Program-made: the position numbers and the translations under genes
The notes under the pieces: generated by a model
What the model was told of the DNA's origin: nothing
What the model saw: only the letters and a program-made list of their open reading frames with translations
Database searches by the model: none
In this document: in pieces, positions 1 through 10,014 of the stretch
How positions within the stretch are numbered: position 1 is the stretch's first letter
Layout of the letters: each line of letters begins with the position of its first letter
From: a virus
Lineage: Duplodnaviria; Heunggongvirae; Uroviricota; Caudoviricetes
Direction: 5' to 3' (one strand)
Virus record (IMG/VR): IMGVR_UViG_3300029107_000029
Span: 1 to 10,014 of that record
DNA length: 10,014 nucleotides

Positions 1-1
1 C

Positions 2-2218
2 CGCCATAATGCCGTTGAGGTGAACTGGATTGACCCGGATAACGGCTGGGAGACGGCGACAGAGCTTGTGGAGGACACGCAGGCCATTGCCCGTTACGGT
101 CGTAACGTCACGAAGATGGATGCCTTTGGCTGTACCAGCCGGGGACAGGCGCACCGCGCCGGGCTGTGGCTGATTAAAACGGAACTGCTGGAAACGCAGA
201 CCGTGGACTTCAGCGTGGGGGCGGAAGGGCTTCGCCATGTACCGGGTGATGTCATTGAAATCTGTGATGATGACTATGCGGGGATCAGCATCGGCGGGCG
301 CGTGCTGGCGGTGAACAGCCAGACCCGGACACTGACGCTCGACCGTGAAATCACGCTGCCATCCTCCGGCACCACGCTGATAAGCCTGGTTGACGGGCAG
401 GGGAATCCGGTCAGCGTGGAGGTCCAGTCCGTCACCGACGGCGTGAAGGTGAAAGTGAGCCGTGTTCCTGACGGCGTTGCTGAATACAGCGTGTGGGGGC
501 TGAAGCTGCCGACGCTGCGCCAGCGCCTGTTCCGCTGTGTGAGTATCCGTGAGAACGACGACGACACGTATGCCATCACCGCCGTGCAGCATGTACCGGA
601 AAAAGAGGCCATCGTGGATAACGGGGCGCACTTTGACGGCGACCAGAGCGGCACGATGAATGGTGTCACGCCGCCAGCGGTGCAGCACCTGACTGCCGAA
701 GTCACCGCAGACAGCGGGGAATATCAGGTGCTGGCGCGATGGGACACGCCGAAGGTGGTGAAGGGCGTGAGCTTCCTGCTCCGTCTGACCGTGACAGCGG
801 ATGACGGCAGTGAGCGGCTGGTCAGCACTGCCAGGACGACGGAAACCACATACCGCTTCACACAACTGGCGTTGGGGAACTACAGGCTGACAGTCCGGGC
901 GGTAAATGCGTGGGGGCAGCAGGGCGATCCGGCATCGGTATCGTTCCGGATTGCCGCACCGGCAGCACCGTCGAGGATTGATCTGACGCCGGGCTATTTT
1001 CAGATAACCGCAACGCCGCATCTTGCCGTTTATGACCCGACGGTACAGTTTGAATTCTGGTTCTCGGAAAAGCGGATTGCGGATATCAGGCAGGTTGAAA
1101 CCACAGCCCGCTATCTTGGCACGGCGCTGTACTGGATAGCTGCCAGTATCAATATTAAGCCGGGCCATGATTATTATTTTTATATCCGCAGTGTGAATAC
1201 TGTTGGCAAATCGGCATTCGTGGAGGCTGTCGGTCAGGCGAGCGATGATGCTTCCGGCTATCTGGATTTTTTCAAAGGCCAGATAACTGAATCCCATCTC
1301 GGCAAGGAGCTGCTGGAAAAAGTCGAGCTGACGGAGGATAACGCCAGCAAACTGGAGGAGTTTTCGAAAGAGTGGAAAGATGCCAACGATAAATGGAATG
1401 CCATGTGGGGCGTCAAAATTGAGCAGACCGAAGACGGCAGGCATTATGTCGCGGGGCTTGGCCTCAGCATGGAGGATACGGAGGAAGGTAAACTGAGCCA
1501 GTTCCTAGTTGCCGCTAACCGTATCGCGTTTATTGACCCGGCAAACGGGAATGAAACGCCGATGTTTGTGGCGCAGGGCAACCAGATATTCATGAACGAA
1601 GTGTTCCTGAAGTATCTGACGGCGCCAACCATTACCAGCGGCGGTAATCCTCCGGTATTTTCCCTGACACCGGACGGGCGGCTGACGGCGAAAAATGCCG
1701 ATATCAGCGGTAACGTGAATGCGAACTCCGGGACGCTCAACAATGTCACGATTAACCAGAACTGTCGGATTCTGGGAAAACTGTCTGCCAACCAGATTGA
1801 AGGTGATATTGTCAAAACGGTGGGAAAAGCCTTTCCGAGAAATGGCAGTTATGCCAGCGGTACAATAACGGTCACTGTGTACGATGACCAGGCTTTTGAC
1901 CGTCAGATAGTAATCCCACCCGTTCTGTTTCGCGGTGGTAAGCATGAAAACTTCAACAGCAACAACCAACAGTCATACTGGTATTCAACCTGTAAGCTGC
2001 AGGTGTTGAAGAACGGACAGGAAATCTTTCAGCAACCCGCGACGGATGTCAGCAGGGTATTTTCATCAGTCATTGATATGCCTGCCGGACACGGCCATGT
2101 CACCCTGACTTTCAATGTTTCTTCATATGGTGCTAATAACTGGACGCCAACGACCAGTATCAGCGACCTTCTTGTTGTTGTGATGAAGAAATCTACAGCT
2201 GGTATCAGTATCAGTTGA
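2..2218 (+). CDS. J: Tail tip / host-specificity protein J (lambda gpJ family), 3' portion; the 5' end lies upstream of the window
   Basis: The reading frame is open from the window edge (frame 2, no stop before 2216-2218); the GTG at 20 is only the first in-frame start-like codon, not the true start. The translation matches my recollection of lambda gpJ over long stretches (e.g. ...[30 protein letters not shown]..., ...[25 protein letters not shown]..., ...[35 protein letters not shown]...). The last ~150 residues diverge from what I recall of lambda J. Confidence 0.9.
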
Positions 2219-2236
2219 ATTTTATAACCCAGATAC

Positions 2237-2261
2237 GGGCGCCAGAAATGGCGCCTTTTTT
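2237..2261 (+). terminator. Putative rho-independent terminator downstream of J
   Basis: GC-rich hairpin gggcgcc (2237-2243) / ggcgcc (2250-2255) with a 6-nt loop agaaat, followed directly by a run of six T (2256-2261). Confidence 0.5.
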
Positions 2262-2285
2262 ATTGCAGAAAAGCGAGAGGTAATT

Positions 2286-2885
2286 ATGCGTAAATTATGT
2301 GCTGTTATTCTGTCTGCAGTAGTCTGGCTGGTCGCCGCTGGTACGCCAGCGAGTGCAGCAGAGCATCAGTCCACACTAAGCGGCGGGTATCTTCAGTCCC
2401 ATACTGATATGCCCGGAAACGATGACCTGAAGGGCATTAACGTGAAATACCGTTATGAATTTACGGACACGCTGGGGCTGGTGACGTCATTCAGCTATGC
2501 AGGAAACAAGAATCGCCAGATTACCCGTTACAGCGATACCCGCTGGCATGAAGATTCAGCGCATAACCGCTGGTTCAGCGTGATGGCGGGGCCGTCTGTA
2601 CGCGTGAATGAATGGTTCAGTGCTTATGCGATGGCGGGTGTGGCTTACAGTCGTGTTTCGACGTTCTCCGGGGATTATCTCCGCGTAACTGACAACAAGG
2701 GGAAAACGCACGATGTGCTGACCGGAAGTGATGGCGGTCGCCACAGCAACACGTCTCTGGCGTGGGGGGCTGGCGTGCAGTTTAACCCGACCGAATCCGT
2801 GGCCATTGACCTTGCTTATGAAGGTTCCGGCAGTGGCGACTGGCGCACTGACGGTTTCATCGTTGGTGTCGGTTATAAATTCTGA
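2286..2885 (+). CDS. lom: Lom outer-membrane beta-barrel protein (Ail/Lom/PagC/Rck family), 199 aa
   Basis: ATG at 2286 preceded by GAGG (2277-2280). N-terminal signal peptide ending ...TPASA/AEHQ. Strong similarity to recalled lambda Lom, especially the C-terminus ...[23 protein letters not shown] and [14 protein letters not shown]. Position directly after J is as in lambda. Confidence 0.9.
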
Positions 2886-2912
2886 TTAGCCAGGTAACAC
2901 AGTGTTATGACA

Positions 2913-2938
2913 GCCCGCCGGTTCAGGCGGGCTTTTTT
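2913..2938 (+). terminator. Rho-independent terminator downstream of lom
   Basis: Hairpin gcccgcc (2913-2919) / ggcgggc (2926-2932) with loop ggttca, followed by six T (2933-2938). Confidence 0.6.
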
Positions 2939-2949
2939 GTGGAGTGGAT

Positions 2950-5307
2950 ATGGCAGCAGTAAAAATCTCAGGTGTGCTGAAAGATGGTGCGGGAAAACCA
3001 ATACAGAACTGCACTATTCAACTGAAGGCAAAGCGTAACAGCACCACGGTACTGGTGAACACGGTGGCCTCTGAAAATCCGGATGAAGCCGGGCGTTACA
3101 GCATGGATGTTGAGTATGGCCAGTACAGCGTCATCCTGCTGGTTGAAGGTTTTCCGCCTTCACATGCCGGGACCATTACCGTCTATGAAGGCTCCAGACC
3201 AGGTACGCTGAATGATTTTCTCGGCGCCATGACGGAAGATGATGTCATGCCGGAGGCATTGCGTCGTTTTGAGGAAATGGTGGAAGAAGCGGCACGCAAC
3301 GCTGAAGCCGCCTCTCAGAGCGCAGCGGCGGCAAAGAAATCCGAAACTGCAGCGGCATCATCGAAGAACGCGGCGAAAACCTCAGAAACGAATGCAGCTA
3401 ACAGCGCACAGGCGGCAGCGGCCTCGCAGACTGCATCGGCAAATTCCGCGACAGCAGCTAAAAAATCAGAAACCAACGCGAAAAATAGCGAGACAGCAGC
3501 AAAGACGAGCGAAACCAACGCAAAGTCCAGCCAGACGGCAGCGAAAACCAGCGAAACGAATGCTAAAGCCAGTGAAACTGCGGCGAAAAATAGCCAGAAT
3601 GCAGCAGCCGAAAGCGAGAGCGCGGCAGCCGGTTCTGCGACTTCAGCAGCTGGATCAGCAACTGCTGCGGCTAACAGCCAGAAAGCAGCGAAGACGAGCG
3701 AAACTAACGCAAAGTCCAGCCAGACGGCAGCGAAGACCAGCGAAACGAATGCCAAAGCCAGCGAAACTGCGGCGAAAAACAGTCAGGATGCAGCAGCCCA
3801 AAGCGAGAGTGCCGCAGCTGGTTCTGCAACAGCGGCAGCTAATAGCCAAAAAGCTGCAAAAACCAGTGAAACTAACGCAAAGACGAGTGAAACAAAAGCA
3901 GCAGCCAGCGAGACAGAAGCAACGTCAGCCGCAACAAGAGCAGAGAATGCAGCCCGGATTGCAGAAGATGCCGCTGATCCTGCTTCTGTCCCTCCGCTTC
4001 CTGATATCTGGCTACCCTTGAATGATTCTCTGGAAGCGATAACAGGGTATGCGCCGGGCTATAAAACAATAACCATCGGCAGTGATGAAATAACAATGCC
4101 TGTTAATGGCATATGCCAATTTAGCCGGGCTTCATCAGCAACGTATATTGATAAGTCCGGGCATATTACCGTAGCAGGTAATAACGTTCCTCGTTTTGAA
4201 AAATATGGTTTGCTGATAGAGAATCAGCGAACAAACATGTTCGTAAATAGTTTTAATCCTGATGCCTGGAATAAAAGCGGTGGTATATCTGTAACATCAT
4301 CAACAGATGAATTTGAGTTTAAATATGGACGTTTCACAGTAGGAAGCGATATAGCAGGAACGACAACAGGGAGAAATATATGCACAGTTGCTGGTAATAA
4401 AGGCATAGATGTGACTGGCGATGATCAGTACAGTAAAGGTCCGTATGTTACCGCGTCGTTCAGGGTAAGAAGTGATCTCAATGTTCGCGCACGTATCCGT
4501 TTTGAACGGTATAACTCGGAAGGATACACTTTCCTTTGTGACGCCTATTTGTCATTACAGACTCATGAACTACAAATTACGGGTGGTAATGCCCAGCTAT
4601 TAACAGCAAACTTTGAAATCGACCCTGGTAGTGGATGGATATATTTTCAGGCAACACTGAAATGTCTGCCAGAATGGGGAATGGTTGGTACGCAGCTGCA
4701 AATTGCAGCCGACAGAGCTGTGGGGTCTTTTGCAACAGGTGACTGGATAGAAGTAACCACCCCGCAATTCGAGTATGGTGCTTGTGCAACTTCCTTTATC
4801 ATAACGACAACAGAGCCAGCGACTCGTGCATCAGATTTATGTAAATTTCCGCTGATGAAAAATATGTATACCATGCCTTTTACGTTCATGGTGGAAGTCC
4901 ATAAAAACTGGTTTATTTCTCATAATGCTGCACCGCGTGTCATTGATTCAGAAAATCACCAGTCCGGAGGCCCATTTATTATGGGGTTTGGTTCTTCTGG
5001 AACTATCAGTCAGGATGGTTATTCGTATTGCGATATAGGCGGGGCTAACCGGCGTGTATATGAGTCATGCGGAGTAAGAGATCTCGTTATGGGATTCAGG
5101 GTTAAGGCTGACGGCATGACATGTTCATTTGCAAATAAGAATATAAGCACTGAAACCAAAACAGTATGGAAATATATTCGTGAAGCAGCCGTGATTCGTA
5201 TCGGGGGGCAAACGACGACAGGATTACGACACCTTAATGGTCATATAAAAAACCTCCGTTTCTGGAACAGAGCATTGTCAGATACGCAGCTTAAGGAATA
5301 CGTATAA
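2950..5307 (+). CDS. stf: Side tail fibre protein (Stf-like), 785 aa: lambda-like N-terminus and Ala/Ser/Thr/Lys-rich repeat shaft, with a non-lambda C-terminal half ending in a LamG/concanavalin-A-like signature
   Basis: Preferred start is ATG 2950 with GGAG at 2941-2944 (5-nt spacer); the GTG at 2944 in the ORF track has no Shine-Dalgarno. N-terminus MAVKISGVLKDGAGKPIQNCTIQLKAKRNSTTV...GRYSMDVEYGQYSVIL...FPPSHAGTITVYE matches recalled lambda Stf. The C-terminal ~450 aa do not resemble lambda Stf; the extreme C-terminus GLRHLNGHIKNLRFWNRALSDTQLKEY fits the characteristic end of LamG_3/concanavalin-like lectin domains (...G.ID.vRiynRALSaeEI...). Confidence 0.85.
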   Translation: MAAVKISGVLKDGAGKPIQNCTIQLKAKRNSTTVLVNTVASENPDEAGRYSMDVEYGQYSVILLVEGFPPSHAGTITVYEGSRPGTLNDFLGAMTEDDVMPEALRRFEEMVEEAARNAEAASQSAAAAKKSETAAASSKNAAKTSETNAANSAQAAAASQTASANSATAAKKSETNAKNSETAAKTSETNAKSSQTAAKTSETNAKASETAAKNSQNAAAESESAAAGSATSAAGSATAAANSQKAAKTSETNAKSSQTAAKTSETNAKASETAAKNSQDAAAQSESAAAGSATAAANSQKAAKTSETNAKTSETKAAASETEATSAATRAENAARIAEDAADPASVPPLPDIWLPLNDSLEAITGYAPGYKTITIGSDEITMPVNGICQFSRASSATYIDKSGHITVAGNNVPRFEKYGLLIENQRTNMFVNSFNPDAWNKSGGISVTSSTDEFEFKYGRFTVGSDIAGTTTGRNICTVAGNKGIDVTGDDQYSKGPYVTASFRVRSDLNVRARIRFERYNSEGYTFLCDAYLSLQTHELQITGGNAQLLTANFEIDPGSGWIYFQATLKCLPEWGMVGTQLQIAADRAVGSFATGDWIEVTTPQFEYGACATSFIITTTEPATRASDLCKFPLMKNMYTMPFTFMVEVHKNWFISHNAAPRVIDSENHQSGGPFIMGFGSSGTISQDGYSYCDIGGANRRVYESCGVRDLVMGFRVKADGMTCSFANKNISTETKTVWKYIREAAVIRIGGQTTTGLRHLNGHIKNLRFWNRALSDTQLKEYV
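3499..3900 (+). repeat. In-frame tandem repeats inside stf (units of 189 bp and 168 bp, about 90% identical, plus a partial third unit), nested in a shorter SETNAK-type periodicity
   Basis: Direct sequence comparison: accaacgcaaagtccagccagacggcagcgaa at 3514 recurs as actaacgcaaagtccagccagacggcagcgaa at 3703 (offset 189 bp = 63 codons) and partially at 3871 (offset 168 bp = 56 codons). Encoded peptide AAKTSETNAKSSQTAAKTSETNAKASETAAKNSQ[N/D]AAA[E/Q]SESAAAGSAT... is repeated. Confidence 0.85.
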
Positions 5308-5576
5308 TGCGGGATATAACATTACGATTCGATAACAGAGAACAGTTTAACGCAATTGTATATGACAGTGGCCTGTTCAGTCTTGAAGAAGAAAATGGGG
5401 TTCTTGTTGATGTTATTGGCTGCATTATTGATTACGAGGAACCAGAAAACGAAAGATGTACAGGCATTGATCGCGGTGGTTTTTTCGTAAACATGAGGAT
5501 TGTTGATGGCAGTAAAAACATATCTTCTTTAATGCCTTTCATTACGACAGATCAGCATGTAAGGACATGGGCTTAA
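5307..5576 (+). CDS. Hypothetical acidic protein, 89 aa, translationally coupled to stf; function unknown (candidate cognate fibre chaperone by position only)
   Basis: Its ATG (5307-5309) overlaps the stf stop TAA (5305-5307) in a TAATG arrangement. No recognisable motif. ORF is intact and co-oriented within a tight operon. Confidence 0.55.
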   Translation: MRDITLRFDNREQFNAIVYDSGLFSLEEENGVLVDVIGCIIDYEEPENERCTGIDRGGFFVNMRIVDGSKNISSLMPFITTDQHVRTWA

Positions 5577-5588
5577 TGGAGTAAGACA

Positions 5589-6293
5589 ATGGTTACAAAA
5601 ACAGTAATTCCAGGAGACATCACCACGTTAAAGGGAGATGTCAGTAAAGCCAAGGAAGATATTTCCTCAATTAACGTAAAAGTATCAACGCTTCAGGCTG
5701 ATATGACCAGTGCAAAGCAGGATATCAGCTCCAGATACACAAAAACTGAAGTTGATAATAAGCTGAAAAACAAACTGGAAGTGAACGATCTGGAAAGTGG
5801 TCGTTATGGTGGAGATTTTTACCCGCTGACTGGCCGTGAAGCGTTTTATTTATGGGGGTTGGGCACGACTACTGCGGCGGCAAACCTTTATCTTAATCCT
5901 GACCCCGCAATTTCGTCTGTGCTGCGGTCAACATCGTCTATCCGCTATAAACATTCAGTAGAGACGATAGATTCGGAGCACGCCGATCTCATTTTCAAGA
6001 TGCGCCCTGTATGGTACAGGTCGCAATGCGAAAATGACAGGCGCGATTGGGGATTCTATGGATTGATTGCCGAGGAAGTAGGAGAAATTGCCCCTCAGTT
6101 TGTTCACTGGCGACCAGCTAACGAAGATGATGCACCGGAAACCATTTCCAGCAATGGCCTTGTTGCCGAAGGTGTAATGTACGAACGTCTGGTTGTTCCA
6201 CTGATTCACCATATCCAGAAGCTGACTGAAAGAGTTGATGAACTTGAGTCAGAATTAAAGTTGTTATTAACTTCCCGAAGCGATATTGGATAA
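5589..6293 (+). CDS. Tail-fibre-like protein, 234 aa: N-terminal coiled-coil-like repeats plus C-terminal peptidase S74 / intramolecular chaperone-like domain
   Basis: ATG 5589 with GGAG at 5578-5581. N-terminal repeats ITTLKGDVSKAKEDISSINVKVSTLQADMTSAKQDISS. C-terminal segment SSIRYK...LIFKMRPVWYR...GLIAEEVGEIAPQFV...GVMYERLVVPLIHHIQKLTERVDELESELKLL fits the recalled S74 'chaperone of endosialidase' pattern (S-x4-K, klrPvtYr, GfIAQEv..P..v, vdY..lv.lli.AiqeL). Confidence 0.7.
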   Translation: MVTKTVIPGDITTLKGDVSKAKEDISSINVKVSTLQADMTSAKQDISSRYTKTEVDNKLKNKLEVNDLESGRYGGDFYPLTGREAFYLWGLGTTTAAANLYLNPDPAISSVLRSTSSIRYKHSVETIDSEHADLIFKMRPVWYRSQCENDRRDWGFYGLIAEEVGEIAPQFVHWRPANEDDAPETISSNGLVAEGVMYERLVVPLIHHIQKLTERVDELESELKLLLTSRSDIG

Positions 6294-6303
6294 AGGAGGA
6301 GTA

Positions 6304-6597
6304 ATGGATATAACACCTTTCCTTCACGCGCTTTGTGCTGTGGCTGCGCAGGTACTGGTTGGTCTTTTTACCGGGAACTGGGCTTACGGAGCGATAGCCG
6401 GTTGTACGTTCTTCATTGCGCGTGAACACACCCAGGCAGAATATCGCTGGATTGAAATGTTCGGGCATGGCAAGCGAATGAATATGCCTTGGTGGGGCGG
6501 TTTTGATCCACGTGCATGGGATGTGGCAAGCCTGATGGATTTTGCTGTGCCGGTGGTGGCGTGTCTGCTGGTCTGGCTGTTGATTAATCGCGGGTGA
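6304..6597 (+). CDS. Small predicted inner-membrane protein, 98 aa, about three hydrophobic segments; function unknown
   Basis: ATG 6304 preceded by AGGAGG (6294-6299); the ORF track's TTG at 6286 overlaps the upstream stop and is less likely. Hydrophobic stretches FLHALCAVAAQVLVGLF, WAYGAIAGCTFFIA and LMDFAVPVVACLLVWLLI. No lipobox or signal-peptidase site recognised. Confidence 0.55.
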   Translation: MDITPFLHALCAVAAQVLVGLFTGNWAYGAIAGCTFFIAREHTQAEYRWIEMFGHGKRMNMPWWGGFDPRAWDVASLMDFAVPVVACLLVWLLINRG

Positions 6598-6606
6598 AAA
6601 AGGTGA

Positions 6607-6735
6607 GCTGTATATGCAACGGAGGGCGAAACCTCGTTGCTGGAAGCCTGGAAGAAGTATCGGGTGTTGCTGAACCGTGTTGATACATCAACTGCACCGG
6701 ATACTGAGTGGCCTCTCATTCCTGCAGCTAATTGA
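6607..6735 (+). pseudogene. tfa: 3' remnant of a tail fibre assembly gene (tfa-like), last ~42 codons, with no start codon
   Basis: Frame-1 translation from 6607 to the TGA at 6733-6735 gives [42 protein letters not shown], which matches my recollection of the conserved C-terminus of lambda-family Tfa (...[29 protein letters not shown]...). It is preceded by in-frame stops at 6595-6597 and 6604-6606 and has no in-frame ATG/GTG with a Shine-Dalgarno. Confidence 0.55.
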
Positions 6736-6753
6736 AAACTAGTTAATTATATT

Positions 6754-6788
6754 CCGCAGCAAATTATACTGGTAATATGCTGCGGTTT
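6754..6788. terminator. Hairpin between the convergent tail-fibre operon and diguanylate cyclase gene; possible weak terminator
   Basis: Inverted repeat ccgcagca (6754-6761) / tgctgcgg (6778-6785) with a 16-nt AT-rich loop, followed on the + strand by ttt. The loop is long and the T-run short, so confidence is low. Confidence 0.3.
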
Positions 6789-6829
6789 AATGATCAGTAA
6801 GTATAATATCGTCTGTTGCCACTAAATAG

Positions 6830-8173
6830 CTATGATAGCTCGCTATGTATGATTACCTTGTTTCTGCCAGTTCTTTTGGCTTCATATAGCGATTCATCTG
6901 CTTGAGCCAAGATTTCTGAAGGCATGAGTTTATTTGAAAGAGTGATGAACCCACCTATGCTGATAGTGACTCTTTCAACCCCATATTTAACAGTAAGATT
7001 TTGTGTTTTCACTTCAACATTCCTTCTTATTCTTTCGCTGATTGCTGAGATCTGAGAAAATGAAAGATCATTGAATACAATGGCGAATTCTTCCCCTCCA
7101 AGTCGGCCGAATAAATCTTTGTTCCTGATTGTCTTTGCAATAATCTTTGTTACTGTGCTTATTACTATATCTCCAGTGTGATGTCCATGCTGGTCATTTA
7201 TCTTCTTGAAGTGATCAATGTCGAGCATTAATACACAAATGGAATTATTATTGTTATTTTTTAATATTGTCTTGAAGGCATTTAAAAAACCACCTCTATT
7301 ATAAGTGTTAGTTAAAAAATCGTGTGATGCCAGATAATCTGAATATTTTAATTTCAAAAATATAAAATACATTAGAGTGCATATGATATATAGGCTGGAT
7401 GCTAGTTCAAACCCTTTGGCCCAATACCATATAGGATAACGTGAATCCATAAAATGCAATAATATTAAGTTATCACATGCTAGAGCAATGCTGATAAAGC
7501 TAATGCAAAACCATATTTTTGAATAATTTTTAATAAAAAAACATGAAGAAACAAGAAGTAATAGCCAGAAATAAATTATCGTCTTAATGTAGAATGTATT
7601 CCATGTCAATTGATGGCTGACGGAGGAATAGTATACTATATTAATAGAGTAGCTTTCATTCGCGCTACTTAATATTTTGGCTGTAAATGATATGAAAATA
7701 AGAATTAGTATGGCAAATAGTATTGTGAATGTATTTTTTCTATTTGCACAAGTGTAAATTTCTTTTGAATGGCTTGAAAAAATAGCAACACAGGAAATTA
7801 ACACAAAGCTTATTTGACGGAAAAAGTAAAATATTGCGACGTCATTTGCCTTCTGGATTATTAAGGATTCAGAAGATATTGGTGTTTGCACAATAATTAT
7901 TGTCTCTACAAAATAATAGAGATTGTTCAGGAATGCAATGGCTAGAATCAGCAGGCAAATTTGTTTTTGATGAGATGTATAGTATAAAAACATAAATATA
8001 CAAATCATAAGGTTTATAAAAAACAGGCCTACAATAAAGATAATATAGTTGGTTTGGGTTGTTTGTGTAAGGTATAGCCAATTTTTCTCATGTAACTGCA
8101 TGAGAAAAAATGAAACAAAGATGAATATAATGGAAAATATTTTTAAACTTACAGGTACTGTACGAGTAGTCAT
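6830..8173 (-). CDS. Membrane-anchored diguanylate cyclase, 447 aa: N-terminal ~8-TM sensor-like domain plus C-terminal GGDEF domain with GGEEF active site and RxxD I-site
   Basis: ATG at 8173 (- strand) with AGGTGG 4 nt upstream (complement of 8178-8183). C-terminal domain contains HDFLTNTYNRGGF, the I-site RNKD five residues upstream of RLGGEEF, and DESLYEAKRTGRNKV. N-terminal 270 aa has about eight hydrophobic segments. The gene is very AT-rich with Ile/Phe/Asn/Lys/Tyr-rich codon usage, unlike the flanking genes. Confidence 0.9.
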   Translation of the reverse strand: MTTRTVPVSLKIFSIIFIFVSFFLMQLHEKNWLYLTQTTQTNYIIFIVGLFFINLMICIFMFLYYTSHQKQICLLILAIAFLNNLYYFVETIIIVQTPISSESLIIQKANDVAIFYFFRQISFVLISCVAIFSSHSKEIYTCANRKNTFTILFAILILIFISFTAKILSSANESYSINIVYYSSVSHQLTWNTFYIKTIIYFWLLLLVSSCFFIKNYSKIWFCISFISIALACDNLILLHFMDSRYPIWYWAKGFELASSLYIICTLMYFIFLKLKYSDYLASHDFLTNTYNRGGFLNAFKTILKNNNNNSICVLMLDIDHFKKINDQHGHHTGDIVISTVTKIIAKTIRNKDLFGRLGGEEFAIVFNDLSFSQISAISERIRRNVEVKTQNLTVKYGVERVTISIGGFITLSNKLMPSEILAQADESLYEAKRTGRNKVIIHSELS

Positions 8174-8239
8174 GCTGCCACCTAAAAAAATGCATATTTA
8201 TTCATGTGTATCAATAAATATGTCTCAGGGTAACTTATT

Positions 8240-8285
8240 CTAAATCAGTATACCATTTGTTATAGATGCTGAAATTATCTTTTTC
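8240..8285 (-). promoter_or_regulatory. Candidate sigma70 promoter for the diguanylate cyclase gene
   Basis: On the - strand: TTTCAG, 16-nt spacer, TATACT (complement of 8247-8252), about 75 nt upstream of the start codon, in an AT-rich region. Pattern match only. Confidence 0.25.
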
Positions 8286-9173
8286 TGTAAAGATGACTTT
8301 TGAATGGTTTGCTGGTTATTAATATGCCTGCTAATTTAAGGTGTATATAGTGAATTTTGAGTGAAATTTTTAATGTGTTATTATTTGTGATGTATGTCAC
8401 AGAGCCATTTGAGGCGGTCAGTATTCATACTGATAATTAGTGTGAAATTATGCTCTGTGTATGGCATATGTAGGGGAAGAGCAGACTTCGATTGTACCTA
8501 TTTGCGGTGAATCCGATATCTTTTATTGCGTTGTTGGTCATGTCATGTTGAACTCGATTTAGATTTTTTAGCCGAACTAACAAGCCTGCAGACATCTGAC
8601 ATTTTTTGTTAGAGCGTACTATTTTGATGCGAAGTCATGTAACTTTGTTTCAGGCTGAAAAAGGGTTTAAATTGGGGGAAGTCCAGCTTGGCTCTGGCTC
8701 GATCTCACTCCTCCTTTACTTCTCCATTCAGACCAGGCATCGCAAATTCACTGCATGAAGATGAGCGATTTTTATATATTGTGAAGTAAGCGTTTTTTCC
8801 TAGAGCGGTTGGCCAGGGCAATACATCTTGGGTTTCCCTGATTCGTACCGCTTATGCTTCGGAGATAAGGGGATATGTGCTCTGTGAACCTAACGGGGAT
8901 GGTACAGCCAGCATCATCGATTTCAGCCCGGTAAAAGAGACGAGGAAAAATGCACAACAGGCACCACACGTTATGCATGGATTCGAATTGCTCATAATTC
9001 ACCAGCACAGCTTTAAATCGTAAAGAGAACCACGCTACGCTGTATGCGAGAATGTATTGTGGTTGGCTGGTGAAATTCCGTTAGTGGATTTACAGCCGGA
9101 ACTGATTCTCTGGGAAAGAAATCATGGGCCAACTCACAGGCCACAGAATGAGAATTCTTAGAATTTTTTCGGT

Positions 9174-9213
9174 GGCAAAAATGGGGCAAAACGCTGCAAA
9201 AGGGGCAAAAAAA
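9174..9213. repeat. Four phased GCAAAA A-tracts at helical periodicity (possible intrinsic bend or clustered protein-binding sites)
   Basis: GCAAAA begins at 9175, 9186, 9196 and 9205 (spacings 11, 10, 9 bp): ggcaaaaatggggcaaaacgctgcaaaaggggcaaaaaaag. Adjacent 8-bp palindrome AGAATTCT at 9151-9158. Confidence 0.5.
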
Positions 9214-9506
9214 GAGTGGATTATCGTAGCTTATTGTTGTCGCTGATGATATTTAACACATTGAAAAATAAGTAAAATACTTATGAGTCAGAGAGTTGTG
9301 ATTTTTGCCCTTACTTGTTCAGGTTGTATTGTTCTTTCTTACTAATTTCTTGATTTTGCAACATTTAATAGTAGCTCAATTCATTATATGGCATCAGAAG
9401 AGTATGCATCATGCCGGGATATCCGACAGCAGAAGTCTGATATAAAAACAGTGGCGTGTATGGTACGGATTAGAGGGGAAAATGTCAGCACATTTGCGAA
9501 ATGAAT

Positions 9507-9532
9507 CAAAAAGCCCGCAGCGACGTGCGGGC
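9507..9532 (-). terminator. Rho-independent terminator of the universal stress protein gene
   Basis: Read on the - strand: gcccgca-cgtcgc-tgcgggc followed by TTTTT (complement of 9508-9512), beginning 9 nt downstream of the stop codon. Confidence 0.65.
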
Positions 9533-9540
9533 GTTAGTTA

Positions 9541-10014
<474 letters not shown>

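What the first reader, a model, noticed from the sequence alone, without database searches (positions are those of the whole stretch)
2950..6735. Tail-fibre locus has a mosaic cassette in place of the ancestral stf 3' end and tfa
stf keeps a lambda-like N-terminus and repeat shaft up to about nt 3970, then switches to an unrelated C-terminal half. Three small genes follow in a tight operon (TAATG overlap, then 12-nt and 10-nt gaps), and directly after them lies the last ~42 codons of a tfa-like gene with no start codon. Reading left to right this is ancestral stf 5' end, foreign receptor-binding module plus accessory genes, then ancestral tfa 3' end. That is the footprint of a module exchange with breakpoints inside stf and inside tfa. 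The canonical Tfa chaperone is therefore probably absent, and the cassette genes presumably supply fibre folding or assembly, or some other function linked to adsorption.
Basis: partly seen in the sequence, partly recalled or inferred. Interest (0 to 1): 0.65.

Follow-up and report, generated by a model that had tools for sequence, protein, structure and literature searches.

The report
Mosaic side-tail-fibre locus with tfa scar
This prophage carries a common, Tfa-independent type of side tail fibre locus (a sugar-binding fibre, a small partner protein, a mini second fibre with a built-in chaperone, and a conserved membrane protein) followed by a dead stub of the old tfa chaperone gene; the pattern is real, but it is widespread and inherited, not a special event in this phage.

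Summary
Three tightly packed genes follow, then the last ~40 codons of tfa (6607-6735; 95% DNA identity to lambda tfa).

The "cassette" is at least three independently reassorting modules:
- stf 3' end plus ORF2;
- the ORF3 body;
- ORF4 plus the tfa stub.

The ORF4/tfa-stub junction is a single old scar, present in 1724 of 5426 complete E. coli genomes behind many stf alleles. Classical phage 21 has stf-ORF2-ORF4.

The Stf C-module is homologous to the capsule-binding RcGTA head-spike fibre, and an ORF2-like ~90-aa gene followed it in all 67 loci examined, virulent T1-, T5- and Seuratvirus-like phages included. ORF3 is a 234-aa distal fibre. It has the conserved N-terminal motif of IrisVonRoten gp24-type distal fibres and an intact Peptidase_S74 intramolecular chaperone (Ser116/Lys121). 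ORF4 is a very conserved membrane protein of unknown function found beside receptor-binding genes in sipho-, podo- and myo-type prophages. No full tfa accompanies this fibre type.

Verdict: an ordinary new member of a known mosaic kind. The uncharacterised ORF2 and ORF4 families are the only points of real interest.

The parts
20..2218 (+). C-terminal 732 aa of tail-tip protein J. It is lambda-like up to ~1752; the last 154 aa are the phage 21-type receptor-binding end.
   Evidence: blastn to lambda J gives 93% for 1-1752 only. tblastn of 1754-2215 is 99.4% identical to phage 21 J.
2286..2885 (+). lom (Ail/Lom outer-membrane protein), a moron bracketed by terminator-like hairpins.
   Evidence: Pfam Ail_Lom, E 1.8e-119. 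Hairpins at 2237-2256 and 2912-2933.
2950..4102 (+). stf module A: lambda-type N-terminal tail-attachment domain, an Ala/Ser/Thr/Lys-rich repeat shaft, and the start of a conserved joint (PLPDIWLPLNDSLEAITGY...).
   Evidence: Pfam phage_tail_N at residues 5-134. 58.6% identity to lambda orf-401. Tandem repeats with 21-, 42- and 189-nt periods. 87-89% identical to 2G7b and PhiR49_1 up to 4102.
4103..5307 (+). stf module B: ~400-aa lectin-like C-terminal module. It comprises an RcGTA head-spike-fibre-like domain and a second beta domain ending ...IRIGGQTTTGLRHLNGHIKNLRFW.
   Evidence: NCBIfam GTA_spike_fiber at residues 424-629, E 2.1e-12. A family profile matches PDB 6tb9 Rcc01080 at E 9.3e-15. 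phrog_5939 covers 387-785. Homologues of 36-50% identity occur in four phage groups.
5307..5576 (+). ORF2: 89-aa soluble alpha+beta protein (phrog_1361), the obligate downstream partner of the StfC module, translationally coupled to stf.
   Evidence: TAATG overlap. phrog_1361, E 1.9e-30. 375 clusters, no Pfam family. A StfC-like module lies directly upstream in 57/57 IMG/VR loci and 10/10 phages. AF2 pLDDT 67 with no informative fold match.
5589..6293 (+). ORF3: 234-aa mini distal fibre. It has a conserved N-terminal motif MVTKTVIPGDITTLKGD, a coiled coil, a short tip, and a Peptidase_S74 intramolecular chaperone with the Ser116/Lys121 dyad.
   Evidence: Pfam Peptidase_S74 at 116-172, E 3.9e-6. 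PDB 8hqz L-shaped tail fibre, E 1.4e-6. phrog_3299 C-terminus and phrog_4563 N-terminus. N-terminal motif shared with IrisVonRoten gp24, SLUR29 and others. SSIRYK motif at residue 116.
6304..6597 (+). ORF4: 97-aa three-helix membrane protein (phrog_1443) with the invariant motif AREHTQAEYRW..FG.GKR.NMPWWGGFD.R.W. Function unknown.
   Evidence: phrog_1443, E 4.5e-59. 583 clusters at 57-68% identity in Aeromonas, Comamonas and Leclercia. AF2 pLDDT 95. No fold or family match.
6607..6735 (+). tfa 3' stub: part of the conserved C-terminal helical domain of Tfa. It has no start codon and is a decaying pseudogene fragment.
   Evidence: Caudo_TAP positions 95-130/131, E 1.3e-14. 95% DNA identity to lambda tfa. 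86% aa identity to Tfa 156-191. One shared junction, W->L/R substitutions and a frameshift among copies.

Best explanation
The window holds the right end of a lambda/phage-21-like prophage. Its side-tail-fibre locus belongs to a widespread type that does not use Tfa and builds a two-part fibre.

Proposed working of each part:
- Stf is the proximal fibre. It has a lambda-type N-terminal anchor, a repeat shaft and a conserved joint. It ends in a lectin-like module homologous to the capsule-binding RcGTA head-spike fibre, so it most likely binds a surface polysaccharide (O-antigen or capsule) as a reversible first receptor.
- ORF2 is translationally coupled to stf and always follows this module. 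It is most likely a fibre assembly or stabilising partner.
- ORF3 is a minimal distal fibre. Its conserved N-terminal motif docks it on the proximal fibre. Its C-terminal S74 domain acts as an intramolecular chaperone, trimerises the protein, and then cleaves itself off at Ser116. Tfa is therefore dispensable.
- ORF4 is a conserved inner-membrane protein that travels with receptor-binding genes in temperate phages. The best guess is an envelope-level exclusion or conversion function, not fibre folding.
- The tfa stub is a non-functional scar from an old replacement of a stf-tfa pair. It is inherited by a large clade and passively serves as a right-hand homology arm.

The present allele combination arose through repeated homologous exchanges at four joints: about 4102, 5580-5650, 6284 and 6584-6714.

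Shown here: anatomy, homologies, synteny, modular reassortment, and the age and decay of the stub.
Inferred: glycan binding, ORF3 docking and autocleavage, and the roles of ORF2 and ORF4.
For: Anatomy and homology:
- Domain and structure matches.
- The RcGTA head-spike fibre binds capsular polysaccharide experimentally (PMC10218006).

Synteny:
- StfC and ORF2 are adjacent in 57/57 IMG/VR loci, in 79/80 ORF4 loci and in all 10 annotated phages examined. These include virulent Drexlerviridae, Seuratvirus and Tequintavirus phages.
- No Tfa N-terminal part occurs in any of these loci.

Two-part fibre:
- For IrisVonRoten, the BASEL-2 paper models gp22 (50% identical C-module) as a proximal fibre with a protruding galectin-like domain. 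It models gp24 (same N-terminal motif as ORF3, with an IMC) as the distal fibre attached to it (PMC11990801).
- The S74 Ser/Lys dyad is conserved in ORF3.

Modular reassortment:
- Pairwise mosaic map.
- The identical StfC+ORF2 allele occurs with the 234-aa ORF3, with the 346-aa ORF3, or with ORF3 deleted.
- The 234-aa ORF3 occurs behind at least four StfC types.

tfa stub:
- One junction sequence is shared by all 47 copies, with W->L/R substitutions in the EAWKKYR motif and one frameshift.
- The junction is present in 1724/5426 genomes.
- Lambda x Rac crossovers were mapped experimentally in the 95%-identical tfa region (PMC3945230).
- The Tfa C-terminal domain is the conserved one (PMC9608196 citing North 2019).

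ORF4:
- It is absent from the virulent phages that share StfC-ORF2-ORF3.
- It lies after a tailspike, behind a terminator and a promoter-like site and next to int, in P22-like phage Gally.
- It lies after tfa in phiHAP-1, after gpJ in a Comamonas prophage, and alone in an Aeromonas chromosome.
Against: - No experiment or multimer model was run here, so ORF3 docking, S74 cleavage and glycan binding are inferences by homology.
- ORF2 does not co-vary allele for allele with StfC. 2G7b and PhiR49_1 have ORF2 98% identical but StfC only 53%. 2G7b and VogelGryff have StfC 80% identical but ORF2 only 42%. It is therefore not an allele-specific chaperone. Its fold model is only moderately confident and matches nothing informative.
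- Mature ORF3 would be only ~115 aa, which is very small for a receptor-binding fibre.
- In most non-E. coli loci, ORF4 overlaps or abuts the upstream fibre gene (gaps of -11 to +40 nt). No promoter-like site precedes it in this window. Both points fit late co-expression with the fibre better than a classic moron.
- Partial ORF4 homologues also occur in jumbo Aeromonas phages.
Confidence: 0.72

Rival explanations
1. One reading: in this prophage lineage, a single illegitimate or homologous replacement swapped the ancestral stf 3' end and most of tfa for one foreign block (StfC+ORF2+ORF3+ORF4). That block travels as a unit.
For: - The left-to-right order (lambda-like stf 5' end, unrelated genes, tfa 3' end) is what such an event leaves.
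- GC drops from 0.56 to 0.40 at ~4000.
- The whole 4-kb arrangement is found as one piece in 41 genomes at three or more chromosomal sites.
- Some such event must have created the ORF4|tfa junction once.
Against: - The block is not a unit. ORF3 alleles, StfC alleles and ORF4+stub reassort independently.
- The junction is shared by about a third of E. coli genomes behind many stf types.
- Phage 21 and Lambda_2E9 lack ORF3.
- PhiR55_1 lacks the stub.
- SLUR29 lacks both ORF4 and the stub.
Confidence: 0.12
2. ORF2, ORF3 and ORF4 together replace Tfa: they are trans-acting chaperones or assembly factors for the new Stf C-terminus and are not virion or membrane-function proteins.
For: - The genes are tightly packed and translationally coupled directly after stf.
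- ORF3 contains a domain that Pfam names 'Chaperone of endosialidase'.
- BASEL annotators called the ORF3-like gene of VogelGryff a 'putative lateral tail fiber chaperone'.
- No tfa accompanies this fibre type.
Against: - S74 domains are intramolecular: they fold the protein they belong to and are then cleaved off (PMC4728585; PMC11990801).
- ORF3 is optional: 34 of 80 ORF4 loci, and phage 21, lack it.
- ORF4 occurs with unrelated receptor-binding proteins (tailspike, P2-type fibres, gpJ) and alone in a chromosome. It is missing from the virulent phages with the same fibre.
Confidence: 0.1
3. ORF4 is a fibre- or infection-associated late protein, for example a membrane factor acting with S74-terminated fibres or a holin-like protein, and not a lysogen-benefit gene.
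For: - ORF4 directly abuts or overlaps the stop of S74-terminated fibre genes in P2/HP1-like prophages of Aeromonas and Leclercia.
- 15 of 48 diverse upstream genes carry Peptidase_S74.
- 45 of 80 E. coli loci have an S74 ORF3 just upstream.
- Gaps are mostly -11 to +40 nt.
- No promoter-like site lies upstream in the window.
- 2 of 81 family members give weak Phage_holin_8 hits.
Against: - It is present without any S74 gene in phage 21-type loci, in phiHAP-1 and in P22-like Gally, where a terminator separates it from the tailspike.
- It is absent from virulent phages with S74 distal fibres.
- Lambdoid phages already carry their own holin elsewhere.
- No endolysin was recognised next to it in the Comamonas or Aeromonas phage contexts.
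Confidence: 0.3
4. The tfa stub is retained because it is functional: either it is translated as a ~33-aa peptide from TTG 6637 that supplies the conserved Tfa trimerisation helix, or it is a selected recombination or regulatory element.
For: - It is retained in 43 of 45 loci with downstream sequence.
- A GGAGGG lies 10 nt upstream of an in-frame TTG.
- The conserved C-terminal Tfa domain is the part proposed to drive trimerisation.
- Different 3' alleles of the stub match different tfa lineages, so it still recombines.
- Crossovers in this region have been shown experimentally.
Against: - Copies carry substitutions of the invariant Trp (W->L, W->R), an L->R change and a 1-nt deletion.
- The frame relative to ORF4 differs between copies because the A-run is 5 or 6 nt long.
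- PhiR55_1, PhiR11_1 and PhiR40_1 are isolated phages that lack the stub.
- The stub covers only ~40 aa of the domain.
Confidence: 0.07

Closest known systems
Side-tail-fibre locus of classical lambdoid phage 21 (OL657228) and 'Lambda_2E9'-type phages
   Same: - Lambda-type stf N-terminus, StfC-family C-module, ORF2-like 92-aa gene with overlapping start, and a 97-aa ORF4 that is 96% identical.
- J C-terminus 99.4% identical.
- Lambda_2E9's match runs past ORF4 into the stub, to window 6672.
   Different: - Those loci have no ORF3.
- Their StfC and ORF2 alleles are only ~39% and ~34% identical to the window's.
Escherichia phages PhiR55_1, PhiR11_1 and PhiR49_1 (induced ECOR prophages, INPHARED)
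   Same: - PhiR55_1 has the same four genes at 93-99% aa identity.
- PhiR11_1 has the same Stf and ORF2.
- PhiR49_1 has the same ORF3, ORF4 and stub.
   Different: - PhiR55_1 and PhiR11_1 lack the tfa stub; int follows ORF4.
- PhiR11_1 has the 346-aa ORF3 allele.
- PhiR49_1 has other StfC and ORF2 alleles.
Branched lateral fibre of T5-like phage IrisVonRoten (Bas32) gp22-gp23-gp24 (PMC11990801), and LtfA/LtfB of DT57C (PMC4728585)
   Same: - Gene order is proximal fibre with a lectin/galectin-like C-module (50% identical), then a 92-aa ORF2 homologue, then a distal fibre. The distal fibre starts MVTKTVIPxDITxLK and ends in an S74 intramolecular chaperone.
   Different: - The tail anchor is T5-type, not lambda phage_tail_N.
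- gp24 is 574 aa with two receptor-binding domains, whereas ORF3 is 234 aa.
- DT57C has no ORF2-like gene mentioned.
- These phages are virulent and have no ORF4 and no tfa stub.
Lambda Ur stf-tfa pair (and Rac, Qin and e14 stf-tfa)
   Same: - N-terminal ~270 aa of Stf (58.6% identity).
- The last ~36 aa of Tfa are retained as a stub (86% identity).
- Position after J-lom.
   Different: - The lambda Stf C-terminus (orf-314) and the fibre-binding N-domain of Tfa are absent.
- Assembly here is expected to be Tfa-independent.
RcGTA head-spike fibre Rcc01080 (PDB 6tb9)
   Same: - Sequence homology of the first StfC domain (profile E 9.3e-15 over ~240 residues).
- Lectin-like beta fold.
- Experimentally binds capsular polysaccharide.
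   Different: - It is a head decoration of a gene transfer agent, anchored by its N-terminal 10 residues to a capsid spike base. It is not the end of a trimeric tail fibre.
Receptor-adjacent conversion or exclusion genes: cor (phi80/N15), llp (T5), fun/Z (P2), gtrABC/oac (P22/Sf6)
   Same: - ORF4 occupies the same genomic slots: after stf, after P2-type H/G, and between tailspike and int.
   Different: - There is no sequence or fold similarity to any of them.
- ORF4 is far more conserved across hosts than receptor-specific blockers are.
- No function has been tested. The roles of the named genes are recalled from general knowledge, not tested here.

Membership tests
Lambda-type side tail fibre (Stf) | N-terminal 'prophage tail fibre N-terminal' domain (PF08400), encoded after J-lom | tested here: met
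   PF08400 at residues 5-134, E 5.9e-67. Gene order J-lom-stf. 58.6% identity to lambda orf-401.
Lambda-type side tail fibre (Stf) | Lambda/T4 gp37-like C-terminal receptor-binding tip that needs Tfa | tested here: not met
   No similarity to lambda orf-314. The C-module belongs to phrog_5939 / GTA_spike_fiber.
Tail fibre assembly protein Tfa (PF02413 Caudo_TAP) | Full-length protein: variable fibre-binding N-domain plus conserved C-terminal helical domain, with a start codon | tested here: not met
   Only profile positions 95-130 of 131 are present. There is no start, and stops lie upstream. No TfaN hit in 137 related loci.
Peptidase_S74 intramolecular chaperone fibres (T5 pb1, K1F endosialidase, DT57C LtfA/B) | C-terminal S74 domain with the Ser-x4-Lys catalytic dyad at the cleavage site | tested here: met
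   PF13884 at residues 116-172, E 3.9e-6. SSIRYK motif with Ser116/Lys121 aligns with SDxRxK of relatives. 8hqz match, E 1.4e-6.
Peptidase_S74 intramolecular chaperone fibres | Autoproteolytic release of the chaperone and trimeric mature fibre in the virion | not testable with these tools
   Needs protein expression or virion mass spectrometry.
Two-part (proximal + distal) lateral fibre, IrisVonRoten type | Proximal fibre with lectin-like C-module, followed by a distal fibre carrying the TVIPxDIxxLK N-terminus | tested here: met
   StfC is 50% identical to gp22's C-module. The ORF3 N-terminus matches gp24's. Gene order is identical.
Two-part (proximal + distal) lateral fibre, IrisVonRoten type | Physical docking of the distal fibre on the proximal fibre | not testable with these tools
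   Docking is only modelled by AlphaFold-Multimer in PMC11990801. No multimer tool is available here.
RcGTA head-spike-fibre domain (NF048003) | Sequence match above the curated cut-off | tested here: met
   47.9 bits against a cut-off of 36. Profile against 6tb9, E 9.3e-15.
Moron / lysogenic-conversion gene (for ORF4) | Own promoter and terminator; expressed from the prophage; confers a host phenotype | tested here: inconclusive
   A terminator plus a promoter-like site lies upstream in P22-like Gally. None is seen in the window, and in most loci the gene abuts the upstream fibre gene. Expression and phenotype were not tested.
Known anti-phage defence or exclusion families (PADLOC), holins (Pfam) | Profile match for ORF2, ORF3 or ORF4 | tested here: not met
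   No PADLOC hit. Only 2 of 81 ORF4 members give weak Phage_holin_8 hits.

The most novel reading that the evidence does not exclude
ORF4 (phrog_1443) represents an undescribed, unusually conserved family of small inner-membrane proteins. Members are 57-68% identical from E. coli lambdoids to Aeromonas, Leclercia and Comamonas prophages, and share the invariant AREHTQAEYRW...NMPWWGGFD loop. Temperate phages of all three tail morphotypes place it directly behind their receptor-binding genes. The most novel reading is that it acts on a conserved envelope target, giving superinfection exclusion or protecting progeny. In parallel, ORF2 (phrog_1361) would be a new class of partner or chaperone for lectin-type lateral fibres, replacing Tfa.
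Probability: 0.3. Interest if true: 0.55.

Novelty: new member of a known kind. Interest (0 to 1): 0.3.

Why it matters
Tail-fibre mosaicism and leftover tfa fragments are textbook features of lambdoid phages, so the locus itself changes nothing.

Its value is practical:
- It gives a clean map of the exchange joints (about 4102, 5580-5650, 6284 and 6584-6714) and of the interchangeable parts of a very common E. coli prophage fibre system. This is useful for host-range prediction and for engineering lambda-based particles.
- It flags two abundant, uncharacterised protein families whose genomic behaviour suggests direct roles in adsorption or exclusion: ORF2 (phrog_1361) and ORF4 (phrog_1443).
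- Annotation pipelines that expect stf-tfa pairs will mis-describe this type of locus.

Tried and rejected
- A single-sequence search with ORF2 in the 5.8-billion and 1.84-billion protein sets found almost nothing: 4 and 6 hits. Two of these were spurious cadherin- or Ig-repeat proteins. A profile of phage homologues was needed.
- ORF2-4 have no PADLOC match, and ORF4 has no consistent Pfam match.
- ORF2 as an allele-specific chaperone co-evolving with StfC is rejected. Identities are decoupled in several pairs.
- ORF4 and the stub as a read-through fusion is rejected. Two stops intervene, and the relative frame differs between copies.
- ORF4 as part of a lysis cassette is rejected. No endolysin or spanin domains lie next to it in the Comamonas or Aeromonas phage contexts.
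- The genome-contig scan with StfC found nothing. The scan with the GGDEF protein returned only generic GGDEF domains, so the host species was not identified.
- A paper search for the PhiR phages and for a phage 21 genome description found nothing relevant.

Full report
**What is in the window.** The window is the right end of a lambdoid prophage followed by host DNA. The features, in order, are:
- the C-terminal 732 aa of J (20-2218);
- lom (2286-2885);
- stf (2950-5307);
- three small genes (5307-5576, 5589-6293, 6304-6597);
- a tfa fragment (6607-6735);
- a low-GC MASE4-GGDEF gene on the minus strand (6830-8173);
- a ykgJ-like remnant;
- uspF (9541-9975, minus strand).

**Check of the observation.**
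- The stf stop overlaps the ORF2 start (TAATG). The next two gaps are 12 and 10 nt, and Shine-Dalgarno sequences precede ORF3 and ORF4.
- Stf residues 5-134 are the Pfam 'prophage tail fibre N-terminal' domain (E 5.9e-67).
- Residues 3-273 are 58.6% identical to lambda orf-401. Nothing matches lambda orf-314, the C-terminal part of lambda Stf.
- The shaft is built of 21- and 42-nt repeats with a 189-nt higher-order duplication.
- GC drops from 0.56 to 0.40 at about 4000.
- The fragment at 6607-6735 matches positions 95-130 of the 131-position Caudo_TAP model (E 1.3e-14). It is 86% identical to lambda Tfa residues 156-191 and 95% identical in DNA to the lambda tfa 3' end.
- The fragment has no start codon. 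NCBI's pipeline annotates the same fragment in relatives as an incomplete tail fibre assembly gene.

**The cassette is several modules, not one.** Pairwise comparison with sequenced phages shows four blocks that assort independently.
- Module A is the stf 5' part up to ~4102 (codon ~385). It is shared at 87-89% with phages 2G7b and PhiR49_1, whose downstream parts differ.
- Module B is the stf 3' part plus ORF2 and the first ~60 nt of ORF3 (4103-5648). It is 97.6% identical in PhiR11_1, which then carries a different, 346-aa ORF3.
- Module C is the ORF3 body. It is shared at 94% with PhiR49_1, which has other StfC and ORF2 alleles.
- Module D is ORF4 plus the tfa stub. It is 94-95% identical in many phages with yet other stf types.

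In 57 IMG/VR loci found through ORF2, the identical StfC+ORF2 allele occurs with the 234-aa ORF3, with the 346-aa ORF3, or with ORF3 deleted to 38 codons. The stub is sometimes present and sometimes absent. In 80 loci found through ORF4, 79 have StfC+ORF2 upstream, 28 have the 234-aa ORF3, 17 have the 346-aa allele and 34 have none. The 234-aa ORF3 sits behind at least four StfC types.

The complete arrangement of this window is rare: 41 of 5426 complete E. coli genomes, at three or more chromosomal sites.

The ORF4|stub junction, by contrast, is in 1724 of those genomes.

**The tfa stub is an old, decaying scar.**
- All 47 copies that I could read share one identical 5' junction, so the truncation happened once.
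- Copies carry replacements of the invariant Trp of the EAWKKYR motif, an L->R change and a 1-nt deletion. The A-run before the stub is 5 or 6 nt long, so there is no protein-level constraint.
- The 3' part of the stub exists in alternative versions that match different tfa lineages, and homology ends at 6584, 6672 or 6714 in different phages. The stub is therefore still used as a crossover site.
- That fits published work. The C-terminal domain of Tfa is the conserved one and the N-terminal domain binds the fibre (PMC9608196 citing North et al. 2019). Lambda x Rac recombinants were mapped in the 95%-identical tfa region (PMC3945230).
- Isolated phages PhiR55_1, PhiR11_1 and PhiR40_1 lack the stub altogether.

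**The Stf C-terminal module.**
- Residues ~385-785 belong to a family with 36-50% identical members at the ends of lateral fibres. These occur in lambdoid phages, in the virulent Drexlerviridae phage SLUR29, in the Seuratvirus VogelGryff and in the T5-like IrisVonRoten.
- The module starts with a strongly conserved joint (PLPD[IV]W[IL]P.NDSL....G..P.YK), where the exchange breakpoints fall.
- It continues with a variable beta domain that reaches the NCBIfam 'GTA spike fiber' cut-off. A family profile matches the RcGTA head-spike fibre Rcc01080 at E 9.3e-15.
- That protein is lectin-like and binds capsular polysaccharide experimentally (PMC10218006).
- For IrisVonRoten, the BASEL-2 study models the homologous gp22 as a proximal fibre with a protruding galectin-like domain (PMC11990801).
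- I infer that Stf here binds a surface glycan as a reversible first receptor. J, which carries a phage 21-type tip (99.4% identical), would bind the terminal receptor.

**ORF2.**
- The 89-aa protein (phrog_1361) has no Pfam, NCBIfam or PADLOC family. A profile search finds 375 clusters, all labelled hypothetical.
- It follows a StfC-type module, within 0-14 nt, in 57 of 57 IMG/VR loci and in all ten annotated phages, virulent ones included.
- It is therefore fibre-related and not a lysogeny gene.
- It is not allele-specific: ORF2 and StfC identities are decoupled in several pairs.
- My best guess is a general assembly or stabilising partner of the conserved parts of the module. This is inference only.

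**ORF3.**
- The 234-aa protein has a Peptidase_S74 'chaperone of endosialidase' domain and resembles the end of a solved L-shaped tail fibre (8hqz).
- Its SSIRYK motif aligns with SDxRxK of relatives, which gives the catalytic pair Ser116/Lys121.
- Its first ~17 residues (MVTKTVIPGDITTLKGD) are shared with otherwise different proteins: the 346-aa lambdoid allele, the SLUR29 245-aa protein and IrisVonRoten gp24. gp24 is modelled as the distal fibre docked on gp22.
- ORF3 is therefore best read as a minimal distal fibre that folds with its own intramolecular chaperone. This explains why the locus needs no Tfa.
- It is optional, being absent from phage 21-type loci. The mature part would be only ~115 aa.

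**ORF4.**
- The 97-aa protein (phrog_1443) has three predicted helices (AF2 pLDDT 95) and a nearly invariant motif, AREHTQAEYRW..FG.GKR.NMPWWGGFD.R.W.
- There are 583 clusters, with 57-68% identity to members from Aeromonas, Leclercia, Citrobacter and Comamonas.
- It has no family, defence-system or fold match.
- It is missing from the virulent phages that share StfC-ORF2-ORF3.
- It recurs directly behind receptor-binding genes of temperate phages:
  - after stf genes in lambdoids, including phage 21;
  - after the tailspike and next to int in P22-like Gally, behind a strong terminator and a promoter-like site;
  - after tfa in P2-like phiHAP-1;
  - abutting S74-terminated fibres in P2/HP1-like prophages of Aeromonas and Leclercia;
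  - after gpJ in a Comamonas prophage.
- It also occurs alone in an Aeromonas chromosome.
- Of 48 diverse upstream genes, 15 carry S74.
- These slots are those used by known conversion or exclusion genes (recalled knowledge: cor, fun/Z, gtr/oac). I therefore favour an envelope-level exclusion or conversion role at about 0.4.
- Frequent start/stop overlap with the fibre gene and the lack of a promoter-like site in the window keep a late, fibre-linked role alive at about 0.3.

**Verdict.**
- The locus is an ordinary member of a widespread, already sequenced and partly annotated type of lambdoid fibre locus. It is the phage 21 layout plus an optional distal fibre, produced by repeated homologous exchange. 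The tfa stub is inherited.
- Novelty is low: a new member of a known kind. The uncharacterised ORF2 and ORF4 families are the only part that merits experiments.

Noticed in passing
window 6714-10014: The host flank (ykgJ-like remnant and uspF, 8706-10014) is only ~84% identical to any of 5426 complete E. coli genomes, so the host is probably a non-coli Escherichia. The prophage sits at the uspF-side position that Rac occupies in K-12 (the K-12 position is recalled, not tested).
   Followed up: partly
window 6830-8173 (minus strand), with flanks 6714-8706: A 447-aa MASE4-GGDEF diguanylate cyclase gene lies in a 27-31% GC islet between the prophage fibre locus and the host flank. It has no match in any complete E. 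coli genome and no close relative among GTDB species representatives. It could be prophage cargo or a small island.
   Followed up: partly
window 1753-2218: There is a second receptor-module joint in the same window. J is 93% lambda-like up to ~1752, then its last 154 aa are 99.4% identical to phage 21 J. GC drops from ~0.62 to ~0.50 at this point.
   Followed up: yes
window 2237-2256 and 2912-2933: lom is bracketed by two strong terminator-like hairpins (8-bp GC-rich stems followed by T-runs), the classic moron layout.
   Followed up: no
window 6746-6787: An inverted repeat CCGCAGCA(16 nt)TGCTGCGG followed by TTT lies just after the tfa stub and may end the late transcript. A 10/12 sigma-70-like site on the minus strand (6775-6746) overlaps it and points antisense into the stub and ORF4.
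   Followed up: no
window 6595-6606; related loci L098-L237: In this window the tfa stub is in frame with ORF4, separated by TGA AAA AGG TGA. All other copies read have one more A in the run, which shifts the frame. The in-frame arrangement is therefore a coincidence of this copy.
   Followed up: yes
L155 6001-6309, L156 6001-6297, L011 8001-8303, L010 8001-8309, L015 4001-4288: ORF4 homologues (57-83% identical) directly follow S74-terminated tail fibres in P2/HP1-like prophages, gpJ in a Comamonas prophage, and a tailspike in a P22-like phage. One copy stands alone between pirin and RIO1-kinase genes in Aeromonas rivipollensis. The family has no name in Pfam, NCBIfam or PADLOC.
   Followed up: partly
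L123 and L125 (IMG/VR), 5274-5387: In two prophage contigs with the window's StfC+ORF2 allele, ORF3 is reduced to its first 38 codons, fused directly upstream of ORF4. This is a natural deletion of the distal-fibre body.
   Followed up: no
L007 6131-6429, L008 6690-6948: Phages 2G7b and PhiR49_1 carry further tfa fragments downstream of a minus-strand ybcY-like methyltransferase gene, so several generations of tfa scars can coexist in one phage.
   Followed up: no

What the first reader, a model, noticed from the sequence alone, without database searches (positions are those of the whole stretch)
5307..5576. 89-aa acidic protein translationally coupled to the tail fibre gene
The TAATG stop/start overlap with stf implies stoichiometric co-expression, the usual arrangement for a fibre and its dedicated chaperone or adaptor. 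The protein resembles nothing I recognise, including Tfa, T4 gp38/gp57 or Mu U. It may be a new fibre-assembly factor specific to the LamG-like distal domain.
Basis: inference. Interest (0 to 1): 0.45.

Follow-up and report, generated by a model that had tools for sequence, protein, structure and literature searches.

The report
Small partner protein of a fibre tip
This is a real, conserved 10-kDa phage gene that always travels with one particular type of tail-fibre tip, from coliphages to marine cyanophages, so it is almost certainly a dedicated helper or subunit of that tip, although nobody has yet tested what it does.

Summary
An 89-codon ORF (5307-5576, +) starts at the A of the stf stop codon (TAATG), has its own Shine-Dalgarno and encodes an acidic protein (pI 4.4). 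It is a real gene: PHROG 1361 (function unknown), dN/dS 0.13-0.39, found in 141 of 5426 complete E. coli genomes.

Its partner is the C-terminal 437 residues of Stf, which are related to the RcGTA head-spike fibre and end in a LamG-like part. In all 130 fetched loci that could be judged, and in every phage lineage sampled, a homologue of the small gene lies directly after a gene ending in this module. These include lambdoid, T5-like, Seuratvirus, T1-like, Dhillonvirus, rV5-like, P1-like and marine cyanophage genomes. The distal module and the small gene are exchanged as one low-GC cassette.

The next gene is optional. It is usually a second fibre protein with a conserved N-terminal peptide on unrelated bodies. 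Where it is missing, the small gene is still under purifying selection.

The protein has no sequence or fold relationship to Tfa, gp38, gp57A or S74 chaperones. Best reading: a fibre-tip accessory protein of a new family. Whether it is a chaperone or a retained adaptor is unresolved.

The parts
2944..5307 (+). stf, side tail fibre protein 'A' (787 aa as listed; a lambda-like start MAAVKISG at 2950 is equally possible)
   Evidence: PF08400 phage_tail_N at residues 5-134 (E 6e-67) and phrog_1419 over the full length. No Peptidase_S74 or other chaperone domain.
3994..5304 (+). Distal module of Stf (residues 351-787), starting at the PLPDIWLP motif: an RcGTA head-spike-fibre-like domain followed by a LamG-like C-terminal part. 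This is the proposed partner of ORF89.
   Evidence: NF048003 GTA_spike_fiber at Stf 424-629 (E 2e-12). Profile hit to PDB 6tb9 Rcc01080 (E 3.8e-14). Weak Laminin_G_3 hits in homologues. 34-53% identical modules in T5-like, Seuratvirus, Drexlerviridae, Dhillonvirus, Vequintavirus and P1-like phages.
3783..5592 (+). Exchangeable cassette: distal part of stf, ORF89, the intergenic spacer and the first codon of fibre B
   Evidence: Against prophage L089, identity is 91-100% on both sides but only about 50-60% inside this block (90-nt bins, so the limits are approximate). GC is 42% here against 52-61% in the upstream tail genes.
5293..5297 (+). Shine-Dalgarno-like AAGGA for ORF89, inside the end of stf
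   Evidence: Read directly from the sequence; 9 nt before the ATG.
5307..5576 (+). ORF89: 10.2-kDa acidic alpha/beta protein of family PHROG 1361, the feature under study
   Evidence: Invariant in 68 sequences: M1, D3, F8, G38, G58, R64, W88. Nearly invariant: D35, I37, N62, R86, A89.
5578..5581 (+). GGAG Shine-Dalgarno for fibre B in the 12-nt spacer
   Evidence: Sequence. A spacer of 9-12 nt with a Shine-Dalgarno is kept in all B-containing loci.
5589..6293 (+). Fibre protein 'B' (234 aa): conserved N-terminal peptide, coiled coil, and a C-terminal Peptidase_S74 intramolecular chaperone domain
   Evidence: PF13884 at residues 116-172. phrog_3299 C-terminus over 1-226, and phrog_4563 / phrog_19752 on the first 31-32 residues only. 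The B homologue is a virion band in phage SIA3lw (PMC12752171).
5589..5633 (+). N-terminal peptide of B, MVTKTVIPGDITTLK (pattern M.T.T.IP.DI..LK), shared by B proteins with at least six unrelated bodies
   Evidence: Residues are kept through synonymous codon changes.
6286..6597 (+). Small membrane protein (phrog_1443; the conserved start MDITPF is at 6304) that closes the module in lambdoid prophages
   Evidence: phrog_1443 E 4.5e-59 over residues 7-102. In some loci it follows the small gene directly, with no B.

Best explanation
ORF89 is a dedicated accessory protein of one kind of phage fibre tip. The tip is the C-terminal roughly 440 residues of Stf: an RcGTA head-spike-fibre-like lectin domain plus a LamG-like domain. 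This module has no chaperone domain of its own.

Shown: the small gene is made from the same transcript immediately after the fibre, here by a stop/start overlap. The fibre tip and the small gene are inherited and swapped as one cassette.

Inferred: the small protein binds the distal module as it is made and is needed for that module to fold or assemble into a working tip. In role it would resemble Tfa or gp38, but it has a different ancestry.

More speculative: it may stay bound on the finished fibre. There it could also help hold the conserved N-terminal peptide of the next fibre protein (B) when one is present.
For: 1. Real gene under purifying selection.
2. Co-occurrence. 130 of 132 loci fetched through either gene carry both, adjacent and in the same order. 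The two exceptions are an IS insertion in the small gene and a contig end.
3. The same pair occurs in T5-like, Seuratvirus, Drexlerviridae and Dhillonvirus phages. It also occurs in Vequintavirus myoviruses (E 9e-12), P1-like plasmid prophages and marine cyanophage loci.
4. The distal module and the small gene form one recombination block whose 3' limit lies at the start of B.
5. The downstream gene varies or is absent. In prophages where a terminator follows the small gene directly, that gene keeps all its motifs, with median dN/dS 0.18.
6. Stf has no S74 or other chaperone domain, whereas B carries its own.
7. The invariant extreme C-terminus (R-x-W-A, or R-V-F-A in cyanophages) and N-terminus suggest a fixed protein-protein interface.
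8. No hit to defence-system models.
Against: No experiment on any family member was found in the searchable literature. No co-fold could be run, so physical binding is inferred from linkage only. Tight linkage inside a 1.8-kb cassette would produce co-inheritance even without interaction. Pairwise divergence of the small protein correlates only moderately with that of the distal module (Spearman about 0.5). By sequence, the related RcGTA protein Rcc01080 covers only the first sub-domain. Its gene is described as lying immediately upstream of capsule genes (PMC5026251), so that sub-domain may not need such a partner. The predicted fold is a generic beta-alpha-beta-beta-alpha unit (pLDDT 75.5) with no informative structural neighbour.
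Confidence: 0.55

Rival explanations
1. The protein is mainly a structural connector that stays in the virion. It sits on the distal module of fibre A and captures the conserved N-terminal peptide of fibre B, making a branched or jointed fibre. In gene order and role this would resemble the small hinge proteins between the T4 half-fibres. In this reading the distal domain, the adaptor and the docking peptide form a portable branching cassette.
For: B proteins share only their first 15 or so residues (M.T.T.IP.DI..LK) while their bodies belong to at least six unrelated types of 98-589 aa. Those residues persist through synonymous codon changes. In a P1-like prophage the cassette sits at the Sc/Sv junction of fibre gene S. 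It splits S into Sc plus the distal module, and a new N-terminus plus an Sv-like body that keeps its U chaperone. B has no virion-attachment domain, yet its homologue is a Coomassie band in CsCl-purified SIA3lw particles (PMC12752171). Marine phage loci repeat the pattern: a conserved 25-residue N-terminus, MATNIGTGPQDIPLNQFLGEMAFMD, on at least four different bodies after the small gene. Branching of LtfB on LtfA is documented genetically for DT57C (PMC4728585).
Against: The small gene is retained under purifying selection where no B exists and in Vequintavirus loci, whose downstream gene lacks the peptide. So docking B cannot be its only job. The B N-terminal motif resembles ordinary fibre-shaft repeats and is tandemly repeated in phage tunus, so it may be a recombination joint and not a docking peptide. 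DT57C-type branched fibres work without any such small protein. The small protein has not been looked for in virions: reported gels stop at 19 kDa or use 10% gels.
Confidence: 0.25
2. The protein has a function other than fibre assembly and rides in the cassette. One example is a cytoplasmic mask or inhibitor of the sugar-binding site of the distal module. Another is a host-directed or exclusion factor.
For: Nothing direct. Function is unknown for the whole family. The protein is small and acidic. It evolves faster than the fibre module: mean pairwise identity 0.47 against 0.56-0.61.
Against: It has been adjacent to the same module, on the same strand and in the same order, from coliphages to cyanophages. 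That is not what a dispensable passenger gene would show. It is present in strictly virulent phages (T5-like, rV5-like), where lysogeny-related functions make no sense. It has no signal peptide or membrane segment in the sequence and no defence-model hit. A mask or inhibitor would still be a fibre-specific binding partner.
Confidence: 0.08
3. The ORF is not a functional gene: a chance reading frame or a decaying remnant.
For: None, beyond the absence of any annotation other than 'hypothetical protein'.
Against: Full-length family match, dN/dS well below 1, conserved length and termini across distant phages, and its own Shine-Dalgarno.
Confidence: 0.01

Closest known systems
Tail fibre assembly proteins of the Tfa / P2 G / Mu U / P1 U type (Pfam Caudo_TAP, PF02413) and T4 gp38
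   Same: The gene lies immediately after the fibre gene, is tightly coupled to it, and is exchanged together with the receptor-binding end of the fibre. The expected role is folding of the distal end, possibly staying bound.
   Different: No sequence match to PF02413 or any other Pfam or NCBIfam model. About half the size. The predicted fold is a small beta-alpha-beta-beta-alpha unit. In P1-like prophages a genuine U (Caudo_TAP) chaperone is present as well, serving fibre B.
Intramolecular chaperone domains (Peptidase_S74) of T5 pb1, K1F endosialidase and DT57C LtfA/LtfB
   Same: They solve the same problem, assembly of a fibre C-terminus. They occur in the same loci: fibre B of this window has one.
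   Different: They act in cis and are cleaved off. Stf here has none, and ORF89 is a separate polypeptide with no similarity to them.
Branched 'anchor-branch' receptor-binding systems: DT57C LtfA-LtfB, phiEco32 gp14-gp15 (PMC4728585). From my own knowledge, not checked here: G7C gp66-gp63.1 and KP32-type Klebsiella phages.
   Same: A first fibre attached to the tail, and a second fibre that lacks an attachment domain and has a short conserved N-terminus on variable bodies. The B proteins of T5-like phages carrying this cassette have been described as LtfB orthologues (PMC6563131).
   Different: Those systems are described without a separate 10-kDa protein between the two genes. Their anchor carries an S74 domain or another docking domain, not the GTA-spike/LamG module.
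T4 gp57A (my own knowledge)
   Same: A small acidic protein needed for fibre assembly.
   Different: gp57A is helical, encoded away from the fibre genes and serves several fibres. ORF89 is predicted to be mixed alpha/beta and is tied to one module. No Pfam model matched ORF89 above threshold. I did not confirm that Pfam holds a gp57A model.
RcGTA head spike fibre Rcc01080 (PDB 6tb9). This is the closest relative of the partner domain, not of ORF89.
   Same: Homologous to Stf residues about 392-633 (E 3.8e-14). It binds capsular polysaccharide and is a single flexible subunit (PMC7296036).
   Different: By sequence it covers only the first sub-domain (325 aa). Its gene is reported to lie directly upstream of capsule genes (PMC5026251), so no small partner is evident. 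I did not check this on the sequence.

Membership tests
PHROG 1361 (phage protein family, function unknown) | Full-length match to the family profile | tested here: met
   E 1.9e-30, residues 1-89 on profile positions 1-92 of 92.
Tfa / Caudo_TAP tail fibre assembly proteins (PF02413) | Match to the Caudo_TAP profile | tested here: not met
   No hit at E up to 1 in Pfam or at E up to 0.1 in NCBIfam. The model does detect the real U proteins in locus L145 (precomputed hits).
Tfa / Caudo_TAP tail fibre assembly proteins (PF02413) | Gene directly downstream of the fibre gene and co-inherited with the fibre's distal end | tested here: met
   This is a resemblance in role, not membership.
Tfa / Caudo_TAP tail fibre assembly proteins (PF02413) | Required for fibre folding or trimerisation | not testable with these tools
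   Needs deletion or co-expression experiments.
Intramolecular chaperone (Peptidase_S74, PF13884) | S74 domain at the C-terminus of the fibre, or in the candidate itself | tested here: not met
   Absent from ORF89 and from Stf. Present in fibre B at residues 116-172.
T4 gp38 / gp57A-type chaperones | Sequence or fold similarity | tested here: not met
Anchor-branch (branched) fibre systems | Second fibre protein without a virion-attachment domain, encoded next to the anchor | tested here: met
   B (5589-6293) has no PF08400 or other attachment domain.
Anchor-branch (branched) fibre systems | Conserved short N-terminus on otherwise unrelated branch proteins | tested here: met
   M.T.T.IP.DI..LK on bodies of 98-589 aa. 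A cyanophage analogue exists.
Anchor-branch (branched) fibre systems | Branch protein present in the virion | tested here: inconclusive
   Literature only, and for a homologous cassette: SIA3lw ORF44 is a band in CsCl-purified particles, but that preparation also contained non-structural proteins (PMC12752171).
Anchor-branch (branched) fibre systems | Physical docking of the branch on the anchor, and whether ORF89 mediates it | not testable with these tools
   No multimer prediction was available. Needs a co-fold, pull-down or cryo-EM.
Anti-phage defence or counter-defence proteins (PADLOC models) | Match to any model | tested here: not met
   No hit at E up to 0.01.

The most novel reading that the evidence does not exclude
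ORF89 is the hub of a portable three-part fibre-branching cassette: a lectin-like distal domain, a 10-kDa adaptor, and the docking peptide of the next protein. The cassette can drop into any fibre gene and split it into an anchor and a branch. The phage then gains a new receptor specificity without losing the old one. This design would be conserved from marine cyanomyoviruses to coliphages and P1 plasmids.
Probability: 0.25. Interest if true: 0.75.

Novelty: new variant of a known kind. Interest (0 to 1): 0.55.

Why it matters
Fibre tips of this type are common. The distal module was found in 220 of 50,697 phage records, including BASEL model phages, T5-like biocontrol phages and P1-like plasmids. 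This ORF89 allele alone is in 2.6% of complete E. coli genomes. Host-range engineering depends on knowing which helper genes must move with a fibre tip. If this 10-kDa protein is required, chimeric fibres built without it will fail. If it also docks a second fibre, it offers a compact natural way to add a second receptor specificity. It would also add a family unrelated to Tfa, gp38, gp57A and S74 to the known fibre-assembly solutions.

Tried and rejected
- Single-sequence AlphaFold model: pLDDT 48, discarded.
- First word-indexed homologue search and the 1.84-billion-representative phmmer search: only 4-6 hits. The two long ones (cadherin-like and Ig-like repeat proteins, E about 1e-6) were judged motif-level noise.
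- PDB sequence search with the family profile: only a weak hit to telomerase protein p19 (E 0.015), rejected as chance.
- Genome-contig scan with the family alignment: no hits. The wider alignment was too divergent to build search patterns.
- Divergence correlation of the small protein against the two sub-domains of the distal module: about 0.5 for both, so it does not locate a binding site.
- Virion proteomics papers for AKFV33, mar004NP2 and SIA3lw: none resolved proteins near 10 kDa, so they say nothing on chaperone versus structural. The phiLLS paper has no proteomics.
- Lambda Stf engineering papers: they do not use this fibre type.
- The idea that B's N-terminus must dock on the small protein is weakened by DT57C-type phages, which branch without it.
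- The idea that B is a dead remnant is rejected: the ORFs are intact, the N-terminus is under selection, and the protein is detected in virions.
Full report
**1. What is in the window**

The window is the tail end of a lambdoid E. coli prophage. In order it holds:
- the 3' part of J (20-2218; Ig_J, Phage_Tail_Tip and GpJ_C domains);
- lom (2286-2885);
- stf (2944-5307; PF08400 N-terminus and phrog_1419);
- the 89-codon ORF (5307-5576);
- a 234-aa fibre-like protein with a Peptidase_S74 domain (5589-6293);
- a 103-aa membrane protein (6286-6597, phrog_1443).

Beyond that lies a 28-29% GC island with a MASE4-GGDEF gene on the other strand, and then a Usp gene. Strong terminator-like hairpins follow J and lom. 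None of comparable quality lies between the stf start and 6597.

**2.

- The stf stop TAA (5305-5307) and the ATG of the ORF (5307-5309) share one base. AAGGA lies 9 nt upstream.
- The product is 10.2 kDa with pI 4.38.
- It matches PHROG 1361, a family of unknown function, end to end (E 1.9e-30).
- Pairwise dN/dS medians are 0.13-0.39 in four length classes of homologues.
- The allele is present at 95% identity or more in 141 of 5426 complete E. coli genomes, always annotated as a hypothetical protein next to a fibre gene.
- It is 100% identical in the inducible ECOR phage PhiR11_1.

**3. The partner is the fibre's distal module**

Stf residues 351-787 begin at a PLPDIWLP motif. They contain a domain that NCBIfam calls the GTA head spike fibre domain (residues 424-629). 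A profile of this region matches PDB 6tb9, RcGTA protein Rcc01080, with E 3.8e-14. That protein is a single flexible capsule-binding subunit (PMC7296036).

This module occurs in 220 phage records.

- **T5-like phage AKFV33.** The LtfA-like protein orf137 ends in the same module (34% identity). It is followed by orf136, an 88-aa homologue of ORF89 (33% identity), and then by a second fibre gene.
- **Same three-gene order elsewhere.** It is seen in Seuratvirus, other T5-like phages, a T1-like Warwickvirus and a Dhillonvirus.
- **rV5-like myovirus JeffSchatz.** A 1479-aa fibre ending in this module is followed, with a 1-nt overlap, by a 110-aa protein that matches the family profile (E 9e-12).
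- **Cyanophage S-WAM2 and 14 marine loci.** A 400-440-aa protein with the module is followed by a 103-122-aa homologue. It keeps the motifs Y-L-K-F, D-V-V-G and G-W-H-V-N-V-R and the C-terminal R-V-F-A. In one of these loci (L138) the module-bearing gene is not immediately adjacent; I did not resolve why.

**4. Systematic co-occurrence**

I fetched 32 viral contigs through the small protein and 80 through the distal module, and added the loci already held. HMMs of both proteins were run over all ORFs. All 132 loci had the module and 130 had the small gene directly after it.
- One exception, L070, has an IS element inserted after codon 19 of the small gene.
- The other, L090, ends 27 nt after the fibre gene.
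- The spacing from the fibre stop is -4, -1, 0, +1 or +10 nt.

Caveat: the 80 module-derived loci were the best of 499 candidates (at least 48% identity). The more distant cases in part 3, at 25-53% identity, behave the same way. No orthologue was seen outside a fibre context.

**5. One exchangeable cassette**

I compared the window with another E. coli prophage (L089) that has nearly identical flanks. DNA identity is 91-100% in the stf shaft (2973-3783) and in B plus the membrane gene (5592-6582). It is only about 50-60% from about 3783 to about 5592. The replaced unit is therefore the distal part of stf, ORF89, the spacer and the very start of B. This block has 42% GC against 52-61% for the upstream tail genes, which fits horizontal acquisition.

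**6. The downstream gene is optional**

Three arrangements follow the small gene:
- a fibre protein 'B' starting M.T.T.IP.DI..LK, with bodies of 98 to 589 aa that belong to at least six unrelated types;
- the phrog_1443 membrane protein directly;
- an intrinsic terminator and the end of the prophage, in the class integrated next to zntB-dbpA-ttcA.

In that last class the small gene keeps all family motifs, with median dN/dS 0.18 at dS 0.34. The small protein therefore has a job that does not depend on B.

**7. What B suggests**

The conserved residues of B's first 15 positions persist through synonymous codon changes: three codons each for I7 and I11, and four for P8. My motif search fixed those residues, but the unbiased listing shows the same N-termini.

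In a P1-like plasmid prophage (L145) the cassette lies in the Cin-invertible segment.
- Protein A is P1 Sc (residues 1-518, 98% identical to the uninterrupted S of L144) fused to the distal module.
- B is a new 30-residue N-terminus joined to an Sv-like body and still followed by its U chaperone.
- This looks like an insertion that split one fibre gene in two.

B has no tail-attachment domain. Even so, the B homologue of phage SIA3lw (ORF44) is a stained band in CsCl-purified particles, alongside A (ORF42) (PMC12752171).

Marine loci show the same logic: a 25-residue N-terminus on at least four unrelated bodies.

Against a docking role:
- the motif resembles ordinary shaft repeats and is duplicated in phage tunus;
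- DT57C-type phages branch LtfB on LtfA without any small protein (PMC4728585).

**8. What the protein looks like**

With a 68-sequence alignment AlphaFold gives pLDDT 75.5 and pTM 0.68. The elements are beta(2-8), alpha(11-19), beta(32-40), beta(58-65) and alpha(73-78).
- BFVD returns only uncharacterised phage proteins.
- There is no convincing Pfam, NCBIfam, PDB-sequence or PADLOC match.
- Invariant positions are M1, D3, F8, G38, G58, R64 and W88. D35, I37, N62, R86 and A89 are nearly invariant.
- The conserved extreme C-terminus suggests a fixed binding interface. This is inference.

**9. Interpretation**

Shown:
- it is a real gene;
- it is obligately adjacent to one fibre-tip module across very distant phages;
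- the two are exchanged together;
- it is constrained even without B;
- it is unrelated to the known fibre chaperones.

Inferred:
- it binds the distal module and is needed for that module's assembly;
- whether it is released (a chaperone) or retained (a tip subunit or adaptor for B) is open.

I put 0.55 on the accessory/assembly reading and 0.25 on a primarily structural adaptor. I put 0.08 on another cassette-borne function and 0.01 on no function.

**10. Literature**

Searches on DT57C LtfA/LtfB, AKFV33, the BASEL collection, RcGTA head spikes, lambda Stf engineering and virion proteomes found no statement about this small protein. Database records call it 'hypothetical protein'. Bas34 labels it 'tail fiber protein' and Bas22 labels B 'putative lateral tail fiber chaperone', without evidence.

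**11. Verdict**

It is a new family within a known kind of function (fibre accessory proteins). It has a plausible but unproven extra role in a portable branching cassette. Interest is moderate to good.

Noticed in passing
window 5589-6293 (+): The next gene is a short second fibre protein (234 aa) with its own Peptidase_S74 intramolecular chaperone. Its N-terminal peptide MVTKTVIPGDITTLK is shared by otherwise unrelated fibre proteins in many phages.
   Followed up: yes
window 6286-6597 (+), conserved start at 6304: A 97-103-aa membrane protein (phrog_1443, function unknown) closes nearly every lambdoid version of this fibre module. In some prophages it follows the small gene directly. It overlaps the end of fibre B by 8 nt as listed.
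   Followed up: partly
window 6830-8173 (-): A MASE4-GGDEF diguanylate cyclase gene sits in a 28-29% GC island between the prophage end and a Usp gene (9541-9975, -). It looks like separately acquired cargo.
   Followed up: partly
window 3239-4021 (+) and 3315-3755 (-): Long out-of-frame and antisense ORFs overlap the Ala/Ser/Thr-rich repeat region of the stf shaft (SETNAK..AAKTSE repeats). They are most likely by-products of the repeats, not genes.
   Followed up: no
window 2237-2256 and 2912-2933 (+): Strong terminator-like hairpins flank lom, so lom looks like its own small transcription unit. stf starts only 11 nt after the second hairpin.
   Followed up: no
L145 3101-7950 (P1-like plasmid prophage); also L144, L146: The fibre-tip cassette occurs inside the Cin-invertible C segment of P1-like plasmids. 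It splits tail fibre gene S into two genes and keeps the U and U' chaperones.
   Followed up: partly
L070 about 5315-5718; protein P0003: Some E. coli copies of the small gene are cut by an IS element after codon 19 (L070). P0003, a 64-aa protein that matches ORF89 over its first 36-39 residues and then diverges, carries the name 'CP4-44 prophage; predicted disrupted hemin or colicin receptor'. That name looks like a mis-annotation.
   Followed up: partly
L137 4517-5047; L138 5342-5896; L141 3904-4434; L148 3351-3875; L149 3028-3552: In marine cyanophage-like contigs, the gene after the small-protein homologue starts with an identical 25-residue peptide (MATNIGTGPQDIPLNQFLGEMAFMD). At least four unrelated bodies follow it, mirroring the coliphage fibre B pattern.
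   Followed up: partly
L001 8287-10387: In E. coli K56-43-un the same prophage module is followed by a cdtABC cytolethal distending toxin operon, where this window has the GGDEF island instead. The cargo at this prophage end is variable.
   Followed up: no

What the first reader, a model, noticed from the sequence alone, without database searches (positions are those of the whole stretch)
5589..6293. Stand-alone coiled-coil protein with a peptidase-S74-like intramolecular chaperone domain
S74 chaperone domains normally sit at the C-terminus of long tail fibres or tailspikes, where they drive trimerisation and are then auto-cleaved. Here the domain-like segment, with a candidate Ser-x4-Lys dyad at SSIRYK and the GLIAEEV...P motif, is fused only to a short coiled-coil stalk in a separate 234-aa protein downstream of the fibre gene. 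It could be a short second fibre, a trans-acting trimerisation chaperone for the new Stf C-terminus (analogous in logic to T4 fibritin), or a decayed fibre fragment. The first two would be unusual architecture.
Basis: partly seen in the sequence, partly recalled or inferred. Interest (0 to 1): 0.6.

Follow-up and report, generated by a model that had tools for sequence, protein, structure and literature searches.

The report
Short add-on tail-fibre subunit, self-chaperoned
This 234-residue protein is most likely a small outer piece of the prophage's side tail fibre that plugs onto the main fibre and carries its own cut-off folding domain; the design is common and already annotated in coliphages, so it is ordinary but untested.

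Summary
Window 5589-6293 is an intact 234-aa ORF with a GGAG ribosome-binding site. It has eight heptads of coiled coil and a Peptidase_S74 (PF13884) domain scoring above Pfam's threshold. The Ser116-x4-Lys121 dyad (SSIRYK) is almost invariant in relatives.

It is not a decayed fragment. The gene is under purifying selection (dN/dS 0.11-0.20), occurs in 746 of 5426 complete E. coli genomes, and is kept in plaque-forming phages.

It is the third gene of a mobile three-gene cassette:
- a fibre with a conserved 440-aa C-terminal module;
- a ~90-aa protein;
- "gene 3".

The cassette occurs in lambdoid, Drexlerviridae, Queuovirinae, T5-like and P2-like phages. All gene-3 proteins share the N-terminus MxTxTxIPxDIxxLK but differ in length (225-574 aa) and in distal domains. 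The gene-3 body reassorts independently of the fibre C-terminus. In a P2-like prophage the slot holds a fibre half with no S74 domain, followed by a Tfa-type chaperone gene.

So gene 3 is the folding client, a distal or branch fibre subunit, not a chaperone for Stf. The homologous cassette of phage IrisVonRoten (Gp22-24) has been modelled this way in print.

Attachment, trimer formation and cleavage are inferred, not shown. Verdict: new member of a known kind; modest interest.

The parts
2944..5307 (+). Side tail fibre Stf (787 aa), the proximal fibre. It has a phage_tail_N anchor, an Ala-rich coiled-coil shaft, and a C-terminal 440-aa cassette module.
   Evidence: PF08400 E=6e-67. phrog_1419 full length. 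NF048003 GTA_spike_fiber at aa 424-629. RcGTA head spike fibre 6tb9, E=6.5e-4. C-terminal 440 aa are 52% identical to IrisVonRoten Gp22.
3964..5304 (+). Conserved cassette module at the Stf C-terminus (aa 341-787), beginning PLPDIWLPLNDSL and ending ...NLRFWNRALSDTQLKEYV.
   Evidence: 1418 relatives at E<=1e-10, joined to phage_tail_N or P2-type PF12571 N-termini, or lacking either (including T5-like phages). 42-52% identical across phage families. AF2 is confident only for aa 92-273 of this segment.
5307..5576 (+). 'Gene 2': 89-aa protein of unknown fold. Its start overlaps the Stf stop codon (TAATG). It is always found between the fibre gene and gene 3.
   Evidence: phrog_1361 E=2e-30. Homologues lie in the same position in lambdoid, Tempevirinae, Queuovirinae, T5-like and P2-like phages. 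No significant Pfam hit and no PDB sequence relative.
5578..5581 (+). GGAG ribosome-binding site of gene 3, 7 nt upstream of the ATG.
   Evidence: Read directly from the sequence.
5589..6293 (+). 'Gene 3': the 234-aa protein of the finding (26.3 kDa), proposed distal or branch fibre subunit.
5589..5633 (+). N-terminal anchor MVTKTVIPGDITTLK (aa 1-15), shared by all gene-3 proteins whatever their distal part.
   Evidence: Invariant M1 T3 T5 I7 P8 D10 I11 in seven cassettes. Same motif in IrisVonRoten Gp24, AKFV33 orf135 and the P2-like gene 3. phrog_4563 and phrog_19752 match only aa 1-32.
5616..5783 (+). Heptad coiled-coil stalk (aa 10-65, eight heptads).
   Evidence: Heptad register, and length differences only in multiples of 7 among 25 homologues. 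AF2 helix 12-47 with pLDDT 77-86.
5784..5933 (+). Pre-cleavage tip segment (aa 66-115). It would be the distal end of the mature protein.
   Evidence: 0-3.7 non-synonymous against 6-8.3 synonymous differences between alleles. The same segment directly precedes the chaperone domain at the C-terminus of long Stf proteins P0065, P0066, P0071 and P0072. pLDDT <50 in the monomer model.
5934..5951 (+). SSIRYK: candidate catalytic Ser116 and Lys121. Cleavage is predicted just before Ser116.
   Evidence: Ser in 197 of 199 and Lys in 200 of 200 relatives. Aligns to profile position 1 of PF13884 and to 'SGIEYK' of 8hqz_d.
5934..6290 (+). Intramolecular chaperone (S74 / ICA) domain, aa 116-234 (13.8 kDa), ending in a long helix 198-233.
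6304..6597 (+). 97-aa predicted membrane protein (phrog_1443). It is a neighbour and not part of the cassette in virulent phages.
   Evidence: phrog_1443 E=4.5e-59 over aa 7-102 of the TTG-started ORF. Similarity to PhiR47_1 resumes exactly at its ATG. Absent after gene 3 in KarlJaspers and SECphi27.
6607..6735 (+). 3' remnant (42 codons plus stop) of a Tfa-type tail fibre assembly gene. It is a scar of an earlier Stf-Tfa or gene 3-Tfa arrangement.
   Evidence: PF02413 Caudo_TAP positions 95-130 of 131, E=1.3e-14. A stop codon lies immediately upstream. RefSeq annotates the equivalent stretch as a partial tail fiber assembly protein.

Best explanation
The ORF encodes the distal (or side-branch) subunit of a two-part side tail fibre.

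Proposed steps, all inferred unless marked shown:
1. Three chains are brought into register from the C-terminus by the S74 intramolecular chaperone domain (aa 116-234).
2. This folds the small tip (aa 66-115) and zips up the heptad coiled coil (aa 10-65).
3. The Ser116/Lys121 dyad then cuts the chain before Ser116. The 13.8-kDa chaperone leaves, and a 12.5-kDa-per-chain rod with a small tip remains.
4. The conserved N-terminal anchor (MVTKTVIPGDITTLK) docks this rod non-covalently onto the conserved C-terminal module of Stf, possibly with the 89-aa gene-2 protein as connector.

The chaperone domain therefore serves its own polypeptide, not Stf.

Shown here: the domain, the conserved dyad, the heptad stalk, the conserved anchor, the cassette synteny and the independent reassortment of the gene-3 body. 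Inferred: trimer formation, cleavage, docking, presence in the virion and any receptor binding.
For: (a) S74 domain, dyad and fold.

(b) The cassette fibre / ~90-aa gene / gene 3 is conserved in lambdoid phages (PhiR49_1, PhiR47_1, BL21 remnant), Tempevirinae, Queuovirinae, T5-like phages and a P2-like prophage.

(c) Gene 3 ranges from 225 to 574 aa with different middle domains but one shared N-terminus. A conserved anchor with a variable distal part is the usual layout of swappable receptor-binding proteins.

(d) Window versus PhiR47_1: 99% and 97% nucleotide identity through the Stf 3' end and gene 2. The sequences then become unalignable within the first ~60 nt of gene 3 and stay so to its stop. 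Identity returns to 93.5% from the next gene's ATG.

(e) PhiR49_1 and BL21 have a fibre C-terminus 44-46% and a gene 2 31-36% identical to the window's, yet gene 3 is 97% identical over its last 119 residues and 95% overall.

(f) In the P2-like prophage the slot holds a 303-aa fibre half (Gp34_trimer, fibre repeats, no S74) with the same anchor. It is followed by a Caudo_TAP chaperone gene. Gene 3 is therefore the client of a folding helper.

(g) The tip-plus-chaperone module (aa ~37-234) forms the extreme C-terminus of genuine long Stf proteins at 55-59% identity.

(h) Stalk indels occur only in whole heptads. dN/dS is 0.11-0.20.

(i) For the homologous cassette of IrisVonRoten, published AlphaFold-Multimer models place Gp24 as a distal receptor-binding fibre on the proximal fibre Gp22 (PMC11990801). 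Homology to the window was checked.
Against: No experiment or complex model supports docking, trimerisation or cleavage for this protein.

The mature part is very small: about 50 residues per chain beyond the coil. It may not bind a receptor at all.

Across lambdoid and Tempevirinae phages this short gene 3 is the most conserved gene of the cassette (58% identity, against 31-38% for its neighbours). A host-range determinant would be expected to vary more.

Virion mass spectrometry in two relatives (swan01, AKFV33) did not report the gene-3 product. Those surveys found only 4-5 proteins each.

GenBank annotators call the family a 'putative lateral tail fiber chaperone'.
Confidence: 0.68

Rival explanations
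1. Structural cap or terminator. The protein docks onto Stf as in the best explanation but has no receptor-binding role. It is a minimal 'blank' filling the gene-3 slot, needed only to complete or stabilise the fibre end. Host recognition would be left to the lectin-like C-terminal module of Stf and to J.
For: Only about 50 residues per chain lie between the coil and the cleavage site. This short form is conserved at 56-60% identity across about 45 virulent phages, many of them isolated on rough-LPS K-12. The published model for IrisVonRoten Gp22 proposes that the protruding galectin-like domain of the proximal fibre may itself be a receptor-binding domain.
Against: The same ~50-residue segment is the extreme distal end of long single-chain Stf proteins, where it is the only candidate tip. 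It is under strong purifying selection. Nothing here tests binding either way.
Confidence: 0.15
2. Trans-acting trimerisation chaperone or clamp for Stf. Trimerisation driven by the S74 domain would be passed on to Stf or to the gene-2 protein, after which the protein is released or cut.
For: This Stf has neither a C-terminal S74 domain nor an intact Tfa partner; only a 42-codon Tfa remnant remains. Gene 3 always accompanies this fibre C-terminus. BASEL annotators wrote 'putative lateral tail fiber chaperone' and the phage 9g paper wrote 'cognate chaperone'.
Against: Gene 3 does not co-vary with the supposed client: nearly identical gene 3 with 44-46%-identical Stf C-termini, and a different gene 3 with a 98%-identical Stf C-terminus. 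The slot can hold an S74-less fibre half that needs its own Tfa. Gene-3 proteins reach 510-574 aa and carry fibre-tip domains. Conservation of the cleavage dyad and of the pre-cleavage tip points to a cis substrate. The chaperone labels simply follow the Pfam domain name 'Chaperone of endosialidase', and I found no experiment behind them.
Confidence: 0.1
3. Decayed fragment: the leftover 3' end of a once longer fibre gene, no longer functional.
For: phrog_3299 aligns the whole protein to positions 1147-1383 of a 1385-position profile. Long Stf proteins end in the same module. The window also holds a true remnant, the tfa 3' end.
Against: The ORF is intact and has a ribosome-binding site. dN/dS is 0.11-0.20. 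It is full length in 740 E. coli genomes. It is retained as a separate gene of the same size in compact virulent phage genomes and in inducible plaque-forming phages. Its own N-terminal anchor is absent from the fused long fibres.
Confidence: 0.02

Closest known systems
IrisVonRoten (Bas32, T5-like) lateral fibre cassette Gp22-Gp23-Gp24, published as AlphaFold-Multimer models of a 'T-shaped tail fiber' on a proximal fibre (Humolli et al., PLoS Biol 2025, PMC11990801)
   Same: Homologous three-gene cassette. The Gp22 C-terminal 440 aa are 52% identical to this Stf C-terminus. Gp23 (92 aa) is 36% identical to gene 2. Gp24 starts MVTKTVIPTDITKLK and ends in an S74 chaperone domain.
   Different: Gp24 is 574 aa with two receptor-binding domains (Gp12-like and T5-like). 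The protein here is 234 aa, with only a coiled coil and a ~50-residue tip before the chaperone. The proximal fibre has a T5-type rather than a lambda-type N-terminus. The published arrangement is itself a prediction.
DT57C / DT571/2 branched L-shaped tail fibres LtfA-LtfB (Golomidova et al. 2016, PMC4728585; cryo-EM entry 8hqz)
   Same: A second fibre protein rides on the first. Both carry C-terminal pfam13884 domains with predicted autocleavage. The LtfA C-terminus is the best PDB sequence match to this protein.
   Different: The LtfB N-terminus (MSRPLMPKSG...) lacks the MxTxTxIP anchor. There is no gene-2 homologue between ltfA and ltfB. LtfA carries the AKFV33-type distal part fused in one chain, without the anchor. 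This is an analogue, not the same cassette.
Phage T5 pb1 L-shaped fibre C-terminus and K1F endosialidase C-terminal intramolecular chaperone (MEROPS S74; Garcia-Doval 2015, Schulz 2010, as cited)
   Same: Same domain family, with the Ser-x4-Lys dyad at the domain boundary, a G-x-I-A-[EQ]-E motif and a C-terminal helix.
   Different: In those proteins the domain ends a polypeptide of about 1000 aa or more that is anchored directly to the virion. Here it ends a 234-aa polypeptide that must dock onto another fibre.
Lambda Stf-Tfa and P2 gpH-gpG (fibre plus trans-acting Caudo_TAP chaperone)
   Same: Same position in the genome, after J and lom. The Stf N-terminus is the lambda type. A Tfa remnant survives downstream. 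A P2-like variant of the cassette still uses Caudo_TAP for its gene 3.
   Different: The protein has no sequence similarity to Tfa. Folding help here is in cis and self-removing.
T4 fibritin foldon
   Same: A coiled coil with a C-terminal trimerisation element.
   Different: No homology was detected in any search. From general knowledge, the foldon is not cleaved off. The resemblance is one of logic only.

Membership tests
Peptidase S74 / intramolecular chaperone auto-processing domain (PF13884) | Profile match above the curated threshold | tested here: met
   27.5 bits against gathering score 22, E=3.9e-6, aa 116-172 against profile positions 1-57 of 58
Peptidase S74 / intramolecular chaperone auto-processing domain (PF13884) | Ser and Lys five residues apart at the N-terminal boundary of the domain | tested here: met
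   S116 and K121 present. Ser kept in 197 of 199 and Lys in 200 of 200 relatives.
Peptidase S74 / intramolecular chaperone auto-processing domain (PF13884) | Characteristic fold ending in a long C-terminal helix | tested here: met
   AF2 pLDDT 81-92 for aa 131-230, helix 198-233. Foldseek 7dc3 E=6e-5 (prob 1.0); 3gud E=0.1 and 3gw6 E=0.5 are weaker.
Peptidase S74 / intramolecular chaperone auto-processing domain (PF13884) | Located at the extreme C-terminus of a fibre or spike polypeptide | tested here: met
   The domain runs to the last residues. The median is 2 residues after the domain in relatives.
Peptidase S74 / intramolecular chaperone auto-processing domain (PF13884) | Homotrimerisation and autoproteolytic release | not testable with these tools
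   Needs expression with S116A and K121A mutants.
Split lateral-fibre cassette (IrisVonRoten Gp22-24 / AKFV33 orf137-135 type) | Proximal fibre ending in the conserved 440-aa module (PLPD[IV]W...; GTA_spike_fiber domain; ...R[IF]W[HN][KR]xL[TS]D end) | tested here: met
Split lateral-fibre cassette (IrisVonRoten Gp22-24 / AKFV33 orf137-135 type) | ~90-aa phrog_1361 gene immediately after the fibre gene | tested here: met
Split lateral-fibre cassette (IrisVonRoten Gp22-24 / AKFV33 orf137-135 type) | Third gene starting MxTxTxIPxDIxxLK followed by a coiled coil | tested here: met
Split lateral-fibre cassette (IrisVonRoten Gp22-24 / AKFV33 orf137-135 type) | Physical attachment of the gene-3 trimer to the proximal fibre in the virion | not testable with these tools
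   Only a published prediction exists, for Gp22/Gp24. Virion proteomics of relatives were too shallow.
Tfa / Caudo_TAP trans-acting tail fibre assembly chaperones (PF02413) | Profile similarity to Caudo_TAP | tested here: not met
   No hit for this protein in Pfam, NCBIfam or PHROGs. The only Caudo_TAP signal in the window is the remnant at 6607-6735.
Tfa / Caudo_TAP trans-acting tail fibre assembly chaperones (PF02413) | Co-variation with the fibre tip it folds | tested here: not met
   The gene-3 body reassorts independently of the Stf C-terminus.

The most novel reading that the evidence does not exclude
The minimal gene 3 is not a receptor binder. It would be a detachable, self-cleaving trimerisation clamp: its S74 domain sets the three-fold register of its own coiled coil, and through the N-terminal anchor also that of the distal end of Stf and/or the gene-2 protein. 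That would make it an intramolecular chaperone domain recruited to act across a non-covalent junction. The longer gene-3 variants would then have added receptor-binding domains to this scaffold.
Probability: 0.08. Interest if true: 0.6.

Novelty: new member of a known kind. Interest (0 to 1): 0.3.

Why it matters
The gene-3 slot looks like a natural plug-in socket. Five phage lineages (lambdoid, T1-like, Queuovirinae, T5-like, P2-like) share one short N-terminal anchor, and behind it distal fibre parts are exchanged. Each distal part brings its own folding aid, either a self-cleaving S74 domain or a separate Tfa.

If docking is confirmed, the 15-residue anchor plus heptad stalk would be a compact handle for retargeting side tail fibres in engineered lambda-like phages.

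It would also correct a misleading database label. 'Chaperone of endosialidase' and 'lateral tail fiber chaperone' are attached to hundreds of phage and prophage genes that more likely encode structural fibre subunits.

For this particular ORF the result is mainly a clarification, not a discovery.

Tried and rejected
- Trimer model: I joined three copies with Gly-Ser linkers, aligned them with eight similarly tripled homologues (A4) and submitted the alignment to AlphaFold2. There is therefore no trimer or complex model.
- Homologue search for the 89-aa gene 2 returned only four near-identical fragments, so no alignment-based model was possible. A profile of 10 cassette copies found nothing in the PDB.
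- AlphaFold2 of the Stf C-terminal 447 aa, run to see whether it folds as an independent globular domain (which would argue against a need for a trimerisation chaperone): mean pLDDT 49.5, confident only for aa 92-273. The result is inconclusive, and I ran no fold search on it.
- Virion proteomics in the literature: swan01 (5 proteins found) and AKFV33 (4 gel bands, including the proximal fibre orf137) do not report gene 3, but neither could have excluded it.
- Literature searches for experiments on stand-alone S74 proteins or on this cassette found only annotation-level statements.
- DT57C LtfB as a direct homologue: rejected, because its N-terminus is unrelated and gene 2 is absent.
- An exact 40-mer from the neighbouring diguanylate cyclase gene found nothing in the one-genome-per-species collection. 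Rfam found nothing in the window.
- Rejected on the evidence: a pseudogene or fragment; a Tfa-like chaperone; a fibritin homologue.
Full report
**Setting**

The window is the right end of a lambda-like prophage. In order it holds:
- the tip protein J (20-2218);
- Lom (2286-2885);
- a 787-aa side tail fibre Stf (2944-5307);
- an 89-aa gene (5307-5576);
- the 234-aa ORF of the finding (5589-6293);
- a 97-aa predicted membrane protein (6304-6597);
- a 42-codon remnant of a Tfa chaperone gene (6607-6735).

After these come non-phage genes, including a MASE4-GGDEF diguanylate cyclase and a universal stress protein.

- The ORF has an ATG start with GGAG 7 nt upstream.
- Pfam's Peptidase_S74 model matches aa 116-172 above its curated threshold, at 27.5 against 22 bits.
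- SSIRYK is aa 116-121 and GLIAEEV is aa 158-164.
- In relatives drawn from two large protein searches, Ser116 is kept in 197 of 199 and Lys121 in 200 of 200 aligned stretches.
- An AlphaFold2 monomer model is confident for the N-terminal helix and for aa 120-233. Its best solved-structure match is the MyRF ICA domain, followed more weakly by the GA-1 and endosialidase intramolecular chaperones.
- The closest solved sequence is the C-terminus of the DT57C L-shaped tail fibre.
- The stalk reads as eight heptads from Asp10. Among 25 homologues its length differs only by whole heptads: -21, -14, -7, 0 or +21 residues. This is what a rigid coiled-coil rod kept in register would show.

**It is a working gene, not debris**

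- Pairwise dN/dS between five full-length alleles is 0.11-0.20. Almost all amino-acid change lies in the first 65 residues.
- The gene is found in 746 of 5426 complete E. coli genomes, full length in 740. It is also in the B-strain remnant carried by BL21.
- Plaque-forming temperate phages carry it at 94-95% identity (PhiR49_1, PhiR55_1, IdasGreatGrand). About 45 virulent Drexlerviridae carry it at 56-60% identity, always as a separate gene of 200-235 aa.

**The cassette**

In every one of these genomes the gene is third in a fixed trio:
- a fibre whose last ~440 residues are conserved (42-52% identity across families);
- a ~90-aa protein (phrog_1361, about 30-36% identity);
- gene 3.

The fibre's C-terminal module has 1418 relatives. 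It is spliced onto lambda-type and P2-type N-terminal anchors, and onto others including T5-like ones.

Searching with the small protein and with the N-terminus of gene 3 showed the same trio in four further groups:
- Queuovirinae: JenP2 and KurtStettler;
- T5-like phages: IrisVonRoten and AKFV33;
- another lambdoid phage, PhiR47_1;
- a P2-like prophage.

**What gene 3 is**

Across these cassettes gene 3 is 225, 234, 294, 303, 348, 510, 557 or 574 aa long. All versions begin M-x-T-x-T-x-I-P-x-D-I-x-x-L-K followed by a coiled coil. What follows differs.

Three comparisons bear on its role.

1. The window and PhiR47_1 are 97-99% identical in DNA through the end of Stf and through gene 2. They become unalignable within the first ~60 nt of gene 3 and stay so to its stop codon. 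They are 93.5% identical again from the ATG of the next gene. The distal part of gene 3 has therefore been exchanged under an unchanged Stf.
2. The converse also occurs. PhiR49_1 and BL21 have a Stf C-terminus only 44-46% identical and a gene 2 only 31-36% identical to the window's. Their gene 3 is nevertheless 97% identical over its last 119 residues and 95% overall. A dedicated chaperone should track its client; this gene does not.
3. In the P2-like prophage the slot is filled by a 303-aa protein with the same anchor. It has fibre repeats and a Gp34_trimer domain but no S74 domain, and a Caudo_TAP (Tfa-type) chaperone gene follows it directly. Gene 3 is thus something that needs a folding helper. 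It brings one either in cis (S74) or in trans (Tfa).

Consistent with this, residues ~37-234 of the window protein match the extreme C-termini of genuine long Stf proteins of 735-1243 aa at 55-59% identity. This also explains why a PHROG profile aligned the protein to positions 1147-1383 of 1385. The module exists both fused and split, and this ORF is the split form. The anchor motif is absent from the fused forms I examined (P0065, P0066, P0071, P0072 and DT57C LtfA).

**Mechanism**

The most likely sequence of events is this:
1. The S74 domain trimerises and folds the small tip and coiled coil of its own chain.
2. It cuts itself off before Ser116, leaving 12.5 kDa per chain.
3. The N-terminal anchor docks the rod onto the conserved end of Stf, perhaps through the gene-2 protein.

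These steps are inferred. They rest on the family's established behaviour in endosialidases and T5 pb1 (as summarised) and on the comparative pattern above.

For the homologous cassette of IrisVonRoten, published AlphaFold-Multimer models place Gp24 on the proximal fibre Gp22, whose galectin-like domain protrudes sideways (PMC11990801). I confirmed that Gp22, Gp23 and Gp24 are homologues of the three window genes and that Gp24 starts MVTKTVIPTDITKLK.

**Open points**

- The mature part is tiny, and this short form is unusually well conserved for a host-range determinant. It may be a structural cap rather than a receptor binder.
- A role as a trimerisation clamp for Stf cannot be fully excluded.
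- I could not model the trimer or the complex. The model of the Stf C-terminus was too poor to use. Gene 2 has no recognisable fold or relatives of known function.
- The only virion proteomics on relatives were too shallow to detect a minor fibre protein.

**Comparison with known systems and novelty**

The domain is a regular member of the S74 family. The cassette is the one annotated in RefSeq as 'tail fiber domain-containing protein' and in BASEL phage records as 'putative lateral tail fiber chaperone'. The second label appears to be copied from the Pfam domain name rather than from any test.

The branched LtfA-LtfB fibre of DT57C is a functional analogue. It is not the same cassette.

The ORF is therefore a new, minimal member of a known kind.

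Noticed in passing
window 6607-6735 (+): A 42-codon 3' remnant of a Caudo_TAP (Tfa) tail fibre assembly gene, preceded by a stop codon. It is probably a scar from replacement of a Tfa-dependent fibre end by the S74-type gene 3. RefSeq marks the same stretch as a partial gene in other strains.
   Followed up: partly
window 6304-6597 (+): A 97-aa predicted membrane protein (phrog_1443, no Pfam match) lies between gene 3 and the Tfa remnant. Some part of the query window 5200-6700 matched in 4782 of 5426 complete E. coli genomes, and among the sampled hits the commonly matched parts are this gene and the tfa remnant. That is far more genomes than carry gene 3. It is absent from the cassette in virulent phages. 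Function unknown; possibly a prophage-borne accessory gene.
   Followed up: no
window 5307-5576 (+); also L003:5720-5998, L012:6001-6279, L019:6322-6600: The ~90-aa 'gene 2' is conserved in five phage lineages, with invariant residues M1, D3, F8, E27, D35, I37, G38, G58, V61, N62, R64, I65, R86 and W88. It has no Pfam, NCBIfam or PDB relative. Its role (connector, chaperone or fibre component) is unknown. It may be the more interesting unknown of the cassette.
   Followed up: partly
window 6830-8173 (-) and 9541-9975 (-): A MASE4-GGDEF diguanylate cyclase lies about 100 nt beyond the Tfa remnant, i.e. next to the prophage end. A UspF-like gene follows. Together with the tfa remnant, this flank matches complete E. 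coli genomes only in part (at most 41% of 6600-10014) and at 85-93% identity. The window may therefore come from a non-coli Escherichia lineage. The closest species-level hit for gene 3 was Escherichia sp. E1V33.
   Followed up: partly
window 3239-4021 (+ and -): Long alternative-frame ORFs (260 aa on +, 146 aa on -) lie inside the Stf gene. They are by-products of the repetitive Ala/Ser/Thr/Lys-rich shaft (AAKTSETNAK-like repeats), not separate genes.
   Followed up: no
window 4213-4830 (Stf aa 424-629): The Stf C-terminal module contains a domain related to the head spike fibre of the Rhodobacter gene transfer agent (NF048003; PDB 6tb9, E=6.5e-4). It is the only part of the 447-aa segment that AlphaFold2 modelled with confidence.
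   Followed up: partly
L019:4001-8052 (P2-like E. coli prophage): The same cassette sits at the gpH position of a P2-like prophage. It comprises a fibre with a P2-type N-terminus, gene 2, a 303-aa S74-less gene 3 and a Caudo_TAP gene. This shows the cassette crossing from siphoviruses to myoviruses.
   Followed up: yes
L014, L015, L016 (genome-contig hits): Short contigs 95-96% identical to gene 3 are filed under a Collinsella MAG, Corallococcus exercitus and Alkalicoccobacillus porphyridii. They have low coverage and are 267-2836 bp long. They look like E. coli or coliphage contamination or mis-binning in those assemblies.
   Followed up: no
window 5589-5600 versus L001, L002, L009, L011: Residues 2 and 4 of gene 3 track the upstream allele: MVTKT with the 89-aa gene 2, MATST with the 93-aa gene 2. 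The rest of gene 3 is 93-97% identical in DNA, and many E. coli hits start only at nt 13 of the gene. Either a recombination breakpoint lies at about codon 5, or the anchor is co-adapted to its partner.
   Followed up: partly

What the first reader, a model, noticed from the sequence alone, without database searches (positions are those of the whole stretch)
6304..6597. Small membrane protein encoded as the last gene of the receptor-binding operon
A 98-aa polytopic membrane protein is not a virion component. Genes at this position next to receptor-binding genes in other phages often encode receptor-masking or superinfection-exclusion factors (e.g. T5 Llp, Cor of phi80/HK022), although this protein lacks their lipoprotein features. 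It shares frame 1 with the downstream tfa remnant, separated by two TGA codons (6595-6597 and 6604-6606). That is probably coincidence but could mark an in-frame insertion junction.
Basis: inference. Interest (0 to 1): 0.5.

Follow-up and report, generated by a model that had tools for sequence, protein, structure and literature searches.

The report
Conserved membrane protein beside tail-fibre genes
The small gene is real and belongs to a widespread, uncharacterised family of three-helix membrane proteins that sits next to phage receptor-binding genes across the Proteobacteria and occurs in about a third of E. coli genomes, but it is not a receptor-masking lipoprotein like T5 Llp or Cor, and its function is still unknown.

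Summary
The ORF at 6304-6597 is real. It encodes 97 aa, not 98, has a Shine-Dalgarno site, and is the last intact gene before a tfa remnant and a hairpin. It matches PHROG 1443 (function unknown; "Ybl63" in UniRef) and nothing in Pfam, NCBIfam, PADLOC, PDB or BFVD. Close alleles differ almost only at third codon positions. AlphaFold2 gives a confident three-helix model. The invariant residues are polar: H8, R40-E41-x-x-Q44-A45-E46, R58, W72, D79 and P83. The gene occurs in 1900 of 5426 complete E. coli genomes, up to 7 copies each. In phages of four proteobacterial classes, temperate, apparently virulent and jumbo, it lies beside receptor-binding genes of unrelated types. Stand-alone chromosomal copies keep conserved synteny in Aeromonas and sphingomonads. 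There is no lipobox or soluble domain, so Llp/Cor-type receptor masking is not supported. Exclusion acting from the inner membrane remains possible but untested. The shared frame with the tfa remnant is coincidence, because relatives carry one extra A at the junction. My best guess, at low confidence, is a late-expressed inner-membrane accessory of the receptor-binding module that acts on a conserved envelope or DNA-entry step.

The parts
6293..6301 (+). Shine-Dalgarno region (AAGGAGGAG), 4 nt upstream of the start codon; it begins on the last base of the upstream gene's stop codon (6291-6293).
   Evidence: Read directly from the sequence. There is no sigma-70-like promoter on the + strand in 5200-6900, so the gene is probably co-transcribed with the fibre genes.
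6304..6597 (+). CDS of the 97-aa membrane protein (PHROG 1443 / 'Ybl63' family), stop codon included.
   Evidence: ORF; phrog_1443, E 3.6e-59, full length; name in UniRef; third-position substitution bias; family size.
6313..6372 (+). Helix 1 (aa 4-23), hydrophobic; carries invariant His8 and conserved Gln16.
   Evidence: Hydropathy; AlphaFold2 helices; conservation in 144 non-redundant sequences.
6379..6459 (+). Helix 2 (aa 26-52). It has a hydrophobic half (26-39, with small-xxx-small G29/G33) that runs into the invariant polar motif R40-E41-x-x-Q44-A45-E46-Y47-R48-W49-I50 (nt 6421-6453).
6460..6522 (+). Conserved Trp-rich loop (aa 53-73: G.GKR.NMPWWGGFD.R.W) with R58, P62, W63 and W72.
   Evidence: This loop holds 5.3 K+R on average, against 0.1 in the helix 1-2 turn.
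6523..6591 (+). Helix 3 (aa 74-96), the most hydrophobic segment; carries conserved D79 and invariant P83. It is the most variable part among E. coli phage alleles.
6607..6735 (+). Remnant of a tail fibre assembly gene (C-terminal ~42 codons plus stop). Nucleotide homology to lambda tfa covers about 6615-6714.
   Evidence: Translation; blastn to lambda orf-194/tfa. The same junction occurs in HannyBb, E. ruysiae and BL21 Rac, but in a different frame in HannyBb and E. ruysiae L008.
6754..6785 (+). Stable hairpin followed by UUUAAU; probable end of the late/tail-fibre transcript, and possibly a bidirectional terminator shared with the convergent gene.
   Evidence: Folding gives -20 kcal/mol, z = -4.4. 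The simple terminator scan did not call it, because of its long loop and weak U-tract.
5589..6293 (+). Upstream partner: a 234-aa short tail fibre with a C-terminal Peptidase_S74 intramolecular chaperone domain.
   Evidence: Its 3' half is followed by the membrane gene in 744 E. coli genomes, against 742 genomes that carry that half.
5307..5576 (+). 89-aa PHROG 1361 protein of unknown function. In other prophages its ~92-aa relative lies directly upstream of the membrane gene.
   Evidence: The pair is contiguous in 1127 E. coli genomes, against 1126 genomes that carry the 92-aa gene.
2944..5307 (+). 787-aa side tail fibre: phage_tail_N N-terminus and a GTA head-spike-fibre-like C-terminal domain. 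It is the first gene of the receptor-binding cassette.

Best explanation
The gene encodes a functional small inner-membrane protein of an uncharacterised family (PHROG 1443, 'Ybl63'). In phages the gene is inherited as part of the receptor-binding cassette. In this prophage it is made late, on the same transcript as the tail fibres.

Shown here:
- The gene is real and under purifying selection.
- It has three predicted helices.
- A cluster of invariant polar residues (H8, R40, E41, Q44, E46, R58, D79) lies at one membrane interface.
- The gene stays next to receptor-binding genes whatever their type.
- Chromosomal copies exist in some bacteria.

Inferred:
- The polar cluster and the N-terminus face the cytoplasm.
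- The protein works within or at the inner membrane on something conserved across Proteobacteria, and not on the variable outer-membrane receptor. Candidates are a lipid-linked glycan or carrier-lipid step, or the DNA-entry step.
- Its effect is to make the infected or lysogenic cell a poor target for phages, or a poor trap for the phage's own progeny.

In short, I read it as exclusion or envelope conversion exerted from the inner membrane, not receptor masking at the outer membrane.
For: 1. Real and constrained. Substitutions are concentrated at third codon positions. The invariant motif holds across 144 non-redundant sequences.

2. Membrane protein. Hydropathy and the AlphaFold2 model at pLDDT 92 agree on three helices.

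3. Orientation. The K+R bias averages +5.3 towards the N-terminus plus loop side, and is positive in 140 of 144 sequences.

4. Adjacency to receptor-binding genes in unrelated phages:
- lambdoid Stf-type and S74 fibres
- a P22-like tailspike in phage Gally
- the plasmid prophage PhiR41_1
- GpJ in Comamonas
- a TSP1-type spike in Leclercia, a pectate-lyase/S74 spike in Desulfovibrio and a Laminin_G tail protein in Chelativorans
- a DUF4376 protein in Halomonas, and DGR Mtd-like genes in Comamonas and Pigmentiphaga
- coliphage 6947 and the jumbo Aeromonas phage ACP1
- metagenomic phages

5. Complete linkage in E. coli: 1126 vs 1127 genomes and 742 vs 744 genomes.

6. Co-transcription in this window. 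The gap to the upstream gene is 10 nt and no promoter was found. In HannyBb a terminator-like hairpin lies directly upstream of the gene. This would leave late, terminator-resistant transcription as its main source (inference from lambda Q antitermination, own knowledge).

7. Separate origin. The gene is 52.7% GC, against 39-47% in the fibre genes, and homology between phages starts at the ATG.
Against: - No experiment exists, and no sequence or fold relative with a known function was found.
- Exclusion proteins are usually fast-evolving and narrow. [quoted passage not shown] This family is 45-60% identical across bacterial classes.
- Chromosomal copies keep stable synteny in Aeromonas and sphingomonads. 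That looks more like a housekeeping role than defence.
- Topology is only inferred, and chromosomal copies have Arg-rich C-terminal tails that argue the other way.
- The end of the structural operon is a general hot spot for accessory genes, which could explain part of the adjacency.
Confidence: 0.35

Rival explanations
1. It is a generic host-physiology accessory gene. Under this reading a conserved bacterial small membrane protein, perhaps a small enzyme, a transporter subunit or a regulator of membrane homeostasis, is carried by phages as cargo. It lies next to receptor-binding genes only because the end of the structural operon tolerates insertions and because it hitch-hikes with frequently exchanged fibre cassettes.
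For: - Chromosomal copies lie outside prophages with conserved synteny. In Aeromonas the order is pirin-X-RIO1-lpxL-lpxL in five loci, and X diverges in step with its flanking genes. In sphingomonads the order is ligA-X.
- The invariant His/Glu/Asp/Arg cluster looks like an enzyme site.
- Conservation is high across bacterial classes.
- The gene is intact in the decayed Rac remnant of E. coli B.
- It has a different GC content from its neighbours.
Against: - In the jumbo phage ACP1 the gene is followed directly by a tail-spike-like gene, after the terminase gene.
- In phage contig L160 it lies directly upstream of a pectate-lyase spike-like gene.
- It lies inside DGR cassettes.
- In coliphage 6947 it follows a tail spike in a genome where no integrase was seen in the 8-kb region examined.
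- These positions are not simple operon ends, and cargo genes are uncommon in virulent phages.
- Linkage with two different fibre cassettes in E. coli is essentially complete.
Confidence: 0.25
2. It is a membrane-anchored helper of fibre or tailspike maturation or virion assembly, a late morphogenetic accessory factor, not a host-directed protein.
For: - It is co-transcribed with the fibres.
- It occupies the place where tfa, the fibre chaperone gene, was deleted.
- It is always retained with the fibre cassettes.
- It is present in apparently virulent phages.
Against: - The same protein accompanies fibres of unrelated folds, including S74 fibres that carry their own intramolecular chaperone.
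- Chromosomal copies exist with no fibre gene nearby.
- No tail fibre chaperone known to me is an integral membrane protein (own knowledge).
- In phage Gally a strong terminator and about 180 nt of spacer separate it from the tailspike gene.
Confidence: 0.1
3. It has a lysis-related function: a holin, antiholin or pinholin-like protein encoded after the tail genes, as in T7 (gene 17.5) and many siphophages.
For: - It is small and has three helices.
- In some distant phages it lies close to lysis-type genes: a CHAP endolysin two genes downstream in L159, a Peptidase_M15 gene upstream in L160, and three small ORFs after it in Comamonas.
Against: - It matches no holin family in Pfam or PHROGs.
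- It has a strongly conserved polar motif, unlike holins.
- It lacks a long charged C-terminal tail.
- The predicted N-in/C-out orientation is the opposite of class I holins (holin topology from own knowledge).
- In the lambdoid and P22-like genomes seen here it is not beside lysis genes. In Kapi1, a relative of Gally, the lysis module lies upstream of the morphogenesis genes.
- Chromosomal orthologues are stably maintained.
Confidence: 0.07
4. It is a receptor-masking lipoprotein of the T5 Llp or phi80/HK022 Cor type, which blocks the outer-membrane receptor used by the neighbouring fibre.
For: Only its position next to receptor-binding genes.
Against: - It has no signal peptide or lipobox, and Cys11 is not conserved.
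- About 60% of the protein is hydrophobic helix, with at most a few residues on one side of the membrane.
- It shows no similarity to any annotated family.
- The same protein is paired with unrelated receptor-binding proteins in unrelated hosts.
Confidence: 0.02

Closest known systems
P22 SieA (inner-membrane superinfection exclusion protein; PMC10883804)
   Same: Both are phage-encoded inner-membrane proteins. sieA lies in the tail region of a P22-type genome (own knowledge), and in the P22-like phage Gally the present gene lies directly after the tailspike gene. SieA acts at the inner membrane, not on the surface receptor.
   Different: There is no sequence similarity (PHROG and Pfam searches). 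[quoted passage not shown] This family is 45-60% identical across bacterial classes, occurs with all tail types and has chromosomal homologues. SieA is expressed from the prophage, whereas this gene has no recognisable promoter in the window.
T5 Llp and Cor of phi80/N15/HK022 (own knowledge)
   Same: They are small accessory genes placed next to receptor-binding genes, and they are not virion components.
   Different: Llp and Cor are described as lipoproteins or outer-membrane-associated proteins that block FhuA. This protein has no lipobox and no soluble domain, and it is not tied to one receptor type.
GtrA of the gtrABC O-antigen glucosylation cassettes (Pfam PF04138; own knowledge)
   Same: GtrA is a small, well-conserved polytopic inner-membrane protein. 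It is encoded between tailspike and integrase in P22-like phages, has many chromosomal homologues, and does not depend on the serotype-specific part of the system.
   Different: There is no match to PF04138. This protein has three helices, not four, and no gtrB or gtrC partner lies next to it in any locus examined.
T4 Imm (Pfam Imm_superinfect; own knowledge)
   Same: It is a small (83 aa) membrane protein of a virulent phage that blocks DNA entry of superinfecting phages.
   Different: There is no sequence match. imm is not next to tail fibre genes. Imm is restricted to T-even phages.
T7 gp17.5-type holins encoded directly after the tail fibre gene (own knowledge)
   Same: It is a small membrane protein gene that immediately follows the receptor-binding gene.
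   Different: This protein has a conserved polar motif, chromosomal orthologues and a different predicted topology, and it is not beside the lysis genes in the lambdoid and P22-like genomes examined.

Membership tests
PHROG 1443 / 'Ybl63' family (function unknown) | Full-length match to the family profile | tested here: met
   phrog_1443, E 3.6e-59, residues 1-96 on profile positions 1-96 of 97. The exact sequence sits in a 1313-member cluster, one member of which UniRef calls Ybl63.
PHROG 1443 / 'Ybl63' family (function unknown) | Family-invariant residues H8, R40, E41, Q44, A45, E46, R58, W72 and P83 are present | tested here: met
   All are present in the window protein.
Llp/Cor-type receptor-blocking lipoproteins | Signal peptide with a lipobox cysteine | tested here: not met
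   The N-terminus MDITPFLHALC has no basic n-region. Leu occupies position -1 before Cys11, and that Cys is Ile/Val/Leu in most homologues.
Llp/Cor-type receptor-blocking lipoproteins | Soluble periplasmic or outer-membrane domain that binds the receptor (FhuA) | tested here: not met
   Three hydrophobic helices and one 20-30-residue loop make up the whole protein. Receptor binding itself cannot be tested with these tools.
Llp/Cor-type receptor-blocking lipoproteins | Sequence similarity to the family | tested here: not met
   There is no annotated PHROG or Pfam hit at E <= 0.1.
Inner-membrane exclusion proteins (T4 Imm, P22 SieA, HK97 gp15) | Sequence similarity to one of these families | tested here: not met
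   Pfam (which includes Imm_superinfect), PHROGs and PADLOC give no such hit.
Inner-membrane exclusion proteins (T4 Imm, P22 SieA, HK97 gp15) | Inner-membrane location | tested here: inconclusive
   Predicted from hydropathy and the model. No fractionation data exist.
Inner-membrane exclusion proteins (T4 Imm, P22 SieA, HK97 gp15) | Expressed in the lysogen or early in infection | tested here: inconclusive
   No promoter-like site lies upstream in the window. In HannyBb a terminator lies directly upstream. In Gally there is a terminator, an AT-rich spacer and only a weak promoter-like site.
Inner-membrane exclusion proteins (T4 Imm, P22 SieA, HK97 gp15) | Blocks DNA entry of superinfecting phage | not testable with these tools
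   This needs expression and phage challenge.
Holins | Match to a holin family, location in a lysis cassette, and a charged cytoplasmic C-terminal tail | tested here: not met
   No holin hit was found. The gene follows the tail fibres in this window, with no lysis gene nearby. The C-terminus is ...LLINRG.
GtrA-like (PF04138) conversion component | Match to PF04138 and adjacent gtrB/gtrC genes | tested here: not met
   There is no Pfam hit. No glycosyltransferase gene lies next to it in the window or in the related loci examined.
Moron (accessory gene inserted between genes that are adjacent in related phages) | Absent from related phages at the same position, with a different base composition | tested here: met
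   Lambda matches only the tfa-remnant part of the query and shows no match to the 3' end of the gene included in it. The gene is 52.7% GC, against 39-47% for the upstream fibre genes. Homology between phages begins at the ATG.
Moron (accessory gene inserted between genes that are adjacent in related phages) | Own promoter and terminator | tested here: inconclusive
   Not seen in the window. It is possible in Gally.

The most novel reading that the evidence does not exclude
The family is a new class of small inner-membrane effector, possibly a miniature enzyme built around the His8/Arg40/Glu41/Glu46/Asp79 cluster. Phages of many types would deploy it together with glycan-directed receptor-binding proteins.

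It would act on a component shared by all Proteobacteria, for example undecaprenyl-phosphate-linked glycan intermediates at the inner membrane. The result would be one of two things. The cell stops displaying, or stops building internally, the polysaccharide that the phage's own fibres bind, which protects progeny and excludes rivals whatever the receptor specificity. Alternatively, it blocks DNA passage through the inner membrane generically.

Bacteria such as Aeromonas and the sphingomonads would use the chromosomal version for their own envelope homeostasis.
Probability: 0.2. Interest if true: 0.8.

Novelty: new variant of a known kind. Interest (0 to 1): 0.55.

Why it matters
The gene is one of the commonest uncharacterised prophage genes in E. 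coli. It occurs in 35% of complete genomes, often in several copies, and is present in laboratory and probiotic strains such as BL21 derivatives, strain C and Nissle 1917.

It also travels with tail fibre and tailspike cassettes, the parts now being swapped to re-target therapeutic phages. If it does influence adsorption, DNA entry or surface glycans, it would affect three things:
- host-range engineering
- phage susceptibility of lysogens
- interpretation of prophage-mediated resistance

Its small size, strict motif and chromosomal homologues make it easy to test.

Tried and rejected
1. Sequence annotation. Pfam, NCBIfam and PADLOC gave nothing. In PHROGs only function-unknown families matched.

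2. Solved structures. A profile search of PDB sequences gave only noise at E 0.2.

4. Literature. Searches for phrog_1443, FIG00639861, WP_000355360, ybl63 and the Nissle locus tag found nothing relevant.

5. Kapi1 lead. I checked whether the 'hyp24' gene between tailspike and integrase of phage Kapi1, which was tested for seroconversion, is a homologue. It is an unrelated 34-aa ORF.

6. Conserved neighbour. A search across 60 species-level loci found no single partner, only receptor-binding genes in the phage loci and lineage-specific chromosomal neighbours elsewhere.

7. Distant homologue search. A word-indexed search with the divergent member P0255 returned only P0255 itself.

8. In-frame insertion junction. 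Rejected, because the frame relation to the tfa remnant is not conserved.

9. Antisense ORFs. The 116-aa and 111-aa ORFs on the opposite strand were rejected as genes, because substitutions follow the codon phase of the + strand ORF.

10. Silvania 'chromosomal' copies. They lie next to ompN and nifJ, the Rac prophage end region of E. coli, so they may be prophage remnants and were not counted as housekeeping copies.

Full report
**The observation**

An ORF runs from ATG 6304 to TGA 6595-6597 on the + strand. AAGGAGG at 6293-6299 lies 4 nt upstream of the ATG, and the stop of the upstream fibre gene is at 6291-6293. Homologues begin at the same MD(I/L)(T/S)P, which supports this start over the in-frame TTG at 6286.

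Hydropathy gives three hydrophobic stretches at aa 4-23, 26-39 and 74-96. An AlphaFold2 model built on 27 homologues is confident, with mean pLDDT 92 and pTM 0.76. It shows three helices at 4-23, 26-52 and 74-96. There is no basic n-region and no lipobox, and Cys11 is not conserved.

Downstream, 6607-6735 encodes only the last ~42 residues of a tail fibre assembly protein. Nucleotide homology to lambda tfa covers about 6615-6714. A stable hairpin follows at 6754-6785 (-20 kcal/mol, z -4.4). After it comes a convergent, AT-rich diguanylate cyclase gene. The ORF is therefore the last intact gene of the receptor-binding operon, as described.

**Is it a real gene?**

Yes. Alleles that are 96-100% identical in protein differ almost only at third codon positions, for example 0/0/12 differences at positions 1/2/3. 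Over all distinct comparisons the counts are 1197/1086/2410. The long antisense ORFs are therefore artefacts.

The protein matches PHROG 1443 (function unknown) over its full length at E 3.6e-59. A search of 5.8 billion proteins found 583 clusters at 90% identity. A profile search of 1.84 billion representatives found 439 clusters at 50% identity. The listed hits are 58-146 aa long, with no added domain in either listing.

UniRef calls one member of its cluster 'Ybl63'. The exact window sequence is on record from Escherichia marmotae. The flanking uspF region is only about 84-85% identical to E. coli. The window therefore probably comes from a non-coli Escherichia.

**What the protein looks like**

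In 144 sequences made non-redundant at 70% identity, the following are invariant or nearly so:
- H8
- R40-E41-x-x-Q44-A45-E46-(Y47-R48)
- I50, R58, P62-W63, W72, D79 and P83

The two cysteines and H42 are not conserved in this wider set. In an antiparallel helix 1/helix 2 hairpin, H8 should lie at roughly the depth of E41 (my inference from helix lengths, not read from coordinates). D79 sits a turn and a half into helix 3 from the same side. The invariant polar residues thus form one cluster at a single membrane interface, which looks like a catalytic or ligand-binding site.

The K+R count is 5.3 in the loop at aa 40-73, against about 0.1 in the helix 1-2 turn and 0.5 in the C-terminal tail. 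The bias is positive in 140 of 144 sequences. The positive-inside rule therefore puts the N-terminus, the loop and the polar cluster in the cytoplasm, with only a few residues in the periplasm. This is inference. Chromosomal homologues have Arg-rich C-tails that weaken it.

No relative of known function was found by any route:
- Pfam, NCBIfam and PADLOC
- PDB sequences searched with a profile
- Foldseek against PDB and BFVD

**Where the gene occurs**

It is in 1900 of 5426 complete E. coli genomes, with a median of 2 copies and up to 7. Carriers include a BL21-derived strain, where it lies in the Rac remnant, as well as Nissle 1917 and strain C. It is in 67 sequenced phages and on phage-plasmids.

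Among about 90 closely related prophage loci, three upstream contexts dominate:
- a Stf-N/GTA-spike-type tail protein plus a ~92-aa PHROG 1361 protein (39 loci)
- a 234-aa Peptidase_S74 fibre, as in this window (30 loci)
- a ~346-aa S74 fibre (18 loci)

The linkage in E. coli is complete. The 92-aa gene is present in 1126 genomes and is contiguous with the membrane gene in 1127. The S74 fibre 3' half is present in 742 genomes and is contiguous with the membrane gene in 744.

An alignment of six contexts shows that homology starts at the ATG and fades in the last helix, while the upstream sequences are unrelated. The gene is also richer in GC (52.7%) than the fibre genes (39-47%).

**Deep conservation of the position**

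The same family lies directly beside receptor-binding genes in very different phages:
- the tailspike of the P22-like phage Gally, exactly where P22-like phages carry O-antigen conversion genes, between tailspike and integrase (the locus logic is discussed in bioRxiv 10.1101/2021.04.09.439263)
- GpJ in Comamonas
- a TSP1/Gp66-type spike in Leclercia, a pectate-lyase/S74 spike in Desulfovibrio and a Laminin_G tail protein in Chelativorans
- a DUF4376 protein in Halomonas
- the position between an Mtd-like gene and bAvd of diversity-generating retroelements in Comamonas, Pigmentiphaga and two viral contigs
- a tail spike in the 47-kb coliphage 6947
- the position just upstream of a spike-like gene in the 236-kb Aeromonas phage ACP1
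- several metagenomic phages

Stand-alone copies also exist outside prophages. Five Aeromonas loci share the order pirin-X-RIO1-lpxL-lpxL, and X diverges in step with its neighbours: 78-96% identity against 80-97% for the flanking genes. Three sphingomonad loci share ligA-X.

**Transcription**

In the window the gene starts 10 nt after the fibre gene. No sigma-70-like promoter was found on the + strand in 5200-6900. In HannyBb a GC hairpin with a T-run sits about 20 nt upstream of the start. In Gally a strong terminator follows the tailspike gene, then about 180 nt of AT-rich spacer with only a weak promoter-like site.

In lambdoid prophages the gene is therefore most likely read by late, antiterminated transcripts together with the fibres. 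Expression in lysogens is not excluded.

**Interpretation**

There is no lipobox, no soluble domain and no similarity. One conserved protein also accompanies unrelated receptor-binding proteins in unrelated hosts.

The shared reading frame with the tfa remnant is coincidence. HannyBb and an E. ruysiae prophage have the same junction with one extra A, which shifts the frame.

What remains is a conserved inner-membrane protein that is functionally tied to receptor-binding cassettes and acts on something common to Proteobacteria. I rank the readings as follows:
1. Exclusion or envelope conversion exerted from the inner membrane, either a DNA-entry block or interference with lipid-linked glycan steps (0.35)
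2. Generic host-physiology cargo that hitch-hikes with fibre cassettes (0.25)
3. Membrane-anchored morphogenetic helper (0.10)
4. Lysis function (0.07)
5. Receptor-masking lipoprotein (0.02)

The chromosomal orthologues and the high conservation are the main arguments against a classical exclusion protein. [quoted passage not shown] The positions beside or within receptor-binding and DGR gene clusters in jumbo and apparently virulent phages are the main arguments against mere cargo.

**Novelty**

The family is catalogued (PHROG 1443) but has no Pfam or NCBIfam model, no structure and no paper that I could find. Its constant association with receptor-binding genes and its invariant polar motif have not been described, as far as this library shows. 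I rate it a new variant of a known kind, namely small phage accessory membrane proteins placed next to receptor-binding genes. Interest is moderate, because function and mechanism remain untested.

Noticed in passing
window 6830-8173 (- strand): A 447-aa MASE4 + GGDEF diguanylate cyclase lies in a 27-32% GC stretch between the prophage end and uspF. No complete E. coli genome matches this stretch at this locus, so it looks like a separately acquired island.
   Followed up: partly
window 6598-6735: This is a tfa remnant. The junction 'membrane gene stop - A-run - GGTGAGCTGTATATGCAACGGAGG...' is shared by prophages whose upstream fibre genes are unrelated (window, HannyBb, E. ruysiae L008, BL21 Rac). 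The membrane gene plus the tfa remnant therefore behaves as a fixed right-hand anchor while the fibre genes to its left are exchanged.
   Followed up: partly
window 2944-5307: The 787-aa side tail fibre has a phage_tail_N N-terminus and long near-perfect Ala/Ser/Thr-rich repeats (KTSETNAK.SQTAA...). Its C-terminal domain matches the NCBIfam 'GTA head spike fiber' model, not the lambda Stf tip.
   Followed up: no
window 5589-6293: This 234-aa 'mini-fibre' shares only its first ~32 residues with the 346-aa fibre of HannyBb-type phages and ends in a Peptidase_S74 intramolecular chaperone. It sits between the 89-aa PHROG 1361 gene and the membrane gene, which are adjacent in other prophages.
   Followed up: partly
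L035 4785-8054, L037, L169, L171: In these loci the homologue of the membrane gene lies inside a diversity-generating retroelement cassette, between the Mtd-like variable-protein gene and bAvd, with a ~350-aa ORF (presumed reverse transcriptase, not annotated here) further downstream.
   Followed up: partly
L002 (phage Gally) 4760-5000: A strong terminator follows the tailspike gene. About 180 nt of AT-rich spacer then precedes the membrane gene, which occupies the tailspike-integrase interval where P22-like phages usually carry O-antigen conversion genes.
   Followed up: partly
L005, L011, L014, L016, L018 (Aeromonas chromosomes): The stand-alone chromosomal copy lies between a pirin gene and a RIO1 kinase gene, two genes away from two lipid A acyltransferase (LpxL-type) genes. 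These copies have Arg-rich C-terminal tails that the phage copies lack.
   Followed up: partly
window 6118-6468 and 6384-6719 (- strand): Two long antisense ORFs (116 and 111 aa) overlap the gene. The substitution pattern follows the + strand frame, so they are not genes, but a simple greedy ORF caller picked them over the real gene in many loci.
   Followed up: yes

What the first reader, a model, noticed from the sequence alone, without database searches (positions are those of the whole stretch)
6740..8420. AT-rich prophage cargo island encoding an 8-TM sensor diguanylate cyclase
A compositionally foreign gene sits convergent to the tail-fibre operon, in the position equivalent to lambda's non-essential b region between the fibre genes and the prophage end. 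It encodes a GGDEF enzyme with intact A-site (GGEEF) and I-site (RNKD), so it is probably catalytically active and product-inhibited. A phage-delivered c-di-GMP source could shift the lysogen toward biofilm formation or reduced motility. It is reminiscent of the prophage-associated DgcX I recall being reported in EAEC O104:H4, but I cannot establish identity without alignment. The AT richness suggests H-NS silencing and conditional expression.
Basis: partly seen in the sequence, partly recalled or inferred. Interest (0 to 1): 0.65.

Follow-up and report, generated by a model that had tools for sequence, protein, structure and literature searches.

The report
Prophage-carried DgcX-like diguanylate cyclase gene
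An AT-rich gene at the far end of a Rac-type prophage in Escherichia marmotae encodes a membrane-sensor enzyme that should make the biofilm signal c-di-GMP; it is a diverged relative (50% identical) of the known prophage-linked DgcX of pathogenic E. coli, so it is a new member of a known kind, not a new system.

Summary
Window 6830-8173 (minus strand) encodes a 447-aa MASE4 + GGDEF protein with eight predicted membrane helices, GGEEF (359-363) and RNKD (350-353). The gene is 31% GC; the rest of the window averages 49%.

It lies inside the prophage. The ttcA-5' duplicate that marks attR of Rac-type prophages is at 9315-9364, and prophage-free E. marmotae match the window at 100% only from 9315 rightwards.

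In other strains the same slot, between the tail-fibre genes and attR, holds sitABCD, omptin+cdtABC, ykgJ alone or nothing. It is an interchangeable cargo (moron) position. The identical protein also occurs in a true E. coli, which shows transfer between species.

The protein is 50% identical to canonical DgcX (443 aa), against 33% to DgcT and 37% to CdgI. It is therefore a separate deep lineage of the DgcX family. I also show that canonical dgcX lies inside the lambda attR.

dN/dS of 0.11-0.19 indicates a gene kept by selection. Enzyme activity, the sensed signal and expression are inferred only. H-NS silencing is untested, and DgcX itself is reported as very highly expressed.

Verdict: ordinary but well-defined lysogenic-conversion cargo.

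The parts
20..2218 (+). 3' part of the host-specificity (J-like) tail tip gene of the prophage
   Evidence: ORF. It is 87-95% identical to annotated host specificity protein J / phage tail tip genes in L001, L002 and L020.
2286..2885 (+). lom (Ail/Lom outer-membrane protein), a classical lambdoid moron
   Evidence: Pfam Ail_Lom, E 1.8e-119.
2944..5307 (+). side tail fibre gene (stf-like)
   Evidence: Pfam phage_tail_N, E 5.9e-67.
5307..6597 (+). three small tail-fibre-module ORFs of 89, 234 and 103 aa
   Evidence: PHROG hits: phrog_1361; phrog_3299 and tail-fibre PHROGs; phrog_1443. The 234-aa ORF carries a Peptidase_S74 chaperone domain. The cdt-carrying E. marmotae prophage shares this stretch at 97-98% up to window 6591.
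6600..6735 (+). 3' remnant of a tail-fibre assembly gene (tfa), with its stop at 6733-6735
   Evidence: 87-98% identical to the 3' ends of annotated tfa genes in E. coli and E. albertii. In dgcX loci the same tfa end is joined to the cyclase gene (L001/L020).
6754..6785 (.). conserved stem-loop between the convergent tfa remnant and the cyclase gene; probably a bidirectional terminator
   Evidence: Stem CCGCAGCA...TGCTGCGG. The 94-nt intergenic RNA folds at -20.6 kcal/mol, z = -3.25. Across four cyclase lineages, 5 of 17 pairs are kept through changes on both sides. The terminator role is inferred.
6830..8173 (-). MASE4-GGDEF sensor diguanylate cyclase, a diverged lineage of the DgcX family (447 aa)
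   Evidence: Domains. Motifs. 8 TM helices. 50% identity to DgcX. dN/dS 0.11-0.19. The exact protein is annotated in E. marmotae as GGDEF domain-containing protein / sensor domain-containing diguanylate cyclase.
8174..8687 (-). upstream region specific to this lineage: Shine-Dalgarno AGGTGG at 8183-8178 and an extended -10-like TGgTATACT at 8255-8247
   Evidence: Conserved in the E. coli (L009) and E. albertii (L022) alleles but not alignable with the canonical dgcX upstream region, apart from the ribosome-binding site. The promoter assignment is inferred; the consensus scan found no site of 9/12 or better on this strand here.
8687..8995 (-). pseudogene of a YkgJ-family (CxxCxxCC) protein, co-oriented with and upstream of the cyclase gene
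   Evidence: tblastn against the intact RM10740 protein gives 48% identity with in-frame stops and frame breaks. The gene is intact (109 aa) in the E. albertii module.
9146..9314 (.). right-arm end of the prophage (Rac-type P' arm)
   Evidence: Nearly identical to the K-12 Rac right end from about 9201 to 9314; 9146-9200 is more diverged and carries an 11-bp gap. It is 94-96% identical in E. marmotae prophages carrying other cargo, and absent from empty-site strains.
9315..9364 (-). ttcC-like duplicate of the ttcA 5' end; attR junction of the ttcA-integrating prophage
   Evidence: Matches K-12 ttcC. Prophage-free E. marmotae L033/L036 match the window at 99.6-100% only from 9315 rightwards, where the sequence continues into intact ttcA.
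9541..9975 (-). uspF, the first chromosomal gene beyond the prophage
   Evidence: Pfam Usp. The exact protein is named UspF of E. marmotae. The uspF-ompN flank of E. marmotae loci carrying this cyclase is about 90% identical to K-12.

Best explanation
The gene is a lysogenic-conversion cargo gene (moron). It sits at the extreme right arm of a Rac-type lambdoid prophage integrated in ttcA of Escherichia marmotae.

It encodes a DgcX-family diguanylate cyclase. An eight-helix MASE4 membrane module is joined by one continuous helix (residues 248-283) to a cytoplasmic GGDEF domain.

Proposed mechanism, inferred from the GGDEF family and from DgcX experiments:
- The protein dimerises in the inner membrane.
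- An unknown membrane or periplasmic cue read by MASE4 sets the register of the two linker helices.
- The two GGDEF domains condense 2 GTP into c-di-GMP.
- Product bound at the RNKD I-site feeds back to inhibit synthesis.
- In the lysogen the extra c-di-GMP should raise matrix production (cellulose) and lower flagellar motility, as shown for canonical DgcX.

Shown here: the domain make-up and motifs, the position inside the att boundary, presence/absence polymorphism, purifying selection, and transfer between species. Inferred: enzyme activity, the signal, expression and phenotype.
For: Protein: MASE4 + GGDEF domains. GGEEF and RxxD are intact, and the residues D318, D320, N326, D335, K433 and others are invariant across the family. 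There are 8 TM helices and a continuous TM8-linker helix in a model of pLDDT 83. The GGDEF domain matches PleD, DosC and other solved cyclases.

Inside the prophage: K-12 Rac-end homology and the ttcC duplicate lie to the right of the gene. The empty-site E. marmotae sequence is 100% identical only from 9315 onwards.

Cargo slot: E. marmotae strains with the same UspF carry, in the same slot, nothing plus intact ttcA, sitABCD, omptin+hydrolase+cdtABC, or tail genes only. E. coli RM10740 has 117 bp where the window has a 1975-bp cassette.

Mobility: the exact protein occurs in an E. coli whose flank is 98.4% K-12-like (L005), while the flank of E. marmotae loci carrying it (L003) is about 90%. 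The prophage arm is 97.7% identical between L005 and the window, against 92.8% for the flank.

Selection: dN/dS is 0.19, 0.11 and 0.13 among the three alleles of this lineage.

Family: 50% identity to DgcX over 446 residues. Canonical dgcX also lies inside its prophage: K-12 attB homology starts exactly at the 15-bp lambda core, 640 bp beyond dgcX.

Function of the relative: dgcX is highly expressed (PMC4287979). Overexpression raises cellulose and represses motility, and this depends on the GGEEF motif (PMC10459773).
Against: - No enzymology or phenotype exists for this lineage.
- No full-length homologue was found in 50,697 deposited phage genomes, and PHROGs families match only the GGDEF part. 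Packaging in an active virion is therefore not shown.
- The window does not show whether the prophage is complete.
- In one E. coli context (L009), a second copy of the Rac-end sequence separates the cyclase module from the resident Rac-like prophage. There the module is a remnant, not part of the neighbouring prophage.
- Deleting dgcX in strain Fec101 had only minor effects.
Confidence: 0.8

Rival explanations
1. The cassette is not carried by a live phage. It is a fossil at the end of a decayed, non-inducible prophage, and it spreads and persists by homologous recombination of the conserved tfa end and P' arm rather than by lysogenisation.
For: - No full-length hit in deposited phage genomes.
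- A tfa gene reduced to its 3' end and a ykgJ pseudogene flank the gene.
- In L009 the module survives as a remnant beyond a second Rac-end copy.
- In L025 the related P0003 lineage survives with no prophage beside it.
- Intragenic mosaicism shows recombination.
Against: - In the window the gene is contiguous with a full set of tail genes (J, lom, stf).
- In L005 versus the window, the whole arm from 5570 to 9357 is 97.7% identical across a species boundary. Phage transfer explains this more simply.
- IMG/VR prophage predictions include ten DgcX-family loci.
- This reading concerns the vehicle only. It does not change what the gene encodes.
Confidence: 0.3
2. The gene is kept mainly for the phage's benefit. 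c-di-GMP-driven matrix production and loss of motility would protect the lysogen from superinfecting phages, for example by masking receptors or blocking flagellotropic phages, so the gene acts as a defence or exclusion moron.
For: - It sits in a slot typical of lysogen-expressed morons.
- The family has at least three deep lineages, all at right ends of lambdoid prophages at different att sites: lambda attB, ttcA and the DLP12-type end. Synonymous sites between lineages are saturated, suggesting long residence on phages.
Against: - No direct evidence.
- The same slot carries ordinary host-fitness or virulence cargo (sitABCD, cdtABC).
- No defence genes were seen beside it in the window.
Confidence: 0.12
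3. The gene is silenced by H-NS because of its AT-richness, and is expressed only under special conditions.
For: The gene and 300 bp upstream are 27-33% GC, the kind of DNA H-NS prefers (general knowledge). The upstream region is not homologous to the strongly expressed dgcX promoter region.
Against: Canonical dgcX is equally AT-rich (29.6% GC) yet is reported as the most highly expressed DGC gene in E. coli, driven by RpoD and RpoS (PMC4287979). Nothing in the sequence tests H-NS binding.
Confidence: 0.3
4. The protein is a catalytically dead c-di-GMP receptor like CdgI (YeaI), or the gene is a conserved core chromosomal cyclase of this locus.
For: CdgI shares the MASE4-GGDEF architecture and is 37% identical.
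Against: - The window protein keeps GGEEF, where CdgI has a degenerate motif (alignment).
- The gene is absent from prophage-free E. marmotae and from K-12 at this locus.
- It has no near-identical DNA match in 5,426 complete E. coli genomes.
Confidence: 0.03

Closest known systems
DgcX of enteroaggregative E. coli / O104:H4 (443 aa, CAU96679.1; Richter et al. 2014, PMC4287979)
   Same: - MASE4 + GGDEF architecture, GGEEF, and RxxD five residues upstream.
- Very low GC (about 30%).
- Position directly after a tfa 3' end, convergent with the tail-fibre genes at the right end of a lambdoid prophage, with a conserved stem-loop in between.
- dgcX has been reported at this same uspF-side site in E. 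coli SE11.
   Different: - Only 50% amino-acid and about 63% DNA identity, with synonymous sites saturated.
- The upstream regulatory region is unrelated.
- Host is E. marmotae, with rare E. coli and an 80% allele in E. albertii.
- It travels with a ykgJ gene or pseudogene.
DgcT (YcdT) and CdgI (YeaI), the core MASE4-GGDEF proteins of E. coli K-12
   Same: Same two-domain architecture, and the same invariant membrane-domain residues (for example N110, N235, E256, S259; R119 and Q120 are conserved in at least 90% of sequences).
   Different: 33% and 37% identity. Both are chromosomal core genes. CdgI is catalytically degenerate. Both are reported as CsrA-repressed and undetectable (PMC5635695).
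Classical lambdoid morons and right-arm cargo (lom and bor of lambda; prophage-borne sitABCD and cdtABC)
   Same: A self-contained gene of deviant base composition, placed between the tail-fibre genes and att, and present or absent among otherwise related prophages. The same slot holds sitABCD or cdtABC in sister strains.
   Different: The product is a second-messenger enzyme, not a surface protein, toxin or transporter.

Membership tests
DgcX family (prophage-linked MASE4-GGDEF cyclases) | N-terminal MASE4 membrane domain of about 270 aa with eight predicted TM helices | tested here: met
   Pfam PF17158 at 38-272, E 1.2e-34. Eight hydrophobic segments and eight helices in the AF2 model.
DgcX family (prophage-linked MASE4-GGDEF cyclases) | GGDEF domain with an intact A-site GG(D/E)EF and an I-site RxxD five residues upstream | tested here: met
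   GGEEF at 359-363 and RNKD at 350-353. GGDEF Pfam E 6e-42.
DgcX family (prophage-linked MASE4-GGDEF cyclases) | Full-length similarity to DgcX greater than to the paralogues DgcT and CdgI | tested here: met
   50-53% to DgcX-type proteins, against 33% (DgcT), 37% (CdgI) and 35% (Citrobacter core gene).
DgcX family (prophage-linked MASE4-GGDEF cyclases) | Located directly beside lambdoid prophage DNA | tested here: met
   Lies between the tail-fibre genes and attR. All six loci examined that carry the exact protein have the same layout.
DgcX family (prophage-linked MASE4-GGDEF cyclases) | Is DgcX itself (same allele or orthologue, near-identical sequence) | tested here: not met
   50% amino-acid identity. 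No DNA match above 80% in 5,426 complete E. coli genomes. It should be treated as a separate lineage.
DgcX family (prophage-linked MASE4-GGDEF cyclases) | Diguanylate cyclase activity and very high expression | not testable with these tools
   Only sequence-level support: motifs and dN/dS of 0.11-0.19. The upstream region is not homologous to that of dgcX.
Prophage moron / lysogenic-conversion cargo | Lies within the att boundaries of the prophage | tested here: met
   attR (ttcC duplicate) is at 9315-9364. The empty site in L033/L036 is identical only from 9315 onwards.
Prophage moron / lysogenic-conversion cargo | Present or absent among otherwise related prophages, with deviant base composition | tested here: met
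   A 1975-bp cassette against 117 bp in RM10740. Alternative cargos occupy the slot in sister strains. GC is 0.31 against 0.49.
Prophage moron / lysogenic-conversion cargo | Own promoter and terminator, and expression in the lysogen | tested here: inconclusive
   There is a conserved stem-loop downstream, an SD sequence, and an extended -10-like motif upstream. The consensus scan called no promoter. There are no expression data.
Rac-type (ttcA-integrating) lambdoid prophage | Duplicate of the ttcA 5' end (ttcC) at the right junction next to uspF, and a Rac-like right-arm end | tested here: met
   The 51-bp ttcC match and the Rac-end homology from 9146 (near-identical over about 9201-9314).

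The most novel reading that the evidence does not exclude
DgcX-type MASE4-GGDEF genes may be an old family borne by phages themselves. There are at least three lineages about 50% identical, each at the right end of lambdoid prophages using different att sites. Their primary role could be phage-centred: c-di-GMP-driven surface remodelling that excludes competing phages or keeps the lysogen in a biofilm, with MASE4 sensing an envelope cue linked to infection.
Probability: 0.1. Interest if true: 0.6.

Novelty: new member of a known kind. Interest (0 to 1): 0.3.

Why it matters
It extends the DgcX story beyond enteroaggregative E. coli. A second, deeply diverged lineage of the same cyclase type rides the same prophage position in E. 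marmotae, E. albertii and rare E. coli.

The att mapping shows that these cyclases are true prophage cargo inside attR, both here and for canonical dgcX at lambda attB. They are not merely neighbours of prophages. The ttcA-prophage right arm therefore emerges as an exchangeable slot that can hold a c-di-GMP source, an iron/manganese transporter or a cytolethal distending toxin.

The practical value is modest. It gives a defined candidate for strain-to-strain differences in biofilm and motility in an emerging pathogen, and a natural pair of alleles (50% identical, same architecture) for working out what MASE4 senses.

Tried and rejected
- Megablast of 6600-8600 against 5,426 complete E. coli genomes matched only the tfa remnant. 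The gene is not a common E. coli gene.
- tblastn against 50,697 phage records gave no full-length hit, only GGDEF-domain matches of 37% identity or less.
- NCBIfam has no equivalog model for this protein. All equivalog hits were below their cut-offs, and only the generic GGDEF domain model passed.
The host was therefore identified from source names and flank identity instead.
- The PDB sequence search and the Foldseek search matched only the GGDEF domain. No solved structure resembles MASE4.
- The idea that the P0003 lineage is functionally tied to the c-di-GMP-activated NfrB system, because it follows nfrB-nfrA-ybcH, was set aside. The position is better explained as the right end of a DLP12-type prophage (ybcH-DGC-ompT-AraC regulator). 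That reading relies on my recollection of the K-12 gene order.
- A core-chromosomal origin at this locus was rejected.
- No chromosomal donor was found. The nearest core genes are only 35-37% identical: the Citrobacter msyB-mdtG gene and CdgI.
Full report
**1. What is in the sequence**

The window carries the right arm of a lambdoid prophage on the plus strand:
- the 3' part of a J-like tail-tip gene (20-2218);
- lom (2286-2885; Ail_Lom, E 1.8e-119);
- a side tail fibre gene (2944-5307; phage_tail_N);
- three small tail-fibre-module ORFs (5307-6597; phrog_1361, phrog_3299 with a Peptidase_S74 chaperone domain, phrog_1443).

Next comes a 3' remnant of a tail-fibre assembly gene, about 6600-6735.

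Composition sets this ORF apart. Its GC is 0.312 and GC3 0.308. Island windows average 0.304, against 0.493 +/- 0.067 for the rest of the window.

**2. The protein**

Pfam finds MASE4 (38-272, E 1.2e-34) and GGDEF (282-439, E 6e-42). NCBIfam gives only the generic GGDEF domain model; no named equivalog passes its cut-off.

GGEEF is at 359-363 and RNKD at 350-353. The residues conserved in active cyclases are invariant across the family alignment: the DIDHFK aspartates 318/320, N326, D335 and K433.

A Kyte-Doolittle scan gives eight hydrophobic segments. An AlphaFold2 model (13-sequence alignment, mean pLDDT 83, pTM 0.66) gives eight long helices. The last of these (248-283) runs without a break from the membrane into the GGDEF domain.

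Solved structures match only the GGDEF domain (PleD, DosC, WspR and others). Nothing solved resembles MASE4.

**3. Host and prophage boundary**

The exact protein and the exact UspF are named by NCBI as Escherichia marmotae proteins. The uspF-ompN flank of E. marmotae loci that carry this cyclase (L003) is about 90% identical to K-12, and the window's own uspF flank is 91.6% identical.

K-12's Rac prophage ends with a 51-bp duplicate of the ttcA 5' end (ttcC) just before uspF. The window has this duplicate at 9315-9364. It is preceded by a stretch (9146-9314) homologous to the K-12 Rac right end and nearly identical to it from about 9201. The chromosomal side is only about 90% identical.

The decisive comparison is with prophage-free E. 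marmotae genomes that carry the identical UspF (L033, L036, L038). These have uspF directly followed by intact ttcA and dbpA. They match the window at 99.6-100% only from 9315 rightwards.

The prophage-chromosome junction is therefore at 9314/9315. The cyclase gene lies 1.1 kb inside the prophage.

**4. An exchangeable cargo slot**

E. marmotae strains with the same UspF and the same attR carry different content between attR and the tail-fibre genes:
- a sitABCD-type transporter (L032, L034, L040, L041);
- omptin + hydrolase + cdtABC, next to the same small tail ORFs as in the window (L035, L039);
- tail genes only (L037).

E. coli RM10740 has tfa-ykgJ-attR-uspF. Relative to it, the window carries a 1975-bp replacement (6714-8687) where RM10740 has 117 bp. 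Relative to the cdt prophage, the variable stretch is 6592-8943.

Upstream of the cyclase gene and in the same orientation lies a YkgJ-family pseudogene (8687-8995). In E. albertii, ykgJ (intact, 109 aa) and an 80%-identical cyclase form one co-linear 2.2-kb module.

**5. Mobility and selection**

All six loci examined that encode the exact protein show uspF - attR - cyclase - tail genes. One of them (L005) is a true E. coli: its flank is 98.4% K-12-like. Its prophage arm is 97.7% identical to the window, while the flank is 92.8%. The arm has therefore crossed the species boundary recently.

A 93% allele (P0001) sits in E. coli whose flanks are 99.3% K-12-like. There a second copy of the Rac-end sequence lies between the cyclase and ynaM-ynaE-pinR. 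In that strain the module is a remnant of an earlier ttcA prophage, lying beyond a K-12-like Rac end.

Within this lineage dN/dS is 0.11-0.19. The gene is mosaic:
- window versus L009 is about 99% identical up to codon ~330, then 67-83%;
- L009 and the E. albertii allele are 99-100% identical over the last ~110 codons.

The index lists the exact cyclase in 35 blocks of the collection, against 972 for the exact UspF. It is a minority accessory gene.

**6. Relation to DgcX**

Canonical DgcX is 443 aa, with GGEEF at 357-361. This matches the E359/E360 mutants of PMC10459773 and accession CAU96679.1. It is represented here by L001:7991-9322.

The window protein is 50% identical to it over 446 residues (E 1e-152). 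It is 33% identical to DgcT, 37% to CdgI and 35% to a Citrobacter core gene lying between msyB and mdtG.

About 770 of 5,426 complete E. coli genomes carry a gene 60-80% identical at the DNA level, and none carries a closer one.

In L001, dgcX follows a tfa gene, convergent with it, exactly as in the window. The alignment between the two loci runs from the tfa 3' end through the cyclase gene.

I mapped the L001 boundary as well. K-12 attB homology (99.8%) starts exactly at the 15-bp lambda core, GCTTTTTTATACTAA, 640 bp beyond dgcX. Canonical dgcX is thus also inside its prophage. Richter et al. described it as adjacent to prophages and possibly hitchhiking by specialised transduction, and noted a copy left of uspF-ompN in strain SE11.

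A third lineage (P0003, 52-53%) lies between ybcH and ompT-AraC regulator, or between ybcH and folD where no prophage genes remain. I read this as the right end of a DLP12-type prophage. That reading relies on my recollection of the K-12 gene order, in which envY occupies the corresponding position.

IMG/VR prophage predictions contain ten DgcX-family loci, one at 80% identity.

**7. Regulatory features**

A stem-loop at 6754-6785 lies between the tfa stop and the cyclase stop. The 94-nt intergenic RNA folds at -20.6 kcal/mol (z = -3.25). Across four cyclase lineages, 5 of 17 pairs are maintained by changes on both sides. The sample is small, but a conserved bidirectional terminator separating late tail transcription from the cargo gene would explain it. 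That role is inferred.

Upstream, an AGGTGG Shine-Dalgarno sequence (8183-8178) and an extended -10-like TGgTATACT (8255-8247) are conserved in the three alleles of this lineage. Apart from the ribosome-binding site, the 530-bp upstream region is not alignable with that of canonical dgcX. The consensus promoter scan called nothing on this strand in that region.

The reported very high expression of dgcX (PMC4287979) cannot simply be transferred to this gene. AT-richness alone cannot establish H-NS silencing either:
- dgcX is 29.6% GC and is reported as strongly expressed;
- core MASE4-GGDEF genes are also AT-rich (dgcT 38.6%, cdgI 38.5%, Citrobacter 35.3%).

**8. Mechanism, with status of each step**

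Shown by sequence or model:
- a membrane protein with eight helices and a cytoplasmic GGDEF domain on a continuous linker helix;
- intact catalytic and inhibitory motifs;
- purifying selection.

Inferred from the GGDEF family (PleD, WspR and DgcZ structures and biochemistry):
- a dimer-dependent condensation of 2 GTP to c-di-GMP;
- non-competitive product inhibition through RxxD.

Inferred from DgcX experiments:
- more cellulose and less motility when the gene is expressed, dependent on GGEEF, with only mild effects of deletion (PMC10459773).

Unknown: the MASE4 signal. The invariant or nearly invariant polar residues inside the helices (N110, R119, Q120, N235, E256, S259) are the obvious candidates for a ligand or relay site.

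**9. Verdict**

The refinements are:
- the protein is a separate DgcX-family lineage, not DgcX itself;
- the cassette is slightly larger than the stated coordinates and travels with a ykgJ pseudogene;
- the H-NS idea is untested.

I found no paper linking E. marmotae to a DgcX-like cyclase. The protein is already in public databases under generic names. It is a new member of a known kind, of modest interest.

Noticed in passing
L005 (GCA_029822595.1) against window 5570-9357 and 9460-10014: An E. coli strain (flank 98.4% K-12-like) carries the identical cyclase protein. Its prophage arm is 97.7% identical to the window, but the uspF flank only 92.8%. About 2.2 kb of extra DNA lies between uspF and attR in that strain and was not examined.
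   Followed up: partly
window 6830-7180 (codons ~330-447 of the cyclase): Intragenic mosaic. The 3' quarter of the gene, including the I and A sites, drops to 67-83% nucleotide identity against the otherwise ~99% identical E. coli allele (L009). L009 and the E. albertii allele are 99-100% identical there. The source of the window's 3' segment was not found.
   Followed up: partly
L022:11533-12336 (E. albertii), between tfa and the cyclase gene: A metallo-beta-lactamase-fold protein (Pfam Lactamase_B, with a faint Anti-Pycsar Apyc1 hit; phrog_392 metal-dependent hydrolase) sits in the same cargo region. It may be a cyclic-nucleotide-degrading anti-defence gene next to a cyclic-dinucleotide synthase.
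   Followed up: no
L025-L028, gene at 10001-11335: A third DgcX-like lineage (P0003, 52-53% identical) lies directly after nfrB-nfrA-ybcH in the same orientation, followed by ompT-AraC regulator or folD. By my recollection NfrB is a c-di-GMP-activated exopolysaccharide synthase needed for phage N4. The adjacency is probably just the DLP12-type prophage end, but an operon link was not excluded.
   Followed up: partly
L035 and L039 (8450-13242); L032, L034, L041 (8021-11470): The same ttcA-prophage slot in other E. marmotae strains carries omptin + hydrolase + cdtABC, or a sitABCD-type transporter. These are virulence and fitness cargo alternatives to the cyclase.
   Followed up: partly
L018 and L020 (GTDB representative labelled E. 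coli SCPM-O-B-8794): This genome carries two DgcX-family copies (52% and 50% identical to the window protein). Its attB flank is only 90% identical to K-12, so it is probably not E. coli in the strict sense.
   Followed up: no
window 3200-4000 (stf): The tail-fibre gene has a long repetitive Ala/Ser/Thr/Glu/Lys-rich stretch (KTSETNAK-type repeats) with a strong AT skew (up to 0.65). An alternative-frame ORF there is an artefact of the repeat.
   Followed up: no
window 9014-9086: A 73-bp stretch between the ykgJ pseudogene and the P' arm is 78% identical to sequence between dgcX and attR in the lambda-site prophages L001 and L020. Its function is unknown.
   Followed up: no

What the first reader, a model, noticed from the sequence alone, without database searches (positions are those of the whole stretch)
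8174..9540. ORF-poor 1.35-kb stretch between the cyclase gene and uspF, likely containing the prophage-chromosome junction
No ORF of 80 aa or more on either strand over about 1.35 kb. Composition shifts from very AT-rich (to about 8420) to chromosomal-like. In E. coli K-12 as I recall it, uspF lies immediately outside the Rac prophage right end next to the ttcC pseudogene, so this interval plausibly holds an attR junction, decayed gene remnants, and perhaps small RNAs or peptides. Two short ORFs without a Shine-Dalgarno are visible: a 20-aa hydrophobic peptide MSQRVVIFALTCSGCIVLSY at 9283-9345 and a 38-aa peptide MASEEYASCRDIRQQKSDIKTVACMVRIRGENVSTFAK at 9389-9505 that ends just before the uspF terminator hairpin.
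Basis: partly seen in the sequence, partly recalled or inferred. Interest (0 to 1): 0.4.

Follow-up and report, generated by a model that had tools for sequence, protein, structure and literature searches.

The report
Rac-type prophage right junction (attR)
The gene-poor stretch is the right-hand junction between a Rac-like prophage and the chromosome, an ordinary and well-known kind of site; one extra point is that the "chromosomal" DNA beside it carries a 22-codon relic of an older phage integrase gene that probably serves as a promoter.

Summary
There is no ORF of 80 aa or more in 8174-9540; the longest is 78 aa, which is what shuffled sequence gives.

The interval holds the attR of a Rac-type lambdoid prophage inserted in the 5' end of ttcA, in a non-coli Escherichia.

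Layout of the interval:
- 8174-8687: AT-rich orphan DNA upstream of a prophage-borne dgcX-like diguanylate cyclase gene.
- 8687-8995(-): a decayed YkgJ-family (CxxCxxCC) cargo gene.
- 8996-9314: the phage P' arm. Positions 9174-9314 match E. coli K-12 Rac at 141 of 141 aligned bases and carry GGGGCAAA arm repeats.
- 9315-9340: the 26-bp att core, inside the ttcC' remnant at 9311-9364(-).
- 9365-9540: chromosomal spacer and the uspF terminator.

The GC shift near 8420 is real but is not the junction. Both small ORFs run antisense to present or former coding sequence and show no coding signature.

One new point: the conserved chromosomal spacer at 9430-9495(-) is a fossil of a Rac-type integrase 3' end (KCADIFPSNPYHTRH). 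It carries the promoter-like CTGACA-17-TACCAT aimed at ttcA/ttcC'. Enterobacteriaceae show a graded series of such integrase relics upstream of ttcA.

Overall this is an ordinary junction of a known kind.

The parts
6714..8687 (-). Cargo ('moron') module, about 2 kb and low in GC, carrying the dgcX-like gene. It replaces 116 bp of the tfa-ykgJ junction seen in E. coli RM10740.
   Evidence: window 6615-6713 matches L001 5768-5866 (tfa 3' end), and window 8688 onward matches L001 5983 onward. GC is 0.27-0.37.
6830..8173 (-). MASE4-GGDEF diguanylate cyclase gene, 447 aa (context for the finding). It is 50% identical to DgcX of E. coli 042.
   Evidence: Pfam matches to MASE4 (1.2e-34) and GGDEF (6.2e-42). 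BLASTP gives 224/446 identical residues, E 1e-151. The identical protein sits in the same context on at least 24 contigs.
8174..8686 (-). Orphan AT-rich non-coding DNA upstream of the cyclase gene: its 5' UTR and presumed promoter region. A Shine-Dalgarno AGGTGG lies at 8178-8183 and a candidate extended -10 (TGgTATACT) at 8247-8255.
   Evidence: Sequence read. No homologue in complete E. coli genomes, phages or plasmids or in PHROGs. Only one indel among 7 carrier sequences. The promoter is inferred, not shown.
8687..8995 (-). Pseudogene of a YkgJ-family (CxxCxxCC, PF03692) prophage cargo gene.
   Evidence: tblastn with the intact 109-aa RM10740 protein gives E 3e-21 with in-frame stops. The DNA alignment shows a 1-bp deletion, a 1-bp insertion, a further 1-bp deletion and loss of the 3' end. 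The reading frame switches 0 to 2 to 0, a Cys codon is replaced by TGA, and CC is replaced by YF. The intact homologue matches PF03692 at 2.8e-11.
8996..9173 (.). ykgJ upstream region and distal phage arm. It is homologous to the RM10740 prophage but not to K-12 Rac.
   Evidence: about 83% identity to L001; 33-79% identity to K-12.
9174..9314 (.). P' arm of attR, with roughly 10-bp periodic GGGGCAAA(A) repeats at 9174-9211 that are probably integrase arm-type sites.
   Evidence: 141 of 141 aligned bases are identical to K-12 Rac, against 92% in uspF. TRF finds period 10 with 3.8 copies. GGGGCAAA occurs at 9183 and 9202; 0.36 matches are expected by chance in the whole window. Repeat copy number varies between carriers. 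IntR has an Arm-DNA-bind_2 domain. The same motif is present in the K-12 attL P arm.
9315..9340 (.). att core TTGTTCAGGTTGTATTGTTCTTTCTT: the prophage-chromosome junction.
   Evidence: The 26 nt are identical in K-12 attL, K-12 attR and the window. Homology to unoccupied Citrobacter ttcA-uspF sites begins exactly at 9315.
9311..9364 (-). ttcC': the orphaned original 5' end of ttcA (MLQNQEISKKEQYNLNK, then stop).
   Evidence: It aligns with the K-12 ttcC pseudogene. The translation was read.
9343..9355 (+). IHF consensus TAAnnnnTTGATW inside ttcC'.
   Evidence: This is the only match in the window. The consensus was described for Rac attL and attR in PMC8407004.
9430..9495 (-). Fossil of a Rac-type integrase 3' end (KCADIFPSNPYHTRHCFYIRLL, matching IntR 345-366, the HxxR box II region). 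It is a conserved island in the ttcA-uspF spacer.
   Evidence: tblastn gives 13/22 identities, E 4e-5, and the DNA match is 34/44. None of 2000 shuffles reaches the score. Other Enterobacteriaceae show a graded series of integrase remnants. Identity to K-12 is 95.5% here against 80% in the adjacent spacer.
9460..9488 (-). Promoter-like CTGACA-17-TACCAT aimed at ttcC' (and at ttcA in unoccupied sites).
   Evidence: The hexamers and the 17-nt spacing are invariant in Escherichia and Citrobacter empty sites. The same sequence is listed as the RpoD-holoenzyme 'constitutive promoter' of the ynaE-uspF spacer in K-12 (PMC3946193).
9513..9532 (-). uspF intrinsic terminator hairpin.
   Evidence: 7-bp stem with 6 GC pairs, followed by a T-run on the minus strand.
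9541..9975 (-). uspF (context for the finding).
9283..9345 (+). It is antisense to ttcC' and the P' arm and is judged not to be a gene.
   Evidence: The start codon is absent in RM10740 and O121 (GTT there). In unoccupied sites the ORF does not exist, because ttcA codons lie there. There is no Shine-Dalgarno sequence.
9388..9504 (+). It is antisense to the integrase fossil and the promoter and is judged unlikely to be a gene.
   Evidence: It is open in most Escherichia and Citrobacter sequences but frameshifted in K-12, S. flexneri and C. murliniae. Variable columns by codon position are 9/5/10. Window against C. braakii shows 4 synonymous and 9 non-synonymous codon changes. There is no Shine-Dalgarno sequence.

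Best explanation
The interval is the right end of a Rac-type lambdoid prophage integrated in the 5' end of ttcA, plus the short chromosomal spacer before uspF. It has few ORFs because it is built from four kinds of non-coding or dead DNA.

1. About 0.5 kb of AT-rich regulatory DNA lies upstream of a horizontally acquired dgcX-like cyclase gene. That gene was inserted between the tail-fibre assembly gene and the next cargo gene.
2. The next cargo gene, a YkgJ-family Cys-cluster gene, has lost its 3' end to that insertion and has since decayed by frameshifts and stop codons.
3. The attR recombination site follows: a P' arm with periodic GGGGCAAA integrase arm sites, an IHF consensus, and a 26-bp core inside the 17-codon ttcC' remnant of ttcA.
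4. The old ttcA upstream region and the uspF terminator come last.

Inferred, not shown: the old ttcA upstream region is itself a relic of an earlier Rac-like prophage. A 22-codon piece of the integrase gene has been kept because it supplies the sigma-70 promoter CTGACA-17-TACCAT for ttcA. In this lysogen that promoter is orphaned and points into ttcC' and the prophage arm.
For: Junction:
- K-12 Rac right end, ttcC and uspF align to window 9146-10014.
- The 26-nt core is shared by attL and attR.
- Identity to K-12 is 100% in the P' arm, against 92% in uspF and 80% in the spacer.
- Unoccupied Citrobacter sites align from exactly 9315.
- A reconstructed attB is intact in 2489 of 5426 E. coli genomes and split in the rest.
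- Liu et al. 2015 (PMC4632033) describe ttcA/ttcC' as the Rac attachment sites.

Prophage side: J, lom, stf and tail-fibre genes, and the same layout in 8 related contigs.

Pseudogene.

Cargo module: boundaries; DgcX relationship; dgcX 'hitchhiking' on lambdoid prophages, including one beside uspF-ompN in strain SE11, from PMC4287979.

Arm sites and IHF.

Integrase fossil and promoter.
Against: - attL, int and xis of this prophage lie outside the window, and the source genome was not recovered. The core is therefore defined by comparison with K-12 and other genomes, not with this lysogen's own attL.
- No transcript data were available. The cyclase promoter, the activity of CTGACA-17-TACCAT in this organism and any read-through are inferences.
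- The genomic SELEX evidence (PMC3946193) resolves RNA polymerase binding only to the spacer; the hexamers were then picked in silico.
- The count of promoter-like sites in the interval is no higher than in shuffles.
Confidence: 0.9

Rival explanations
1. The 38-aa ORF (9388-9504, + strand) encodes a conserved small protein in the ttcA-uspF spacer.
For: The frame is open with similar sequence in the window, E. coli RM10740 and O121, E. ruysiae and four Citrobacter species.
Against: - The frame is broken in K-12, S. flexneri and C. murliniae. The Citrobacter versions start with GTG and have variable C-terminal extensions.
- Substitutions show no third-position bias (9/5/10), and non-synonymous changes outnumber synonymous ones 9 to 4.
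- There is no Shine-Dalgarno sequence.
- Conservation is explained by the integrase fossil and promoter on the other strand.
- No Pfam or PHROG match.
Confidence: 0.05
2. The interval hides a small regulatory RNA or a type I toxin-antitoxin pair. Candidates are the hydrophobic 20-aa ORF or the 38-aa ORF MSQSHLRRSVFILIISVKLCSVYGICRGR... at 8394-8510.
For: Prophage ends often carry such loci. Two short hydrophobic ORFs exist. The mildest fold z-scores reach about -3 at 8334-8493(-).
Against: - No Rfam family matches at the gathering threshold, and only two chance-level hits appear at E>1.
- The re-folded region gives z -2.5 with only small hairpins.
- The only terminator-like hairpin in the interval is that of uspF.
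- The 20-aa ORF is created by the junction and lacks a start codon in other Rac-like arms.
- Hydrophobic short ORFs are expected by chance in 28% GC DNA.
Confidence: 0.05
3. The whole interval is conserved chromosomal intergenic DNA with no junction.
For: Positions 9365-9540 are indeed conserved chromosomal spacer.
Against: - Positions 8174-8720 are absent from all 5426 complete E. coli genomes.
- Positions 8688-9314 occur only next to prophage tail genes.
- Unoccupied sites join ttcA directly at 9315.
Confidence: 0.01

Closest known systems
[quoted passage not shown]
   Same: Same integration gene (5' end of ttcA), same 26-bp core, same 17-codon ttcC' remnant and same neighbour uspF. The P' arm at 9174-9314 is identical to K-12 Rac at all 141 aligned bases, including the GGGGCAAA repeats (PMC4632033).
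   Different: - The host is a non-coli Escherichia, about 90% identical to E. coli.
- The cargo inside the arm differs: a dgcX-like gene and a dead ykgJ-family gene here, against pinR, ynaE and ynaM in K-12.
- The number of arm repeats differs.
- ttcC' begins ML here and MS in K-12.
dgcX-carrying lambdoid prophages of E. coli (O104:H4, 55989, 042 at lambda attB; SE11 beside uspF-ompN)
   Same: A MASE4-GGDEF gene sits convergent to a tail-fibre-assembly remnant at the extreme right end of a lambdoid prophage, followed by a long ORF-free upstream region and then the att site.
   Different: The protein is only 50% identical to DgcX. The upstream non-coding DNA shows no similarity. The site is the ttcA att rather than lambda attB, although SE11 is reported beside uspF-ompN.
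Prophage of E. coli RM10740 at ttcA/uspF with an intact YkgJ-family gene
   Same: The right arm from the ykgJ stop to uspF is collinear with window 8688-10014 at about 83% identity.
   Different: There ykgJ is intact (109 aa, PF03692) and abuts tfa. Here a 2-kb cyclase module is inserted and ykgJ is dead.

Membership tests
Rac-type attR at ttcA | A duplicated 5' fragment of ttcA (ttcC') lies on the uspF side of the prophage. | tested here: met
   9311-9364(-) translates to MLQNQEISKKEQYNLNK then stop, and aligns with K-12 ttcC.
Rac-type attR at ttcA | The core sequence is shared with attL and attB. | tested here: met
   The 26 nt at 9315-9340 are identical to K-12 attL and attR and to 32 ttcA loci. 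The attL of this same genome was not available.
Rac-type attR at ttcA | A phage-derived arm with integrase arm-type repeats lies on one side and chromosomal DNA on the other, with a break in divergence at the core. | tested here: met
   Identity to K-12 is 100% left of the core, against 80-92% to the right. Repeats are shown.
Rac-type attR at ttcA | A cognate Rac-type integrase and excisionase sit at the other prophage end, and the prophage can excise. | not testable with these tools
   attL lies outside the 10-kb window and outside the 10-kb flanks of the related loci.
YkgJ / CxxCxxCC family (PF03692) | An intact ORF with the conserved Cys clusters. | tested here: not met
   At least two frameshifts, an in-frame TGA, loss of Cys codons and a truncated 3' end. 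Homology to an intact member is clear (E 3e-21). It is therefore a pseudogene of the family.
DgcX (prophage-borne diguanylate cyclase) | MASE4 sensor plus GGDEF domain, encoded next to lambdoid tail-fibre genes. | tested here: met
DgcX (prophage-borne diguanylate cyclase) | Orthologue-level sequence identity to DgcX. | tested here: not met
   50% amino-acid and about 66% nucleotide identity. It is a distinct DgcX-like lineage.
Sigma-70 promoter (the ttcA/ttcC' promoter) | -35 and -10 hexamers at 17-nt spacing, conserved across species and bound by RNA polymerase. | tested here: inconclusive
   The hexamers match 9/12. They are invariant across Escherichia and Citrobacter while the spacer between them diverges. 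RpoD holoenzyme binds the K-12 spacer and the same hexamers were named there (PMC3946193). No transcription start site data could be obtained.
Tyrosine recombinase gene | An intact catalytic domain. | tested here: not met
   Only about 22 codons around box II (NPYHTRH) remain. It is a fossil, not a gene.
Small protein gene (38-aa ORF) | A ribosome-binding site, frame conservation and a codon-position substitution bias. | tested here: not met

The most novel reading that the evidence does not exclude
The 'empty' ttcA attachment site of Escherichia, Citrobacter and relatives is itself the scar of an ancient Rac-like prophage. A 22-codon piece of the integrase gene, around the catalytic HxxR box, has been kept and tuned as the ttcA promoter: the -35 element changed from CTGGTA to CTGACA while the 17-nt spacing and the TACCAT -10 stayed fixed. 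Living Rac-like phages carry the proto-promoter inside int, so ttcA stays expressed after integration. Each new integration orphans the previous copy, which is what is seen at 9430-9495 in this window.
Probability: 0.5. Interest if true: 0.5.

Novelty: new member of a known kind. Interest (0 to 1): 0.28.

Why it matters
As a junction, this mainly tidies annotation. It fixes the prophage boundary at 9315-9340, flags a pseudogene, and removes two spurious small ORFs.

It also documents a second, divergent DgcX-like c-di-GMP cyclase riding at the end of a Rac-type prophage in non-coli Escherichia and in some E. coli. This bears on prophage-driven changes in biofilm behaviour.

The integrase fossil would give a concrete, testable example of a host promoter built from a phage recombinase gene. 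It would also show repeated integrate-and-decay cycles shaping a hot-spot att site.

Tried and rejected
- Rfam at the gathering threshold on the whole window, and at E up to 5 on 8100-9600, found nothing credible. No tRNA or tmRNA was found.
- Segment 8174-8720 has no homologue in complete E. coli genomes, phages, plasmids or viral contigs and no similarity to the dgcX upstream region of E. coli 042.
- Stop-to-stop translations of the interval have no PHROG match, and the longer ORFs of the interval that were tested have no Pfam match.
- Flanking repeats that might mark a transposon around the cyclase module: only short, chance-level matches.
- A sliding-window fold screen gave z of about -3 at best. 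Re-folding gave z -2.5 with trivial hairpins.
- Source genome: the att-core scan of one genome per species did not include it. The closest match was E. ruysiae at 95%. An identical 8-kb stretch exists in a human gut metagenome contig (L043).
- Experimental transcription start sites for the K-12 homologue could not be obtained: one paper is not held, one supplement is truncated and one has no supplement.
- The GC shift near 8420 as the junction: rejected.
Full report
**1. The observation**

ORF listing shows nothing of 80 aa or more inside 8174-9540. The longest ORF is 78 aa at 8772-9008(-). Dinucleotide shuffles of the interval give a mean longest ORF of 80.5 +/- 20 aa. The stretch therefore behaves like non-coding sequence. 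It is unusual only against normal bacterial coding density.

6830-8173(-) is a MASE4+GGDEF diguanylate cyclase and 9541-9975(-) is a Usp-family protein.

GC rises from 0.28 to 0.41-0.47 after about 8400, then dips to 0.34 around 9150-9450.

The 20-aa ORF is at 9283-9345 as stated.

**2. Context**

The left 6.3 kb of the window is the tail end of a lambdoid prophage. It carries J, lom, a side tail fibre and a tail-fibre protein with an S74 chaperone domain. A 99-bp relic of a tail-fibre assembly gene lies at 6615-6713.

The host is not E. coli. Chromosomal flanks taken from an identical metagenome contig are about 90% identical to E. coli over 6.6 kb. The uspF region is 92% identical to K-12 and 95-96% identical to E. 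ruysiae.

The identical cyclase protein occurs in the same layout on at least 24 contigs. These include human gut metagenomes and one E. coli draft genome.

**3. The junction**

In K-12 the order is Rac right end, ttcC pseudogene, uspF. Window 9146-10014 aligns to that stretch.

K-12 attL (the ttcA 5' end) and attR share an exact 26-nt core, TTGTTCAGGTTGTATTGTTCTTTCTT. In the window it lies at 9315-9340. It sits inside a 17-codon ORF on the minus strand at 9311-9364, MLQNQEISKKEQYNLNK then stop. This is the ttcC' remnant of the original ttcA 5' end.

Three independent lines place the boundary at the core:
- Left of the core, 9174-9314 matches K-12 Rac at 141 of 141 aligned bases. To the right, the spacer is 80% identical and uspF 92%.
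- Unoccupied ttcA-uspF sites of several Citrobacter species align with the window from exactly 9315 onward.
- An attB rebuilt from the K-12 attL-left and attR-right halves is intact in 2489 of 5426 complete E. coli genomes and split in the rest.

Liu et al. 2015 (PMC4632033) described ttcA/ttcC' as the Rac attachment sites. They reported imperfect att repeats that change four N-terminal TtcA residues, and XisR binding to an attR fragment.

The phage arm carries about 10-bp periodic GGCAAAA repeats at 9174-9211. Exact GGGGCAAA occurs at 9183 and 9202. Repeat copy number varies between carriers and against K-12. The same motif sits in the K-12 attL P arm, and IntR has an arm-DNA-binding domain. 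I therefore read the repeats as integrase arm-type sites; this is an inference.

The only match in the window to the IHF consensus used for the Rac att sites (PMC8407004) is at 9343-9355, inside ttcC'.

**4. The prophage part of the interval, 8174-9314**

From 8688 rightward the window is collinear, at about 83% identity, with a prophage of E. coli RM10740. That prophage has an intact 109-aa YkgJ-family (PF03692, CxxCxxCC) gene between tfa and attR.

The window copy at 8687-8995(-) is dead:
- It has a 1-bp deletion in a T-run after codon 20, a compensating 1-bp insertion about 125 nt later, and a further 1-bp deletion.
- A TGA replaces a Cys codon, paired Cys residues are replaced by Tyr-Phe, and the 3' end is missing.
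- The 78-aa 'longest ORF' of the interval is simply one shifted frame of this pseudogene.

The missing 3' end coincides with the right edge of a roughly 2-kb, 27-37% GC module at 6714-8687. That module replaces 116 bp of the RM10740 arrangement and carries the cyclase gene.

The cyclase is 50% identical to DgcX of E. coli 042. DgcX likewise sits convergent to a tfa relic at the end of a lambdoid prophage. Richter et al. 2014 (PMC4287979) reported that dgcX 'hitchhikes' on lambdoid prophages, including one beside uspF-ompN in strain SE11.

The 513 bp between the cyclase start and the pseudogene (8174-8686) has no detectable relative in complete E. coli genomes, phages, plasmids or viral contigs. 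It has no protein-family signal, and it is almost invariant among carriers. It contains a good Shine-Dalgarno sequence (AGGTGG, 8178-8183) and a candidate extended -10 (TGgTATACT, 8247-8255). I take it to be the cyclase gene's 5' UTR and promoter region; this is an inference.

**5. The chromosomal part, 9365-9540, and the integrase fossil**

Within this spacer, 9430-9495 is a conserved island. It is 95.5% identical to K-12, against 80% for the adjacent 9365-9429.

It contains the only minus-strand promoter-like site in the interval, CTGACA-17-TACCAT at 9488 to 9460, aimed at ttcC'.

The same 34-nt motif recurs 267 nt from the core inside the 3' end of intR on the attL side of K-12 and many other genomes.

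Translated on the minus strand, the window sequence reads KCADIFPSNPYHTRHCFYIRLL. IntR residues 345-366 read KRAGIRRRNPYHTRHTFACWLL. That is 13 of 22 identities with E 4e-5, and none of 2000 shuffles reaches the score. This region is the HxxR 'box II' part of the tyrosine-recombinase catalytic domain.

Across the 32 ttcA loci fetched with the core, there is a graded series upstream of an intact ttcA:
- full-length int;
- C-terminal fragments starting at residues 199, 265, 295 or about 320;
- short pieces covering residues 327-380, 340-401, 337-365 and 338-363;
- the 22-codon relic of the 'empty' Escherichia and Citrobacter sites.

All of these retain the NPYHTRH segment.

In live int genes the promoter-like hexamers read CTGGTA-17-TACCAT. 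In the relics of Escherichia and Citrobacter, and in a younger relic in Citrobacter sp. NCU1, the -35 reads CTGACA; in Lelliottia it reads CTGACT. These are closer to the TTGACA consensus. The 17-nt spacer between the hexamers has diverged in sequence but not in length, and TACCAT is invariant.

Shimada et al. 2014 (PMC3946193) list exactly CTGACA-17-TACCAT as the leftward 'constitutive' promoter of the RpoD-holoenzyme binding site in the K-12 ynaE-uspF spacer, which is also an H-NS site. That evidence comes from genomic SELEX at spacer resolution, with the hexamers chosen in silico.

My reading rests on inference at the step of promoter function. The region upstream of ttcA in unoccupied sites is the scar of an earlier Rac-like prophage, and the retained integrase piece serves as the ttcA promoter. 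In the present lysogen that promoter is orphaned. No intrinsic terminator is predicted on the minus strand between it and the cyclase gene, so some read-through into the arm is possible but untested. I found no mention of this fossil in the Rac papers I read.

**6. The small ORFs**

The 20-aa ORF (9283-9345, + strand) lies partly on the P' arm and partly antisense to ttcC'. Its ATG is absent in other Rac-like arms, where the codon is GTT. The ORF does not exist in unoccupied sites, and it has no Shine-Dalgarno sequence.

The 38-aa ORF (9388-9504, + strand) is open in most Escherichia and Citrobacter sequences. It is frameshifted in K-12, S. flexneri and C. murliniae, and in Citrobacter it has a GTG start and variable ends. 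Variable columns fall 9/5/10 by codon position, and non-synonymous changes outnumber synonymous ones 9 to 4. It is antisense to the integrase fossil and the promoter, which explains its conservation.

Neither ORF looks like a gene.

**7. RNA elements**

No Rfam family reaches threshold and no tRNA is present. Fold z-scores are unremarkable. The only terminator-like hairpin in the interval is that of uspF at 9513-9532.

**8. Verdict**

The main interpretation, that the interval contains attR and decayed remnants next to uspF, is supported. Corrections concern the exact position of the junction, the identity of the remnants and the small ORFs.

The feature is a new instance of a well-known kind of site. 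The integrase fossil and its promoter are a modest, testable addition.

Noticed in passing
window 9430-9495 (-); also L004 3167, L007, L010, L011, L026, L034 and others: A 22-codon relic of a Rac-type integrase (NPYHTRH box) lies in the 'chromosomal' ttcA-uspF spacer and carries CTGACA-17-TACCAT. Enterobacteriaceae show a graded series of integrase 3' remnants upstream of ttcA. The -35 element shifts from CTGGTA in live int genes to CTGACA or CTGACT in the relics.
   Followed up: yes
window 6830-8173 (-): A prophage-borne MASE4-GGDEF cyclase, only 50% identical to the published DgcX. It is not found in the 5426 complete E. coli genomes searched (best DNA match about 66%), but the identical protein occurs on at least 24 contigs, including human gut metagenomes and one E. 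coli draft genome.
   Followed up: partly
L039 6475-8806 (E. coli draft genome); L046: In one E. coli carrier the same prophage arm ends at window position 9357. It is followed by 2.3 kb of older prophage debris before uspF: an integrase 3' fragment, a DUF1627 fragment and a frameshifted ABC-permease gene. This debris is found in about 1044 complete E. coli genomes. It looks like tandem, successive occupation of the ttcA site.
   Followed up: partly
window 5307-6713: The tail-fibre end looks mosaic. An 89-aa ORF, a 234-aa protein with an S74 intramolecular-chaperone domain and a 97-103-aa ORF precede a 99-bp relic of a tfaR-like gene. This suggests replacement of the tail-fibre tip and assembly module.
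   Followed up: no
L010 (Mangrovibacter plantisponsor) 67-128 and 4667-4707: Two att-core-like sites about 4.6 kb apart, each followed by an integrase-box motif. This may be a very small remnant element at ttcA.
   Followed up: no
L011 and L024 (labelled Enterobacter hormaechei): The ttcA protein is 99.7% identical to E. coli K-12 TtcA. That is unexpectedly high for Enterobacter, so the records may be mislabelled or the locus transferred.
   Followed up: no
window 3300-3900: There is a strong AT skew (up to +0.67) within the side tail-fibre gene, and internal roughly 165-230-bp repeats are seen in BLAST self-hits against related loci (3487-3714 and 3673-3840). This is probably a repetitive tail-fibre shaft.
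   Followed up: no
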